A DNA stretch of 64,000 nt from Kiritimatiellia bacterium. Its GTDB lineage: Bacteria; Verrucomicrobiota; Kiritimatiellia; RFP12; UBA1067. How positions within the stretch are numbered: the stretch's first letter is position 1; every line of letters starts with the position of its first letter. Under the pieces are notes generated by a model, which worked only from the letters and a program-made list of their open reading frames with translations, did not search any database and had not been told where the DNA came from. Location: assembly GCA_050949565.1 (NCBI GenBank), contig JBMNFY010000010.1, positions 1-64,000 on the forward strand, given 5' to 3'. Shown here one piece after another: positions 1 through 64,000 of this stretch. The translations under genes were made by a program, and so were the position numbers.

Positions 1-1
1 C

Positions 2-3000
2 CTTTTCCCCACGCACGTGGGGATGATCCGGACGTTGTGCGCCTCTGTCGATGGACGCCCATGCTTTTCCCCACGCACGTGGGGATGATCCGGGGCTTTT
101 TTTCAGGGGGTAAAATGTGGAAACCTTTTCCCCACGCACGTGGGGATGATCCGCTCTGATGTTGGGTATTGTGGGTGTGGCGTGTCTTTTCCCCACGCAC
201 GTGGGGATGATCCGATGAATATTCGTCGAAACGTGACATCCGCGACCTTTTCCCCACGCACGTGGGGATGATCCGAGAGGGGGCTTGCCCAGGAAGCTAC
301 ATTGCGGCTTTTCCCCACGCACGTGGGGATGATCCGAGCAACGATTTACAGATCGGAATCCGGTCACACTTTTCCCCACGCACGTGGGGATGATCCGTGC
401 GGCGGCACGCATTGGCGGCAATATGCGAGCTTTTCCCCACGCACGTGGGGATGATCCGCGAATCAGCACGATCTACGCTCGCGCGGCCATCTTTTCCCCA
501 CGCACGTGGGGATGATCCGGTTTGAGCGGCCTTGTTCCAGTCCTCATCTTCCTTTTCCCCACGCACGTGGGGATGATCCGCCAAACGGCTCCCCTGCGTG
601 CGATACATGATACTTTTCCCCACGCACGTGGGGATGATCCGCAAACCACGGGAAACATTTATCAACCGGAGACCTTTTCCCCACGCACGTGGGGATGATC
701 CGGTGAGGGTTGACAAAACGTGGCACAAGAAGTCCTTTTCCCCACGCACGTGGGGATGATCCGTTTTGTCCCGAACGGTACATTGACGGTCTTTGCTTTT
801 CCCCACGCACGTGGGGATGATCCGGATAGATGACGCGTCGTGCATTCGCAACCATGCTTTTCCCCACGCACGTGGGGATGATCCGGCGATGGATGCAATC
901 TAAAAATTACGCATTTACTTTTCCCCACGCACGTGGGGATGATCCGGTCGGCGAGCTCTGGGCTGCGTCATACGGCCACTTTTCCCCACGCACGTGGGGA
1001 TGATCCGCTTCTCGCCCGTGTTTGAACAGCAGGTTGTATCTTTTCCCCACGCACGTGGGGATGATCCGCCTATGCCGTGGTTTTTAAATTCGGGTTTACA
1101 CTTTTCCCCACGCACGTGGGGATGATCCGTAAAAGCTGTCCGGCGCAGTATTGACGCCATACTTTTCCCCACGCACGTGGGGATGATCCGTATATTTCTA
1201 AAACTCTTCAGGAGCGCCCGGACTTTTCCCCACGCACGTGGGGATGATCCGCCCAAGGTGGGTTTATCATGAAAAGGAAAGGACTTTTCCCCACGCACGT
1301 GGGGATGATCCGCCCACACTATCGGATTCATCATCAGATAAACTCTTTTCCCCACGCACGTGGGGATGATCCGATCGAGTCGGACGGCGGGCGTGGCGCG
1401 TGGATCTTTTCCCCACGCACGTGGGGATGATCCGTGTTGCCTTGTATTTTGGCGCCTGTTAGCTGCCTTTTCCCCACGCACGTGGGGATGATCCGTAACA
1501 CCCTGTTGCTTTTGGAAATCCTCTAGACTTTTCCTCACGCACGTGGGGATGATCCGCCTGAACCGCTCTTTGAAAACAAGGAAACGGGCTTTTCCCCACG
1601 CACGTGGGGATGATCCGGCACGCCAACACCAGAACCGCCGCGACAACAGCTTTTCCCCACGCACGTGGGGATGATCCGTTCTGGGCGAACAGGTAGCTGT
1701 CGGCGGGCAACTTTTCCCCACGCACGTGGGGATGATCCGACCGCATAGCAGCGCCAGACCGCCTGCGCCGCCTTTTCCCCACGCACGTGGGGATGATCCG
1801 AACCCGACGCGAGGCGCCCGCGACAACGGGCTCTTTTCCCCACGCACGTGGGGATGATCCGGCGTGAAATGCCCCCGAGCCCGCCAAACAGATCTTTTCC
1901 CCACGCACGTGGGGATGATCCGACCAGATGCTTAACGCATCGCAGCGGCTCAAGCTTTTCCCCACGCACGTGGGGATGATCCGACAAAAACTGACTGCAA
2001 ACGCATGATATGACCCTTTTCCCCACGCACGTGGGGATGATCCTGACAGGGTATGCGAGACCTTGCATGTGGAGACCTTTTCCCCACGCACGTGGGGATG
2101 ATCCGCGTACCTATGGTGCTGGCGTGGCCGACTGCTGCTTTTCCCCACGCACGTGGGGATGATCCGGTTACCGTTCGCTGTTTTGCTGACAGTCTGCGCT
2201 TTTCCCCACGCACGTGGGGATGATCCGCCAACATCAGAGACCTTGCTTGCTGTCCGCACCTTTTCCCCACGCACGTGGGGATGATCCGCAGCTGAAAAGG
2301 CGCGTGAAGCTCGCGCGCGCCTTTTCCCCACGCACGTGGGGATGATCCGGTCCTTATGCGCCTCTTCGATTGATGCCCATGCTTTTCCCCACGCACGTGG
2401 GGATGATCCGTGTTCAACCAAGGCGCGCGCCCCGGCGTAACTCTTTTCCCCACGCACGTGGGGATGATCCGCTCGCCCTCTGCGGCAAGGTCGGCACGGG
2501 CTTCTTTTCCCCACGCACGTGGGGATGATCCGCGGGTGATGGATTTATGAGTGCGAATCTACGTCTTTTCCCCACGCACGTGGGGATGATCCGTGAATGG
2601 ACACCATCGACAGATACGAGATTCTCTTTTCCCCACGCACGTGGGGATGATCCGGCGCTCACACTTCGCGCGCGGGCGCGTGGGGCCTTTTCCCCACGCA
2701 CGTGGGGATGATCCGAAGGCGAGAATGTTGAGGAAGCTATGAGTGCCCTTTTCCCCACGCACGTGGGGATGATCCGAATGAAAACCAACATCACCGACAC
2801 CCCGAGGCCTTTTCCCCACGCACGTGGGGATGATCCGTCCACAATTGATGCATTAAACAATGCAGCCACCTTTTCCCCACGCACGTGGGGATGATCCGGC
2901 ATGAATGTACTGCCGACCGCGTATGGAATGCTTTTCCCCACGCACGTGGGGATGATCCGGCCGTTGCCGGTTTCAGGGCGAGCGGTATTTCCTTTTCCCC

Positions 3001-4545
3001 ACGCACGTGGGGATGATCCGCGGGTGATGGATTTATGAGTGCGAAATCGCGTCTTTTCCCCACGCACGTGGGGATGATCCGGCGAGCACGCTATCCACGT
3101 CCGTCGTGGGCGCCTTTTCCCCACGCACGTGGGGATGATCCGGAAATCATCCGGTTCTCCAAGGCAACAGTAGACTTTTCCCCACGCACGTGGGGATGAT
3201 CCGTTGCAGCGATTTAGATCGGGCAGCAAACTAGGCTTTTCCCCACGCACGTGGGGATGATCCGAGCGACCTCTTGATTCAGATCGAGGAACAACGCTTT
3301 TCCCCACGCACGTGGGGATGATCCGAAACCCGTTACTACGTAGTAACAAAAAAAGGACTTTTCCCCACGCACGTGGGGATGATCCATCATGCGTATTTAT
3401 TGGGGTTTTTCGCAATTACTTTTCCCCACGCACGTGGGGATGATCCGACGCGGAACGATACGCAGTGGGGCCCGGGAGTCTTTTCCCCACGCACGTGGGG
3501 ATGATCCGGCTTAGTGTCAGCGAGGCGGCCCGCATAATGGCTTTTCCCCACGCACGTGGGGATGATCCGCAACGCGCCACGACTTTTCTTCCATCCCGGT
3601 ACTTTTTCCCACGCACGTGGGGATGATCCGTCACGGCAAGAAGCGAGTTCCACGGATCCCTGCTTTTCCCCACGCACGTGGGGATGATCCTAAAATAGGG
3701 GTATTTGGTGGTGAAAAAAAATTCTTTTCCCCACGCACGTGGGGATGATCCGGCCACCCGTGGCGGAGCTGCGGCGGCCACAGTCTTTTCCCCACGCACG
3801 TGGGGATGATCCGGAAATGGCATACACCGAAATCCCGAACGCCAACTTTTCCCCACGCACGTGGGGATGATCCGCCGCCTCTGTATAGCCGTTGGTTGTG
3901 CCGCGCCTTTTCCCCACGCACGTGGGGATGATCCGCGCTACGGGGCGGCGGCGAGGGCGGCGGCGGACTTTTCCCCACGCACGTGGGGATGATCCGGTAA
4001 ATCAGGGCGCATGCCGCGCCCTGCGAAACTTTTCCCCACGCACGTGGGGATGATCCGAAAGGATTACGAGAACGGGAAGCACGGCAGCGCTTTTCCCCAC
4101 GCACGTGGGGATGATCCGTTCAACGCGAGCGTCCGCGCCGCGTTGAACCCCTTTTCCCCACGCACGTGGGGATGATCCGACGTTTACTGCGCCCGAACCC
4201 ACAACAACCCCCTTTTCCCCACGCACGTGGGGATGATCCGACATGACGATTTCCGGCACAAGTTTTGTGAATCTTTTCCCCACGCACGTGGGGATGATCC
4301 GACGCCTACCGCCTTGTGCGCCCTTTGATGGACCTTTTCCCCACGCACGTGGGGATGATCCGCGGGCGACGGGATTATGCGCGTGCGAAATCGCCTTTTC
4401 CCCACGCACGTGGGGATGATCCGATTGTTCACTGTTCCAGCCGGGAAGGCGGATTCTTTTCCCCACGCACGTGGGGATGATCCGTCGTTGATGTGAACAA
4501 TAACCGTAGTACCCCTCTTTTCCCCACGCACGTGGGGATGATCCG
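2..4545 (+). CRISPR. Type I-E-like CRISPR array, main block: 75 repeats CTTTTCCCCACGCACGTGGGGATGATCCG (29 bp), spacers 32 bp (first one 33), truncated at left window edge
   Basis: Strict 61-bp periodicity (starts 2, 64, 125 ... 4517). Layout 5 nt + CCCC-N8-GGGG + 8 nt matches the E. coli I-E repeat GTGTTCCCCGCGCCAGCGGGGATAAACCG. Point variants at 1528 and 3602. No leader or cas genes in window. Confidence 0.98.
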
Positions 4546-4574
4546 AGGCAAACCAGCACCTTCAGTTTTGTTAT

Positions 4575-4786
4575 CCCCTTCTCCCCACGCACGTGGGGAT
4601 ACCATTGGGTTTCGTGCGCCCCACCGTAACCGAAACCCCTTCTCCCCACGCACGTGGGGATACCCGCGGATGGCTTCGACCAGATTTGTCCATCTCCCCC
4701 TTCTCCCCACGCACGTGGGGATACCAGCATGACGCGGTTGAAGTTATGCACAAAATTCCCCTTCTCCCCACGCACGTGGGGATACC
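4575..4786. CRISPR. Terminal block of 4 variant repeats CCCCTTCTCCCCACGCACGTGGGGATACC with three 32-bp spacers
   Basis: Identical 29-mers start at 4575, 4636, 4697 and 4758. Same hairpin core and 61-bp phase as the main block, but boundaries shifted 3 nt left. Confidence 0.93.
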
Positions 4787-5007
4787 CCGAGCCCGCTGCC
4801 CGATCCTCTTCCAGCGGGAGAGGGGAGGCCATCAGAGTTGACGGTTGGTTTGATTGTGAACAGTCAATAAAATCGGCGGATTCGAATGAATCGATTCTTT
4901 CGATTGTTTAACTCCCAAATCCTCACTGAATCGCGTTTGCCTGTTGTCCCGAGCGGCGGTAAACAGTAAGATGGGCGTCGAAAGGAATCGTTTCCCGCGA
5001 GGGATGG

Positions 5008-5754
5008 ATGAAGGAGCGTTTGGATACATTGCTGGTGCAGGCGGGGCTGGCCGAAAGTAAGGAGCAGGCCCAACGTCTGGTTCTGGCGGGTGAGGTGCGC
5101 GTGGCGGGTCAGCGCGCGACGAAGCCGGGACATAAGGTGGATGCGTCTGCACCGCTTGCCGTGGATGCGCGGCCACGTTTTGTGAGCCGTGGCGGCGAGA
5201 AGTTGGAAGGAGCCTTTGCAGCGTTTCCGGAATTCGATGTTACGGGTAGGGTCTGCCTGGATGTCGGTGCCTCGACCGGTGGCTTCACCGACTGCCTGCT
5301 TCAGCACGGCGCGGCGCGCGTCATTGCGGTGGATGTCGGTAAGGGGCAGTTGCACTGGAAACTGCGGCAGGATCCGCGGGTGACCGTCATCGAGGGTTTT
5401 AACGCGCGTTATCTGCAACCGTCAGATTTGCCCGAACAACCGCAGGCCGGGGTGACCGATGTCTCGTTCATTTCGCTGAAGCTGATTCTGCCGCCGATGG
5501 TCGATGTCTTGCCGCCGGGCGGTGAGTTGGTGTCGCTGATCAAGCCGCAGTTTGAAGCGGGACGCGCGAAGGTGCCGGGCGGTGTGGTTCGCGATCCGGC
5601 GGTACACGAAGAAGTGGTGGCGGAGATCAAGGCGTTTGGTACGGAGACGCTCGGTCTCGAGTGGCTGGGATGTGTAGAATCCCCGCTGCGCGGTCCGGAG
5701 GGCAATATCGAGTTTCTGGCGTGGTGGCGCAAAGGAGAGACAAAAGAGGCATGA
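5008..5754 (+). CDS. tlyA: TlyA family rRNA (cytidine-2'-O)-methyltransferase
   Basis: N-terminal S4 domain (KERLDTLLVQAGL), FVSRGGEKL, LDVGASTGGFTDCLLQ, DVSFISL, LIKPQFE, GNIEFL. Confidence 0.96.
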   Translation: MKERLDTLLVQAGLAESKEQAQRLVLAGEVRVAGQRATKPGHKVDASAPLAVDARPRFVSRGGEKLEGAFAAFPEFDVTGRVCLDVGASTGGFTDCLLQHGAARVIAVDVGKGQLHWKLRQDPRVTVIEGFNARYLQPSDLPEQPQAGVTDVSFISLKLILPPMVDVLPPGGELVSLIKPQFEAGRAKVPGGVVRDPAVHEEVVAEIKAFGTETLGLEWLGCVESPLRGPEGNIEFLAWWRKGETKEA

Positions 5755-6611
5755 AGACAATCGGTATCATTGCGAATCTCGAGAAGAATCGGGCGGTCGA
5801 GGCGATCCGGAATGTCTCCGATCTGGCGGACGGCATGGGGTTCACGGTTTACGCCGGAGAGTGTGCGGCAGCGCTTTGCCCGCCGGAACGTATCTGTCCG
5901 GTGGCGGAGTTTGCCGCGCGCGGCGTCGAGGCGGTCGTGGTGCTGGGCGGCGACGGAACGATGCTGGACGCGGCGCACCGTACGGCTGGGCAGAATCTGC
6001 CGCTGATGGGGCTGAACATCGGCTCGCTCGGATTTCTCACCAGCGTTGAAGAGCAGTACTTCGCCGTGGCGTTGCAGCAGTTGCGCGAGGGACGTTTCAC
6101 GGTGAGCCTGCGCGCTGCGTTGGCAATGGAAGTGGTTCGCCGCGACGGCGAACGGTTCTCGTTGCCGGATGCACTGAACGATGTGGTCGTAAGCCGTGGC
6201 GCGTCGGGCCATGCGGTAGAGATTGATCTGGCGCTTGATGAGAAAGCGGTGACGCGCGTGCTGTGCGACGGCATTATTGTCTCGACGCCGACCGGTAGCA
6301 CGGCCTATTCGCTCTCGGCGGGCGGGCCGATTTTGCTGCCTGACACACCTGCAACGGTTATCAGTATGATCTCACCGCATACGCTGACCTACCGGCCGCT
6401 GGTGATCCGCGATACGGTGCGGGTGTCGTTGCATGCGGCAACCTGTGTGGTGCCGATGATCGTGAGTTCGGATGGACGCGACAGCAAGCCGCTGCAGCGC
6501 GGCGATACGGTGCGTATCGCGCGCAGTCCGCGCAGTGTGCCGTTGATTGAGTTGCATGGCTATGACCCGTGTGATGTCTTGCGCCGCAAGCTGGGGTGGG
6601 GGAGCCGATGA
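5751..6611 (+). CDS. nadK: NAD(+) kinase
   Basis: LGGDGTML, GSLGFL, ALNDVVV, DGIIVSTPTGSTAYSLSAGGP. ATG overlaps the tlyA stop (ATGA); tlyA-nadK linkage is common. Confidence 0.95.
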   Translation: MKTIGIIANLEKNRAVEAIRNVSDLADGMGFTVYAGECAAALCPPERICPVAEFAARGVEAVVVLGGDGTMLDAAHRTAGQNLPLMGLNIGSLGFLTSVEEQYFAVALQQLREGRFTVSLRAALAMEVVRRDGERFSLPDALNDVVVSRGASGHAVEIDLALDEKAVTRVLCDGIIVSTPTGSTAYSLSAGGPILLPDTPATVISMISPHTLTYRPLVIRDTVRVSLHAATCVVPMIVSSDGRDSKPLQRGDTVRIARSPRSVPLIELHGYDPCDVLRRKLGWGSR

Positions 6612-6642
6612 AGCGTCTCCGCCCGTTCTGCGAAGGGATGAT

Positions 6643-7471
6643 ATGACTGTATCTCCATGGATAGCGGTGGCGCTCGCGTTGCCGGTGTTGCTGTGCGGCG
6701 AAGCGCTCGTGCGGCGTGTGCGCCTGCTCAATCGGTTCAATATCCCGGCGCCGGTGGTTGATCGGCGGGCCGGTCGGCGGCGGTCTGATCCGTTCTCGTG
6801 GCTTGCGTCCGACGGCAGATGTGACGGCGGATGCAGCTTCGGATGTGCAGGAGGTGTCGGACGGCGAGAGCGGTATCATTTCTGATCTGCGGCGGTATGC
6901 GCGCTACGGGTTGTCGGGGCTGTATCATCTGCTGTTGGTGCTGGTCTGTGTCAAACTCGGCACATGGGTGAGTGTGATCATACAAGGTACCGGCATCACC
7001 TTCCCGGTCTATATCGGCGCGATGTTCGTGGGTGTCGCTTTGCGTAATGCGGCGGATGTCATCCACCCGCGCGCGGTGTGCACGGAGCGGATCGACACGC
7101 TCGCCTCCATCTTGCTCGGCTTTTTTCTCTCGATCGCGATGATGAGCCTGAACTTGATCGAACTGGCTGGGGTGGCTCAGGCGATGATGATCATCCTGAC
7201 CGTGCAGGTCGTGCTGACCGCCATCTTTGCGCGCACTGTGACCTTCAAGGTCATGGGTGGCGACTACGACGCGGCTGTCATGGTGGCGGGGCATTGCGGA
7301 TTTGGCCTGGGTGCCATGCCAAATGCCATCGCCAACATGCAGGCGGTGACGAGGCGTTACGGTCATGCGCCGCGCGCGTTTCTCGTGGTGCCGATCACGG
7401 GCACGTTTCTGGTCGACCTCTTCAACGCCACGATCATCACGGCTTTCATCCACGTGCTGAAAGGTTTTTAA
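6643..7471 (+). pseudogene. gltS: Sodium/glutamate symporter GltS, internally deleted and frameshifted
   Basis: N-terminus (…NRFNIPAPVV) and C-terminal part (LIGGPV…GGDYDAAVMVAGHCGFGLGAMPNAIANMQAVTRRYG) are in different frames, joined near 6755. Total ~276 codons versus ~400 typical. Confidence 0.85.
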
Positions 7472-7492
7472 CGTAAAGCTTGCCAATTACGT

Positions 7493-9953
7493 CTACCGGA
7501 CGGTGGGCGCGCGTTCGATCAACTCTGCCAGCCGATCGCGCCATGCCAGTACGGCGGCGGGATCGCGCGTGTATGACTTGAGACTGGCGACCACGTTTTC
7601 CGGGACGTGCAGGGCAGCGCGTGCCTCGGTGGTCCAGCCGGAGGTCGCGGGCGACGCATGTTTCTTCAAGAGGGCTTCCAACTCCCGGACATAGGCGTAG
7701 TCCTCCAGCCCATCGCGGAAGTTTTCGAGGCGTTGGGTCGGTAGCGGCTTGCCGTCCGGTCCGACGCAAGTCCATGCGCCGTCGCCATGATAGACGGTCC
7801 AACTCCGCGCATCCCACTCGGTGAAGGGGCCGGTCGTGATGGGGCGACGCGCGTTCCAGATGCTGATCTGGTAGTAGAGGAAACCGTCAGGCCGTTCTTT
7901 GGCGGTCATCGCGCCCATCAGCAGACGGCCTTCAATGGCCGGGCACTCGATAAACATGTTGGCGTAGGGGGCATGCGGTCCGCAGCAGATGTACCACCAG
8001 ACCTGTCGTCCGTCGGCGCGGGCGCGCGCGGCCTGCTCGGCATCGTATTTCGGCGTGAGGGGGCAGAAGGCGTCTACTGAACGGATGCCGGAAGCGAGGC
8101 CGAAGCTGTGGTCGTAGGTCGTGGTCATGATCGGGACTCCGGGGCAGGCCTTCCGGATCAACGCGGCGGCTTCTTCGACACGTGCGAAGTAGTTGGTGGC
8201 GACCTCGTCGCAACCGTAGATGTAGGCGTGTTCGAGCAGTCCGTGCGATTTGGCTTGGTCGTAGGCGGCGCGCAGGCGGTCGAGGGTCTTGCTCTGCCAA
8301 TCCGTGCGTGATGCCGGAGTGTCCTCGAAATATCCCCAGTAGCCTAGATTGAATTGGCCGAGCCGTCCCTGACTTTTCAGGCGTTTCAGGATCTCGAAGT
8401 CCGGCATGCCGCGATGATACAGGCTGTCGTACGTGATGTAGTAGTCGGCCAGGAAGTCAGCCCAGGCGGCGGTGTGGCGTTTCCAGGCCTTGGCCGGATA
8501 GTCCGGCTCTTTGCGCCAGACGGCCTGCTCTGCCTGTGTTTCGGGGATCGGCCTGTCACCTGGGGAAAAGGTGATCGCGAGCGGTAGCGGCGAGAGGTCG
8601 GGCAGGGTGAAGTCGTAGACGCGCACGCGCAGATCGAGTTTGGCGGCTGGCGCGTTAGCGGCGCTCACCGTCAGCGTGCCGCGGTAGTCGCCGGGGGCTT
8701 GGTTGCGCGGCGCCCGCACGCGGATCCAGAAGCTCTGCACGTCGCCGAGCGCGATGTCGACCGGACCGAGGAAATCGAGGATCGGGTCGGGCCACCAGCC
8801 GATGTGCGTGACAGCATAGGGCGGCTTGCGCTTGGTCTGTACATAGCCGGTCACATGGCAGTCGATCTGCGAGGCGGGCAGGACAGCGCCGCGCGGCCCT
8901 TTGAGCGCGCTGGCGGTGACGCACACTTGGCGCAGCGCGGAGTCGGCGGAGAGCACGCCGATCTGTACGCTCTCTTTTTCATTGCGGGCGAGACTCAGTG
9001 CGACCGTGCGCGCCGGCGTCAGGGTGAACGGCGCGTCGCGCGGCATGATCTGTTCCATGGCGGTGGCGGTGCCGATCAGCATCGGCGATTCGGCAAAGCC
9101 GGCGCGAAGGCTGGCCTGTCGAAAGCGGAACGTGTCGACCAGCCGCTCGGTGCGATTCGAAAAGAACGACAGCTCGGCTTGCAGGGCGGCGAGCGTCTCC
9201 ATCGTTAGGGTGTCGGAGGCGAGGTCGCGGCGCAGGGTCTGGAAAACGGCGCCGAGCCGCTTAACGCCCTGCATGGCGCTGTGTCGTGCCGCAGGCGTGT
9301 CACAGAGAGGGGCGAGCCGCTGTTCGATTTTGGCGAGGGCACGGTCGGCCGCATCAAGCGCGCCGCGCGAAACTCCCGCAATGTCGCGCAGGAAGGCGGG
9401 GGGCGGGTCGGGCGGCAGGCGTTCATCTTTTTTGAGCAGCGTCAGCGAGTCGATGTGCAGCGCCATATCGGCCGGAGGGCGCGTGGTAAAGAAGTGGAGC
9501 GTGGTGATGTCGGCGCGGTTAACATTGTCCGGGAAGGCGCTGAGCGGCACGACGCACCGGGCGAAGCCGGAGCTGGGCACCGCGAAGGAGTGGCGCAGGC
9601 CCTGCCGGATGGGGACTTTGGTCGGAGACAAAGAGCGAGAACGGAAAGCGCGTCTCGGACGGGTTGGTGATGTCGACGACCAGCCGGTCGTAACCGCGCC
9701 AGTCGCGCAACGGCGTTTTTAGTTCGAACGCGGGCCACTCCGGCATGCCGGGCTGCCATTCGGCGGAACTGAACCGCAGGCTGTTGGTGCCGGATGTGGC
9801 GAAAGCGGGGACGATATCGAGTGCGGTCTGGGCGCGGCTGCGGTAGGGCAGTGCAGCCGCCGCGTCGGGCCCCTCGAAATCGAAGAGCGGCGCGGCGGCC
9901 GAAGCCGTAAGCGTAGCGCACAGCAGACCGGCTGCGGCTTTTGCAAAGGTCAT
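7493..9953 (-). CDS. Secreted DUF4091/GH123-like glycoside hydrolase, apparent frameshift near 9622
   Basis: Signal peptide in ORF 9519-9953. Continues in ORF 7493-9631 with ARNEKES, WWPDPIL, YIYGCDE, WWYICCGP, RLENFRDGLEDYAY. Confidence 0.75.
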
Positions 9954-9986
9954 GGAAGGCCTTTTGTTGTGGGTTGATGGAGTGCG

Positions 9987-11264
9987 TTAGGCGAGCGTGA
10001 TCTTGCGGCGCACCGGATCGTAGAGCGCTTTGCGCCCGCTCTCGAACGACTTCATGGCCATGATGACCGGCACGGCGTGCCGGTAGCCGGCGTCGATCGA
10101 AGCGTTCGGCGTCTTGCCGCTGCGCATGCACTGGAGCCAGTCGAGGAAGTGATCGGGATGATCCACCGGTTTCACTTCGTTCTTGCCGCGGATCGTGCCC
10201 TCACCGCGGCGCGGAGCACCTTCGCAGTCGTAGGTGGGCTTACTCCAGTTGCTGATGTCGAGCGCGCCCTTATCGCCGTAGATCTTGCGGATCGAACCCG
10301 AACTGTTGGCGAGATTATTCGAACTGCTGACGAGGAAGCCTTCGGGGTAGATCCAAGTGGCCTGAATCACGTCCGGGCAAGTGAAGCGGTGTTCGTCCTG
10401 CCAAGTAGCGGAATGGGTACCGAGGCAGACGCAAGAGGTGGGGAGCGTCGCGCCCGTGATGTAACTCATCAGGTCGATGAAGTGCGCGCCGAGATTAGGG
10501 ATCGGGCCGCGCGAAAATTCGTAGTGGCCGTACCAGCCGGACCAGATGTCGTCGCGGAAGGGGCGATCAGGAAGGCCGTGCAGGAACTCCTTCCAGTCCA
10601 CGTCTTCGCGGCGCACCTCTTTGAGATAGTGGTACCAATAGGGGCGCTCCGCATTGCGGCACTCCTCAACACGCGAAATGCGGCCGAAGATGCCAGTGCG
10701 GAACAATTCGCGCGCGCCGACGATCGAGGGCAGGCTGCGGATCTGAGTGCCGATCTGGACGACGGTGCCAGCTTCCTTGACCGCGTCGACCGCGCGTACG
10801 AGGTCCGGGAACTCGACGGCGAGGGGCTTCTCGCAGTACGCGTGGAGCCCCATGCGTGCTGCAGCTTCGAGTTGCGCAGTGTGGTGCAGGTCGCACGAGG
10901 CGATCATCACGGCGTCGAGGTCCTTGACGGTGAGCAGGTCGCGGTAGGAGACGAACTGCTGCGCGTCGCGACCGAACCACTCCTTCACCATGCCGTTAGC
11001 GCTCTCGCGTGCGACACGCCACGGATCGGCGACGGCGACAATTTCGAAGTTGGTCTCTTTGACGTGCTTATAGACTCCCTTCATGTGGGCGTTGCGTCCG
11101 CGGTCGCCGCAACCGATGATACCGATGCGGATACGGTCGTTGGCGCCAATCGAACGCCGCCGGGTGGCAGCGGTAACGGATGACGATGCGGTGGTACAGG
11201 AAGAGAGTGCCGAGGCTGCGACGGCGCTGCCCGTGAGCTTCAGAAGGTTGCGGCGGGAGATCAT
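9987..11264 (-). CDS. Tat-exported Gfo/Idh/MocA family oxidoreductase
   Basis: SRRNLLK Tat motif, IGIIGCGDRG Rossmann motif, YCEKP, GTQIRS, GAHFID. Confidence 0.92.
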   Translation of the reverse strand: MISRRNLLKLTGSAVAASALSSCTTASSSVTAATRRRSIGANDRIRIGIIGCGDRGRNAHMKGVYKHVKETNFEIVAVADPWRVARESANGMVKEWFGRDAQQFVSYRDLLTVKDLDAVMIASCDLHHTAQLEAAARMGLHAYCEKPLAVEFPDLVRAVDAVKEAGTVVQIGTQIRSLPSIVGARELFRTGIFGRISRVEECRNAERPYWYHYLKEVRREDVDWKEFLHGLPDRPFRDDIWSGWYGHYEFSRGPIPNLGAHFIDLMSYITGATLPTSCVCLGTHSATWQDEHRFTCPDVIQATWIYPEGFLVSSSNNLANSSGSIRKIYGDKGALDISNWSKPTYDCEGAPRRGEGTIRGKNEVKPVDHPDHFLDWLQCMRSGKTPNASIDAGYRHAVPVIMAMKSFESGRKALYDPVRRKITLA

Positions 11265-11471
11265 GGGTTACATCCTTTCACGTGAAACGAGTTAAAACAC
11301 ATTGTTAAACATTATCTGTGCGCTGGCCGAAAAATGCAATGCGTTTTTTACGGGGCAAATGTTTGAAAAAAGTTCATGCACAAAATCAAACGTATTGTTG
11401 TTGCGTTTCCTGTATACTCTCTCCTGTCGTTAACTGGATTTTGTCACAATCTCAGCAATAGGAGGACGAGA

Positions 11472-13014
11472 ATGAGGAAACAAAATTGGATCATCATGGC
11501 TGTCTGCGCCTGTGTGGCATACGCATCGCACGCGGCCCCGCTGAACGCGCGCGAGGCGAACATCATCAAGGCGCGGCTGGTACCCGCGCCAAAACGTGTC
11601 GATCTGACCGACGGCCCGGATGTGGTGCTGAATGACGCACTTGCGGTGACGCTGGCCTGCGCCAAGGACGGTGCGCTGGCCGGAGAAGCAGGTGCGCGAG
11701 ACGTTCAAGGCGTGGTTCGGCTGCCGTCCGAAGGTGACCTCCGCCGCGCCGGGTGACACCGTGCCGAAGATCGCAGACGCCTACCGGATCGTAAGCACGA
11801 AGGGCACGTTGCGGATTGAGGCCGCCGATGCGGGGGGCGCACGCAATGCGATGCGCACGCTGCGCCAACTCGCCGAGCCGCTGCGCGGCACCCGCACCCT
11901 GACATCGTACTTCATTCCCGAGACGGTCATCGACGACGCGCCGGTGATGGCGTTTCGCGGCTTCCACCTCTGTTGGTTCCCGGAGAACACGCCGGTTGAG
12001 ATCGAACGTTATATCCGGCTGGCGGCGTACTACAAGATGAACTACATCGTGCTGGAGTCGTGGGGCATGTTCGTCTTCAAGAATCATCCGGAACTGGCAT
12101 GGCCCGGCAGCACTATGACCCCGCGGGAGATCAAGCGTCTGGTCAAGATTGCGAACGAGTTGGGTGTGACGCTGATTCCGCAGATCAATCTCTTCGGGCA
12201 TGCCACGGGTTCGCGCGTTAACTCCGGCAAGCATAGCATTCTTGATTTCCATCCAGAGTTGCAGCCCTTGTTCGAGCCGAACGGATGGACGTGGTGCCAC
12301 AGCAACCCCGAGGCGATGGCGCTGTTGGAAGAGCTGGTGCTGGAGATGCACGATGCCTACGGGCGGCCGCCCTATTTTCACGCCGGGTGCGACGAGGCCT
12401 ACGACATGGGCACCTGCGCGCAGTGCCGCCGTTCAGATTACCCGAAGGTGGTCGCCACCTGCCTGACCCGCATCCACGACGCACTGGCGAAGCGCGAGTG
12501 CCGCATGATGATGTGGCACGACATGCTCCTTCGTAGCGGCGACCCGCGTTGGAAGGGATATTACGCAAACGGTGCGGAGTGGGCAGAGACCCTGCTGGAT
12601 GCGCTGCCGCGCGATATCGTGATCTGCGACTGGTTCTACAGTCCTCCGGTCAAAGGCGAGAAGGAGGGCGAGACCTATCCGACGCTGCGCTACTTCAAGT
12701 CGAAGGGCTTCCCTGTGCTTTCATGCCCGTGGGAGCACCGCGATGGCTACGCGGCGCAAAGCCGCGCGGTTCAGGAGATCGGCTTAGACGGCATGCTCAG
12801 CACCACCTGGCATCATTTGTACGGGCATCAGTCCATGCGGCAGATCTATTGGAGCGCGGCCCATGCGATGTGGGGCACGCAACAGTTCGGTTATGGTCTC
12901 TTGGACTTCACGCGCCATCTGCGGCAGGCTGGCTGGGATGTGCCCCTGAAGAACTATGTCGATACCGGTTTCAACCACCACCAAGTTCCTGAGAAAAACT
13001 TCACGCCGCGCTAA
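11472..13014 (+). CDS. GH20 beta-N-acetylhexosaminidase, apparent +1 frameshift near 11682
   Basis: Signal peptide and LVPAPK in the first frame; IDDAPVMAFRGFHL, LIPQINLFGH, FHAGCDE and MWHDML in the second frame. Confidence 0.85.
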
Positions 13015-13117
13015 GAGGGAGAAGTAACAGGCAATAGGTAAGAGAGGGACAAGTGCCACTTGCCCGGCGGCGTGAACGCCGCCCACAGGACAGAATGAGT
13101 GCCGCAAGGAGGATGAA

Positions 13118-15445
13118 ATGAACCAGATGAAAAGGTTGATGTTGCTGGGTGTCGTGGCCGTTGTCGCATGCGCGGCGGCAGGTGCTGAGTGGAAGATTCT
13201 GGAGCCTGCCGCTGCGCCGCCTGCTTATGCGGTGGCCGCGCGGGAGTTCCAGAAGCTTTATAGCGGCGTGACCGGGCGACAGTTGGAGATCACCGCCGCG
13301 CCTGACCCATCAGCCGATCTGGTCGTGATCGGCTCCGACAGCGTCAACCGTTTCGCACGCACCGCCGTGGAGAACGGGATCATCCCGCCGCTGGATGTCG
13401 GTGCCGACACGGACGGGTACCGCATCAAATCAGCGGAGAAGGACGGTCGGCGCTGGCTCTTTCTCGCGGGCGGCAACGGCCGCGCCACGCTCTATGCGGT
13501 CTACGACTTCTTCGAGCGTCAGGCCGGTTGCCGCTACTTCTGGGACGGCGACGTCATTCCGCGGCGCGAGACGATTGAGATGGGCGGGCTCGACGTGCAT
13601 GAGACCCCGCGTTTCGCCTACCGCGGGCTCCGCTACTTCGCCCATCGCAGTCTCGACCGCTTTCAGGCCGAGCACTGGGGGCCGGAGCAGTGGGAGCGGG
13701 AGATCGACTGGATCCTCAAAAAACGCCTGAACTTTTTCATGCTGCGCATCGGCATGGATGATGTATGGCAGAAAGCCTTCCCGGACATTGTGCCGTATCC
13801 GCCGACCAATGCACCATTGCCCGAGGCCGTGGAGCGCTCATACGACGACCGTACGAGCGCGTGGCCGCTGCGCTATCGCGGTGAGCTGCGCAAGCATGTG
13901 CTGCAATACGCCCGTGACCGCGGCCTGATCCATCCCGAGGATACCGGCACCATGACCCACTGGTACAGCCGCACGCCCAAGGCGTTTCTTGAGAAAGCGC
14001 AACCCTCGTTTGTACCGCAGGCGGGCGGCGCGTATCGCGGCAATCCGACCGGCGCGATCTGGGACATCCGGGACGATCAGAATCTGGACAACTACTGGAA
14101 GCTGACGCAAGCGCACGTCGACCACTACGGCGCACCTGACATGTTTCATACCATCGGGCTTGCCGAGCGTATCGTCTTCACCAACCACGCGGACAATCTG
14201 GAGATGAAACTCTACGCCTACCGCCGGATCATCTCGAAGCTGCGCGAGCACTATCCGGTGGCGCCGCTCCTAATCGCCTCGTGGGATTTCTATTATCCGG
14301 GTTGGACCGGCGACGAGGTGGCCAGACTGCTGGGATTGTTGTCGCCCGAGAACACGATCATCTTGGACTACACCTGTGATCTGCCGCAGCGGTTCCGGAG
14401 TTCCAACTTCACCCAGTGGGGGATGGTCGGCAAGTTTCCGTGGATGTTCGGTATCTTCCATGCGTATGAGTGGGAAACTGAACTGCGTGGCAATTATGAC
14501 CTGATTCAAGAACGCATGCCGCTCGCCGCCGCTGACCCAATGTGCAAGGGGTTCATCTACTGGCCGGAGAACGCGCACAGCGACAGCCTGATATTGGAGT
14601 TCTTCACGAAGAACGCATGGCGGCCCGACACCCTGACGCCCGAGGCACTGTTGCCGGATTTCTGTCGCGACCGCTACGGTGCCGCCGCCGAGCCGATGCT
14701 GGCGGCGTGGCGTGCCGCGTTGCCGCTGATCAAACTGCACACCGAACTGCCGCCCGATTTCCGTGGTCTCGCGAGTCATGCGAACCGGGCGGTCACGGCT
14801 AAGCGCGCCGCCGATCTGAGGGACCAGTGCGAAAAGATCGCGCCGCAGATCAAGGGCGTGCCCGATCTGCTAGCCAAACTGCAAGCGTTGCCGGTCTTCG
14901 GCGGTGACGCCAGAGTTGACCGCGATGCAGTGGATCTGGCGCGTACCACGGCTGGGCGGCTTTTCAGCCTTGTTTTCAAGCGCTATGTGGTGACGCAAGG
15001 CGATTGGCTGCAAGGCAAGGCTGACGCCGCCACCGTGAAGGCGGCCGGTGCTCAATGTGTGACGGTGTTGACCGCACTGCGCGACCTGCTCGCGCTTCAC
15101 GATGACTTTTCGATGAACGCCTCGATGGATAAGTTGCAGGCGATCCATCCCGTCAACCCGTGCTTCGAGCAGGCGCTCAAGGGCAACGCGGAGAACGGTT
15201 ATTGCCGGAGCTACATCTACGAGCTGTTCAACGACTACTACCTCAAGCAACTGGCGCTCTACGTGGCGTGGGTGGACGAGCGCGTGGCGGGCGGCGACAC
15301 GGCCAGTCCGATGAAGCCGGCCAAGCCGTTGCCGATGCAAGCGGTGACCGACGCTTTCTACGCCAAGCCGTTGCGCGAGATGGCACCGCCGGCCTGCGCT
15401 GACCGGAGGGCGGCATTCCGCGCGGCGCTGGAGAAGCTGAAATGA
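13118..15445 (+). CDS. Secreted glycoside hydrolase, GH89 alpha-N-acetylglucosaminidase-like TIM barrel with N-terminal accessory domain
   Basis: RBS AGGAGG, signal peptide, GGNGRATLYAVYDF, WGPEQWEREIDWILKKRLN resembling GH89 WxxxxWEREIDWMAL. Confidence 0.65.
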   Translation: MNQMKRLMLLGVVAVVACAAAGAEWKILEPAAAPPAYAVAAREFQKLYSGVTGRQLEITAAPDPSADLVVIGSDSVNRFARTAVENGIIPPLDVGADTDGYRIKSAEKDGRRWLFLAGGNGRATLYAVYDFFERQAGCRYFWDGDVIPRRETIEMGGLDVHETPRFAYRGLRYFAHRSLDRFQAEHWGPEQWEREIDWILKKRLNFFMLRIGMDDVWQKAFPDIVPYPPTNAPLPEAVERSYDDRTSAWPLRYRGELRKHVLQYARDRGLIHPEDTGTMTHWYSRTPKAFLEKAQPSFVPQAGGAYRGNPTGAIWDIRDDQNLDNYWKLTQAHVDHYGAPDMFHTIGLAERIVFTNHADNLEMKLYAYRRIISKLREHYPVAPLLIASWDFYYPGWTGDEVARLLGLLSPENTIILDYTCDLPQRFRSSNFTQWGMVGKFPWMFGIFHAYEWETELRGNYDLIQERMPLAAADPMCKGFIYWPENAHSDSLILEFFTKNAWRPDTLTPEALLPDFCRDRYGAAAEPMLAAWRAALPLIKLHTELPPDFRGLASHANRAVTAKRAADLRDQCEKIAPQIKGVPDLLAKLQALPVFGGDARVDRDAVDLARTTAGRLFSLVFKRYVVTQGDWLQGKADAATVKAAGAQCVTVLTALRDLLALHDDFSMNASMDKLQAIHPVNPCFEQALKGNAENGYCRSYIYELFNDYYLKQLALYVAWVDERVAGGDTASPMKPAKPLPMQAVTDAFYAKPLREMAPPACADRRAAFRAALEKLK

Positions 15446-15675
15446 CACGCTGGATCATTTTGTTTGTCTTCATGTGTTTGACGGTGAGCGCAGAAGTCAA
15501 GATGGTGCCGCCGCCGAAAAACCTCAAAGATTTGGGGCGTACGTGCCGTCTCGCTTCGGAAAGTGTGATCGTTGTGAGTTCACAAGCGGGGCAGACCGAA
15601 CGTGCCGCTGCTGAGCGGTTGCAGACGCTGATCACACGGCGCTTCGCGCGCGCGACCGGCCAGCGCAACACCTAA
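15442..15675 (+). pseudogene. Truncated secreted protein, resembles the N-terminus of a GH20-type domain 2
   Basis: Translationally coupled (ATGA), signal peptide then MVPPPK…ERAAAERLQ, stops after 77 aa. Confidence 0.5.
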
Positions 15676-15738
15676 AGTTTTGAAAGCGGCCACGCGTTGA
15701 AGTACACTTCCTTCATTCAGCACCTGAAGGAAGCGCGC

Positions 15739-15785
15739 GCCCGCCAGCCAGCGGCCAGCGTTGCGCTGGCCGCTGGCTGGCGGGC
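15739..15785. repeat. Perfect 22-bp inverted repeat with 3-nt loop
   Basis: GCCCGCCAGCCAGCGGCCAGCG-TTG-CGCTGGCCGCTGGCTGGCGGGC. Confidence 0.9.
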
Positions 15786-15870
15786 TTGATGATAACGGGT
15801 GGCTCCGTTCTTATCGGCTCGGGCTATTGATACTTTTCCTGTGACATACAAAACCTAGGGATACCATAGA

Positions 15871-17793
15871 ATGAACAAAAGTCTGTGTTATGTTTTGGCC
15901 GGTGTGTTGTTGCCGGTTATGACGTCGGTAGCGTTTCGTCCTCCGGCTGTGCCGCTGGTCTCGGTAGAGCCGCATTTCAGTGTGTGGAGTGCGGCAGATC
16001 GTCTCTATGACCGCGACACGACCCACTGGGCCGGCGCGGTGCAGCCGTTGGTGCTCCTGCTTGATGCGGACGGCACCACGTATCGGCTCTGTGGACGCGG
16101 GCGCGGCCACATGCTGGAACTGCCCGTCTTGCCGCAGACGTCGTGCCGCGTCGGGGCGACCGTGACGCGCTACAGCTTTGACAATGGAAAGGGACTATCG
16201 GCGGTGGTTGATTTCACGACGCCGCGCCTGACGGATGATCTGGACGTGTTTTCCCGCCCCGTCACCTACGTTACGGTTCGCGTCACGGGCGCGAAAAACG
16301 CCGCCGTGCATGCATCCATCACGGAAGCATGGGCCACGAATGACGACGCGGCAAAGATGTCGTGGGCGACCAACACGGTCGCGGGTGTCCGCGATCTGTC
16401 TGTCGGGCGTGTGGACGCCCGTCCCTTCTCGATCTGGGGCGACCGCAAGCGAGCAAACTGGGGACGCGTACACCTTGTCGGACCGGTCATATCTCCACCT
16501 TCGACGACCACCTATGTTTTGGCTTATGACAACGAGAAGAGTGTCCGCTTCTTCGGTGCGGATCTCGTGGATTGGTGGCGGCGCGGCGGCAAGACATTCG
16601 CGGCGATGCTGGAAGAAGCGGTGCGTGATATCTCCGCGCTGGAGGCGAAATGCCGTGCGTTTGATGAGAAGTTCCGACGCGACATGGAACACGTCGGTGG
16701 TGCGAAGTACGCGGCCATCGCTGAACTGGCATGGCGACAGAGCTTCGCCGCGTGCAAGTTCGTGGCGAACACGGACGGCGAGCCGTTTCTGCTTTCCGCC
16801 GAAAACGATTCTGGTGGGATGATCGGCACAACGGATGTTTTCTATCCGCAGTTTCCGCATCTCCTGATCTCCAGCCTGACATTGGCGAAAGCGTCGTTGG
16901 CGCCCACGTGCCACTATGCAGCGTCCACAAACTGGCCTTATGCCTATGCGCCGCACGACCTCGGGCTCTTCCCCATCGCCGAGGGGCAGTACTACGGCAT
17001 GAAGAAAGGACAGGCCGTTGGTGGGGGCACGGATGACACGTACCGCATGCCGGTGGAGGAGTGCGGCAACATGTTGATCCTGCTCGCGGCGGTTGCCCAG
17101 GCCGAGGGCCACGCCGATTTCGCGGGCCGCTGGTGGGGCGAGGTGACGAAGTGGGCCGAATATCTGGCTCAGTTTGGTTACGATCCCGGCAACCAACTCT
17201 GTACAGACGACTTCGCCGGACATCTGGCGCATAATGCGAACCTTTCGGTCAAATCCATTGTCGCCCTTGCCTCTTATGCGAAAATGGCGGAACTGCGTGG
17301 TGAAAAGGACGTCGCCGCAAAGTTCCGCACGCTGGCAAAAGAACTGGCGCCGAAGTGGATCGCAGCGGCAAACGGCGGCGCGTTCGGTGGTACGCGCCTT
17401 GCCTTCGACCGGCCTGGAACGTGGAGCCTGAAGTACAATCTCGTCTGGGACCGAGTCCTCGGTCTCGGGCTTTTCCCGCCAGAGATCGCCGAAGCGGAGA
17501 TGCGCACGTATCGGGCTGTGGCGCAACCCTACGGCGTGCCGCTCGATTGTCGCAAGACTTATACGAAGTCAGATTGGATCGTCTGGGCCGGAACGCTCAC
17601 CGGGCAGCGGAAGGACCTTGAATTCATGTGCGAGGGGCTTTATCGGTTCCTCGACGAAACGCCTGACCGCACCGCGTTCGGGGACTGGTACATGACCGAC
17701 TCGGGTCTCTACAGGAGTTTCATTGGTCGCAGCGTGGTCGGCGGCGTTTTCATGCCCGCCCTGCTGTCAAAGACGCATGAGTTTGCCAAGTAG
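15871..17793 (+). CDS. Secreted GtaA-like 'glutaminase' family protein (DUF5127/DUF4965/DUF1793), (alpha/alpha)6 barrel
   Basis: FRPPAVPLV…PHFSVWS, APHDLG, MPVEECGNML, QLCTDDFAG, NLSVK, WSLKYNLVWD, YTKSDW, RSVVGGVF. Confidence 0.85.
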   Translation: MNKSLCYVLAGVLLPVMTSVAFRPPAVPLVSVEPHFSVWSAADRLYDRDTTHWAGAVQPLVLLLDADGTTYRLCGRGRGHMLELPVLPQTSCRVGATVTRYSFDNGKGLSAVVDFTTPRLTDDLDVFSRPVTYVTVRVTGAKNAAVHASITEAWATNDDAAKMSWATNTVAGVRDLSVGRVDARPFSIWGDRKRANWGRVHLVGPVISPPSTTTYVLAYDNEKSVRFFGADLVDWWRRGGKTFAAMLEEAVRDISALEAKCRAFDEKFRRDMEHVGGAKYAAIAELAWRQSFAACKFVANTDGEPFLLSAENDSGGMIGTTDVFYPQFPHLLISSLTLAKASLAPTCHYAASTNWPYAYAPHDLGLFPIAEGQYYGMKKGQAVGGGTDDTYRMPVEECGNMLILLAAVAQAEGHADFAGRWWGEVTKWAEYLAQFGYDPGNQLCTDDFAGHLAHNANLSVKSIVALASYAKMAELRGEKDVAAKFRTLAKELAPKWIAAANGGAFGGTRLAFDRPGTWSLKYNLVWDRVLGLGLFPPEIAEAEMRTYRAVAQPYGVPLDCRKTYTKSDWIVWAGTLTGQRKDLEFMCEGLYRFLDETPDRTAFGDWYMTDSGLYRSFIGRSVVGGVFMPALLSKTHEFAK

Positions 17794-17821
17794 ATAGAGT
17801 ACCCCAATAAAGATTGGCAAG

Positions 17822-18886
17822 ATGACAGTCACAATCATCGGTTCGGGCATGATGGGTAGCGCGCTCGCGTTTCCTGCCCGTGAAAACGGAAACACAGTGC
17901 GGCTCGTGGGGACACCCCTCGACCGCGAGATCATCGACACCTGCCGTAAGACGAACCGGCACCCGAAGTTCAAGAAGGACTTCCCGGTCGGTTGTACGTT
18001 CCATCAGATTGAGGAGATGGCCGAGGCGGTGCAGGACGCCGACTTCGTGATCGGCGGGGTGTCGAGTTTTGGTGTGGATTGGTTCGGCGAGTACGTGCTC
18101 CCCAAACTGCCGCCGGATTTGCCGGTTCTCTCTGTGACGAAAGGGCTCACGGATACGCCTGACGGGAAGCTGCTCACCTATCCTGCGGTGTGGGAGGCGC
18201 GGCTTGCTGAGCGGGGCATTGCGCGCACGATCTGCGCGATCGGCGGTCCCTGCACAAGCTACGAGCTTGTCGCGCATGACCAGACGGTTGTCGCGTTTTG
18301 CGGCAAGGACATCGAGACGCTTCGGATGTTCAAGGAGGCGATGGCGACGGACTATTATCATATCTCGCTTTCCACGGATGTGACCGGCATCGAGAGTGCT
18401 GTCGCGCTCAAGAACGGCTATGCGCTTGGCATCGCGCTTACAATCGGCCTCAATCAGAAGGCGTTTGGTATCGACTCCGAACTCCACTTCAACTCGCAGG
18501 CGGCGGTCTTCGGTCAGGCGCTGAAGGAGATGAAAAAGCTCCTCGACCTTCAGGGCGCGGGTACGCTCGATAATCTCTGCGTCGGTGCGGGTGATCTGTA
18601 TGTCACGGTCTACGGCGGACGCACGCGGCTCGTGGGTATTCTGCTCGGGCGTGGACTTGATATCGATCAGGCCAAGGCGGAACTGGAGGGCGTCACGCTT
18701 GAATCGCTTGTCGTTGCCGAGCGTGTGGCACGAGCGGTGAAGCACCTCTGCGCCAACGACAAGCTCGACGTAGCGGACTTCCCGCTTCTCATGCACATCG
18801 ACGAAATCCTCACTCAGAAACGGCCCGTGAACATTCCGTGGGAGCAGTTCACATGCGAGAGTGTCTATGCGCTTCCGAGCGCTTGA
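17822..18886 (+). CDS. NAD(P)H-dependent glycerol-3-phosphate dehydrogenase-like protein (divergent)
   Basis: IIGSGMMG, LSVTKG, IGGP, ALKN, GAGDLYVT. Confidence 0.8.
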   Translation: MTVTIIGSGMMGSALAFPARENGNTVRLVGTPLDREIIDTCRKTNRHPKFKKDFPVGCTFHQIEEMAEAVQDADFVIGGVSSFGVDWFGEYVLPKLPPDLPVLSVTKGLTDTPDGKLLTYPAVWEARLAERGIARTICAIGGPCTSYELVAHDQTVVAFCGKDIETLRMFKEAMATDYYHISLSTDVTGIESAVALKNGYALGIALTIGLNQKAFGIDSELHFNSQAAVFGQALKEMKKLLDLQGAGTLDNLCVGAGDLYVTVYGGRTRLVGILLGRGLDIDQAKAELEGVTLESLVVAERVARAVKHLCANDKLDVADFPLLMHIDEILTQKRPVNIPWEQFTCESVYALPSA

Positions 18887-18917
18887 CAGGTGTGCCGGGA
18901 AGCGACACACTGTACGC

Positions 18918-21587
18918 ATGAAACTATCACGTGCGCTGTACTTTGTGGGAGCGGTTGCTTTGTCCGCTCTGCTGTGCCGGGCGTCTGAACCCGTCACGTT
19001 GTTTGATTTCACCAAGCCCGGTCATGGCTGGAAGGGCAATTCCCGCACGCGTCCTGCGGAAGGCGAGGGCTTTTGCGTGGAACTGACGGGTGAGGAGGAC
19101 CCATGGCTGGAGGGACCTGCGGTCACGGTGCCGGGGGCGGATGTTGCGCAACAGTTGGCGCTGGAACTGGATGCCGAGTGTGGGCAACCGGGCAACGTGG
19201 AGGTCTTTTTCGCTGTGGAGGGCAAGCCCTTCACCGCCGAAAACTCGGCGTGGTTGAGACGCAAGGGGTCGTCAGGCACGCCATACCGTGGCATGGTCCG
19301 TTTGCTCGGGCCGCGGATGCATTTCCGGTGTGATCCGCCGGGTAGCGTGGGTCGCGTTTCGCTGCGTGCGTTGCGGGTGCGTCCATTGGTGCCGCTCGCG
19401 ACGATCGCCCACGAAAAGCCGGTCCGGGTGGCCTTGCCGGCTTCTCCGCTGTGCGTCAGCGGAGGTGCCGTTGAGGTGGCGCATGATCCCGCCCGCTGGA
19501 ATGCGTTTGTCTGTCGCGTCAAAGGGAGTGCCTTTGCCGAGTCCAATCCTGCCGAGACGCTGATGGTTATCACCGGCAAACAGATGGTGCCGGTCGATCT
19601 GGCGTCGGCGGATGTGACGCGCGAACAACACGCCGATGGGTTCACGGTCGAAGCGCGCGCGCGCGATGCTGGCGGCGCTGAATGGCGGTTGACACGCCGT
19701 TTCTCGCCGTGCCGCGACGGTGTCCGTGTCGACGGTTCAATCACGGTGAACCAATCGCGCGAGGTTGTGCATCTGCCTTGGGTCACGCTGTTTGCGGGAT
19801 GCGGCAGTTTCGGTGAGCGTAAGGGACAGGCGCTGTTGCCGGGCGTGGAGTACCTCGAAAACGAGCCGTCCAGCAATGAAAAAGAGATCAAGGGCGCGGC
19901 GGCGAACCGGCGATTGGTCGAGCCGTATAAAGTGTGTTATCCGGTGATGGCGTTGACGGCAGACGGGAAATGGATATCCCTGTCGTGGCAGACCGGCGGG
20001 GTGGCGGCCAGTCCGCTCTTTGATTCGCCAGACCGCGTGTTCCATTCCGGCGGCCATGTCATGGGCGTCTGGTCGCCTGCCGCTGGCGAGGCACGATTCG
20101 AAAGTGAGTTTGCGGTACACGCCGGTGTGAAGTTGGAGGCGGGGCGGACTTATGAGTACTCGTTTATCGTGAGCGGTGGCGAGGGTGCGCCGGTGACCGA
20201 GGCGGTCGGGGCGTATGTCGCGCGTGGCTTGCCGCCGGTGCCGGTTTTCGATGGCGGATTCGATGCGGCGGTCCGGCTGCTTGCGGCCGGCTGGTTGGAC
20301 TCTGCATCGCGTCACGGATTGGCTTGGCGGCATGCGGTTTGGGGCAAGAGTTTCCCGCCGGTATCGCATGCTGAAGATGTGCCTGCCTATCTGCTCTGGC
20401 TGGCGGCACAGACGACGGACAGTGCGCTCAAAACGCGCTTGACCAATACGGCGCGCGAGGCGATCGCCGCGCTACCGCCCGGACGTTATGGCATGGGCGG
20501 CATCTCGCACACCAAGAGGCCAGTCGGTGCTTTACTCTACGGTAATCTTGAGGGCTTGGTTCGGCAGGCTGGCCCGCGTGCCGCGCAGATGGCGGCATCC
20601 ATACCGGAAGGACGGAGGCGTTACGCGCCAGCGCCCGGCAAGCCGGATTTCGGTTCGACGCTGGGCAGCGACCATTGCAATGGCTTCACGGCGATGACAG
20701 CGGAAGAGATGCTGGAACAGGCCGCGCTGAGCGGTGACGAAGCGGCGATTGCGGCGGCGCTTGCCGTGTTGGACAAGATGACTGCGAATTATGCCGGTCA
20801 AGTGCCGCGCGGCGCGCAGCCGTGGGAGATGCCGCTGCACACGCCGGACATCGTTGCGGCGGGCAGGCTGGTTCGCACCTATGTGTTGGGTTATCTGCTC
20901 AGCGGCAAAGAGGCGTATCTGGAGCAGGCGCGCTATTGGGCATGGACCGGTGTCACCATGCTTTATCTGGCGCCACCGACCGAGGGGCCGGTCGGTCTGT
21001 ACGCCACGATCGGCGTGATCGGTGCGACCCATTGGAGTGCGCCCAACTGGATCGGTCAGCCTGTTCAGTGGTGCGGCTTGGTCTATCGGTCGGCACTGGA
21101 AGATCTGGCGCGCGTGGACCGCGTGCAGCCCGAACTGTGGCGCACGTTGGCACGCGGCATGACGGTCGCGGGGCTTCAGATGTGTTTTCCGCTGGACGAT
21201 GCGGAGCGGCGTTGCGGGTTGTTGCCGGATTATTTTCTGTTGCAAGCGCAGTGCCCCGACGGGCCAGCCATTAACCCCGGCACCCTCCAAACCCATCTGG
21301 GGGAGGCTTATGGGAAGGTTCCTTTCTATACTTTGAATCGCCTCGCTTCCGGGGCGCTTGTGCATGTGCCGGGCGAGGTGCGGCAGGTCGATGCGGATGA
21401 CGGCACGATGGCATTGACGGTCACCGCTTGGCCCGAATCAGAATATCGCATCCTGATCACGCGCGTCGGTCAGCCGCCGCAACGTGTGTTGTGGAATGGC
21501 AACCCGATCGAGTTCCGCTACGTGAAGGAGGCGCGCGTCCTCTGGGTCACTGTCACCGGCAGCGGGCGTTTGCGGATGACGATGTAG
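18918..21587 (+). CDS. Large secreted hypothetical protein, probable carbohydrate-active helical barrel C-terminus
   Basis: 889-aa ORF with signal peptide; PRGAQPWEMPLHTPDI, YLEQARYWAWTG, WIGQPVQWCGLVY. Confidence 0.7.
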   Translation: MKLSRALYFVGAVALSALLCRASEPVTLFDFTKPGHGWKGNSRTRPAEGEGFCVELTGEEDPWLEGPAVTVPGADVAQQLALELDAECGQPGNVEVFFAVEGKPFTAENSAWLRRKGSSGTPYRGMVRLLGPRMHFRCDPPGSVGRVSLRALRVRPLVPLATIAHEKPVRVALPASPLCVSGGAVEVAHDPARWNAFVCRVKGSAFAESNPAETLMVITGKQMVPVDLASADVTREQHADGFTVEARARDAGGAEWRLTRRFSPCRDGVRVDGSITVNQSREVVHLPWVTLFAGCGSFGERKGQALLPGVEYLENEPSSNEKEIKGAAANRRLVEPYKVCYPVMALTADGKWISLSWQTGGVAASPLFDSPDRVFHSGGHVMGVWSPAAGEARFESEFAVHAGVKLEAGRTYEYSFIVSGGEGAPVTEAVGAYVARGLPPVPVFDGGFDAAVRLLAAGWLDSASRHGLAWRHAVWGKSFPPVSHAEDVPAYLLWLAAQTTDSALKTRLTNTAREAIAALPPGRYGMGGISHTKRPVGALLYGNLEGLVRQAGPRAAQMAASIPEGRRRYAPAPGKPDFGSTLGSDHCNGFTAMTAEEMLEQAALSGDEAAIAAALAVLDKMTANYAGQVPRGAQPWEMPLHTPDIVAAGRLVRTYVLGYLLSGKEAYLEQARYWAWTGVTMLYLAPPTEGPVGLYATIGVIGATHWSAPNWIGQPVQWCGLVYRSALEDLARVDRVQPELWRTLARGMTVAGLQMCFPLDDAERRCGLLPDYFLLQAQCPDGPAINPGTLQTHLGEAYGKVPFYTLNRLASGALVHVPGEVRQVDADDGTMALTVTAWPESEYRILITRVGQPPQRVLWNGNPIEFRYVKEARVLWVTVTGSGRLRMTM

Positions 21588-21677
21588 TTCGCGATGTGAC
21601 GCGATGTGGGCTTGCTAGGATGACATTCCTTCTGATATTGTCATTCTCGTTCTGGGAGTATAAGGAGAGTTCCAATC

Positions 21678-22508
21678 ATGTCATGGTTTGAAAAGCCGGC
21701 CGAAGCTCCGGCCCGTGTTCCGACAGAGGCGATTTGGGCGGTGTGCCCGTCTTGTAAGGTATACGTCGCGCGAGAAGCGTGGGATGCGGCTGACAAGGTC
21801 TGCCCTCGTTGCAATTATCACGCGCGTTTGAGTTGCCGCGAACGAGTGGCGCTGTTGACTGACGCCGGCAGTTTCAAGGAGTTGAACGCCGATGTCAGTT
21901 TCAACGATCCGCTTTCCTTCGAGGACTCGAGCGGTGCGTATGCGGATAAGGCCAAGGCCACGGTCGCCAAAACGGGAGTGGGTGAGTCGATTCTGACCGG
22001 CACCGCCACCATTGAGCAGATCGCGGTGGTGTTGGGTGTGATGGACTTCAGGTTCTTGGGCGGTAGTCTCGGCAGTGGAACTGGCGAACGTATCCGTCTG
22101 GCCGCTGAGAAGGCCATTGCGCTGAAACGTCCGCTGATCATCGCGTCGGCCTCGGGCGGCGCACGCATGCACGAGGGTATCGTCTCGTTGATGCAGATGG
22201 CCAAGACCTGTGCGGCGATCGCGCGCGTCAAAGAGGCCGGGTTGCCGTACATCTCGATCCTGACCGATCCGACGACAGGCGGTGTCTCAGCCAGCTATGC
22301 GATGGTGGGCGACCTCAACATTGCCGAGCCCAAGGCGCTGATCGGCTTTGCCGGACGGCGCGTCATCGAGCAGACCATCAAGCAGAAACTGCCGGATGAT
22401 TTCCAGACTGCCGAGTACACACTCGCGCATGGCTTCGTCGATCACATTGTGCCGCGCAAGGAGTTGAAAGCGTTCCTCGCGAAGGTTCTCCGTTACGCCG
22501 GGTATTGA
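21678..22508 (+). CDS. accD: Acetyl-CoA carboxylase carboxyltransferase beta subunit
   Basis: Zn ribbon CPSC…CPRC, MDFRFLGGSLG, SGGARMHEG, PTTGGVSASYA, IGFAGRRVIEQT. Confidence 0.97.
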   Translation: MSWFEKPAEAPARVPTEAIWAVCPSCKVYVAREAWDAADKVCPRCNYHARLSCRERVALLTDAGSFKELNADVSFNDPLSFEDSSGAYADKAKATVAKTGVGESILTGTATIEQIAVVLGVMDFRFLGGSLGSGTGERIRLAAEKAIALKRPLIIASASGGARMHEGIVSLMQMAKTCAAIARVKEAGLPYISILTDPTTGGVSASYAMVGDLNIAEPKALIGFAGRRVIEQTIKQKLPDDFQTAEYTLAHGFVDHIVPRKELKAFLAKVLRYAGY

Positions 22509-22561
22509 GACGGTAACCCCGCGACCCTTGAATGTCCAATTACGTTTTCAGGTGAGTGTTT

Positions 22562-23374
22562 ATGGCTAAGAAAACTGAGAAGAAATTGACGGCATGGGAT
22601 ATTGTGCAGATCGCGCGCCATGCGGAACGCCCCAACATCACGGATTACATCCGTCTGATGTGCGATGACTTTGTGGAGCTTCACGGCGATCGCCTGTTCG
22701 GCGATGACCGCGCCCTGATTGGCGGTTTCGCCACGATCGGCGGACGCAAGGTGATGCTGATCGGCCACCGCAAGGGACGCGGTGTGGAAGAGAATATCGA
22801 AGCCAACTTCGGCATGGCGAACCCGGAAGGTTACCGCAAAGCGATGCGGTTGATGCGCCTCGCCGAAAAGTACAGCCTGCCAGTGGTCAGCTTTGTCGAT
22901 ACGCCGGGTGCCTATCCGGGCAGCGAGGCCGAGGCCCGCGGCCAGGCCGAGGCGATCGCCCATAACCTAGAGTTTATGGCTACGCTCAAGACCCCGATCG
23001 TTGTGGTGGTCACGGGTGAGGGCGGCAGCGGTGGCGCGCTGGGAATCGCCGTAGGCGATCGCATTCTGATGTTACAGAACGCCGTGTACTCCGTGATTTC
23101 ACCGGAAGGCTGCGCCTCGATTCTGTGGCGTGACGGCAGCAAGGCACCGCAAGCCGCTGAGGCCTTGAAGATTACGGCCGAATCGCTGAAGAAACTGGGC
23201 ATCATCGATGCCATTGTGCCGGAACCGACTGGCGGCGCCCATATCGATCCCGCCGCTACGGCGGCAGCGGTCAAGAAGGCGGTGCTCGCAAATCTGGACG
23301 CCCTGTGCGCGGTGCCACTGAAGACCCTCGTGGCGCAGCGTTACGAAAAGTTCAGCGCGATGGGTCAGGCGTAA
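22562..23374 (+). CDS. accA: Acetyl-CoA carboxylase carboxyltransferase alpha subunit (short N-terminus)
   Basis: ELHGDRLFGDD, NFGMANPEGYRKA, DTPGAYPG, GEGGSGGALG, YSVISPEGCASILW. Confidence 0.97.
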   Translation: MAKKTEKKLTAWDIVQIARHAERPNITDYIRLMCDDFVELHGDRLFGDDRALIGGFATIGGRKVMLIGHRKGRGVEENIEANFGMANPEGYRKAMRLMRLAEKYSLPVVSFVDTPGAYPGSEAEARGQAEAIAHNLEFMATLKTPIVVVVTGEGGSGGALGIAVGDRILMLQNAVYSVISPEGCASILWRDGSKAPQAAEALKITAESLKKLGIIDAIVPEPTGGAHIDPAATAAAVKKAVLANLDALCAVPLKTLVAQRYEKFSAMGQA

Positions 23375-23387
23375 CGCTTCGTCGCGA

Positions 23388-26300
23388 CTATTTGCCGGGT
23401 GCCCTGATGAGCAAGGGCACCATCGGTTCGGCAGTGATGGTGTCGCCAAGTGTGCGACCGGTGATCAGATCGGTCCGACTGCCGGCAGGCAGTCCCTCGA
23501 TCGAGATGGATTGCGGTTCGCGCAGGTGGTTGCAGACCGAAGCGACCACGCCGGATTGATAGGGGGCCGAGCGGATCTCAACGCCGAAGAGGGGTTGTCC
23601 TGCGGTATCGGTCACCTGCGGCGTGGGCGGCAGTCCCCATGCAGCGGCACGTGCCGTCAGCAGCGGGAACAGTGCGCGCGCGTCACGCGGTTTGGCCAGC
23701 GTTTCTAGATTCTGAATGTCCCGCGTCTGGTTGCAGTCATTGTGCGTCGGCACAGCCCCGATCGTCACGACATGCACGCCGGCCGCGCGCAGTTTTTCGA
23801 TGCCTTCGCGTGCCGCGTCCGGCAGGTGGGTCACCTGCGGCAGCAGCAGCACCTTGGCCGTGTCGAGCGGTCGCGGCAACACACCGGTACGCGCCGCTTC
23901 CTCCAGTTTCCGTTCGCTTGCGAAGCCGAGCGGACGCCCCAAGAAATTAGCCGCTTCGTACGTGTCATTCAAAACGGGCGCGTGATCGGTTCCGAGTACG
24001 AGTGACGATCGGCTCCAAAGCAACACCACCTCAGGCGCGAGATTTTGGATCGCGGCGATTTCGTGCGCCAAGCGATTGAGGTCGAGGCCGCAGCGCCCCA
24101 CAGCCTCCACGCAGTCAGGACGGTGGAGGATCGATCCCGCCAGATCGCTCACATCATCGTTGCACCGTTCCCATACCCAGATCGTCGTGGCACTCTGCCC
24201 GTGAATCGCGTTCTGCCACAGCGTTGCATAGAGGTGGGCCGGTGGAATAACGCTCACATCGCGGTCGTCAATGAGGTGGTTTTCGGAATTAACGACCGAC
24301 AGATCGGCCATGCTCCGCTGGTAGTCGTAGCCCGCTTGGCAGTGCCGCCAGCCGTTGTTCCACATGCCACCTGTCTTGTTATACATGCAGTAGGTGTCGT
24401 TACCGTTATACTGGCTCAGTGCGGCGAAGGCTTCGGGATCGACAGACCAGACCCCGTGCAAGGTCTTGTGAAAGTGTGCGCCCATCATGATCTTGGCATG
24501 AACGGCCAAATTAGGTGCCATCTCGTGAACCAGATCGGCCATCCAACGGTGAAAGTCCGCAAAGGTCTCGCTATTGAAACGGATGAAGTCGAGACAGGCG
24601 GGCGTCGCCTCGAAGGCCGGCGCGGGCACCGGGATCGACGCGAAGTCGGCATACGTCGTGTTCCAGCGCACGTTGAGCGCGGCGATGGTTCCGTGACGCT
24701 TTTCTAGCCAGGCAGGCCATGTTTTCGCCGTGATCCGACAGGCGGAGAGATCGACGCAGATCGGCTCGTTGCTCAGACAGACCGAGTGCAGCGCGGGATG
24801 GTTCATCACGCGGGGAATCACCTGCCTCAGCGATTTTTCAAGGACAGCGCGCGCGCGGGGATCATGGACGCAAAAGTTGAAAAAGCCGCCACGGCAGTCG
24901 GCAAGCTCCGGCCACTTCTTGAGCGCCCATTGCGGAAAATAGTGCGGGCTGAGCAGTAGATTCACGGAGACATTCGCCTGCGCGGCACGGTCGCAGAGGG
25001 CCAGGAATTCATTGATCGCGCGATCGCTGGTTTCATCCTCTTGGGGCAGGACGGAGTGCGGCCCGAATTCGACCTGAATGATGTTGCAGCCGTATCCGGG
25101 GAGTTTCTCGACATCTTTTCTGACTTGGCTGAAGTGCCCGTAACCGGTGAATAGAACCGGTCCGCGCTCGGTCCGTCCGTCTGGGTGGCGTCGCGTCCCG
25201 ATGGTCTGCGCACGCGAGATTTCGAGCGGACTGGTCGCATAGCGCGGCACAGGGAAATCGGTGGCCTGCCCGTTGAGGATGGCTTGTGCGCGAGCCTCTT
25301 CGCGGGCCGCCATCTGTTGGAGCAAGTAGACTGTGTCCCACGCGCGGTCGATCCTGCCGACGGCGAGATCCGCGTCAACCCACGGCACAAAGTTTTCCAG
25401 TACGGTCAGCGTCACGCGCGATGCTGCGCCCAACCCGCGCTGTTCAAGCTGTTCGACCGCCGTGCGCAATCGATCACGTGCGGCGACCACTGGTGTTACG
25501 GCCGCACGCACGCGCGGTGCGGAAACCACGTTGACGGTTCCGGTGTTGCTCGTCAACGTCTGCCCATCACGAATCAGGTGAAGCTTCCAGTCAAGCTTCT
25601 CGGGGCGGCGGTCACCCAGATGGCAGCGCAACATCAAACGTGCTGTTTTATCTCCGGCCGCGAGCGTCGCGTGCTGCGATGCCACAACGTTCCCCGCGCC
25701 GTCAGAGAGCGTTACCTTCACATCCGCGGGTCGGGACGCATCGTCGACCACGACCACACCTTCCGCCTTGAATTCATCTGCGCAGAACGTCCATGTATCA
25801 CACGGCCAGCGCTCCGGTGCCCAGCGCGTTGCGAAAGTTTGACCACGGTGCGTCACTTCAGGCGGGGCGGGGGGTACCAGATCCAGAAAGGTTGAAGGCG
25901 ATACACCATCCAGACACGCTGGCACCGGCCGCTCACCTTCGCGCAATGAGAGGTCATCGATCCAGATGGCTTCGGTCGGTCGCTCAGTGCAGATGCGCAA
26001 TTGAAACGTGGTTTCCCGCTCGCCGGTCACGAACGTGCGCGATATCCGCTGCCATCGGCCGTAGGTGGCGGGCAGACCGAGCCGTATCTTCCAGCCCTCG
26101 CCGCCACCGATCCACACGCCGGGGAGGGTGCCGGCGGTCTTAACAGAAGCGGAATAGGTGTAGCGCGTGTTGGGTTTGACCGGGATCGGGCTGGCCACCC
26201 AAAGCGTACCGAACACATGCGCGCCAAAGGCAGTGCCATTTGTGATTTTGATCGAGGCGCGTCCTGTATGCGGATTTTGCGTGTCGAACGTGAGCGTGGC

Positions 26301-26495
26301 GTCGGTGTTACGGCGGTCCCACAGCCATCCTGTCGGGATGCCGTTGACCTCGGTTTCAAACGATCCGTTGGTCACCAGATTTTTACCGGGATCGAACGCC
26401 TGAAGCGTCAGTCGCGCCGTCCCCGGTGTTAGTTCAGCACCTGCATGGCCCGCCAATATGGCAATCAGCCCCAGCATCATTCCAATACGCATCAT
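23388..26495 (-). CDS. Secreted GH42-like beta-galactosidase with N-terminal CBM4/9-like module
   Basis: Signal peptide, NLVTNGSFE, HYFPQW, LSNEP, WLEKRHGTIAALNVRWNTTYADFASI, NSENH. Confidence 0.75.
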   Translation of the reverse strand: MMRIGMMLGLIAILAGHAGAELTPGTARLTLQAFDPGKNLVTNGSFETEVNGIPTGWLWDRRNTDATLTFDTQNPHTGRASIKITNGTAFGAHVFGTLWVASPIPVKPNTRYTYSASVKTAGTLPGVWIGGGEGWKIRLGLPATYGRWQRISRTFVTGERETTFQLRICTERPTEAIWIDDLSLREGERPVPACLDGVSPSTFLDLVPPAPPEVTHRGQTFATRWAPERWPCDTWTFCADEFKAEGVVVVDDASRPADVKVTLSDGAGNVVASQHATLAAGDKTARLMLRCHLGDRRPEKLDWKLHLIRDGQTLTSNTGTVNVVSAPRVRAAVTPVVAARDRLRTAVEQLEQRGLGAASRVTLTVLENFVPWVDADLAVGRIDRAWDTVYLLQQMAAREEARAQAILNGQATDFPVPRYATSPLEISRAQTIGTRRHPDGRTERGPVLFTGYGHFSQVRKDVEKLPGYGCNIIQVEFGPHSVLPQEDETSDRAINEFLALCDRAAQANVSVNLLLSPHYFPQWALKKWPELADCRGGFFNFCVHDPRARAVLEKSLRQVIPRVMNHPALHSVCLSNEPICVDLSACRITAKTWPAWLEKRHGTIAALNVRWNTTYADFASIPVPAPAFEATPACLDFIRFNSETFADFHRWMADLVHEMAPNLAVHAKIMMGAHFHKTLHGVWSVDPEAFAALSQYNGNDTYCMYNKTGGMWNNGWRHCQAGYDYQRSMADLSVVNSENHLIDDRDVSVIPPAHLYATLWQNAIHGQSATTIWVWERCNDDVSDLAGSILHRPDCVEAVGRCGLDLNRLAHEIAAIQNLAPEVVLLWSRSSLVLGTDHAPVLNDTYEAANFLGRPLGFASERKLEEAARTGVLPRPLDTAKVLLLPQVTHLPDAAREGIEKLRAAGVHVVTIGAVPTHNDCNQTRDIQNLETLAKPRDARALFPLLTARAAAWGLPPTPQVTDTAGQPLFGVEIRSAPYQSGVVASVCNHLREPQSISIEGLPAGSRTDLITGRTLGDTITAEPMVPLLIRAPGK

Positions 26496-26671
26496 GACCG
26501 TTTCTCCTGTTGGCGTCCATTATGCGGGGGAGATGAAAGAGGTCAACACCGAAAATCTACAACCACTGAAATCGGGCACGGAAGAGATGAGATTGCCCGT
26601 TTCGCGGGAAATGGGTATCATTACCTAACAACTAGTAGAATCGTTTTTGATCAGGCGAAAGGAGAGTCAGT

Positions 26672-29316
26672 TTGCGACAGGTAAAGAGAACATGGGCTGC
26701 GATGGTTGTGAGTGTGGCAGCGCTTGGATTGGTTGGGGTGGCGAACGGTCAGGCGGGTATCGATGATCCGGTGGCCTACTGGAACTTCGAGGACGCCGAC
26801 TGCGCGTTCTCTAATTTGGTGACTTCAAGTTCCTTTCACGACGCGACCGTGCTGTTCGGTCAGCCGGCTGTCGGAGTGGCTGACGGCGCGGCGGGCATCG
26901 TGGGAAACGCCCTGATACTGGACGGCACGAGTGCGTTCCGGTTGCCTTACCATCACGATAATCTGGGGCGCTCCTTTACGATCGCCTTGTGGTATTGGCA
27001 GCAGACCCAAGACACGCGGCAGTGCCTCTTTCAGTCGCGCGACAATTACACGATATCGTATGAGACCACGGACGGGAACCGCGACGTTTTTGGTTGCTAT
27101 GCGGGACAGGTGTGGGCAGGGGCGTGAAGACGGGCTTGCAGACGTGGATTCATATCGCGCACACCTTCTCCACGGTCGGGAATACCGTAACGCTCACTGT
27201 GTACAGCAACGGCGTGCAGGTGGTCACCAAGTCCGGCGTGGCAGCCGACACGATGTTCGACCTTTACGGGGTGCGCGGGTTGCATGTCGGCGCTTACCGC
27301 TCGGCGACGGAAGCTGCGGGGGGGCGTTGTTTCAAGGGCATGATTGATGAGCTGGCGCTGTGGGACCGCGCTCTCTCGGCGGCCGAGGTGCAGGCGGTCT
27401 ACGCGCGCGGAGCGGACGGCGAAGCGCTGGCCTTCACGCCTAAGGCACTGCCGTCGATCACGTTGGCGCCGGGGCAGTTGGCTTACCGGATGCGCGTGGA
27501 TGCGGGGCAACCGGACGGCATGTTCTGGAACGGCTGGCTGAGCAACGGCGGAACCGCGAGTCTGGGCGGCGTGTGGGATACGGCCCGTGCGGAGGTGCCG
27601 GTCGGCGGCACCATGCCCGATACCGCCGGCCATGACGAGGGACCGTTCGATGCCGAGAAGTTGGCGCAGACGCGCTTGCGTATCCCGATGGCCGCCGATT
27701 CGGCGCTGAAGCAGTTGCCGCAGGGTGACTTCACGCTGGAAGCGTGGTTCCGCACGACATCCACAGGGCCGAATGTCCTGTTCGGCACCTACCCCGGCAC
27801 CGGCGGCGGAGCGGTCAACCTGCAGCTCGAGGCGTGGAGCCAGGCGATGTTGTATTGGAGCACAAACACAGCCACGACATCCGAGTGTGTTCAGGTTTTG
27901 CCCTCTTGGGATCTGAGGGGACGTGATGGCAACTGGCACCATCTGGCAGGCGTCAGGAGCGATACCAACGCCTACCTCTATATGGACGGTGTGTTGATCG
28001 GTTCCAATACGTGGACGCACGGCAAGTTCGATCTGGGGGGCGACTACCTGTACATCGGACAGGACGGGCGTCAAAACTGGGGGCTTTTCGATGGCGAGAT
28101 CGGTACCGCCCGCGTGTGGGCGCGCGCCCTGAGCGCCGACGAGGTGGCGGGCGTGGCCGCCAACTGCGCGCCTGGCTTCGGTGTTGTCGCGCGCGATGGA
28201 TTGCTTGCCGAATATGCGCCGTATGAGCCGTTCAACGCCTTTCCGGAGCGGGGAGGCTGGCGCGTGCCGCTCTCGCCGCTGCTCCGGCAGGTCACGCAGA
28301 CAAACTACACGTTTGAGGTCATGTTCCGGACCACCGATAGCGGACGCGGCATTCTCCTCGGTAATTACCACGGATGGCTGGCAGCCATCAGTAACTTTGA
28401 GTTGGCCGAAAACAATCAGTTCAGGCTGGTTACTGCCAATTCTAGAGGGGAAGGGGTCACCGCTTGGTCGGGCGCGGTTACCGGGACACGTGACGGCAAC
28501 TGGCACCGTGCGGCAGCGGTGCGCCGCGACGGCAAGCTCTACCTATACATGGATGGTGTGCAGCGCGGTAACGCCGCGACGGAAACACTCGGCCCCTACG
28601 CGCTCGCGGGGTCCTATCTCGGCCTTGGCAAAGATTTCAGGGCGTCGGGTCAGGTGCCGCTGAACGGTGACCTCGGGGCGACGCGCATCTGGAACCGTGC
28701 GCTGACTGCGGACGAGATCGCCGATCTGCCGAACAACGTGCCCGCTGCGGGGCTTATCGCGCAGTATGCGCCGTTCCCGACGAACACGCTGCAGACCGCC
28801 GGTTTTCCTGGATCGTATTTCCTGCGTTCGATGAGCGCAGGGACCAACTCCGCGATGCTGTGCTTCACCGGTCTGCCGCGTCACACCAAGATTGATCTAG
28901 GGATGATCCTTGCGCAGTTGGAGTCGCTTGATCCCGCCACGGAGGATGACCGCTTCATCATCAGGCTTGACGGCGTGGAGATTCTGCGCGTCGGTCTGGG
29001 GCCGGATCAAGGCGGACAGTCCCAAGTCCACTCGCTCGAACTGTTCGGGGTGAATGAAGATGTCCAGTTGATCAAAGACACGCTGACGCAGGGCGGACAG
29101 GATCTTTTCTGCGGCGGCGGGAACGTTCTTTACAAGGATCATGTTTATGATCTGGCGCAACTGGAGGCCCTTCAGGGCATCCCGCACACCGCCGACACAC
29201 TTGTGCTGGAGTTGATCGCCACGCACAACTATGCGGGCGAGAACGAGGGGTTCGGTGTTGACGATATTCAACTGACCGTCTACCCGCCGCAGGGCACGTT
29301 GTTTACCTTGCGCTAA
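26672..29316 (+). CDS. Secreted multi-LamG (concanavalin-like) protein, apparent frameshift in G-run at 27119-27122
   Basis: Signal peptide and VAYWNFED in the first frame; three LamG signatures (IDELALWDRALS, DGNWHH…VWARALS, DGNWHR…IWNRALT) in the second; ends GTLFTLR. Confidence 0.8.
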
Positions 29317-29318
29317 CG

Positions 29319-30467
29319 ATGAGGAAGTGTGTGGTGTGCAGGAAGGCGTGTGTGTTATCGCTGGGGCTTGTATCAGCTGTCTATGCGCACGAGAAGATCT
29401 TTTATCGGATCGTGTCACCAGTGGGCTCCGGCATCACGGCGCTTTCCGCCGACGGTGCGGTTATCGCTTGGACCAACGCGGCTACCGACGCTGTGACCTG
29501 CGCGGTGCAGCGTGCATCATCGCTCGCTCCGGCTGACTGGCGCGATTTTGTGCGCCATGAGGCGACCAATACGGCGGTGCGGCTACGGCTTGGCGACCGT
29601 GCCGCGCCCGCAGACATGGTCTATATTCCGGCCGGAAGTTTCGAGATGGGGATCGACGAAGGGGCGGCCTATAATCCGAGCGAGGCCCCGTTGCACTGGG
29701 TTTATGTGAGTGCCTTCTATATGGCCCAAACAGAAGTGACTTGGGCGCAGTGGCGCGCGGTGTACGACTGGGCGGTGACCAACGGCTATACCTTCACCAA
29801 CGCGGGCGGCGGTAAGGCGGCGGACCATCCGGCCCACACACTCAATTGGTTCGATGCCATCAAGTGGTGTAACGCGCGCAGCGAAATGGAGGGATTGCCG
29901 GTCTGTTACTTCACGAATGTGACGCAGACGCTGGTTTACCGCAGTGGACAGGCCGTGCCAAGCGTAGCGTGGCGCACGGGCGGCTACCGACTGCCGACCG
30001 AAGCCGAATGGGAGAAAGCCGCGCGCGGCGGACCAGCCGGTCTGCGCTTCCCGCATGGCGATACCATCACGCATGCCGACGCGAATTTCTACAGTGACGC
30101 CAAATATGCCAACTACGACTTCAGTGACCCGCGCGGCTATCACCCGGCGTACAACGACGGAGTGCCGCCCTACACAAGTCCGGTCGGGTCGTTCGCCCCG
30201 AACGGTTTCGGGCTCTACGATATGGGCGGCAACATTCTGGAGTGGTGCTGGGACTGGTCGGGCAGCTACTATCCAGTTTCGCCTTATCTGGATCCCAGAG
30301 GCCCGGATACGGGCTCGTTCCGGGTCTTGCGCGGAGGTTCATGGTTACGGGATGCGAGCTGCCTGAGAGTGGTGGACCGCAACAACACTGCTAACCCCAC
30401 CTACAATGGTGGTGCCAGTAACCGCCATTTCGGTTTTCGCGTGGTGCGCAGCGCGACGGAGGAATGA
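29319..30467 (+). CDS. SUMF1/EgtB/PvdO (FGE-sulfatase domain) secreted protein
   Basis: IPAGSFEMG, YRLPTEAEWEKAARGG, NGFGLYDMGGNILEWCWD, RVLRGGSW, GFRVVR. Confidence 0.92.
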   Translation: MRKCVVCRKACVLSLGLVSAVYAHEKIFYRIVSPVGSGITALSADGAVIAWTNAATDAVTCAVQRASSLAPADWRDFVRHEATNTAVRLRLGDRAAPADMVYIPAGSFEMGIDEGAAYNPSEAPLHWVYVSAFYMAQTEVTWAQWRAVYDWAVTNGYTFTNAGGGKAADHPAHTLNWFDAIKWCNARSEMEGLPVCYFTNVTQTLVYRSGQAVPSVAWRTGGYRLPTEAEWEKAARGGPAGLRFPHGDTITHADANFYSDAKYANYDFSDPRGYHPAYNDGVPPYTSPVGSFAPNGFGLYDMGGNILEWCWDWSGSYYPVSPYLDPRGPDTGSFRVLRGGSWLRDASCLRVVDRNNTANPTYNGGASNRHFGFRVVRSATEE

Positions 30468-30519
30468 ACGCGTAACGTTCAACTTTTAACGTTCAAGTCG
30501 AGGGGAGAGGATAGAGGAG

Positions 30520-31872
30520 ATGATCGGAAGTCCAGCTTATCTGGCGGTGGTGGTGGCGGTAGCTGTAGCGGTGCTGCTACTGTTGATTATCAAATTGAAG
30601 CAACAACCCTTTGTCTCACTGCTACTGGTGAGTATGGGCACAGCGCTGGCGGCGGGCATGTCGCCCGAGGCGGTCATGACCAGCATCGAGAAAGGCATGG
30701 GCAACACGCTCGGCTTTATCGCGGTGGTGGTAGGGCTGGGTGCGATGTTCGGTCAGCTTCTGGAGGTCTCGGGCGGTGCCGAGCGGTTGACGCTTTCGCT
30801 GTTGCGCGTCTTCGGTCGTGAACGTGCGCCATGGGCGATGGCCATCGCCGGTTTTCTGGTGGCGATTCCGGTCTTCTTTGACGTCGGGTTTATTATCCTG
30901 GTGCCGCTGGTCTATACGCTGGCGCGCGAAACCCGCCGTTCGCTGTTGCTTTACGGGATCCCGCTGTTGGCCGGATTGGCGGTGACGCACGCCTTTGTCC
31001 CGCCCACGCCGGGACCGATCGCCGTGGCGCAACTCGTGGGCGCGGATTTGGGACGGGTGATTTTCTTTGGCAGTCTGATCGGCGTGCCGTGTGCGATCTT
31101 GGCCGGACCGCTCTTCGGCTCATGGATTTCCCGCCGCATTCACGCTGAGGTGCCAGCGTATATGGTTGGCGACCAGAAGCCGGAGATCAAAGCCGAGGTG
31201 GATCTGCCTTCGTTCGGGATGGTTTTCGGCATCCTGCTCCTGCCGCTGGCGCTGATCCTCATCAACACCGTGACCGGTGCGCTGCTGACCGGTCCTGAAT
31301 ATGCCTCGTTGCGTCGCGTCTGCGCCTTTATCGGCCATCCGTTCTTCGCGTTGCTGGCCGCGACACTCATTGCGTTCACGGCGCTGGGCACCCGCCGCGG
31401 CCTGTCACGTGAGAAGGTGAACGAGATCGCCACATCGTCGCTGGCACCGGCCGGTCTGATCATCCTGGTGACCGGCGCAGGCGGAGTTTTCAAGCAGGTG
31501 CTGGTGGACAGCGGGGCCGGCAAGGCGCTCGCCGAAGCGATGGCCGGTGTCGGCCTGCATCCGATCTGGGCGGCCTTTCTGATTGCCCTGCTGGTGCGCG
31601 CGGTGGCCGGGTCGGCCACGGTCGCGATGCTGACCGCCGGCGGCATCATCGCGCCGCTGCTGGAGGGGGCGCCGGTGGAACCCGCCCTGATCGTGATTGC
31701 CATCGCCTCCGGTGCGACTGCGGTATCGCACGTCAACGACAGCGGTTTCTGGCTGGTCAACCGTTACTTCGGTTTGAGCGTGAAGGACACGCTCAAATCC
31801 TGGACCGTGATGGAGAGCATCATCGGCATCACTGGCGTAACGCTCGCCTGGCTGTTGAGCTACGTGGTCTAA
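30520..31872 (+). CDS. GntP family gluconate:H+ symporter
   Basis: LEVSGGAER, IPVFFDVGF, HAFVPPTPGP, GAGGVFKQVL, SHVNDSGFWLV. Confidence 0.93.
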   Translation: MIGSPAYLAVVVAVAVAVLLLLIIKLKQQPFVSLLLVSMGTALAAGMSPEAVMTSIEKGMGNTLGFIAVVVGLGAMFGQLLEVSGGAERLTLSLLRVFGRERAPWAMAIAGFLVAIPVFFDVGFIILVPLVYTLARETRRSLLLYGIPLLAGLAVTHAFVPPTPGPIAVAQLVGADLGRVIFFGSLIGVPCAILAGPLFGSWISRRIHAEVPAYMVGDQKPEIKAEVDLPSFGMVFGILLLPLALILINTVTGALLTGPEYASLRRVCAFIGHPFFALLAATLIAFTALGTRRGLSREKVNEIATSSLAPAGLIILVTGAGGVFKQVLVDSGAGKALAEAMAGVGLHPIWAAFLIALLVRAVAGSATVAMLTAGGIIAPLLEGAPVEPALIVIAIASGATAVSHVNDSGFWLVNRYFGLSVKDTLKSWTVMESIIGITGVTLAWLLSYVV

Positions 31873-32488
31873 AAATTTAGGAGTTAAAATTTAGGATTTA
31901 GGAATTGTGTATAAAACTCCTAAATCCTAAATCTCAACTCCCAAATCCGGTTGCGATTCAACGTCGTTGAATCGCGCCGGTCAGAAGGTCCAGCCAACGC
32001 CGAGGATGTAGCGCAGATCCTTCTTGTCGCGGCCTTCTGCGGGCTTCGAGTTGTAGGCCATTTGCGCTTTGGCTTCCAGCGCCAGACGGGAAGTCAGGGC
32101 CGCGCGCATGCCGAAGCGGTTTCTGGCTGGTTAACCGTTACTTCGGTTTGAGCGTGAAGGACACGCTCAAATCCTGGACCGTGATGGAGAGCATCATCGG
32201 CATCACCGGTGTGGTGATCGCCTGGCTGTTGAGCTACGTGGTCTAAAAATTTAGGAGTTAAAATTTAGGATTCAGGAATTGTGTATAAAACTCCTAAATC
32301 CTAAATCTCAACTCCCAAATCCGGTTGCGATTCAACGTCGTTGAATCGCGCCGGTCAGAAGGTCCAGCCGACGCCGAGGATGTAGCGCAGATCCTTCTTG
32401 TCGCGGCCTTCCGAGGGCTTTGAGTTATAGGCCATTTGTGCTTTGGCTTCCAGCGCCAGACGGGAAGTCAGGGCCGCGCGCATGCCGA
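31741..32488. repeat. Tandem duplication, 2 x 374 bp (31741-32114 and 32115-32488), 14 differences by manual count
   Basis: Each unit contains the 3' end of the GntP gene, the intergenic region and the 3' end of the DUF481 gene. Confidence 0.95.
31953..31975. terminator. Hairpin between convergent genes (second copy 32327-32349), possible bidirectional terminator
   Basis: GCGATTCAACG-T-CGTTGAATCGC; no clear U-tract. Confidence 0.45.
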
Positions 32489-33359
32489 CGTCGGTGTTCA
32501 CCAGATAATTGGCCACGTACTCGAAACTCGGGATGTATTCGAGGTTGTGGAACGCCTTCACGTAGTCATTGAAGGATTTGTCGACGTGGTAGGCCAACCG
32601 GCCTGCCATGTAGGTGCGGGTTTCGCTCGGCTCTTGGTACTTCTCATGGACCCAGTTCACACCGGCTTCCGTCGAGAAGTTCAGGTCAGCCCGTTCGATC
32701 CATTGGTAACCGAGACCGACGCCCGGCGTCAGGCGCATGTCCAAGTTGGCGATGCGATCCTTCTCATACCGGATGTTGCCGTGGCCGTACAACTTCTGCG
32801 TGAAGAAGTAGTCATACTGGCCCTTCAGGAACCAGTTGTCGGCGGTCGTTTCGTTTTGGCGTGTGGAGTCATCGCGCTGTTTGGCGGTGTAATAACCCGC
32901 GCCCAGCGTGATGCGGTCCACATCCGTGCGCCGTGCCGCCTCGACGCCGACGCTCGCGGTATCGCTCTTCGTGTTGCCGCGCACAAAAGTGGCGCCGGCC
33001 GAAACGATACCTTTCCAGGCGGGCTTATCAGGATTCAGCTTGGCAATGTTGCCGAACGGCAGGGTTCGCCCAGCCTCGATGGAAACCTGCCCGCCTTCGG
33101 ACGGAGACACTTTTTTGTTTACGATGGAACCGTCGGACAGGGCGATTTCGATCGGCGCATCCGTCGAGAATGTATCGATATCGTCCATTTTCAACACGAG
33201 GGGGCCGGCCACTTTGGAATCAAACAGCATCTTGCCGTCCGCCATCGACTTCACCGTGCCAGTTAACCGGTCGCCAGACTTGAACTGCACTTCATCGGCC
33301 AGCGTCACCGCCGCCACGCCGATGCATCCAGCAACGGCCATAATCCACATTTTGTTCAT
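32355..33359 (-). CDS. DUF481 (YdiY-like) outer-membrane beta-barrel protein
   Basis: Signal peptide MNKMWIMAVAG…LAD, GDRLTG N-terminal module, RGNTKS, C-terminal beta-signal LGVGWTF. Confidence 0.85.
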   Translation of the reverse strand: MNKMWIMAVAGCIGVAAVTLADEVQFKSGDRLTGTVKSMADGKMLFDSKVAGPLVLKMDDIDTFSTDAPIEIALSDGSIVNKKVSPSEGGQVSIEAGRTLPFGNIAKLNPDKPAWKGIVSAGATFVRGNTKSDTASVGVEAARRTDVDRITLGAGYYTAKQRDDSTRQNETTADNWFLKGQYDYFFTQKLYGHGNIRYEKDRIANLDMRLTPGVGLGYQWIERADLNFSTEAGVNWVHEKYQEPSETRTYMAGRLAYHVDKSFNDYVKAFHNLEYIPSFEYVANYLVNTDVGMRAALTSRLALEAKAQMAYNSKPSEGRDKKDLRYILGVGWTF

Positions 33360-33564
33360 ACTACAGGTTGTCCTTTTTTTAATCAAAAGATCCTGTGGAC
33401 GTAATGCGTCCACAAAACCACGCCACCATATCAGAATAATTACGGGGTGAGCAAGCCGTTTCAGAGTGCCTTTGAACTTGAGCCTTAAAGGCCAATTCGG
33501 TACTGTTAAAAGATCATATGGAAGAGTTTCGCAAATGATGTTGGTAGCTCGATAGGGGAACACC

Positions 33565-34611
33565 ATGGCAACTTTCGATCTGTCCAGTTCAGCGGAGGCG
33601 CGCTGGCAGCGCTTGTTTGCGCTCGCTGCGCGTCTGGATGAACTGTGCCCCTGGGAGTGGATGGGGGTGGCGGATTGTTTCGGCCTGCTCTTCCCGGAGC
33701 AGAAAGAACCTTGCTTCGTCGTGTTCGGCGGCAGTCCGAAGACCTTCCGTCATGTGCGCTTCCTGATGGGCTGGAAAGCTTTTTACGACATGATTACACG
33801 GCTGGCCGCCCCCTCCAAACAAACGCCGACTTGGCTGCTGGAAATCCCGATGATCGAGATGCTGTTTGTGGAGCCCGCATCGCTTTTCGATCATGAGCGT
33901 GAGTTTTATGAGGCGCTCGAACGGCCGCTCAAGTCAGGCCCCGACAACGTGGTCTTCCGATCGATCATTCCAGGCTACCACCCGTGGATACCGGATGATG
34001 AGGAACTCGCCCTGCTGGAAACGGCCCTCTATCAAGCCTACGGTATGGCGATGCGCGTAGAGTCCGACGGCTTGCTGTTGAAGAGTGAGTTCCCCCGCAA
34101 AATTCTGGTGCGCAAGCAGAACGAGCAAGGTGATTGGCATGATGACTGGATGACGATCAAACCGATCGCCGACGAAGAGGTGGAGGTGCGTCTGGCAAAC
34201 GACCTCTTGCAGGCGCTGCGGGACAAACCGCTCTGGCCGATGACCGTTCAGCTTGATCTGGTCTTTACGCCGTTGTCAATCGGTGACAAAGGCGTACGTC
34301 CGCAGACCGCCTACGTGCTGCTTGTGGTCGATGCGGTGTCGGGCATGATTATCGCCGAGGAGTTGTTTTTGGCGAGTGATGGCATTCCTCTCATGTGGGC
34401 CGCGATTCCTGAGCGGTTGCTGACGATCTTCAAGCGCTTGGGCGGATGCCCGGAAACGATTGAGGTTGGCAATGACCGCATGGCGAATCTGCTGCGCCCG
34501 CTGGGCGAACTCCTGCCGTTCAAAATGGTGCGACGCGAGCGGCTGAGCGTGCTTGAAAACGCGCGCGAGAAGATCGATGGATTCATAAAAGAGGCGGGGG
34601 CGGCACCTTGA
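33565..34611 (+). CDS. Conserved hypothetical cytoplasmic protein
   Basis: 348-aa ORF with RBS; PWEWM…FG and FRSIIPGYHPW motifs. Confidence 0.75.
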   Translation: MATFDLSSSAEARWQRLFALAARLDELCPWEWMGVADCFGLLFPEQKEPCFVVFGGSPKTFRHVRFLMGWKAFYDMITRLAAPSKQTPTWLLEIPMIEMLFVEPASLFDHEREFYEALERPLKSGPDNVVFRSIIPGYHPWIPDDEELALLETALYQAYGMAMRVESDGLLLKSEFPRKILVRKQNEQGDWHDDWMTIKPIADEEVEVRLANDLLQALRDKPLWPMTVQLDLVFTPLSIGDKGVRPQTAYVLLVVDAVSGMIIAEELFLASDGIPLMWAAIPERLLTIFKRLGGCPETIEVGNDRMANLLRPLGELLPFKMVRRERLSVLENAREKIDGFIKEAGAAP

Positions 34612-35309
34612 CGCAACCGGGCGAACAGAGGATACGCTTTCCTTGGCGTACCGCGACAGTGGTCGGCGTCGTGGCGCTGGCCATCATTCTGCCGTTTGTC
34701 TTCGCGGGGGCGCAGGTCGATGCGTGGGTGAGGAAGGTCATTGCGCAAGCCGAGCAGAATCGCGTGCTGGCGGGGTGCCTGCTCGCCGGCCTGCTGGCAA
34801 CCGATATCCTGATGCCGGTGCCGTCGAGTCTGGTCAGCACCGCTTGCGGCATGGCACTGGGCTTTTGGGGCGGGACGCTCGCCTCGTTCGCGGGGATGTC
34901 GATCACGACGGCCGTCGGCTACCTGATGGGACGCTACGCCGCCGCGCCAGTAGGCCGCCTGATCGGCGCGGCTGAGTTTGCGATGCTGGAGAGGTTCCAC
35001 CGGCGTCACGGCATCTGGCTGTTGCTGGCGCTGCGTCCCGTGCCGGTTCTAGCCGAGACGTCGGTGGTTTTCAGCGGGGTGGCGCGCTTGCCAGTGACGC
35101 AGGTGGCGGCGGTCACGATGATCGGCAATGTGACGGTTTCGGCGGTTTATGCCGCGATCGGCGTATGGGGTGTTTGCTCGGATTCGTTCATTCCCGCTTT
35201 TTTGGTGGCGATGGTCCTGTCCGGCGTGATGATGGCTGTCATGCGAAAGCGCACGGCAAAAGCCTCGGCGGAACAGCCGCAACAAGGAGATCAGAATCAT
35301 GGGACATGA
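34608..35309 (+). CDS. VTT/DedA (SNARE-associated) membrane protein
   Basis: LLATDILMPVPSS, GYLMGR, RPVPVLAE; hydrophobic. Confidence 0.85.
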   Translation: MTQPGEQRIRFPWRTATVVGVVALAIILPFVFAGAQVDAWVRKVIAQAEQNRVLAGCLLAGLLATDILMPVPSSLVSTACGMALGFWGGTLASFAGMSITTAVGYLMGRYAAAPVGRLIGAAEFAMLERFHRRHGIWLLLALRPVPVLAETSVVFSGVARLPVTQVAAVTMIGNVTVSAVYAAIGVWGVCSDSFIPAFLVAMVLSGVMMAVMRKRTAKASAEQPQQGDQNHGT

Positions 35310-36315
35310 ACGTTCGTTGCAAGAGATCATTGATCTGGCCAGCGCCTACTACGGATCGGCCGTGCTTTTTGCCGCGCTGGAGACCGGTCTCTTTACGCAT
35401 ATCGCGCAGGCGCAGCGTCCGCTCACCGTAGCGGAGTTGGCGGCATGCGCAAAGCTTGATCCGCGCGGCGCGCGCCTCCTGCTTGATGCCTGCGTTGCTG
35501 CGGGTTTGTTGCGCAAAAGCGGTGAGACCTATGAGAATACAGCGGCCGGTAAACAAGCGCTGGTCACCGGTGGGGCGCACGATGTGACGAAGGCAATCCG
35601 CTACAATCAAGATGTCTATGCGGCATGGGGACGGCTCGCAACATTTGCGCGTAGCGGACAGCCGGTTGAACCGCCAGCCCATCATCTGGGCGACGATCCC
35701 GAACGGACGCGCCGCTTTGTGCTGGCGATGCACGGACGCGCGCTGGGTATCGGGCGCATGGTGGTCCCGATGATCGATCTCGCCGGCTGCACGCGCCTGC
35801 TGGACCTGGCCGGCGGACCGGGAACTTACGCTGTGCTGTTGGCGCAGGCTCATCCCGCGTTGCAGTGCGTCACCGTGGACCTCCCGGCGGTGTCGGCGGT
35901 TGCCGCCGAACTGGTGGCTGCGGCCGGCATGACGGAGCACGTGACCTGCCGTGCCGGGGATTATCATACCGATCTCTACGAAGAGGCTGCGTTCGATGCT
36001 GTCACAATCTTCGGGGCGCTGCATCAGGAGGCACCGGAGATGATCGTTTCGATTCTTACCCGCGCGTGCGCCGCGCTGCGTCCCGGCGGACGGCTTTTCG
36101 TGCTGGACATGATGACCGACGCGACCCGCACGCAGCCCGTTTTTTCCGCGCTGTTCGCCCTCAACATGGCGCTCACCACCGACCACGGATGGGTGTTCTC
36201 CGATGCAGAACTGCACACTTGGCTGCAACAGGCCGGCTTTGAGGCGTGTACCACACAGCATGTGCCGCCGCCCATGCCGCACTGGCTGGTCACGGCGCGC
36301 AAGCCGGTTCACTGA
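35299..36315 (+). CDS. Class I SAM-dependent O-methyltransferase with N-terminal dimerisation domain
   Basis: AALETGLF, LLDLAGGPGTY, AGDYH, LRPGGRLFVLD. Confidence 0.9.
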   Translation: MGHERSLQEIIDLASAYYGSAVLFAALETGLFTHIAQAQRPLTVAELAACAKLDPRGARLLLDACVAAGLLRKSGETYENTAAGKQALVTGGAHDVTKAIRYNQDVYAAWGRLATFARSGQPVEPPAHHLGDDPERTRRFVLAMHGRALGIGRMVVPMIDLAGCTRLLDLAGGPGTYAVLLAQAHPALQCVTVDLPAVSAVAAELVAAAGMTEHVTCRAGDYHTDLYEEAAFDAVTIFGALHQEAPEMIVSILTRACAALRPGGRLFVLDMMTDATRTQPVFSALFALNMALTTDHGWVFSDAELHTWLQQAGFEACTTQHVPPPMPHWLVTARKPVH

Positions 36316-36692
36316 CGGCGGTAGATGCCCTCGAAGACCACTTGCCCTTTGTGGCGCAGGACACAGTAGGGGGCCTTTTCGATGAACTCATACTGCTTGT
36401 TGGCCGAGAGGTAACGGATGCCCGACGTGGCGAGCGTTTGGTAGAGCACGCGGCGGGAGCCGTCCGGCAACGTCAAGCGCACTTTGCCCTCGTAGGTGCA
36501 GACGAGTCCGCTGGGTAACGTTTCCGTACGCTTCTCGCGTCCATACTCAACCCACAACTGTTCGGCATCCACGTTGATGAAACGGCTCTCGCGAGTCGGC
36601 GTAAAAGTCCAAGAGGCGCATCCCGTCAGGATGAGCGCGATAGCCAATAGGCCGCATGGTGCCGGGAGCGCAAAAAAGTGGTGAAGCTTCAT
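36309..36692 (-). CDS. Lipoprotein, MliC-like lysozyme inhibitor fold
   Basis: Lipobox LTGC; LYQTLATSGIRY…YEFIEK resembles MliC SGxRY…K. Confidence 0.6.
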   Translation of the reverse strand: MKLHHFFALPAPCGLLAIALILTGCASWTFTPTRESRFINVDAEQLWVEYGREKRTETLPSGLVCTYEGKVRLTLPDGSRRVLYQTLATSGIRYLSANKQYEFIEKAPYCVLRHKGQVVFEGIYRRQ

Positions 36693-36871
36693 GGTGCCTA
36701 GTGTACCGTTTTGGGGATGGGATGGGCAAGCGTGCGGAATCGGTTAGTGATGTGCCGGGATTATGCGGGTCGAGCGCGTGACATTTGGGCTCAGGTTTCA
36801 CGTTTCAGGTTTCGGTGTTGGACGTGTTGGACATTGTGGACGTGGTGGACATGCAAGTCTGACGAAAAATC

Positions 36872-36982
36872 AGTGCGGCGGCAAGCGGTATTCCGCGCGA
36901 CGCCGCTTTTTGAGCAGGAGTGCGGTGGCAGGGCGCACGCACGACCCGCGCACAGCGCGGTTCTTGTCACCGCACTCCAAAT
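36872..36982. repeat. REP/REPIN-like palindromic element, copy 1
   Basis: AGTGCGG…CCGCACTCCAAAT; near-identical inverted copy at 57081-57210. Confidence 0.85.
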
Positions 36983-37135
36983 TTTCCGCCGCGCCACGCG
37001 CGGCACAACAATCATGTCAATCATGTCAATCATGTCTAAAAACCACCACTCACCCTTTTCGTTAGAAACGCATGATCTTCGCGCATCTCTGTCACTAGCC
37101 GCTCGATCGCGATCACGATTTTCCAAAGCCCGGTG

Positions 37136-37164
37136 TTGACGGCGGGCGCCGAAAAACGTACGAT
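37136..37164 (+). promoter_or_regulatory. Putative sigma70 promoter for oadB
   Basis: TTGACG-17 bp-TACGAT. Confidence 0.6.
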
Positions 37165-37174
37165 GCAAAGCCTT

Positions 37175-37216
37175 CAACCCGGCAACATTGAACTGCCGGA
37201 CGTGAGGGTAACCTGA
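37175..37216 (+). ncRNA. Candidate Na+ riboswitch (DUF1646/Na+-I-like) aptamer
   Basis: CCGGCA-ACATTGAAC-TGCCGG stem, ACGTG linker, AGG-GTAA-CCT hairpin, between the promoter and the RBS of a Na+-pump gene; family match from memory only. Confidence 0.5.
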
Positions 37217-37225
37217 GAGGGAAGT

Positions 37226-38368
37226 ATGGATTTTCTATTGGATGGGATCAGGGCGTTCACTTGGCAACAGGCGGTGATGTTTGCCGTCGGCTTTACGCTG
37301 ATCTGGCTGGCGATCAAGAAACAGTGCGAACCGATGCTGCTTTTGCCGATGGGCTTCGGCGCTATCCTGGTGAACATCCCCTTTAGCGGAGCGCTGAATC
37401 AGGTTCTGCCCGGGGTGGGCGAAACCCAGGGGGCGATCCAGTGGCTTTTCGAGGTCGGCATCGAATCGTCCGAAATCCTGCCGCTGCTGCTGTTTATCGG
37501 TATCGGCGCGATGATCGATTTCTCGCCGCTGTTCCAGCGCCCGATCTATTTCGTTTTCGCCGCCGCCGCCCATTTCGGCATTTTCGCGACCATCGTCCTA
37601 GCCTGTGTGCTGGGCTTTGATTTAAGGGACGCGGCGGCGATCGGCATCATCGGCGCTGCCGACGGCCCTACCACGATTCTGGTCGCCCAGGTCTTGCAGT
37701 CCAAGTACATGGGTGCGATCGCAGTTACCGCGTACTCCTATATGGCGCTGGTGCCGATCATCCAACCGGCGGTCATTTACCTTCTGACCTCGCGCGATGA
37801 GCGGCGCATCCGCATGGAGCCGACAAAGGATTCCGACATCCCGCGAACTGTGCGCATCCTTTTCCCCATCGCTGTGACCATCGTCGTCGGTCTGATCTCC
37901 CCCGCCGCCGTCTCTCTGATCGGTTTTCTTATGTTCGGTAACCTGATCCGCGAATGCGGCGTGCTGGAATCGTTGTCCAGAACCGCGCAAAACGAGCTGA
38001 CCAATCTGATCACGCTGTTGCTGGGCATCATCATCGCGTTCACCATGAAGGCGGACCAATTCGTCACGCGGGACACCATCATGATTCTCGGGCTGGGGCT
38101 TTTCGCCTTCATTTGCGACACCGCTGCGGGCCTGCTGTTCGCGAAGTTTCTGAACCTCTTTTTACGCAAGAAGATCAACCCCATGATCGGGGCGACGGGC
38201 ATCTCTGCCTTCCCCATGTCGGCGCGGGTTATTCATAAACTGGCGATGAAAGAGGACCCGGGCAACATCCTGATCATGCAGGCCGTCAGCGCCAACGTCG
38301 CGGGGCAGATCGCCTCGGTGGCCGCGAGCGGCCTGGTGTTGAGCCTAGTCCTGAAATACCTGCAATAG
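37226..38368 (+). CDS. oadB: Na+-translocating decarboxylase beta subunit
   Basis: EPMLLLPMGFG, LLFIGIGAMIDF, IGIIGAADGPT, AYSYMALVPIIQP, INPMIGA, SAFPMSAR. Confidence 0.93.
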   Translation: MDFLLDGIRAFTWQQAVMFAVGFTLIWLAIKKQCEPMLLLPMGFGAILVNIPFSGALNQVLPGVGETQGAIQWLFEVGIESSEILPLLLFIGIGAMIDFSPLFQRPIYFVFAAAAHFGIFATIVLACVLGFDLRDAAAIGIIGAADGPTTILVAQVLQSKYMGAIAVTAYSYMALVPIIQPAVIYLLTSRDERRIRMEPTKDSDIPRTVRILFPIAVTIVVGLISPAAVSLIGFLMFGNLIRECGVLESLSRTAQNELTNLITLLLGIIIAFTMKADQFVTRDTIMILGLGLFAFICDTAAGLLFAKFLNLFLRKKINPMIGATGISAFPMSARVIHKLAMKEDPGNILIMQAVSANVAGQIASVAASGLVLSLVLKYLQ

Positions 38369-38387
38369 CAAAAGCCGGAGGATCACC

Positions 38388-38531
38388 ATGGATCACGCTG
38401 AAACCGTACGCATTTCGCTTACCATCATGTGGCAAGGCATGCTGGGATTGTTCATCATCACCATCATCATGGCTTGGCTCACCGCCACCATCATTAAGTC
38501 TTGCAAACGTCCCGAAAAACCTTCGGAGTGA
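38388..38531 (+). CDS. OadG-related small membrane subunit (47 aa; below ORF-track cutoff)
   Basis: GGAGG RBS; MDHAETVRISLTIMWQGMLGLFIITIIMAWLTATIIKSCKRPEKPSE, one TM helix, directly after oadB. Confidence 0.8.
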   Translation: MDHAETVRISLTIMWQGMLGLFIITIIMAWLTATIIKSCKRPEKPSE

Positions 38532-38637
38532 GGCCGTTCACAAAGGCATGGCTTCGGGAATAGAGGTTTTTTTAACTCAGAACGCTGAACGTCGAACTCT
38601 GAACTCTGAAGTCGAAAACTCCTTGAGGGGAGGTCAA

Positions 38638-41046
38638 ATGAAACGAGCAGTTGCAGCGATGGGGCTAGTTGTTGTGGCGTCGGTTTGCGCGGCGGCACCG
38701 GTGAATGTGGCGCTGAACAAACCGTACACGTTGACACCGACGCCGCGTTATCGGTATTGCACGGATGCCGGCGATAAGACGCAGCTTACGGATGGTGTCT
38801 ATGTGAAGGGTTACTTCTGGACACAGCAGGGCACGGTGGGCTGGAGCAGCGTCGCGCCAGTCTTTTGCACGATTGATCTGGGCCGCGTGGAGCCGATCTG
38901 CGGCGCGTCGTGGAGTACGGCGGCCGGCGTGGCGGGTGTGAATTGGCCCGAGTGCCTGTATGTGCTGGCAAGCGAAGACCGCAAGACGTGGACATACTTG
39001 GGCGACCTCTGCGAATGGGGCAACCACGGTCAGCCTCCGCCGCAAGGGGCTTACGCGACCTTCCGCTACGCCACGGACCGCCTGAAAGGCCGCGGCCGTT
39101 ACGTGTGCGTGATCGCTGCGGCGCGTCCCTTCTGCTTTGTGGATGAGATCGAGGTGTGGCGCGGACCGGACGCTTGGCTGACGGAGCCGATGTCGGGCCG
39201 TCAGGCCAGCGATCCCCGTCAGTTCTACAACGAGAGTTGCGTGCAGTCCGGCGTGTCGGCGCGGTTGCGCCAAGACCTGAACGTGATCTTCAGTCAGGCG
39301 GCGACCAACGGATTGTCGGCGGCGCTGGCACCGCATAGTGACGAGGCGGAGCGATTGCGCGCGGCCATCGCCGACAGTGCGGCGAAGATGCCCAGTACCC
39401 TGCAGACGATACTGCCGTATGGCGCGTTGCATGAGAAAATTCTGGCGCTCAATGTGCCGGTTCTGCACGCGTCCGGCGTGACGCAACCGCGTCTGTGGCA
39501 GAATAACCGATGGGATCCGCTCGCGCTGACCGCCTTACCGCCGTCGGGCGCGGAAACGTCGGTGTTGTCGCTCGATCTGATGCGCGGCGAGGTGCGCGGC
39601 GAGGTACTCAACCTCACGAATCCGCATGACCGCACGTTGCCCTTTACATTGCGGCTGGAGGGCTTGCCGGCCGCCTTGAATCTGGAGTTGCGCGAGGTGG
39701 TGCCGACCGACACACAGAGCCGCACGCCGGTGATGGCCGCATTGCGTCCGCTTGTTCCCGATGCGCAAGGGCGTTGCACGCTCAATGTGCCTGCGGGGTG
39801 CACGCGACAGGTGTGGCTCTCCTGTCGCCGTCCCGCTGCCTCGCCTGGCGTTCACGAAGGACGTCTGCTGGTCGAAGCGTCGTCCGTGGCGTTCCGGCGC
39901 GGCGTAGCCGTGCGCGTGCGGCTGCGCAATCTCGATTTCCCGCGCCAGCCGCAGTTGCATCTGGGCGGCTGGGATTACGTGCAGGGTGCGGCCGATTACT
40001 ATCGCGCGCCCGGCAATCTCGCGCCCAATCTGGCGTTGATGCGGGACATGTATGTGGACAGTCCTTGGGCGACGCCCGCCGTCTTTCCCAAAGGGGCGCG
40101 TTTTGACGAGGCGGGTCAACTGCTCAATGCCGACGCGCTGGACTACACGCTCTGGGACGAGTGGATCGCGCGTTGGCAGGGGGCGCGCAACTACTGCGTG
40201 TTTTTTGCCGTTGGCCCGGCGTTTCACGGCGAAAAAATGGGCACGCCGCGCTTTGCGACCATGGTCGGTTCTTGGCTCACCGCTTGGGTTCGGCACATGG
40301 AGGGGCAGGGTCTGAAGGCCAGTCAGATGGTCATCTTGCTGTTTGATGAGCCGCACGAGCGCAGCCACGACGAGATTCTGATCGCATGGGCCCGGGCCGT
40401 GCGTGCCGCCAACCTCGGCGTTACGCTTTTCATCGATCCGACCTACAGGGATCCGACAAAGGGCGATCCCGAGATGTACGCCCTTCACGATATCCTCTGT
40501 CCCAACACACCGATGATGATTGAGCAGGGTGCACGGTTCCGCGATTTTTATCTGCGTCAACAAGCGGAGGGCAGGACCCTCTGGCTCTACTCATGCAGCG
40601 GCCCCGCCAAACTGCTGGACCCGATTACCTATCACCGTGCGCAGGCTTGGCTGGCGTTTCAGATCGGTGCCAAAGGCTCCTTCTACTGGGCCTTGGGTTG
40701 CGGTGGCGGCATCGGCGATTCGTGGCGTGCCTACGCGCAGTCGGGTATCGAATACTCGCCTTACTTTGTGGGGCCGGACAGCGTGCTGGAAGGCAAACAC
40801 AGCGAGGCCGTACGCGAGGGGGTGCAGGATTACGAAGCGCTCTGCATGTTGCGGGATCGCGTGGAACAGGCACGCGCCGCCGGACGCGATGTACCGTGGG
40901 TGCAGGAAGCGAAGCGCGTGTTGTCTGAGGGCGTGGCCGAAGCGGTGGCGGAAGTGAAGCCGCAGCACATCCACTGGCATGTCGACAAAGAGCGCGGCGC
41001 GATGGATAAGGTGCGCCTTCAGGTCCTTGACCTGCTGGAGAAATAA
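38638..41046 (+). CDS. Secreted protein: discoidin/F5-8-like N-terminus plus DUF4091-like glycoside hydrolase region
   Basis: GGAGG RBS, signal peptide, NVALNKPY, LTDG, IDLG, FDEP, WLYSC, VREGVQDYE. Confidence 0.7.
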   Translation: MKRAVAAMGLVVVASVCAAAPVNVALNKPYTLTPTPRYRYCTDAGDKTQLTDGVYVKGYFWTQQGTVGWSSVAPVFCTIDLGRVEPICGASWSTAAGVAGVNWPECLYVLASEDRKTWTYLGDLCEWGNHGQPPPQGAYATFRYATDRLKGRGRYVCVIAAARPFCFVDEIEVWRGPDAWLTEPMSGRQASDPRQFYNESCVQSGVSARLRQDLNVIFSQAATNGLSAALAPHSDEAERLRAAIADSAAKMPSTLQTILPYGALHEKILALNVPVLHASGVTQPRLWQNNRWDPLALTALPPSGAETSVLSLDLMRGEVRGEVLNLTNPHDRTLPFTLRLEGLPAALNLELREVVPTDTQSRTPVMAALRPLVPDAQGRCTLNVPAGCTRQVWLSCRRPAASPGVHEGRLLVEASSVAFRRGVAVRVRLRNLDFPRQPQLHLGGWDYVQGAADYYRAPGNLAPNLALMRDMYVDSPWATPAVFPKGARFDEAGQLLNADALDYTLWDEWIARWQGARNYCVFFAVGPAFHGEKMGTPRFATMVGSWLTAWVRHMEGQGLKASQMVILLFDEPHERSHDEILIAWARAVRAANLGVTLFIDPTYRDPTKGDPEMYALHDILCPNTPMMIEQGARFRDFYLRQQAEGRTLWLYSCSGPAKLLDPITYHRAQAWLAFQIGAKGSFYWALGCGGGIGDSWRAYAQSGIEYSPYFVGPDSVLEGKHSEAVREGVQDYEALCMLRDRVEQARAAGRDVPWVQEAKRVLSEGVAEAVAEVKPQHIHWHVDKERGAMDKVRLQVLDLLEK

Positions 41047-41560
41047 TAGGTAATAGGTAATAGGTGAGAGGTAAGAAGTAATAGGTAATAGTAGGCAGTG
41101 GGCAGTGGGCAGTAGGCTTGGTGGTCACAAAAAGTGGCTCGCAATCGTGAGAGTAAAAGCACAGCTCGGTTGTTTCACGCGAAGGCGCGAAGGCGCGAAG
41201 GTTGGAGGGCGAGTGTCCCCACGAGCCGCCGGGACGGGCAATGGAGGGCGAGTGTCCCCACGAGCCGCCTTCCGCTGTGCGGAAGGATGGTTTCAGGTTT
41301 CATTGCGGAGCGCCGCCCACTTGAGCGTTGAAAGTTGAGCGTTGGGCGTTGAGCGTCCGTGCTGTGCGCAGACGGCGGCTCGTGGGGACACTCGCCCTCC
41401 AGTGCTGTGGTCTGGGCTCGCGAAGCACTGGGAGGGTCAAGCGTCTGCTTGACCGCGGACGAGCAGACGCTCGTCCCTCCCCGGCGGCGGTCACGCCGCC
41501 ACCCCGTAAAAAACCTCTGCGTCTCCGCGCTTCTGCGTTACAAAACGCTTAACGTTCAAG
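41044..41560. repeat. Composite intergenic repeat cluster (heptamer tracts plus REP-like 28-mers)
   Basis: TAATAGG/GGCAGTG heptamers; TGGAGGGCGAGTGTCCCCACGAGCCGCC at 41203 and 41242, inverted at 41374-41401; TTGAGCG tract. Confidence 0.85.
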
Positions 41561-42476
41561 TATCGTACAGATGAACCGCGAGGTCATGCTCGAAGGCCAG
41601 CAGGGTCTGGCAGCGGTCGCAACGCGCGGAGTCAATCTGACGGGATTCTTGCGGCAAAGTTGCGCGTTCGCCGCAGGTGAAACAGCGGACCGCAGCACCA
41701 GCAGTGGCGACGGCGAGATGTCCGGTGGCGGCATTGCGCGCGAACCAGTTGTCCGAAGGCCGTCCATTGAGCGTGTCGTATGCGTTCTTGATCTGCGTGA
41801 ACTTTTCGGCAGTCAGCGCTTGAATGGCGGGATCAAGTCCGCTGTGCTTGTCTGGATGGTAGGTCAGGCTGAGTGTGCGGTATGCGCTCTTGATCTGCGC
41901 CTCATCGGCGTTGTAGGGAATGCCCAGGACGTTGCAGGCGTCACGCCGTTCCTGCGCGGAGGCTGAATGACGCACGTAGAGTAGCGCGGCCGTCCGAAGG
42001 TCGTCATCGTGAATTCCCGCCGAACGCGCGTAACCGGCGATGCAGTCGGCTTTGGCCGGTGTCGCGTCGCCATCGCTGACGGCCACGCGCCACAACCAGA
42101 CGGCCGAGGCGTGTGCGAGGCCGGGGGCGTCGCGCACCATCGCGGCGAGCCGGACCAGCGGGCGGTCAATCCGCGCGCAGTCGTCAATCAGATACGCGAG
42201 GTCTTGCGGTGCAAGCACGCCGCCGACCGCTTGGTTGAGTTCGGCGAGGATCGTGCGGATGGCGCGGTCTTCGCGCGTGGTGTAGCGTCCGTCGGTCTGC
42301 GCCAATTCATACAACGCGGCGGCGGTGACGGCGATCAGACGTTGCGCCTGCTTCTTCGGCGAGGACGCCTTGCGGTCAACGAGAAAGTGGCCTGCGGTGG
42401 CACCGGCTACTGCGCCCCAAGGGCCGAAGAACGAGCCGATACTGCCGCCAATCATTTTACCTTGCCAGGAAGACAT
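41556..42476 (-). CDS. DjlA-like TerB + J-domain co-chaperone with C-terminal Zn ribbon
   Basis: WQGKMIGGSIG…GPWGA, LAQTDG, IKSAYRTLSLTYHPDK, CFTC…CDRC. Confidence 0.85.
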   Translation of the reverse strand: MSSWQGKMIGGSIGSFFGPWGAVAGATAGHFLVDRKASSPKKQAQRLIAVTAAALYELAQTDGRYTTREDRAIRTILAELNQAVGGVLAPQDLAYLIDDCARIDRPLVRLAAMVRDAPGLAHASAVWLWRVAVSDGDATPAKADCIAGYARSAGIHDDDLRTAALLYVRHSASAQERRDACNVLGIPYNADEAQIKSAYRTLSLTYHPDKHSGLDPAIQALTAEKFTQIKNAYDTLNGRPSDNWFARNAATGHLAVATAGAAVRCFTCGERATLPQESRQIDSARCDRCQTLLAFEHDLAVHLYDT

Positions 42477-42529
42477 GTCTGTATTTGAAAAAGTGAAATG
42501 TGATCAGTGAAAACAGGTGGGGTTGGGCA

Positions 42530-44434
42530 TCATGGAAGCGGAACGAGGTGGACGGCATGGCCACCGTTCATGGCCATGTCGGCGGTTAGGGTGTCGGCGG
42601 CGGTCACGCGGCGCGTGGCGCAGGTGACGCGCGTACGGTCGGAACCGCCCGGCGCACCGTCGCTGTAAAGAGCGGCGGTGTAGGTTTTGCCGGGCGTGAG
42701 GAACGAGAGGGGAATCTCCAGCGTGCGGCGCTCAAGGGCGTTGATGGTGCCGATGAACCAGTCGTTGCCGCTGCGTCGCGCGATCGATGCGTACGCGCCG
42801 ATCCGGCCGTGCAACACGCGCGTGTCATCCCAGACCGTCGGCATCTGTCGCCAGAAGTCCAGTTCCGGCTCGCCTTTATACATGCCGGGGTTGTCGTACC
42901 AGAAGAGAAACTGCCAAGGGCTGTAGGTGACGACGCCCAACGCGAGCTGGTGCGCCCGTGTGTTTTTGACGCGTCCGTTGTACCAGCAGGGCGTGTAGTC
43001 GCCGGGACCGCACAGATAACGGGTGAAGGGCAGTGCGCAATTGTGCGGCGCTTCCGGCATCTCTTCGTTGCCGCGGATGCCTTCGACCGTCATGACGTTG
43101 GGCCAGGTGCGCTGGTTGCCGGTGAGGCGGTATTCGTCATGGATGTCGATCATCATGCGCGCTTCGCCGGCTTTGCGGATGGCGTCTGAGAGCCAGACCG
43201 TCCACTTCTGGCTGCCGACGTTGACGAAACCGTACTTCATGCCGACGATACCCCACGAGGTGTAGAGCGGCAGCAATTCGTCGAGGCGGCGTTCCAGTTC
43301 GCGTCGGTTGACATAGAGGATGACGCCAATACCGTTCTCTTTGGCGTAGCGAATGACCTTGGGCAGGTCCAGCGGCCCTTTGGAGCGCTTGGGGTCAAGC
43401 GTGACGGTACGGGCGTCGGAAGCGTCATCGTACTCGTGGCCATACCAACCGGCATCGAATTCGATGTATTGCAGGTTCATGGTCTTGGCGAAGTCCACAC
43501 ACGCCAAGCCGCCCCTCGTGGTCAGAGAGGTTTCGCGGATGACCTTGCCGGGCTTGATCCACGAGGTGTCGGCGATCCGCGAGGGTTCGTTGAGGTTGAG
43601 GATGAAATCGTTGTTTTCCAGCAGGCGGCAGGCGTTGTCCGCCACCATGACGTAACGCCATGGGGATACGCCGGATTTTTTGAGCGAGACCGGGCCGTCG
43701 AGATCAGCCTTGAGCGTGTATGCCTTGCCGGGGGCCGGTGCGAATTTAATGCGGGCAAAATCGATGAGCGCCGCTTCGCCGATGGCGGCAACCGGGCCTT
43801 CGGTGGTCTCGACGGTGAGCGGACGCTCCGCACCCTTCTTCACGGTGGAAAGTGTTTCCGGCTTGTATTCGCCCTGAGCGAAGTAGACGGGCCAGGCACG
43901 ATGGTCACCGGTGAAGGTGAATTCGGTGAGTTCGTTTGTGATGGACGCTCGTAACCGAAGCGGTGCCGGCACAGCGTATCGGAAGGCGATTCCCGCGTTA
44001 TAGGCGCGGAACACGAACATGACAGCCGCGTCCGGGACGGCATGATGTTCCACGCCGAAACCCAACTCCCTGAAGTGGTCTGAGACAATGGCGCGTTCGC
44101 CGTACGGCGGTTTCCAGACAAGGTTGGTCTCATCTCGCAGCACATGCTCCGGGCGTATCGCAGCAAAACCTCGGCTCAGGTCGGTGCCGTCCGACAGCGC
44201 CACACCCAGGCGCGACGGCAGGATGACGGGCTTGCCTTTATAGTCGACACGGTAGGAGAGGCCGCCGTCCTCCCCCTGCATGAGCGTCACGCGCAGGTTG
44301 CCGTCGGGCGACGCGAGCGGAATCGCTTGCGTCGCCGCAGCGGCGGCGGCAAACAAAAGGAGGACGGCGCACGTTGCATGTCGAACGCCGAATATCGTAC
44401 GTCTCAGCGGGTTAAACATCGGGTTAAATTCCAT
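42530..44434 (-). CDS. GH97 glycoside hydrolase
   Basis: SPDG, FRAYNAGIAFRY, SPWR, TSWIKPGK, FDAGWY, IDIHDE, PFTRYLCGPGDYTP, TRAHQLA, PTVWDDT; start may be 44419. Confidence 0.92.
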   Translation of the reverse strand: MEFNPMFNPLRRTIFGVRHATCAVLLLFAAAAAATQAIPLASPDGNLRVTLMQGEDGGLSYRVDYKGKPVILPSRLGVALSDGTDLSRGFAAIRPEHVLRDETNLVWKPPYGERAIVSDHFRELGFGVEHHAVPDAAVMFVFRAYNAGIAFRYAVPAPLRLRASITNELTEFTFTGDHRAWPVYFAQGEYKPETLSTVKKGAERPLTVETTEGPVAAIGEAALIDFARIKFAPAPGKAYTLKADLDGPVSLKKSGVSPWRYVMVADNACRLLENNDFILNLNEPSRIADTSWIKPGKVIRETSLTTRGGLACVDFAKTMNLQYIEFDAGWYGHEYDDASDARTVTLDPKRSKGPLDLPKVIRYAKENGIGVILYVNRRELERRLDELLPLYTSWGIVGMKYGFVNVGSQKWTVWLSDAIRKAGEARMMIDIHDEYRLTGNQRTWPNVMTVEGIRGNEEMPEAPHNCALPFTRYLCGPGDYTPCWYNGRVKNTRAHQLALGVVTYSPWQFLFWYDNPGMYKGEPELDFWRQMPTVWDDTRVLHGRIGAYASIARRSGNDWFIGTINALERRTLEIPLSFLTPGKTYTAALYSDGAPGGSDRTRVTCATRRVTAADTLTADMAMNGGHAVHLVPLP

Positions 44435-45842
44435 AGCCGGGCAGGCGCTTGATGCGCAGCCGGGCGTTGGCGGCCGAACTGTTTTTAAAAGCTCGTTTAG
44501 TGAGGTCGAACTCCAGCCGTTTGCCGGGATCGAAAAGCGTGGCGAGCGCGACAAGTGACGCCTGTGTGATGTTCCCGGCGTAGGCGAAGTCCGAGCCGAC
44601 CGGTGCACCGCCCTTGATGGCGTCGAGCCACTCGTGGTAGGGGGAGCCCCCCTTCACGCGCGGGTAGCGCGGGGGCGGCAGGTCTTTGTTGGCACTTGAG
44701 GTGTCCACCAGTTTGCCGTCCTTGATAAGGCGGAGGTTTTTGGCACCGTGCGAACCGTAGACGATCACGCCGCTGTCACCGTAGATCACGCCGCCTTCAC
44801 CGCTCGGGCCGCTGTTGACGTACTTTTCCATGCGGGGGGCGAACTGGTCAGGCGGCAAGCCGTCGGGGCAGGGGACGGAGCGGTAGCATGGGCCGTCGTA
44901 CCACTTGACCGTGACGGGACCGCGCTTGTTCTTGGCAGGGAAGGAGAGCGTGAAGACGTCGCCTTTCGGGTAGGTGACACCGTGCTTGGCGGGATCCCAA
45001 TCGCCCAGCTCGTCCACGCGCACCGCCTCCGGCAGACCGAGGTCCAGCGCCCAGAAGATCGGGTCCATCAAGTGACAGGCCCAGTCGCCGAGCGTGCTGC
45101 AGCCGTAGTCGGTCCAGAAGCGCCAGCGTCCCGGCAGATAGAGCGGGCAGTAGGCGCGATGCGGCGCGACCGGTCCTTGCCAGAGTTCCCAGTCCAACTC
45201 TTTGGGGATCTCATGCGTCTTTTCCAGTTCGTCAAGCTTGTCCATGCAACTGTAGCTGGCGGGTGCCCAGAAGTGCGCCTCCTTGACGGTGCCGATGAGC
45301 CCGGCCTCGATCCACTCGCGGAAGGTGCGGATGGAGTCGTAAGCGTGCCCTTGGTTCATCGCCTGATTGACGAGCTTGCCGCCGTGCGCGGCAGCGATCA
45401 TCTGGTCGACCTCGCCGAAAGTCTGCGCCAGCGGTTTTTCGCACTGGACATGCTTGTTGCGGCGCAGACACTCGATCGACATCGCCGCATGCCAATGGTC
45501 AGGTGTGCCGATGGTCACGGCGTCGATCTGCTTATCGAGTTCGTCCAGCATCTTGCGGTAGTCTTTGAAAAAGGGCGCCTGCTTGAACTTCTCTTGCATC
45601 TTTCCAGTGCGGCGCGTATCGACATCACAGAGACCGACGATTTCAGCACCACAGCCGGCCAGCCCCGTGATATTGGAGACGGGGCGTCCGGCGCAGCCGA
45701 TCGCGGCAACACGGATCCGCTCGCTGGGCGGCGTCTGGCCGCTGCCCGCGATCACATAGCGCGGTACTACACTGAACACAGAACCGGCAGCCGCCGCGCC
45801 CCGCAGAAAGCTCCTGCGTGAAGATTTCATCTGACTCATCAT
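44424..45842 (-). CDS. Tat-exported Gfo/Idh/MocA family oxidoreductase
   Basis: SRRSFL, TPDHWHA, CEKPL, LDWELWQGP, LGDWACH. Confidence 0.92.
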   Translation of the reverse strand: MMSQMKSSRRSFLRGAAAAGSVFSVVPRYVIAGSGQTPPSERIRVAAIGCAGRPVSNITGLAGCGAEIVGLCDVDTRRTGKMQEKFKQAPFFKDYRKMLDELDKQIDAVTIGTPDHWHAAMSIECLRRNKHVQCEKPLAQTFGEVDQMIAAAHGGKLVNQAMNQGHAYDSIRTFREWIEAGLIGTVKEAHFWAPASYSCMDKLDELEKTHEIPKELDWELWQGPVAPHRAYCPLYLPGRWRFWTDYGCSTLGDWACHLMDPIFWALDLGLPEAVRVDELGDWDPAKHGVTYPKGDVFTLSFPAKNKRGPVTVKWYDGPCYRSVPCPDGLPPDQFAPRMEKYVNSGPSGEGGVIYGDSGVIVYGSHGAKNLRLIKDGKLVDTSSANKDLPPPRYPRVKGGSPYHEWLDAIKGGAPVGSDFAYAGNITQASLVALATLFDPGKRLEFDLTKRAFKNSSAANARLRIKRLPGYGI

Positions 45843-46085
45843 AACACTTCCCCCTTCGATGTTTCGTGACCTATGTCTAACGACGGGTTCTATTATGAAT
45901 CATGCGCGCAAACAGTCAACCCCGCAATTTTAGCTTCGGTTTTTTGTCGCTCATTACCCGCCCATTACTTATTGCCTCTCTCCGTCCCACTATTCGCTAT
46001 TTCCCATTTTAGAACCCGAACCCAGACTCCTGAACTCTTGATGTGGGGTAAATAAATTGCGTCATCGAAAAATCGAAAAACACTG

Positions 46086-46115
46086 TTGACAATGCCTGCC
46101 GGTGAGGCGTATGCT
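46086..46115 (+). promoter_or_regulatory. Putative sigma70 promoter upstream of the metalloprotease locus
   Basis: TTGACA-18 bp-TATGCT. Confidence 0.45.
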
Positions 46116-46471
46116 GACAGCGCGATTTCATAGAGAGTAGTGTGTGTTGAGGATACGGCACGTTGTTGTTCTCGCGATGACAGCGAGATATGACCAGAGG
46201 TGAGTGGCCGCGCGCGTTGCGGTCAGGCGTTTTACAGACAGTCTTGCACATTTTGATTTTGCGCTTACGCGCATTAACGCTTCATCTGAAACCACCAAGT
46301 TTAAGTTAGGAAGCGAGATGCACGGGGACGCGCCCGCTCGGGCGCGGCCTCTGTCTCGTGTTTCCTAACAGGTGCTTGGTGGTACCTCAGATGAGGCACA
46401 GATTGGGGTTCGCGCCTTTTTGTGGGGGCGCACGGAGCCCGGTGCGGCACGGGCGGCGGGGAGATAGCACG

Positions 46472-49210
46472 ATGGATGGAAATCTTTTTTGCGGCGGAAC
46501 GGATGTCGGCGGAACGGCGTTTATAGGACTGCCGGGCATTTTGGTTGTGGCGGCGTACGCGCTGTGCCTCGCGGTGTACATGTGGGAGCGGGGCGTGTTC
46601 CGCGGGTTCTGGGCAGACCGGCGGGAGACATGGGCGTCTTGGTCGCCCGTGTTGCGCATCCTCATGGTGGGTCTGCTGCTGACCTGTGTGAGGGACGGGC
46701 GCTGCACGAAGCCCGGCGGCGGGACGAACACCCCCGCCGCCATCGTCTGGCAGCCGGCCATGCAGGAAGGACAGGCGGCGGGAGCCCCGGCTGCCGCGCC
46801 GTCAGCCCCGTCGAACCAAACGTCTGGCGGCGCTACCGCCATGCCTGCGGGGGCAGGTGCGCCCGCTCCCGCGCTCCCGACGCTGGCGGACGGCACCAAC
46901 TGCTGGTGGATCGCCGAGGGACGCAGCCCGGCGGATACGGACATGGACGGCATGCCCGACGCTTGGGAGCGCATCTTCGGGCTTGACCCGCTCGATCCTT
47001 CCGATGCCGCCAGCGACCATGACCGCGACGGGCTGACCGCGCTGGAAGAGTTTCTGAACAGGACACACCCGCGGCGGCGGGACACAGACGGCGACGGCAT
47101 GCCCGACGCCTGGGAGGCGGCGCACCGGCCCTTCCTCTGCCCCTGGCTGCCGGACGACGCCCTGGACGCGGATGAAGACGGGCTGGACAACTTCCACGAG
47201 TACGCGCTGGGCTGCGATCCGGGCGACCCAGACTCCAATGATGACGGGCGGCCTGACGGCGAGGAGGCGGACGCGGGCGTGAACCCCCTCCTTGCGCATG
47301 CGGACTGGGCGGCCTACGGCACGGCCCTGTTCTCCGTGCGGGTTGACGGGCTGCGCGCCGCGCGCCGCGCGGGCGTGTCCGTCGGGCATATCACGCACTC
47401 GGGGGTGCAGGAACGCTCTTACGCCATAGCGGCGGGCTATCGCTACCCGCTGACGGTCGTCGATCTCGACCCCAGCAACACCGTCCCCTGCACGGGCACG
47501 GTGCGCATCACCCATGACAACGCCACGTTCATACACGGCTTCACCAATGAGTTCCCGGTGACGTTCCCGCTCTCCACCAACGCCCCGGCCTGTCCGCCCG
47601 GCACGGAGATGACCGTGGCCGGCATCGATCTCGACATCCCCGACATCATCTGCCTCGGCCCGGACAACAGCGCGTCCTTTTCCGTGTCGGCCAGCTTCGT
47701 GCCCGACGGCGAGGAGATCGCGGGGCAACCGCAGTGGTCCGTCAGCAGCGGGACCGCCACGCCGGAGAGCGGCAACATGGAGACATGGGTGAACGCGGTC
47801 TTCCCCGCGCCCGCGCAGCAGGCCCAGGGGGCACCCGCACCGATGGGCGCGGGCGTGGAAACAAACGGTTCGCCGTCGATCACGGCAGAGATCGGCGACA
47901 GAACCGTCACGCGCACGTTCGAGCCGTCCACGCCGGACGCCCCCGACGAACCAGACCCCTGGGACGGCCGGCGCTTCATCGCCAGCCCCTTCAGCGTCAC
48001 GGAACCGGTGTCGCCGACCTACGCGCTCGCGCACAGCAGCAATGCCGTGACGTTCGCGTGGCACGGGCACCGGGAGGACACGGTGCTGGAGTGGAGCATC
48101 AGCGGGGACGGGCCGCGCTTTATCAAGGACGGGCAGGAGGTGTCCAAGGTGACACGAGACCTCTCGGTCTCAGTCCTGCCGCGCGGGACGGTTTCAAACT
48201 TCAAGATCAGGGCGAAGGCCCGGACATTCACGGGCGCGATCATCACGCGGCAGACCGAACTGCGCGTGATCACCATCGTCGCCGAGCCGGTTCTGTCGTT
48301 CACGCCCGGCGCGCCGGTAAATCCCAGCGGTCTTTTCGTCGGCGGCTCCGCAACCTTCCAGATCACATTTTCATCGAACGTCAGGGCAGAGGATGTGCAG
48401 TGGTCCGCCGCCAACGGCAAGGCCGCGCTCGCCTTCGGCCCGCAAAGCACCGCGCCCCAGATCGTGGTCGGCCTCGCGCCGGGCACGGAAACGCTGGCCG
48501 CCAATATCACGCACTACGTCGGCCCGCCGCCGCAATTCAATTTCGAGGTGTACGCCCATGCCGACCCCATCCCCATTCATTTCATGTTCATCTGCGACAC
48601 GAACGGCTTCCACGCCGGATGGGCCTCAGCCATTCCCGGCCTCATCACGAATGTCAACCACATCTACCGCCAGGCGGGAATGAGCTTTACTCAAGCCTCC
48701 GTCGCGTACACGAACAACCAAGAGTGGTATCAGCATTCGGACAGCAATCATATCCAAAGAGCTATCGTTGATTCCCGCACGTTTAAGAAGGGGCTGGAGG
48801 TCTACATTGTCTCAAGGCTCGCGCCGGAGGTCGCCGGAAAAAATTGGACGGATCGAGGCATCTTGATGGTGGGTACCGGCTCTGCCCGCACCCTCGCGCA
48901 TGAGATCGGGCACCAGTGCGGGTTGTCTGACATCTACACCTCCGTGCTCGGCATGCCTCCGCTGACGATGCCGCTTTCACCGGATCATTTGACGCCGACC
49001 GACTGGAACAACGGGCCGGGGCCGCAGGAATACTATCCGCGCGGGTTGCCGCTGTCGACTGTGATTGAGCGGTGCCTGATGTTCGGGTACACGTCGGGCG
49101 GTTATGACCTGCCCATGGGCCGGGTTAAAGGGTACAATGTAAGCGGGATATTTCGTCCCGTCTCGGTCGGGGTACGGGGGATGAACCGCACCCCGGCTCA
49201 CGATCTATAA
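46472..49210 (+). CDS. Large exported protein with DxDxDG Ca-binding (thrombospondin-3-like) repeats and C-terminal metzincin-like Zn metallopeptidase
   Basis: Two N-terminal hydrophobic segments; DTDMDGMPDAWE, DHDRDGL, DTDGDGMPDAWE, DADEDGL; TLAHEIGHQCGLSD with downstream CLMFG (Met-turn-like); start uncertain. Confidence 0.8.
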   Translation: MDGNLFCGGTDVGGTAFIGLPGILVVAAYALCLAVYMWERGVFRGFWADRRETWASWSPVLRILMVGLLLTCVRDGRCTKPGGGTNTPAAIVWQPAMQEGQAAGAPAAAPSAPSNQTSGGATAMPAGAGAPAPALPTLADGTNCWWIAEGRSPADTDMDGMPDAWERIFGLDPLDPSDAASDHDRDGLTALEEFLNRTHPRRRDTDGDGMPDAWEAAHRPFLCPWLPDDALDADEDGLDNFHEYALGCDPGDPDSNDDGRPDGEEADAGVNPLLAHADWAAYGTALFSVRVDGLRAARRAGVSVGHITHSGVQERSYAIAAGYRYPLTVVDLDPSNTVPCTGTVRITHDNATFIHGFTNEFPVTFPLSTNAPACPPGTEMTVAGIDLDIPDIICLGPDNSASFSVSASFVPDGEEIAGQPQWSVSSGTATPESGNMETWVNAVFPAPAQQAQGAPAPMGAGVETNGSPSITAEIGDRTVTRTFEPSTPDAPDEPDPWDGRRFIASPFSVTEPVSPTYALAHSSNAVTFAWHGHREDTVLEWSISGDGPRFIKDGQEVSKVTRDLSVSVLPRGTVSNFKIRAKARTFTGAIITRQTELRVITIVAEPVLSFTPGAPVNPSGLFVGGSATFQITFSSNVRAEDVQWSAANGKAALAFGPQSTAPQIVVGLAPGTETLAANITHYVGPPPQFNFEVYAHADPIPIHFMFICDTNGFHAGWASAIPGLITNVNHIYRQAGMSFTQASVAYTNNQEWYQHSDSNHIQRAIVDSRTFKKGLEVYIVSRLAPEVAGKNWTDRGILMVGTGSARTLAHEIGHQCGLSDIYTSVLGMPPLTMPLSPDHLTPTDWNNGPGPQEYYPRGLPLSTVIERCLMFGYTSGGYDLPMGRVKGYNVSGIFRPVSVGVRGMNRTPAHDL

Positions 49211-49240
49211 TCCTGTGTGATGAAAACAAAGGAGGAAGCA

Positions 49241-50527
49241 ATGAGGATCAGGTGTGTCTTTCTGACTGTGACGGTGCTCGGCATGAGGGTGACTTCTTTT
49301 GGGCAATACATAAGCCCGACAGATTCCGGCGTGCGTATCCATAAGGTGACTCCGACGACGAGGCCGTGGTATGAACCGGACGACTCGCTGATGTCACTGA
49401 ACACAGGACTGAGCGCAGGACTCGGCTTTGAGAACGCGGACTGGATGATTCGTAACATGAAGGACGGGCTGATCGGAGAACAGTGTCCGCTTGCGTCGAC
49501 CTCCTCAGGCACGAGGGAATATATCACAGAAATTTCCGACGCGCTTCACCGGAGCGGGGATTCGCCGGAGATCACGAACACCCTGCATCAGTCATTGCTC
49601 ACCCCAAACAACCTCTACCGTGACATCATCCTGCACGCCTACATTATGGCCTCGCCTGTGCCGATGGCTTTTCTTGCGGAGACCGTGGTCAAGGAATTCC
49701 CCGCAGGACAGCGGAAGGCGTGGTACGCCGCAGCTACAGAGAAGGCCCTGTACGGGGACTCTTGGGAGGACTGCCTCATCGACCGCCCGTCGCGGGAGGT
49801 GCTGCGGTATTCGCACTTCCTGAACCGCGTCAAGGCCCTTGAAACAGACCCCGAGTGTCTGCGGGTCATCGGGAAACCCTTCGATCCCGGGCGGGAGGCC
49901 TTCCCGACGCTAGCGCCGGGCGGCGGAAAAAGGGCAGAGGACAGGCGCGTCGCGCCCAACGGAGCCGCGCGGTTCATCGCCCGGATCGCCCCGACAGTGC
50001 GGCCGTGGTACGAGGCGGACGACTCGCTACAGTCCGTCAACGCGAGGCTGGCGCACGGCAAGGACGGAGGGATGGTCGGCTTGATCGGGGCAGAACTCCT
50101 GTCGCGGGATACGCCGCTCGCTCGGACCTCCGGGGGGACGCCGGAGTATGTCGCGGAGCTTCTCGGCACCCTCTGGCGGAGCGGGGATTCGCCGGAGATC
50201 ACCAACATCCTGCACCAGGCCCTGCTCGCGCCGACCAACCATTACCGCGAGGCTACGTTCCGCGCCTACGTGATGGCCTCGCCCGTGCCGATGACGGTTC
50301 TCGCGGAGACCGTGGTCAAGGCGATCCCCCCAAAAGAAAGGGACGAGTGGTATGCCGGATCTGGATCGAAAAAACTGAAAACACAGAGCTGGATAGACCG
50401 CTCCATTGACCACCCGTCGCGGGAGTCGTTGCGGTATTCGCACTTCCTCAACCTGATCAAAGCCATCGAGACCGATCCCGAGTGTCTGCGGGGCCTCGGC
50501 GACATCGTTGATCCAAAGTGGGAGTGA
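49241..50527 (+). CDS. Secreted hypothetical protein with two internal ~185-aa repeats, paralog 1 (candidate immunity/inhibitor)
   Basis: AAGGAGG RBS, signal peptide ending SFG|Q; RPWYExDDSL…RSGDSPEITN…MASPVPM…PSRExLRYSHFLN…ETDPECLR occurs twice. Confidence 0.8.
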   Translation: MRIRCVFLTVTVLGMRVTSFGQYISPTDSGVRIHKVTPTTRPWYEPDDSLMSLNTGLSAGLGFENADWMIRNMKDGLIGEQCPLASTSSGTREYITEISDALHRSGDSPEITNTLHQSLLTPNNLYRDIILHAYIMASPVPMAFLAETVVKEFPAGQRKAWYAAATEKALYGDSWEDCLIDRPSREVLRYSHFLNRVKALETDPECLRVIGKPFDPGREAFPTLAPGGGKRAEDRRVAPNGAARFIARIAPTVRPWYEADDSLQSVNARLAHGKDGGMVGLIGAELLSRDTPLARTSGGTPEYVAELLGTLWRSGDSPEITNILHQALLAPTNHYREATFRAYVMASPVPMTVLAETVVKAIPPKERDEWYAGSGSKKLKTQSWIDRSIDHPSRESLRYSHFLNLIKAIETDPECLRGLGDIVDPKWE

Positions 50528-50572
50528 ATGCGCTTGCCGAAATCCTGTGTGATGAAAACAAAGGAGGAAGCA

Positions 50573-51886
50573 ATGAGAATCAGGTGTGTCTTTCTGACTG
50601 TGTTGGTGCTCGGCATGAGGGTGACTTCTTTTGGGCAATACATAGGCCCGACACTTTCCGCTTCGCTCATCCCTAGGGTGGCTCCGACGACGAGGCCGTG
50701 GTATGAACCGGACGACTCGCTGATGTCGCTGAACGCAGGACTGAGCGCAGAACTCGGCTTTGAGAACGCGGACTGGATGATTCGTAACATGAAGGACGGG
50801 TTACTCGGAAAAGAGGCGCCGTTTGCGTCAACCCTTTCGGGCACCAGGGAATATATCACAGAAATTTCCGACGCGCTTCACCGGAGCGGGGATTCACCGG
50901 AGATCACGAACACCCTGCATCAGTCATTGCTCACCCCAAACAACCTCTACCGTGACATCATCCTGCACGCCTACATTATGGCCTCGCCTGTGCCGATGGC
51001 TTTTCTTGCGGAGACCGTGGTCAAGGAATTCCCCGCAGGACAGCGGAAGGCGTGGTACGCCGCAGCTACAGAGAAGGCCCTGTACGGGGACTCTTGGGAG
51101 GACTGCCTCATCGACCGCCCGTCGCGGGAGGTGCTGCGGTACTCGCACTTCCTGAACCGCGTCAAGGCCCTTGAAACAGACCCCGAGTGTCTGCGGGTCA
51201 TCGGGAGTCCCTTCGACCCCGGGCGGGAGGTTTTCCCGACGCTAGCGCCGGGCGGCGGAGAGGGGGCCGGAGACGGGCGTGTCGCGCCTAACGCAGCCGC
51301 GCGGTTCATCGCCCGGATCGCCCCGACATCTAGGCCGTGGTACGAGGCGGATGACTCGCTGCAATCCGTCAACGCGAAGCTGGCGCACGGCAAGGACGGG
51401 GGGATGGTCGGCCTGATCGGGGCAGAACTCCTGTCGCAGGGAACGCCGTTCGCGCGGACCTCCGAAGGAACGCCGGAATATGTCGCGGAGCTTCTCGGCA
51501 CCCTCTGGCGGAGCGGGGATTCGCCGGAGATCACCAACATCCTGCATCAGGCCCTGCTCGCGCCGACCAACCATTACCGCGAGGCCACGTTCCGCGCCTA
51601 CGTCATGGCCTCCCCCGTGCCGATGACGGTTCTCGCAGAAACCGTGGTCAAGAGTTTCCCCCTTGAAGAGAGGAAGGCGTGGTATGCCAGATCCGGGTCG
51701 AAAATGTTGAACCCATACGACCCGATAATCCGCTCCATCGACCGCCCGTCCCGCGAGTCGTTGCGGTATTCGCACTTCCTCAACCGCGTCAAGGTTCTCG
51801 ATACCGACCCCGATTGTCTGCGGATCATCGGTGACCCCGTCGATCCGAAGTGGGAGTGTCAACAAGAGAGAAAGGATAAAAAATGA
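50573..51886 (+). CDS. Paralog 2 of the preceding gene (1332-bp tandem duplication)
   Basis: Identical upstream AATCCTGTGTGATGAAAACAAAGGAGGAAGCAATGAG at 49209 and 50541; same architecture. Confidence 0.8.
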   Translation: MRIRCVFLTVLVLGMRVTSFGQYIGPTLSASLIPRVAPTTRPWYEPDDSLMSLNAGLSAELGFENADWMIRNMKDGLLGKEAPFASTLSGTREYITEISDALHRSGDSPEITNTLHQSLLTPNNLYRDIILHAYIMASPVPMAFLAETVVKEFPAGQRKAWYAAATEKALYGDSWEDCLIDRPSREVLRYSHFLNRVKALETDPECLRVIGSPFDPGREVFPTLAPGGGEGAGDGRVAPNAAARFIARIAPTSRPWYEADDSLQSVNAKLAHGKDGGMVGLIGAELLSQGTPFARTSEGTPEYVAELLGTLWRSGDSPEITNILHQALLAPTNHYREATFRAYVMASPVPMTVLAETVVKSFPLEERKAWYARSGSKMLNPYDPIIRSIDRPSRESLRYSHFLNRVKVLDTDPDCLRIIGDPVDPKWECQQERKDKK

Positions 51887-52635
51887 TGACGATGCTGATG
51901 GGTGTTTTGCTGTGCTTTTTAGGCGCTTTTCATGCGTCTGCCGCTGTGGTGTCGCAATGCGAGACTGTCGCGGACAGAGTGCTCGTGAATGCGGATGGTC
52001 GTGTGCTGTCATGGATATCTTTGCGCGAAGGGGCGGCATGGAGCCCGGCCATCGCGGGGGCGACGTCTTGGGGATTGCCCGCGTTGGAAACGGAAGGGAT
52101 CACGTTCGATACGCTGGAAGCCCCGGCCTCGCCGTTCTGCTCCAGTGCCATTCCGGTTTCGACGCTCTTCATCGTAGCGTGTCCGGCAGAATCATCCAAT
52201 CACTTTGCCGCACTTGTCGAGGCCCCCGGGGCGGCTGTGACAGTGGCTGCCCGTGCTTTGCCGCTGACCTACGACCCCGAGGATGCCGAAGGGCTTTCCG
52301 TATGCGTCAACGGTCAACCGGTGTGGACGTTTCCCGACGGGCGGCATATCGTGGAGGTTGATTTCGCGCAGGCCGTGCCCGGCTGCGACCTTCGGATAGG
52401 CGGGGTCTCGGCATGCGCTTCATGGCGGCAATCGTGGCGCGGCCACATATCGGAGGTTGTCGCGTTTGACACGCCGCCCGATGAGACTGTCCGCCGGACT
52501 GTCCGAAGCTATCTCGCCCGCCGCCACGGTGTCGCGGGATACTTCCCGCCGCCCGGACCCGAGGCCGTTCTGCAGGCCATGTCGCTCGGCCTGTATACGC
52601 ACGCCCTTTTCTCAACGCAGTTGTTCATGCGATAA
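51883..52635 (+). CDS. Secreted protein with degenerate LamG-like domain
   Basis: Coupled to upstream stop (ATGA), signal peptide, WRGHISEVVAFD…VRSYLARRHG; ends STQLFMR. Confidence 0.7.
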   Translation: MMTMLMGVLLCFLGAFHASAAVVSQCETVADRVLVNADGRVLSWISLREGAAWSPAIAGATSWGLPALETEGITFDTLEAPASPFCSSAIPVSTLFIVACPAESSNHFAALVEAPGAAVTVAARALPLTYDPEDAEGLSVCVNGQPVWTFPDGRHIVEVDFAQAVPGCDLRIGGVSACASWRQSWRGHISEVVAFDTPPDETVRRTVRSYLARRHGVAGYFPPPGPEAVLQAMSLGLYTHALFSTQLFMR

Positions 52636-52774
52636 GTCACGTCTGCCACGTACTGTTTTTATTGGACTTTGTGATGCGTATAGGCGGTGCTCAACCCCGC
52701 AATTTTTCAACTTTCAACGCTCAACGTTCAAACGATGTGGTATAGTACCGGAACTGATGAAAGGGAAGACCGCT

Positions 52775-53251
52775 ATGGCTGCTCAAAAAAAACGTGTTGA
52801 TCCCCGTCCGGATTGGGATACCTATTTCATGGCGATTGCTGAAGTGGCGGCGACGCGCGCCAACTGTTCGCGGCGCAAGGTCGCGGCGATCGTCGTGTCC
52901 GAGAACCGTATCATTTCGACGGGATACAACGGCACGCCGCGTGGGGTTAAGAACTGCTTCGAAGGCGGTTGCCCGCGTTGTGCGGGTAGTGCGCCGTCGG
53001 GCAGCAGCCTCGAAGAGTGCATCTGCGTCCATGCGGAACAGAATGCCATCTGTCAGGCGGCGTATCACGGCATTGCCTTGGCGGGCGCGACGATCTATGT
53101 GACGATCAGCCCTTGTCTGACGTGTGCCAAGATGATCATCAACGCGGGCATCCGCGAGGTGGTCTACGGCGGCGACTATGCCTTTACGGAGCAGACCGAG
53201 CGGTTGCTGAAAGAGGCGAAGGTAACGTGCCGCCGCTTTGTGAAGCCGTAG
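52775..53251 (+). CDS. dCMP deaminase (ComEB-like)
   Basis: RPDWDTYFM, STGYNGTPRG, HAEQNAI, SPCLTCAKMIINAGI. Confidence 0.95.
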   Translation: MAAQKKRVDPRPDWDTYFMAIAEVAATRANCSRRKVAAIVVSENRIISTGYNGTPRGVKNCFEGGCPRCAGSAPSGSSLEECICVHAEQNAICQAAYHGIALAGATIYVTISPCLTCAKMIINAGIREVVYGGDYAFTEQTERLLKEAKVTCRRFVKP

Positions 53252-56200
53252 CGGGCCAGACCGTCAGCCTGAAGAATCGGCGCGGGTAGGTGGCCTGCTC
53301 TTCGTGCGGGATCTCCAGCGTCCATAAATAACCGTCGCCGGTGTCTTCACAGCGCAGGTAGCGGCCGTCGGTGTTGTACCACTCAAGCAGATCCTCGGAC
53401 TCTTGGAGCGACGCCCAAGCATCGGGGCGATCGTATGCCTGATAGTAGGAGACGCTCACGCCTGAACCGTCTATCGCAAACCCTTGTATGGCGGAGCGTC
53501 CTTCGTCGGTGGGGTCCAGCGGGTCGGCACCGGTGTAGTACTCAACCAGATTCGGCACGCCGTCGCCGTCGGCGTCGCCTTCGAGCGAGGTGAGGCCGCG
53601 CAATCCGAGCCATTCTGAGTATCCGCCGCGCCCCGGCGTCGGCACGCCCGCCTGCCAGCGGCTGGGCGCGAACGGCACAAAGTCCGCGCGGTTGAGCGAG
53701 TCGCCGCCGCCATCTGCGGAACGGGGCCAATCGCCGCGCGTGCCGTACGTGATCGTATCCAGCGTGCGCCCTCGCGCATCAAGCAACGTGACCGTTTCGC
53801 CGCTGTCGGAGAGTCCGCCGTAGATCCAGTAGGCGGCAGGCGTGACCGCGTTGCCGTAACGGTGCCGGAAAGCCTCTTCGTGACGGGCGACGACCGCATG
53901 TTCGCCGGGCTTGAGGATGGGGCCGTCCAAGACAAGCTCGTGCGCGGGCTGGCCTTGCGGGAAGCGGCACCCCGCGAGGCTGATGTCGCAGTCGGCGAGG
54001 TTGACCAGCTCAACGAACTCGTAACACCGGGCGATCCATTCCGATTGCGGGGCGGTTGCGTTGACGTGCGGATGATAGTGGATCTCGTTGATCAGGATAT
54101 CGCCGGGACGGGCACGGCGGCCGCCCAGCAGATATTCCGCCCGTGCGGCGAGGCTCCAGGTTTGGCGCGTGCTGCTGTAGGCGCGGGCGAAAAGTTCGGC
54201 GGAGGCGGTGAGTTGCACCGACATGCCGGGGCGGCAGACGTGCGCCTGCGGGGCCGGAAGATTGTTCCAGAGCGCGGGGTCACTGCCGTCCAGCGTGTAG
54301 TAGATGAGGTCGCCTTCGGGCGCGGTCAGCGTCACGGTCAGCGGTTCACCGGGCGGCAGGATGCAACTCGCCGGATTGAGCAGCGGCGGCGCGTGCAACA
54401 GGGAGCACTTCTGCGTGAAGTTTTGGTCGATCCACGTCGCGTGGTTGGTGGCGAACCAAGTCATCCACGCGACCTCGCCGGAGTGGGTACGGCCGAAAAC
54501 GTCATTGGTGGGCCACTGGTTCCACTTCACGTAATCACGAGTGGCCGCCGCTTCAGGAAGCTGCGCGTGCAGCCGGGCGACGGTGGCCGCCAGATTGGTG
54601 TTGGAGAAGGGGCCTTGGCGCAGTGCGAACCAGCGGTCCCAGTAGAGACGCTGGAAGGCGGGCTGGGCATGCAGGCGGCCCCAGAAATCGCTGCGGGTGA
54701 AGGGCTCCGGGGCGAAGGTCCATACGTCCCAGCGCTTGGAGTTGGGCCTGTCGGTGTACCCGTATGGCCCCAACGAACGGTCGAAGTCCCAGACCGGCCC
54801 GGCCATGATCTTACCGCTGCGGTCTTTGTGAAAATAGGAGCTGAGCGTGAAGATGTCTACATCCATCGAGTAGGCTTTCATGATGTGGAAATCGGTCCAC
54901 GATAGCAGGTCAATGTAACGGCCGACACCAGTCTCAGGGTGCATGGGGTCGGAGCCGTACACGGTGTTTTCAAAATCGTTGAAGGCATTGACGAGATAGA
55001 GGCTCTGCTCGGGTTGGACCACATCGAGCTTGGGCCGATCGAGGACCATGTAGCGTCCGGTGCTGTTGGGGAAGTTGCGTGCGGTGCGCCAGTAAAATTC
55101 GTCGGTGTCGGCGCGGTCCGCCTTGAAGAGATAGCTGCCGGAGAGCGCGGGCTGCGCCGTGTCGCCTGGCGTCACGATGTCATCGATCGGCAGACGGCCG
55201 TTACCGATGCGGATGCGCTCTTCCAAAACGTAGAGCCCGTGGTAGCGGGCAGCCGAGAGGTCGGTGGTTTCGTTGTTGATGAGGAAAAGCTCCACCCAAC
55301 GCGTGCGCGGGGCGTAACGGCCGAGTTGGCGCGAGAGATCGAACATGAAGGCATCGTGCATGTAGGTGCGGTCATAGTTCCAGCAACTGATCAAGGCGAA
55401 GTCCGAGCCGTCGGGAAAACCGTTGATGCTGGCCTTCTCGTCGTCGTCCTCCTCGCCCCAGAAGGTGAGCGCGTAAGGTTTTTTGGGGAAACCAGCGGAT
55501 GAGGACCCGCGCACATGGATGCCGACGCGGCGGGTCAGCGTGGCGGGACCGGTCAGCGCGGCACTGCCGTCGACGGGCTCGATCAGGTGAGCGGAACAGG
55601 CGGTGTAGATTGACGATTCGCTCGTGGGGATACCGTCACGGAGCGGATCGTTCTCGCGCAGCACGAGGATCGGCAGGCCGCTGGTGAAGGCCAGCGTGGC
55701 GGAGTCGGACGCATGGAAGGTGTACATGGCGGTCGATGGGTTGCCGCTGCGCCCGAGCGCGTCGAACACGCAGGCGCGGATGTGCAGGGAAGAGGAGACC
55801 GAGAGCGGCGCGCTGTAGAGGAGGCTGTTGTCCAGCGTGGGGACCGCGCCGTTGGTCGTGTAGCGGATGCTTTGGCCCGGTGCGCTGCCGCTCAGCGTCA
55901 GGGTGAAGGGCGTGGCGGTGATGCCGGGAGGGTGCGAGAAGGCGACTGTCTGCGGCAAGCGCAGGATCGTGGCATCGCCGTTCATGACGCCGGGCGTGGC
56001 TTGAATGAGGTAGGAGGGTTCGTTGGTGACGAAGAGCGTGCGGATGACGGCCTCCAACGAGGGCTTGAGAAAGAGGTCGCTGCTGGTCGCGTTACAGTTC
56101 ATGAGGTGGACGGCCAGCATGTTGACGCCGCCGGTCAGCAGATTGGTGCAGGCGGTGAGATTGAGCGCCGTGGCGGTGGCGGGGTTGTTCAGAATCGACG

Positions 56201-57029
56201 CGGCGTAACTGGCATATGTCAAGGTCGCGGGGGACGGTGAATTCACGGCGGTGGCGAATCCACTGTTCATGTAAAATGCGGCGCCGTCGTCATAGGTCAC
56301 GGTGAGCGCGAGCGAAAGAACGGACGCGGCGTCGGCCAGTTCGAACGGAATGCGCAGGTAGACGCCGGGCTGGCCCTGCGCGATTTCCAGCAGGCTCAGG
56401 TTGACCTCAGAGACCCACGCGGGATTCTTCGTGCCATAGCCGGTCGGCAGGAGCCCCGCCAGCCATTCCGTGTCGTCGAAGGCCTGAGTGCGCCAGGTGG
56501 TGCCGAGCGCATCATCGGCCGGACAGTACGCGCGGACCGGCGAGGTGTTGGAGACGAGTAGGCATGTGTCATCCGCCAGTGAGATGGCCACACCGTACGC
56601 GATGTTTTCGTACTGCGGCGGGAAGCTGGGGCTGTAGGTGTGAACCGCTATACGGTCGGCGTTGAAGAGGCCCAGGAATTCGCCGTTTTTGCTGAGCGAA
56701 AAGTTGGTGTGCAACTCACCTGCGGGATCGGTCTGGTTCGCGCTGGAGGCCCAGATCAGGAGCGTACCCCAAGGGGGCAGCGTGACGGCGGGAATCACCC
56801 ATTTGGCCGGATTGCCCGCATTGTCCGAGAGCGACCAGCCAGCGAGGTTGATCGGGTGTCCGGTGGTGTTCTGCAGTTCCAGCCAGTCGGAGGCGTTGCC
56901 GAAGCTGTCATAACAAAAGCCGTTGTTATCAGCCATGAATTCGGAGATCACAACAGGGGGTGTCGCCGTGGCGATCTTCACCACAAGCGCCGCAGAAAGC
57001 CAGATACGTTGTAAGCCTTTGCCAGACAC
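53184..57029 (-). CDS. CotH kinase family protein with lamin-tail domains and FN3-associated modules
   Basis: VISEFMADN…DWLEL, IRYTTNG, RGSSSAGFPKKPY, GPVWDFDRS, YYTLDGSDP, INEIHYHP, DADGDGVPNLVEY; start GTG estimated. Confidence 0.88.
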   Translation of the reverse strand: MSGKGLQRIWLSAALVVKIATATPPVVISEFMADNNGFCYDSFGNASDWLELQNTTGHPINLAGWSLSDNAGNPAKWVIPAVTLPPWGTLLIWASSANQTDPAGELHTNFSLSKNGEFLGLFNADRIAVHTYSPSFPPQYENIAYGVAISLADDTCLLVSNTSPVRAYCPADDALGTTWRTQAFDDTEWLAGLLPTGYGTKNPAWVSEVNLSLLEIAQGQPGVYLRIPFELADAASVLSLALTVTYDDGAAFYMNSGFATAVNSPSPATLTYASYAASILNNPATATALNLTACTNLLTGGVNMLAVHLMNCNATSSDLFLKPSLEAVIRTLFVTNEPSYLIQATPGVMNGDATILRLPQTVAFSHPPGITATPFTLTLSGSAPGQSIRYTTNGAVPTLDNSLLYSAPLSVSSSLHIRACVFDALGRSGNPSTAMYTFHASDSATLAFTSGLPILVLRENDPLRDGIPTSESSIYTACSAHLIEPVDGSAALTGPATLTRRVGIHVRGSSSAGFPKKPYALTFWGEEDDDEKASINGFPDGSDFALISCWNYDRTYMHDAFMFDLSRQLGRYAPRTRWVELFLINNETTDLSAARYHGLYVLEERIRIGNGRLPIDDIVTPGDTAQPALSGSYLFKADRADTDEFYWRTARNFPNSTGRYMVLDRPKLDVVQPEQSLYLVNAFNDFENTVYGSDPMHPETGVGRYIDLLSWTDFHIMKAYSMDVDIFTLSSYFHKDRSGKIMAGPVWDFDRSLGPYGYTDRPNSKRWDVWTFAPEPFTRSDFWGRLHAQPAFQRLYWDRWFALRQGPFSNTNLAATVARLHAQLPEAAATRDYVKWNQWPTNDVFGRTHSGEVAWMTWFATNHATWIDQNFTQKCSLLHAPPLLNPASCILPPGEPLTVTLTAPEGDLIYYTLDGSDPALWNNLPAPQAHVCRPGMSVQLTASAELFARAYSSTRQTWSLAARAEYLLGGRRARPGDILINEIHYHPHVNATAPQSEWIARCYEFVELVNLADCDISLAGCRFPQGQPAHELVLDGPILKPGEHAVVARHEEAFRHRYGNAVTPAAYWIYGGLSDSGETVTLLDARGRTLDTITYGTRGDWPRSADGGGDSLNRADFVPFAPSRWQAGVPTPGRGGYSEWLGLRGLTSLEGDADGDGVPNLVEYYTGADPLDPTDEGRSAIQGFAIDGSGVSVSYYQAYDRPDAWASLQESEDLLEWYNTDGRYLRCEDTGDGYLWTLEIPHEEQATYPRRFFRLTVWPATASQSGGTLPSPLSATARSAP

Positions 57030-57080
57030 GCGCACAGTATAGGCGATGTTCTGGCCGTTCGCCAAGTGTCGGCTTACGAA

Positions 57081-57210
57081 ATCTGGAGTGCGGTGACAAG
57101 AGCCGCGCTGTGCGCGGGTCGCGGCACCGCTTTTGCGCACAGCCCTGCCGCCGTACTCCTGCTCAAAAAGCGGCGTCGCGCGGAATACCGCTTGCCGCCG
57201 CACTCCAAAT
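57081..57210. repeat. REP/REPIN-like palindromic element, copy 2 (inverted relative to 36872-36982)
   Basis: ATCTGGAGTGCGG…CCGCACTCCAAAT terminal inverted repeats; internal arms shared with copy 1. Confidence 0.85.
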
Positions 57211-57420
57211 CTTTTCGCCTGACTTGCGGGTGCCGAAATGGGCACAAACCACGCACTAAACTCGCATGACCCCTGTCACTAACCGCGATTCGCGTACCGC
57301 GTTCGGGGATAGACAGTTGCCCCCGATTGTGCGACACTGTTCTTACCTTGGGCGAGGGACGTTGGGGCGTCAGCCCCGTCGCTGTTGCATGAATGCGAAA
57401 TGGAAACGAGGTCTGTCAGG

Positions 57421-60400
57421 ATGCGTAAGCTGGTACTAGTTTCAAGTCTGTTGCTGATCCAATCGGCGGGTGCCTTTGCGCCCACCAATCTCCCGAACTG
57501 CGTGATCTGGCTGCAAGCCGGAAGTGACGATGTCCAGTTCAATCCCAACACCGGACGCGTCACGACGTGGCTCGACCGTTCCGGCAACAACAACCACGCT
57601 TATCAGACCGACACCAACCGCCAGCCGGTGTTTGTCTCAAGCGGCCTGAACGGTCTGCCGGCGTTACACTTTGACCAGCGCCTTTTCAATGACGCTTACG
57701 CGGCCGGTCTAGTGACCTCGAATGCGTTGAATGCCGCCTTTTCCGTGTTTACCGTGATGTGTGTCAGGGATGACAGCGGACGCGGGATCGCCTGGCGCAG
57801 GTTCGTGGGGTCGCTCGATAAAAACTGGCTTCTCGGAACCTACAGTGACGGCTCTTTTTACGCGCATGCCGACACCAGCGAATTGAGCGGCATTGCGGCG
57901 CGGCTACGCGCGCCTTACCAATTCGGGCGCACGTACACGCTGTCGGCGGTCAACACGACGAGCGAACAACGCTTCTACGTGAACGGGTATGACCTTACGG
58001 GTAATTCAAGTCTTACCACGTCGCCGGGTCGGCTGACGATCGGAGGCTGCGCGCGCAATGCGGCAGATCCGAGCGATGTCGTGATTGCCGAAGTGATCGT
58101 TTACGAGCGCGCCCTTTCCGCTGCCGAGCGCGATCAGGTTGAAGCCTACCTAAAGGAGCGCTACGCGGTGTCGGACGCGGGTTTCGACGGGTCCGTGTGG
58201 AGCGGCTTTGGCAGCAGTAACCTCTGGAGCGACAACGCCAACTGGCACCAGTCCCTTCCTGCCCGGCCGATGCTGGCCTTTGAAACCAACATCCAGTCAA
58301 CGTCTGTGAACGACCTGCCCGGACTCACGGTGGACAGCATCATGGTGTGGAACCGTAACATCTCGGCATCGGGCAACCCCATCACTCTGGAGAACAATTT
58401 CTTCTGCTTCCCGCAGTCTACCGTTAACTGGGCGCTGGACACCATCTTGCCCGACGGTCAGCACACCTTCTCGGTGCGCGGCAACCGCCGCCTCAACTTC
58501 TCCGGTCGTCTCTCCGGCACAGGCGGGATCTGTCTGGGGACGGGAGCCCTGTACGATGGCACGCTCGCCCTGCTCTGCCCGACAAACAGCTTCACCGGTC
58601 CGGTCCACATCCAAACCGGCATCGCCGAAATCTCCCGGTTGGCACCGGCCGGCACGTCCAGTTCGCTGGGAGCGGCGACTGGTGCGGACGCCACCATGCA
58701 TCTCGGCAACGTCCGCTACAACATCGTGGGCGGCGTGCGCTACACCGGTACGGCATCGGCGACCACCGACCGCGATTTCCGCTTCATGCGCAACGTGGCC
58801 ATCCTCAACGGCAGCCCCACGGACGCAGCCCTTGCTTTCAGTGGCACAATGTGCCCTGTTGACGAGCCGCGCGCGGGCCTGGCGACGCTGGAACTAGGCG
58901 GAACCTCGCGTGGTACCAATCTCATCGCATCGACCCTCAGCGACTCCCCGTTGGGCCAAAACCATCTCGCGGTTACCGTCAAGGGCGGCGTCTGGCGCTT
59001 TAACCAGTCCAACACCTTTACCGGGGGGTTCACGCTGGAAGGCGGCACGGTGTTCCTGACAGGCACCGGCGGGCTCGGGCAAGGCCCCGTTCGCGTCAGG
59101 ACCGGCGCCACGCTCGGCGGCAACGGGGTCGCCACCTCAGCCAGCGCGATCCTCCAGTATGAAGGCGCCATCATCTCGCCCGGCGATCCCGACGAAAACG
59201 GCGGTATCGGTTGCCTCACCTACGATATTGGAGCGGGACTCTCCGGCGTACGGCTCGTCATACAGACCACCCTGCAGACCAATGACAGCATCCGTGTCAA
59301 TGCCACCCTCCCGTTGCCTGCCTTCCTGACGGTGGAAGTCCAGGCGGCTTCCGCCGCCGACTGCCCCGAATCCCTGCGCATCATCGATGCGACCGCGCTG
59401 ATCGGCGCGCAGGATCTTTCCGCATGGGAGATCATCGCCCCCTGCGCCTATCGTGCCGTGCGCGAGGGCTCGTCGGTGCTGCTTGTCAAGGAGCCCGCCT
59501 TTTCTGCCGATGCCTGGCAATACAACATGAAGATCCGCTTTCCGGGGTACACCGGCACCTCCGTCCTAACCAATTTCCCCGTCCTGATCAAACTGACAGA
59601 GGGCACGGGCAACCGGTTCCACTACGGTGAGTGCGATCCGAACGGCGCCGACCTGCTCTTCACCGACGCAGACGGCACGCGCTTGCAGCACGAGATCGAG
59701 CGCTGGGAGATCAACGGCGAGTCTTGCGTGTGGGTCAAACTGCCGCGCCTGACGCGGGGCACAGAGATCACCGCGCACTGGGGCAACCCCGCCTTTGCAC
59801 CGCTCAAGGCCACCTTCCAACCGATCGACTTGCCCGGCTGTGCGCTCTGGCTCGACGCGGCCGCGAGCTTTACGGCGGATGGTGCTTCCATCGCCACCTG
59901 GCCGGATCTTTCCGGAAACGACCGCCACGCTACGCAAAGCAATGCCGCCGCGCAGCCGCGCTGGGTAGCTAACGCCGTCAACGGCCTGCCCGCCGCGCGC
60001 TTTGAAGTGACGGGTACCATGGACGGCATGGTCACTGGATGGAACACCCAGGAGGATTCTGCCTACACCGTGATCGTCGCCGGCACGCACCGCAGGGAAG
60101 TCGACCCCGGCGATTCTTGGCGGCGCATTGTCAAGGGGTCTGCCGCCTATAACGCTTGCATCGCCGTGCGGATCGACAACACTTTTGAGGCAGGCACACG
60201 CGATGGCGATTATAAGTCCCTCGCAACATCGAGCACGCGCGCTACGCTCGGTGCTCCGTTTGTCGGCACGATCGTGGCCGACGGCACCCACTCCTACTTT
60301 GCGCTTAATGGCTTCGCCTTCCCGACGGTTGCCGTCGCGGGTGCGTTCGGCGACCTCGGGCTCGGGGCGAGCGGATTCGGCAACGACGGATGGGACGGTG

Positions 60401-61884
60401 ACATCCTGGAGGTCATCGCTTACGACCGTGCGCTCTCTCTCGCTGAGCGCCAGCAGGTGGAGCGCTATTTGGCAGAGAAATACGACGGGCTTTCTGCCCA
60501 CTTCGTGCCCGAGTTCGGGTTGCAACAATGGCTACGGGCCGACATGGTGAATGCCGATGTGCTGGACAACGGCGTGCCGCGCGTGTCCAGAGCGGACAAC
60601 CAAACTTCCGTATTTGGCATGCACGCCACGCAGGGTACGACCAATCGCATGCCTGAAAAAGTTGCGTCGGCCATCAACGGCAAGCCCGCGCTGCGCTTTG
60701 ACGCGGTGCCCGACCAGTATGACGCCCTCCGGAGTCCCGTCGCGCCGATCGGCGAGGCTTACACGGCCTTCGCTGTCTTCGCGCCGAACACCACCGGCCT
60801 GACGGAGCGTGTGATCATGCAGGGATACGGCGGCGTCAGCCGCCTCGGCATCACGAACGGCATTCTCATGCGCAGCGCCGGCGGTACCGTTTCGCAACTC
60901 CTGCCTTGCCCGCCCCATCAACCGCTGATCGCCACATTGCGCTGCAACGGACTCTCCTCCAGTTTCTACGTCAACGGCGTGAATCTCACGCAGAACGCTA
61001 CGCCGTCAGGCAACTGGGCCGGGAGTGGAGGTGTCGAAAACCGGGTGATCATTTTTGGCGCGGGTTACGGGGACGGCGCGCTCTTGCGGCCGATGGACGG
61101 TGACCTCGCCGAGGTCATGGTCTACAACCGTATCCTTTCCGATCACGAACGCCAGCGCGTGGAGGCCTACCTCGCGGACCGCTATGCAATTCCCATCAAC
61201 CGCAACAACGCACAGGTGTGGTCGGAGGGCTACACCGGCGTCTGGCACCTGACCGATACCTCGCGCCTGTTGCTCGCCGACGCTTCGCCCGCGCAGAACG
61301 GCGCGGTGCTGCTGGGCATCGACGAAGCGTACGCCGTTCCGGCATGGACCGCAGAAGGTCTGGCTTGGGATGCGGCGTCGCAGTTCGGCAGAAGCCGTAC
61401 CGCGCCAGTCACGCCGTCGACGCTCTCGTTCTGGGCGCTGCAAACCGAGTCGTCGGCGAACCTTGCCACGGTGATCGCCGGAACCTCCGGCGCGCCGTAC
61501 GTCGCGCTCAACAACGCCGCAGGTAAGCTCCGTGTCGCCGCTACGGACGCCGCGCCGCTGATCGGCGGCAGCGACGCCTGGACGCACTACACGGTTGTCG
61601 TGAATCCCGCCAGCCAGGCCGTGCAGGTTTACGGCAACGGTCTGCCGCTCGACACGGCACCGGGCGTGCAGGGGAGCGGGATGCCGACCGGGCAGGCGCT
61701 GACATTCGGGCACGATGCGAATACGTCCGACGTTTCGAAAACCTTTTCGGGCGCGTTGGATGAACTCCGTCTTTCGACGACCGCGCGGAACGCGGACTGG
61801 ATACGCGCTGCCTATCTGACGCAGGCAGAAAACGCTTCGTTCACCAGCTACCACCACTTCGGCACGTTCTTCATGTTGCGATAG
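57421..61884 (+). CDS. Large secreted adhesin-like protein: LamG-like domains, autotransporter-associated beta-strand repeats, DUF2341
   Basis: Signal peptide; WLDRSGNNNHA…IAEVIVYERALS…YLKERY repeated three times; NSFTG/NTFTGG strands; LTNFPVLIKL…HEIERW…WVKLP; ends GTFFMLR with no beta-barrel. Confidence 0.85.
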   Translation: MRKLVLVSSLLLIQSAGAFAPTNLPNCVIWLQAGSDDVQFNPNTGRVTTWLDRSGNNNHAYQTDTNRQPVFVSSGLNGLPALHFDQRLFNDAYAAGLVTSNALNAAFSVFTVMCVRDDSGRGIAWRRFVGSLDKNWLLGTYSDGSFYAHADTSELSGIAARLRAPYQFGRTYTLSAVNTTSEQRFYVNGYDLTGNSSLTTSPGRLTIGGCARNAADPSDVVIAEVIVYERALSAAERDQVEAYLKERYAVSDAGFDGSVWSGFGSSNLWSDNANWHQSLPARPMLAFETNIQSTSVNDLPGLTVDSIMVWNRNISASGNPITLENNFFCFPQSTVNWALDTILPDGQHTFSVRGNRRLNFSGRLSGTGGICLGTGALYDGTLALLCPTNSFTGPVHIQTGIAEISRLAPAGTSSSLGAATGADATMHLGNVRYNIVGGVRYTGTASATTDRDFRFMRNVAILNGSPTDAALAFSGTMCPVDEPRAGLATLELGGTSRGTNLIASTLSDSPLGQNHLAVTVKGGVWRFNQSNTFTGGFTLEGGTVFLTGTGGLGQGPVRVRTGATLGGNGVATSASAILQYEGAIISPGDPDENGGIGCLTYDIGAGLSGVRLVIQTTLQTNDSIRVNATLPLPAFLTVEVQAASAADCPESLRIIDATALIGAQDLSAWEIIAPCAYRAVREGSSVLLVKEPAFSADAWQYNMKIRFPGYTGTSVLTNFPVLIKLTEGTGNRFHYGECDPNGADLLFTDADGTRLQHEIERWEINGESCVWVKLPRLTRGTEITAHWGNPAFAPLKATFQPIDLPGCALWLDAAASFTADGASIATWPDLSGNDRHATQSNAAAQPRWVANAVNGLPAARFEVTGTMDGMVTGWNTQEDSAYTVIVAGTHRREVDPGDSWRRIVKGSAAYNACIAVRIDNTFEAGTRDGDYKSLATSSTRATLGAPFVGTIVADGTHSYFALNGFAFPTVAVAGAFGDLGLGASGFGNDGWDGDILEVIAYDRALSLAERQQVERYLAEKYDGLSAHFVPEFGLQQWLRADMVNADVLDNGVPRVSRADNQTSVFGMHATQGTTNRMPEKVASAINGKPALRFDAVPDQYDALRSPVAPIGEAYTAFAVFAPNTTGLTERVIMQGYGGVSRLGITNGILMRSAGGTVSQLLPCPPHQPLIATLRCNGLSSSFYVNGVNLTQNATPSGNWAGSGGVENRVIIFGAGYGDGALLRPMDGDLAEVMVYNRILSDHERQRVEAYLADRYAIPINRNNAQVWSEGYTGVWHLTDTSRLLLADASPAQNGAVLLGIDEAYAVPAWTAEGLAWDAASQFGRSRTAPVTPSTLSFWALQTESSANLATVIAGTSGAPYVALNNAAGKLRVAATDAAPLIGGSDAWTHYTVVVNPASQAVQVYGNGLPLDTAPGVQGSGMPTGQALTFGHDANTSDVSKTFSGALDELRLSTTARNADWIRAAYLTQAENASFTSYHHFGTFFMLR

Positions 61885-61904
61885 CATCCGCGTGTAGCAC
61901 GGAG

Positions 61905-62102
61905 TTGGTTGTTAGTGCCTTACGGCTCAACAAGCACGACGAATTCGAGGGGCATCAAGAGGGATACGGCGTGAAGGAAATCAAGGCACAGTTTCAGGGA
62001 GACCTGACGCTTTCGGGTGGGGTGGATCTTGCCGGTGACATCACCGTTGGCGAGAACGGCTGGATTGTTCCTTCTCCAGGGCTTTCCATTATCATCAGGT
62101 GA
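61905..62102 (+). pseudogene. Probable 3' remnant of a passenger-like gene ending GLSIIIR
   Basis: GDLTLSGGVDLAGDITVGENG beta-helix-like stretch plus terminal motif; no signal peptide. Confidence 0.4.
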
Positions 62103-62106
62103 GGGT

Positions 62107-64000
62107 ATGAAATTCGATTCGGGAATGGAACGCCAGTGGCTCATGAAGATGATATTGGTTACCGTCGCTGTGTGTGCGGCGTCTGTTGCGTTTGCTGTTT
62201 CGGATCATACGCTTACAGAGTTTCCGCGCCTTGCGGGCGAGACAGATGATGCGCCGCGCTTCCAGCGGGCGGTGGATGCCTGCTACGGTGGCGGCGTCCT
62301 CACCGTGCCGGGAGGTGACTACACCTTGGCGCAAACCGTTTTCGTGACGAACCTCTGCTCCATCGAGATGAGCGCGGGGGCTTATGTGAAGGCCGTCGCC
62401 AAGATGGATTGGATGATCAAGATCGATGCGATATGGCAGTTTAATCCACGAATCGCGCCGCAGGATGTGAATGCCGAGCGCTACAATTTGCGCTACATCG
62501 GCGGCACGCTCGATGCGGATGGCAAGGCCTCCTGTCTTGCGATTGACAACTACCGCCACTTCACACTGGAGAACGCGACATTCCTGAACGGTAAGCGGTA
62601 TGGCGTCGGCATCGAGACGACGGGACGCGGTTACGAGATGATCGCCCGCAACCTCTACTTTAAGACGCTGATCAGCGGTCTTGCGGGTAACGTCGGTCTT
62701 TACACCTACGGCGGCGACAGCCACTACACGGATATCGTCGTTGTCGACTACACGACGGGCGTCCATTTCGCGGGACGCGGCGCGAACGTCCTGACGCGCA
62801 TCCATGTGTGGGGCGGACCGATCAAGCCCGCGCGGGCAGGCGAACTTCCGGAGATGCTCAAGGAGTCCGTCTGCTTCCGCATCGACTCGTCGGGCGAAAC
62901 CCTGCGCGACTGCTATGCCGACACGGGCGAGATCGGATTTTGGGTGAATGGCTGGGAGGAGCGTCTCTTCGGGTGTCGTTACTTCAATAACACCGGCTTC
63001 AAACTGAAGAGGGTGACGATTCTCCGGCAGGATAGGGGGACGATCTGGTGCGACGGTTGCGTTTTTCAAAAAGACACGCCGGAGACGAAGCTCTATTCAG
63101 GCGCCCCCGACGCAAAGATCCGGTGGGGTGACAGCAATATCTATCGCCACTTCGGCGGTGATCCCTCCGCACCGCGCGGGAGTGAACCGACCGTGCAGCC
63201 GCTGGATGTGGATCTGGGGCGACAACTGTTCCTCGACGACCGGCTGCTCGTGACGAATTCGATGACGCGCACATGGTACCGTCCGCAGAAGTCACCCCTG
63301 AATCCCGTCCTCAAGCCCGAGACCGAGCTTGAGCGCGGCGGCAAGAAGCAGACGAACGCACTGGCATGTCCTTTTGTGGGCGGTGTTTGGTACGACGGGA
63401 CGGACAGGCTCTTCAAGTGCTATTACAATGCCGGCTGGGCACCGGGCATCGCTTACGCAATATCCAAAGACGGTCTATCGTGGGAGCGGCCGAAGCTCAA
63501 TCCGGATGGCGGAAACCTCGTCCTGCGCTGCGACGGCACACGTGACCAGTCAAGCGTGGTGATGGATCCGGTCGCAAACGACGGTTACCGTTTCAAAGCC
63601 TATCTCACAGTCTGCCGGAAAGACATCGGGGGCGAGGTGCGCCTTTCAAAGGACGGGGTGACATGGACTCCGCCTGTGCCGACTGCCGGCACGGGTGACG
63701 CGACCTCGATCTTCTACAATCCCTTCAAGCGCCAGTGGTGTTTCTCTTCACGCGGTTGGAACGAAGAAGAGGGACGCCTGCGTGACCTCGCATTTGACGC
63801 CGATTTCATCGCTGGGGCACGCGCACTACCGCGGAAGAGCCGTTGGCTTAAGGATGCCGTCGGCGGCGGCTGGAAAAAGAGCGGCTATGAACTCTACAAC
63901 ATGGACTGCATTGCATACGAGTCGGTGATGATCGGCCTCATGCAGGTGATGAAACAGCCGCAGAATGAACACTGGTCGAAACAGGGGTTGCCGAAGTCCA
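62107..64000 (+). CDS. Secreted pectin-lyase-fold domain fused to a GH32/43-like beta-propeller; runs off window (absent from ORF track)
   Basis: Manual translation: signal peptide, GETDDAPRFQRAVDA…LTVPGGDY; same frame at 63202 gives GRQLFLDD…NPVLKPE…VWYD…FKCYY…SKDGLSWERP. Confidence 0.8.
   Translation, partial: MKFDSGMERQWLMKMILVTVAVCAASVAFAVSDHTLTEFPRLAGETDDAPRFQRAVDACYGGGVLTVPGGDYTLAQTVFVTNLCSIEMSAGAYVKAVAKMDWMIKIDAIWQFNPRIAPQDVNAERYNLRYIGGTLDADGKASCLAIDNYRHFTLENATFLNGKRYGVGIETTGRGYEMIARNLYFKTLISGLAGNVGLYTYGGDSHYTDIVVVDYTTGVHFAGRGANVLTRIHVWGGPIKPARAGELPEMLKESVCFRIDSSGETLRDCYADTGEIGFWVNGWEERLFGCRYFNNTGFKLKRVTILRQDRGTIWCDGCVFQKDTPETKLYSGAPDAKIRWGDSNIYRHFGGDPSAPRGSEPTVQPLDVDLGRQLFLDDRLLVTNSMTRTWYRPQKSPLNPVLKPETELERGGKKQTNALACPFVGGVWYDGTDRLFKCYYNAGWAPGIAYAISKDGLSWERPKLNPDGGNLVLRCDGTRDQSSVVMDPVANDGYRFKAYLTVCRKDIGGEVRLSKDGVTWTPPVPTAGTGDATSIFYNPFKRQWCFSSRGWNEEEGRLRDLAFDADFIAGARALPRKSRWLKDAVGGGWKKSGYELYNMDCIAYESVMIGLMQVMKQPQNEHWSKQGLPKS

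What the first reader, a model, noticed from the sequence alone, without database searches (positions are those of the whole stretch)
4517..4830. CRISPR array ends in four repeats with mirror-image boundaries: possible orientation switch or tail-to-tail fusion
Seen: the 75 main repeats read 5 nt + hairpin + 8 nt on +. The last four are identical to each other, so this is not random trailer decay. They share the core TCCCCACGCACGTGGGGAT and the 61-bp phase but read 8 nt + hairpin + 5 nt. On the minus strand they become GGTAT-CCCC-ACGTGCGT-GGGG-AGAAGGGG, a canonical 5+8 I-E layout ending in G. The junction spacer is only 29 bp (4546-4574). Known: I-E crRNA needs an 8-nt 5' handle, and Cas1-Cas2 sets repeat boundaries relative to the leader and hairpin. 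Inference: this block was built from the opposite side or by a different Cas1-Cas2, then fused or captured. Caveat: the right flank (4787-4830) is GC-rich and not obviously leader-like.
Basis: partly seen in the sequence, partly recalled or inferred. Interest (0 to 1): 0.7.

Follow-up and report, generated by a model that had tools for sequence, protein, structure and literature searches.

The report
CRISPR array extended backwards from trailer
The last four repeats of this type I-E CRISPR array are best read as the array's own worn end repeat copied three times with the integrase's measuring rule flipped, a rare natural trace of spacers inserted backwards from the far end.

Summary
The window holds 75 main repeats (CTTTTCCCCACGCACGTGGGGATGATCCG) and then four identical repeats (CCCCTTCTCCCCACGCACGTGGGGATACC). 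All keep the 61-nt phase, but the boundaries of the last four lie 3 nt further left.

The cas operon and leader sit on another contig in the + orientation, so this block is the trailer end.

In the main register the last repeat plus the next 3 nt reads CTTCT...ATACCCCG. That is an ordinary degenerate terminal repeat, 25/29 identical to the main repeat and ending in CCG. The junction spacer is then a normal 32 nt ending in CCC.

The four repeats are this terminal repeat duplicated in a mirrored register (8+hairpin+5). That is the expected product if I-E Cas1-Cas2 bound the symmetric hairpin the other way round and inserted three 32-nt spacers from the trailer flank.

Strain variants carry 1, 2, 3 or 4 such repeats. 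The extra spacer in this window lies next to the flank.

No array with this repeat exists elsewhere in the collections searched, the flank does not resemble the leader, and the second cas1 is type I-C. Fusion or capture is therefore not supported.

The decisive PAM test failed because no protospacers were found. Confidence is about 0.65.

The parts
1..4545 (+). Main type I-E array: 75 repeats of 29 nt with 32-nt spacers (one of 33). It runs off the window's, and the contig's, left end.
   Evidence: The leader and first repeat are at the end of contig C6 in the same orientation.
4517..4545 (+). Last main-type repeat, CTTTTCCCCACGCACGTGGGGATGATCCG.
4546..4577 (+). Junction spacer J1. It is 32 nt in the main register and ends in CCC. 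Its last 3 nt became the first 3 nt of the shifted repeat unit.
   Evidence: The same spacer precedes a single terminal repeat in L017 and L018.
4575..4603 (+). Shifted repeat V1, CCCCTTCTCCCCACGCACGTGGGGATACC (8+16+5).
4604..4635 (-). Spacer S1, 32 nt. Inferred to have been inserted in flipped orientation, and inferred to be the oldest of the three.
   Evidence: present in L012, L016. The strand is inferred, not shown.
4636..4664 (+). Shifted repeat V2.
4665..4696 (-). Spacer S2, 32 nt. Shared with L012, L013, L015 and L016.
4697..4725 (+). Shifted repeat V3.
4726..4757 (-). Spacer S3, 32 nt, next to the trailer flank. It is absent from all four other contigs that reach the flank with a shifted block (L012, L013, L015, and the single-repeat L017/L018). 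It is polymorphic in the sequencing runs.
   Evidence: In one search the contig 4696-4787 has depth 3.4 and 5, against 12.7 and 13.7 for the flank, in runs X1 and X2. A joint 4696->4758 is seen in X15 and X16.
4758..4786 (+). Shifted repeat V4.
4761..4789 (+). Terminal repeat T read in the main register, CTTCTCCCCACGCACGTGGGGATACCCCG. It is 25/29 identical to the main repeat, differing at positions 4 and 24-26. Bases 4787-4789 (CCG) are the part left outside the shifted unit.
4790..4933 (.). Trailer flank that belongs to the CRISPR island. It is absent upstream of the same gene in the close relative G002. It shows no significant likeness to the true leader. It contains a palindromic element of about 45 nt (4864-4909) that recurs in the genome.
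5008..5754 (+). Neighbouring gene for an S4 + FtsJ methyltransferase (TlyA-like). It is context only and not part of the feature.

Best explanation
The block is an in-situ, reverse-register extension of the array's own trailer.

Shown:
- The array is a type I-E array read on the + strand from a leader on another contig.
- Its last repeat, in the normal register, is a degenerate terminal repeat T (CTTCT-hairpin-ATACCCCG).
- The four end repeats are identical copies of a 29-nt unit made of the last 3 nt of the preceding spacer (CCC) plus the first 26 nt of T.
- The last 3 nt of T (CCG) are left once, next to the flank.

Inferred:
- Cas1-Cas2 of the I-E kind bound T the other way round. This is possible because the 7-bp stem arms (TCCCCAC / GTGGGGA) read the same on both strands.
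- Its short side (5 nt from the core) therefore fell on the flank side, and its ruler side (7 nt plus the PAM-derived base) fell on the spacer side.
- Each such event duplicated the shifted unit and placed one 32-nt spacer next to the flank. Three events gave S1, then S2, then S3.

Consequence (inferred):
- Read on the + pre-crRNA, these units would give crRNAs with a wrong 5' handle (AUACC plus 3 spacer bases) and a guide of the wrong polarity.
- Read on the - strand, they would carry the handle AGAAGGGG and would need a promoter in the flank, which is not shown.
- They are therefore most likely inert by-products of off-pathway integration, kept because the trailer end is rarely purged.
For: 1. 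Orientation. The genes run cas3-cse1-(HEAT)-cse2-cas6e-cas7-cas5-cas1-cas2-RNase_H_2, then the leader, then the first repeat, at the end of contig C6 on the + strand. The same leader-repeat arrangement occurs in relatives G003 and G009.

2. Geometry.
- T in the main register is 25/29 identical to the main repeat and ends in CCG. The reverse complement of the shifted unit matches only 19/29.
- J1 is 32 nt in the main register.
- All hairpin spacings are 61 nt across the switch.
- The shift is 3 nt, which equals 8 minus 5: what mirroring the two cut distances about the hairpin gives.

3. CCC is part of the copied unit and not a spacer property. It occurs in 4 of 4 here, against a frequency of about 0.02 for CCC at main-spacer ends.

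4. In contigs L013 and L015 a repeat of this kind is preceded by AGC or CGC instead. So the native left border of T is at CTTCT, as in the main register.

5. Ruler. In passages read from Goren et al. 2016 (PMC5039180), the leader-distal cut in E. coli I-E is set 8 nt from the end of the second inverted-repeat motif, whatever the sequence there. Here the left border of the unit lies at that distance when the repeat is read on the - strand. The stem folds identically on both strands, at -12.8 kcal/mol.

6. The last base of the main repeat travels with the spacer: G in 224 of 230 contexts, otherwise A, T or C. Its mirror position in V2-V4 is C (that is, G on the - strand) in 3 of 3.

7. Strain series. 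The block has 1 repeat in L017/L018, 3 in L012/L016 and 4 in the window, always with the same flank. The window's extra spacer S3 is the flank-proximal one. It sits on a lower-depth contig in two DNA runs and is skipped in two RNA-library runs.

8. The repeat is found nowhere else.
- The scan of 185,579 species genomes gave 1 hit, the same trailer in a congener.
- The metagenome scan gave 8 loci. The 6 that lie in this array context all have this flank, or end before reaching it. The other 2 are unrelated single or convergent repeats.
Against: - No protospacer was found for S1, S2, S3 or J1, so the side of the PAM, the decisive test, is untested. Searches: IMG/VR, 7 scans on these spacers (checked in 62); 401 genomes of the class; 221 of the family; phages and plasmids.
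- The flank shows no significant likeness to the true leader (score 16, against shuffles 14.9 +/- 2.1). It has no promoter-like site. What would direct three events to this one repeat is therefore unexplained.
- None of the 75 internal repeats in the window shows a flipped unit.
- The 1/3/4 series and the S3 polymorphism fit loss by recombination between identical repeats as well as gain.
- L013 and L015 need an additional deletion that kept the downstream repeat. Passages of the Garrett 2021 review describe this as the usual outcome, but it is an extra step.
- No strand-specific RNA was available. All the runs laid were contigs.
Confidence: 0.65

Rival explanations
1. Remnant of an older array in the + orientation. 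On this reading, an earlier integrase set repeat borders at 8 nt before and 5 nt after the hairpin. The present main repeat then arose, or was imported with a new cas-leader module, and stacked on top of the old block.
For: Blocks of variant repeats at the old end of arrays are common. L018 shows another block with a different loop further up the array. The trailer block is shared by strains whose main spacers all differ.
Against: A forward I-E ruler puts the distal cut 8 nt from the hairpin motif, not 5 (passages). This model does not predict the CCG after the last repeat, the 32-nt junction spacer in the main register, or the AGC/CGC-preceded copies in L013 and L015. No array with such a register was found elsewhere. 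All 7 comparator I-E arrays in 4 plasmid loci are 5+16+8.
Confidence: 0.1
2. Tail-to-tail fusion or capture of an independent, oppositely oriented I-E array with its own leader in the right flank.
For: On the - strand the unit has a 5+hairpin+8 layout ending in G. True convergent mini-arrays do exist: L014 has one about 170 nt beyond another I-E array. The flank 4840-4930 is AT-rich.
Against: The loop is GCAC on +, as in the main repeat, whereas the truly inverted repeat in L014 shows GTGC on +. Identity to the main repeat is 19/29 reversed, against 25/29 forward in register. This model needs three coincidences: an exact 61-nt phase, CCG after the last unit, and CTTCT/AT flanks like the main repeat. 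The flank is not similar to the leader. There is no second I-E cas1; the only other cas1 is type I-C. No such array occurs elsewhere.
Confidence: 0.05
3. Origin independent of Cas proteins: replication slippage or unequal recombination duplicated a 61-nt unit, and the spacers later diverged or were exchanged. Or the pattern is an assembly artefact.
For: Slippage between repeats is the accepted route for deletions and duplications in arrays (passages). Duplicated spacers are seen in G003 and L015.
Against: The three spacers are unrelated to each other, while the four repeats are identical. Duplication copies spacers too. The structure is reproduced in independent assemblies and runs.
Confidence: 0.04

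Closest known systems
Degenerate terminal repeat of CRISPR arrays
   Same: T (4761-4789) is the last repeat in the leader-defined orientation. It differs from the consensus mainly in its 3' part, as the review passages describe (PMC8047081) and as seen in the Acetobacter and Thermus brockianus comparators.
   Different: Here the terminal repeat has itself been duplicated three times, in a shifted register, with new spacers between the copies.
Ectopic (internal) spacer integration, described for type II-A Streptococcus arrays
   Same: A spacer-repeat unit is added away from the leader-proximal repeat (review passages).
   Different: Reported ectopic events keep the repeat register and orientation. 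Here the borders are mirrored and the site is the trailer-most repeat.
Off-target integration by E. coli Cas1-Cas2 giving 'neo-CRISPR' loci (Nivala et al. 2018; the paper is not held; known here only through citing passages and from recall)
   Same: Leader-independent integration that duplicates a repeat-length target and can seed a small array.
   Different: Those sites are pseudo-repeats elsewhere in the genome under over-expression. Here the target is a genuine repeat of the same array, used backwards, in wild populations.
'Flipped' spacers in E. coli I-E adaptation (recalled; no call)
   Same: An orientation error of the adaptation machinery produces spacers of the wrong polarity.
   Different: In flipped spacers the prespacer is turned while the repeat borders stay normal. 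Here the whole integration complex appears to be turned relative to the repeat, so the repeat borders move by 3 nt.
Two-ruler model of repeat length in type I-E (Goren et al. 2016, PMC5039180; passages read)
   Same: The left border of the shifted unit lies at the ruler distance from the hairpin arm when read on the - strand. The arms are the essential anchors, and they are identical on both strands here.
   Different: The model was derived for leader-directed, forward integration. Use of the rulers in the mirrored sense has not been described in what I could read.

Membership tests
Type I-E CRISPR-Cas locus | Gene set cas3, cse1/cas8e, cse2, cas7e, cas5e, cas6e, cas1, cas2 of the I-E kind | tested here: met
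   One search found PF18019/PF22590, PF09481, PF09485, PF08798, PF09344, PF09704, PF01867 and PF09707 in one operon at the end of contig C6, followed by the leader and first repeat.
Type I-E CRISPR-Cas locus | A 29-nt repeat with a central 7-bp stem and 4-nt loop, an 8-nt 3' part that becomes the crRNA 5' handle, and 32-nt spacers | tested here: met
   The same layout is seen in Thermus, Acetobacter and Streptomyces I-E arrays.
Type I-E CRISPR-Cas locus | The last repeat base comes with the spacer, and the PAM is of the AAG type | tested here: inconclusive
   Base 29 is G in 224 of 230 contexts and varies with the spacer otherwise. AAG is inferred from only two indirect cases: contig L016, which runs from a coding region straight into a repeat, and the L015 junction spacer, which overlaps the spacer at window 2533.
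Non-canonical (leader-independent) Cas1-Cas2 integration product | A repeat-length target duplication flanking an insert of spacer length | tested here: met
   Four identical 29-nt units separated by three unrelated 32-nt inserts.
Non-canonical (leader-independent) Cas1-Cas2 integration product | Cut positions at the integrase's fixed distances from the inverted-repeat anchors | tested here: met
   The borders lie 5 nt and 8 nt from the 16-nt core, but mirrored. The ruler distance is from passages of PMC5039180.
Non-canonical (leader-independent) Cas1-Cas2 integration product | Inserts are captured foreign DNA with the PAM on the side predicted by the flipped orientation | tested here: inconclusive
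   No protospacer was found in any collection.
Non-canonical (leader-independent) Cas1-Cas2 integration product | Direct demonstration that the integrase makes the product | not testable with these tools
   This needs an in vitro or in vivo integration assay.
Independent convergent (tail-to-tail) array | Repeat DNA inverted relative to the first array (loop and flanks complemented) | tested here: not met
   The loop is GCAC on +, as in the main repeat. Identity is 25/29 forward against 19/29 reversed. Compare L014, where the inverted repeat shows GTGC.
Independent convergent (tail-to-tail) array | Its own leader next to the newest repeat | tested here: not met
   The reverse complement of 4787-4940 against the true leader scores 16, against shuffles of 14.9 +/- 2.1 with a maximum of 24. 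No promoter-like site was found. A leader of an unrelated kind cannot be excluded.
Independent convergent (tail-to-tail) array | The same repeat forms arrays elsewhere, or is served by a second matching adaptation module | tested here: not met
   Searches found the repeat only at this trailer. The second cas1 is type I-C.

The most novel reading that the evidence does not exclude
The trailer flank works as a cryptic second entry point, so this I-E array grows from both ends. Flipped integration at the terminal repeat is polar (always next to the flank) and still going on in present-day digester populations, as the S3 polymorphism suggests. The reversed units may be transcribed from the flank and used with an alternative 5' handle. 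If so, mirrored trailer blocks should be detectable in other arrays with symmetric hairpins. They would also distort orientation calls and PAM inference.
Probability: 0.12. Interest if true: 0.8.

Novelty: new variant of a known kind. Interest (0 to 1): 0.6.

Why it matters
If the reading is right, this is a natural, population-level record of Cas1-Cas2 acting on a genuine repeat in the wrong orientation.

- It shows in wild bacteria that the hairpin-anchored rulers of type I-E work symmetrically, and that only the leader context enforces direction.
- It shows that the 'anchor' end of an array is not always the oldest part.
- It has practical consequences. Tools that orient arrays, date spacers by position or infer PAMs would misread such blocks. 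A 3-nt register shift at a trailer is a simple signature to screen for.

If it is instead only an old repeat variant, the finding is ordinary.

Tried and rejected
Protospacer and PAM mapping gave nothing usable.
- Seven of the 8 IMG/VR scans used seeds from S1, S2, S3 and J1. The 22-24-mers gave no hit. The 17-18-mers gave 20 loci, and none extended beyond the seed: 18-22 of 32 positions matched.
- One scan used a main-spacer seed. It found one viral contig with only a 20-nt partial match. The whole 34-kb record matched no other spacer convincingly.
- BLAST of the block against 401 genomes of the class gave only repeat matches and short chance matches. The best, in G178, was 28/32 with non-matching flanks.
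- BLAST against 221 genomes of the family gave the same kind of result.
- The phage collection gave no match, and the plasmid collection matched only I-E repeats.
- No spacer of the window matches the window's own genome.

Other checks:
- Leader likeness of the flank: not significant. The promoter/terminator scan found none.
- Spacer-end composition as an orientation marker: main spacers show no positional bias, so this test has no power.
- A search for a second example in 4 plasmid-borne I-E loci (Thermus x2, Streptomyces, Acetobacter) found no mirrored block. The sample is too small to say anything about frequency.
- RNA: the runs offered were contigs without strand. RNA-library contigs cover the block and the flank, but this does not show transcription or its direction.
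- Depth ratios are per-contig figures and are only a hint of polymorphism.

Literature: five full-text searches and passages of seven papers gave no description of reverse-register integration at a trailer repeat. Nivala et al. 2018 could not be read. Supplements were not consulted. Absence from print is therefore claimed only for these searches.

Rejected readings:
- Forward ectopic integration at T would copy CTTCT...ATACCCCG with a constant CCG, which is not seen.
- The I-C integrase is ruled out by unit sizes: 33-nt repeats with a 66-67-nt period, against 29/32 here.
- 'Collapse and repopulate' from T would give T-type repeats in the main register, which is not seen.
Full report
**What is there**

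The window begins inside a CRISPR array, at the start of contig C10 of a 21-contig genome. Window 1-4786 holds 79 hairpin cores CCCCACGCACGTGGGG. Their spacing is 61 nt in 77 of 78 intervals; the first is 62.

Seventy-five are the main repeat CTTTTCCCCACGCACGTGGGGATGATCCG, each followed by ATGATCC. The last four, at 4575, 4636, 4697 and 4758, are identical to one another as CCCCTTCTCCCCACGCACGTGGGGATACC.

The three bases before CTTCT are CCC in all four. The three bases after ATACC differ (ATT, CGC, AGC, CCG). The conserved unit therefore sits 3 nt to the left of the main register, as 8+16+5 instead of 5+16+8.

**Orientation**

The core occurs once more in the genome in array context, at the very end of contig C6. 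There it is preceded by a non-coding stretch of about 90 nt and, upstream, by an operon. Pfam assigns the operon's products as follows:

- Cas3
- Cse1
- a HEAT-repeat protein
- Cse2
- Cas6e (PF08798)
- Cas7e (PF09344)
- Cas5
- Cas1
- Cas2 (PF09707)
- an RNase_H_2 family protein

All of these, and the first repeat, are on the + strand. The same gene-leader-repeat arrangement, with a conserved leader, is seen in relatives G003 and G009 and more distantly in G015. The array is therefore type I-E and read on the + strand, and 4786 is its trailer end.

The genome is a member of the Kiritimatiellia, going by the title of the one matching record in the species collection.

**The key reading**

In the main register the last repeat is 4761-4789, CTTCTCCCCACGCACGTGGGGATACCCCG. 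It matches the main repeat at 25 of 29 positions, differs at position 4 and positions 24-26, and ends in the canonical CCG.

That is what a degenerate terminal repeat looks like. Changes in the 3' part of the last repeat are the rule according to the passages I read in the Garrett 2021 review (PMC8047081). They are also visible in the Acetobacter and Thermus brockianus I-E arrays I fetched for comparison.

In the same register the junction spacer is 4546-4577, a normal 32 nt that happens to end in CCC.

The four end repeats are thus one unit: the last 3 nt of that spacer plus the first 26 nt of the terminal repeat. This unit is present four times, and the remaining CCG of the terminal repeat is present once, next to the flank.

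CCC at the end of a spacer has a frequency of about 0.02 among 228 main spacers. Its presence before all four repeats therefore means it was copied with the unit and not acquired four times.

**Why a flipped integrase explains it**

From the passages of Goren et al. 2016 that I read (PMC5039180):

- In E. coli I-E the two inverted-repeat arms are the essential anchors.
- The leader-distal cut is placed 8 nt from the end of the second arm's motif, whatever the sequence there.
- The first cut is at the leader-repeat junction.

Here the arms form a 7-bp stem, TCCCCAC/GTGGGGA. It reads the same on both strands and folds equally well on both, at -12.8 kcal/mol. Only the 4-nt loop and the outer flanks distinguish the two senses.

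If the complex sits on the terminal repeat in the other sense, two things follow. The short side falls between ATACC and CCG. The ruler side falls 7 nt plus one base to the left of the stem, that is, 3 nt into the preceding spacer.

Gap repair then duplicates exactly CCCCTTCT-core-ATACC and places the new 32-nt spacer next to the flank. Repeating this three times gives the observed structure.

The shift of 3 nt is simply 8 minus 5.

In the main array the last repeat base travels with the spacer. It is G in 224 of 230 contexts and A, T or C in 6. This is as known for E. coli, where it derives from the AAG PAM (recalled). The mirror position of the three newer units is C on +, that is G on -, in 3 of 3. 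This is consistent with the model but not discriminating.

**Related sequences**

A scan of one genome for each of 185,579 species found the variant repeat once, at the start of a contig of a congener (G004) with an identical flank.

A scan of metagenome contigs found 8 loci. Two are unrelated: L011 has a solitary repeat, and L014 is another organism's array with a small convergent array about 170 nt beyond it. Six carry this same array; five of them show the identical right flank, and L016 ends inside the third shifted repeat.

| Contig(s) | Structure at the trailer |
|---|---|
| L017, L018 | J1, then a single terminal repeat, then the flank |
| L012, L016 | J1, then three shifted repeats enclosing S1 and S2 |
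| Window | Four shifted repeats, with the additional spacer S3 next to the flank |
| L013, L015 | Different 32-nt junction spacers ending in AGC and CGC, then CTTCT-core-ATACC, S2, one full shifted repeat and the flank |

These last two show that the native left border of the terminal repeat is at CTTCT. They are explained by deletions that kept the downstream repeat, which the review passages give as the usual outcome.

The main spacers differ completely between these strains. This is the usual picture of a shared trailer and a variable leader end.

**Population data**

Contigs of two DNA runs bridge 4517-4725 at depths 11.6 and 9.3. The unit that contains S3 (4696-4787) has depths 3.4 and 5. 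The flank has depths 12.7 and 13.7.

Contigs from two RNA-library runs join 4696 directly to 4758, which is the three-repeat form.

These are per-contig depths and give only a hint. They suggest that the flank-proximal spacer is polymorphic among close relatives. Trailer-most spacers are normally the most conserved ('anchor' spacers; passages of Lam and Ye 2019). Gain at the flank side fits the model. However, loss between identical repeats fits the data as well.

**Rivals**

*Tail-to-tail fusion or a captured reversed array.* Several results argue against it:

- The repeat DNA is not inverted. The loop is GCAC on +, whereas the genuinely convergent repeat in L014 shows GTGC.
- Forward identity is 25/29, against 19/29 reversed.
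- The phase, the CCG and the CTTCT/AT flanks would all have to be coincidences.
- The flank is not similar to the leader.
- No array with this unit exists elsewhere in the collections searched.
- The only other cas1 belongs to a type I-C system with 33-nt repeats on contig C8.

*An older forward block with other borders.* This contradicts the 8-nt ruler. It does not predict the CCG or the 32-nt junction spacer either.

*Forward ectopic integration at T.* This would copy the CCG as part of the unit, which is not seen.

*Slippage.* This would copy the spacers too.

**What remains open**

- The decisive test is on which side of S1-S3 the PAM lies. It could not be made, because no protospacer was found in any collection (see Tried and rejected).
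- The AAG PAM of the main array rests on two indirect cases.
- Nothing explains why this repeat was used three times while 0 of 75 internal repeats in the window show a mirrored unit.
- The 147-nt flank travels with the CRISPR island: G002, 97% identical in the neighbouring gene, lacks it. It may provide a bend or a binding site, but I found no evidence for that.
- Strand-specific RNA was not available.

I put the flipped-integration reading at about 0.65.

**Function**

On the + pre-crRNA, Cas6e cleavage at the base of the hairpin would give a 5' handle AUACC plus three spacer bases and a guide of the wrong polarity. On the - strand the handle would be AGAAGGGG. Neither matches the AUGAUCCG handle of the main array. 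The three units are therefore most likely inert. This step is inference.

**Comparison with known things and novelty**

The components are known:

- degenerate terminal repeats;
- hairpin-anchored rulers;
- ectopic and off-target integration;
- orientation errors of adaptation.

What I did not find described is a genuine array repeat used in the mirrored sense in nature, leaving a reverse-register block at the trailer. This holds for five full-text searches and the passages read.

I class it as a new variant of a known kind.

Noticed in passing
L001:14028-14987 (contig C6 of the window's genome): A 319-aa HEAT/Armadillo-repeat protein gene sits between cse1 and cse2 inside the I-E operon. This is an unusual insert for this operon.
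   Followed up: no
L001:19038-19841; also L004, L006, L008: An RNase_H_2 family (PF13482) gene lies between cas2 and the leader. It is conserved in that place in relatives G003, G009 and G015. It may be a stand-alone prespacer-trimming exonuclease.
   Followed up: partly
G000:C8, about 398300-403400 (L044): A second CRISPR-Cas system of type I-C: Cas1 at 347 bits, 33-nt repeats, and a 66-67-nt period. A block of repeats has a one-base variant, CCCCACGCGGGG instead of CCCCATGCGGGG.
   Followed up: partly
window 2533-2564, 3021-3052, 4363-4394; L015 junction spacer: Several spacers hit the same target region in slightly different versions or offsets. This looks like repeated or primed acquisition against one mobile element. 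One overlap places AAG directly before a protospacer.
   Followed up: partly
L016:1-1190: A metagenome contig runs from a long coding region straight into a main repeat with no leader. It is probably a chimeric assembly through a spacer and its target. The 32 nt before the repeat are preceded by AAG.
   Followed up: partly
window 4864-4909: A palindromic element of about 45 nt (core TCGAATGAATCGATTCTTTCGA) has partial copies at several other places in this genome and in congeners. Its function is unknown.
   Followed up: partly
window 4787-4933 against G002:C1: The close relative G002 is 97% identical from window 4934 onwards but has unrelated DNA upstream. The whole CRISPR-Cas island, including its 147-nt trailer flank, is therefore an insertion next to the TlyA-like gene in this lineage only.
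   Followed up: partly
L018:5700-6250: Another strain's array has a leader-side block of repeats with a different loop (CCCCACACGCGTGGGG), two single-base repeat variants, and one over-long spacer of about 47 nt just before J1.
   Followed up: no
L014:1-400: An unrelated metagenome contig shows a real convergent arrangement. An I-E array ends, and about 170 nt further on lie two repeats of the opposite orientation with one spacer.
   Followed up: partly
L004 (G003:C276) and L015: Identical spacers occur twice in a row, as tandem duplicated spacer-repeat units, in two different arrays.
   Followed up: no
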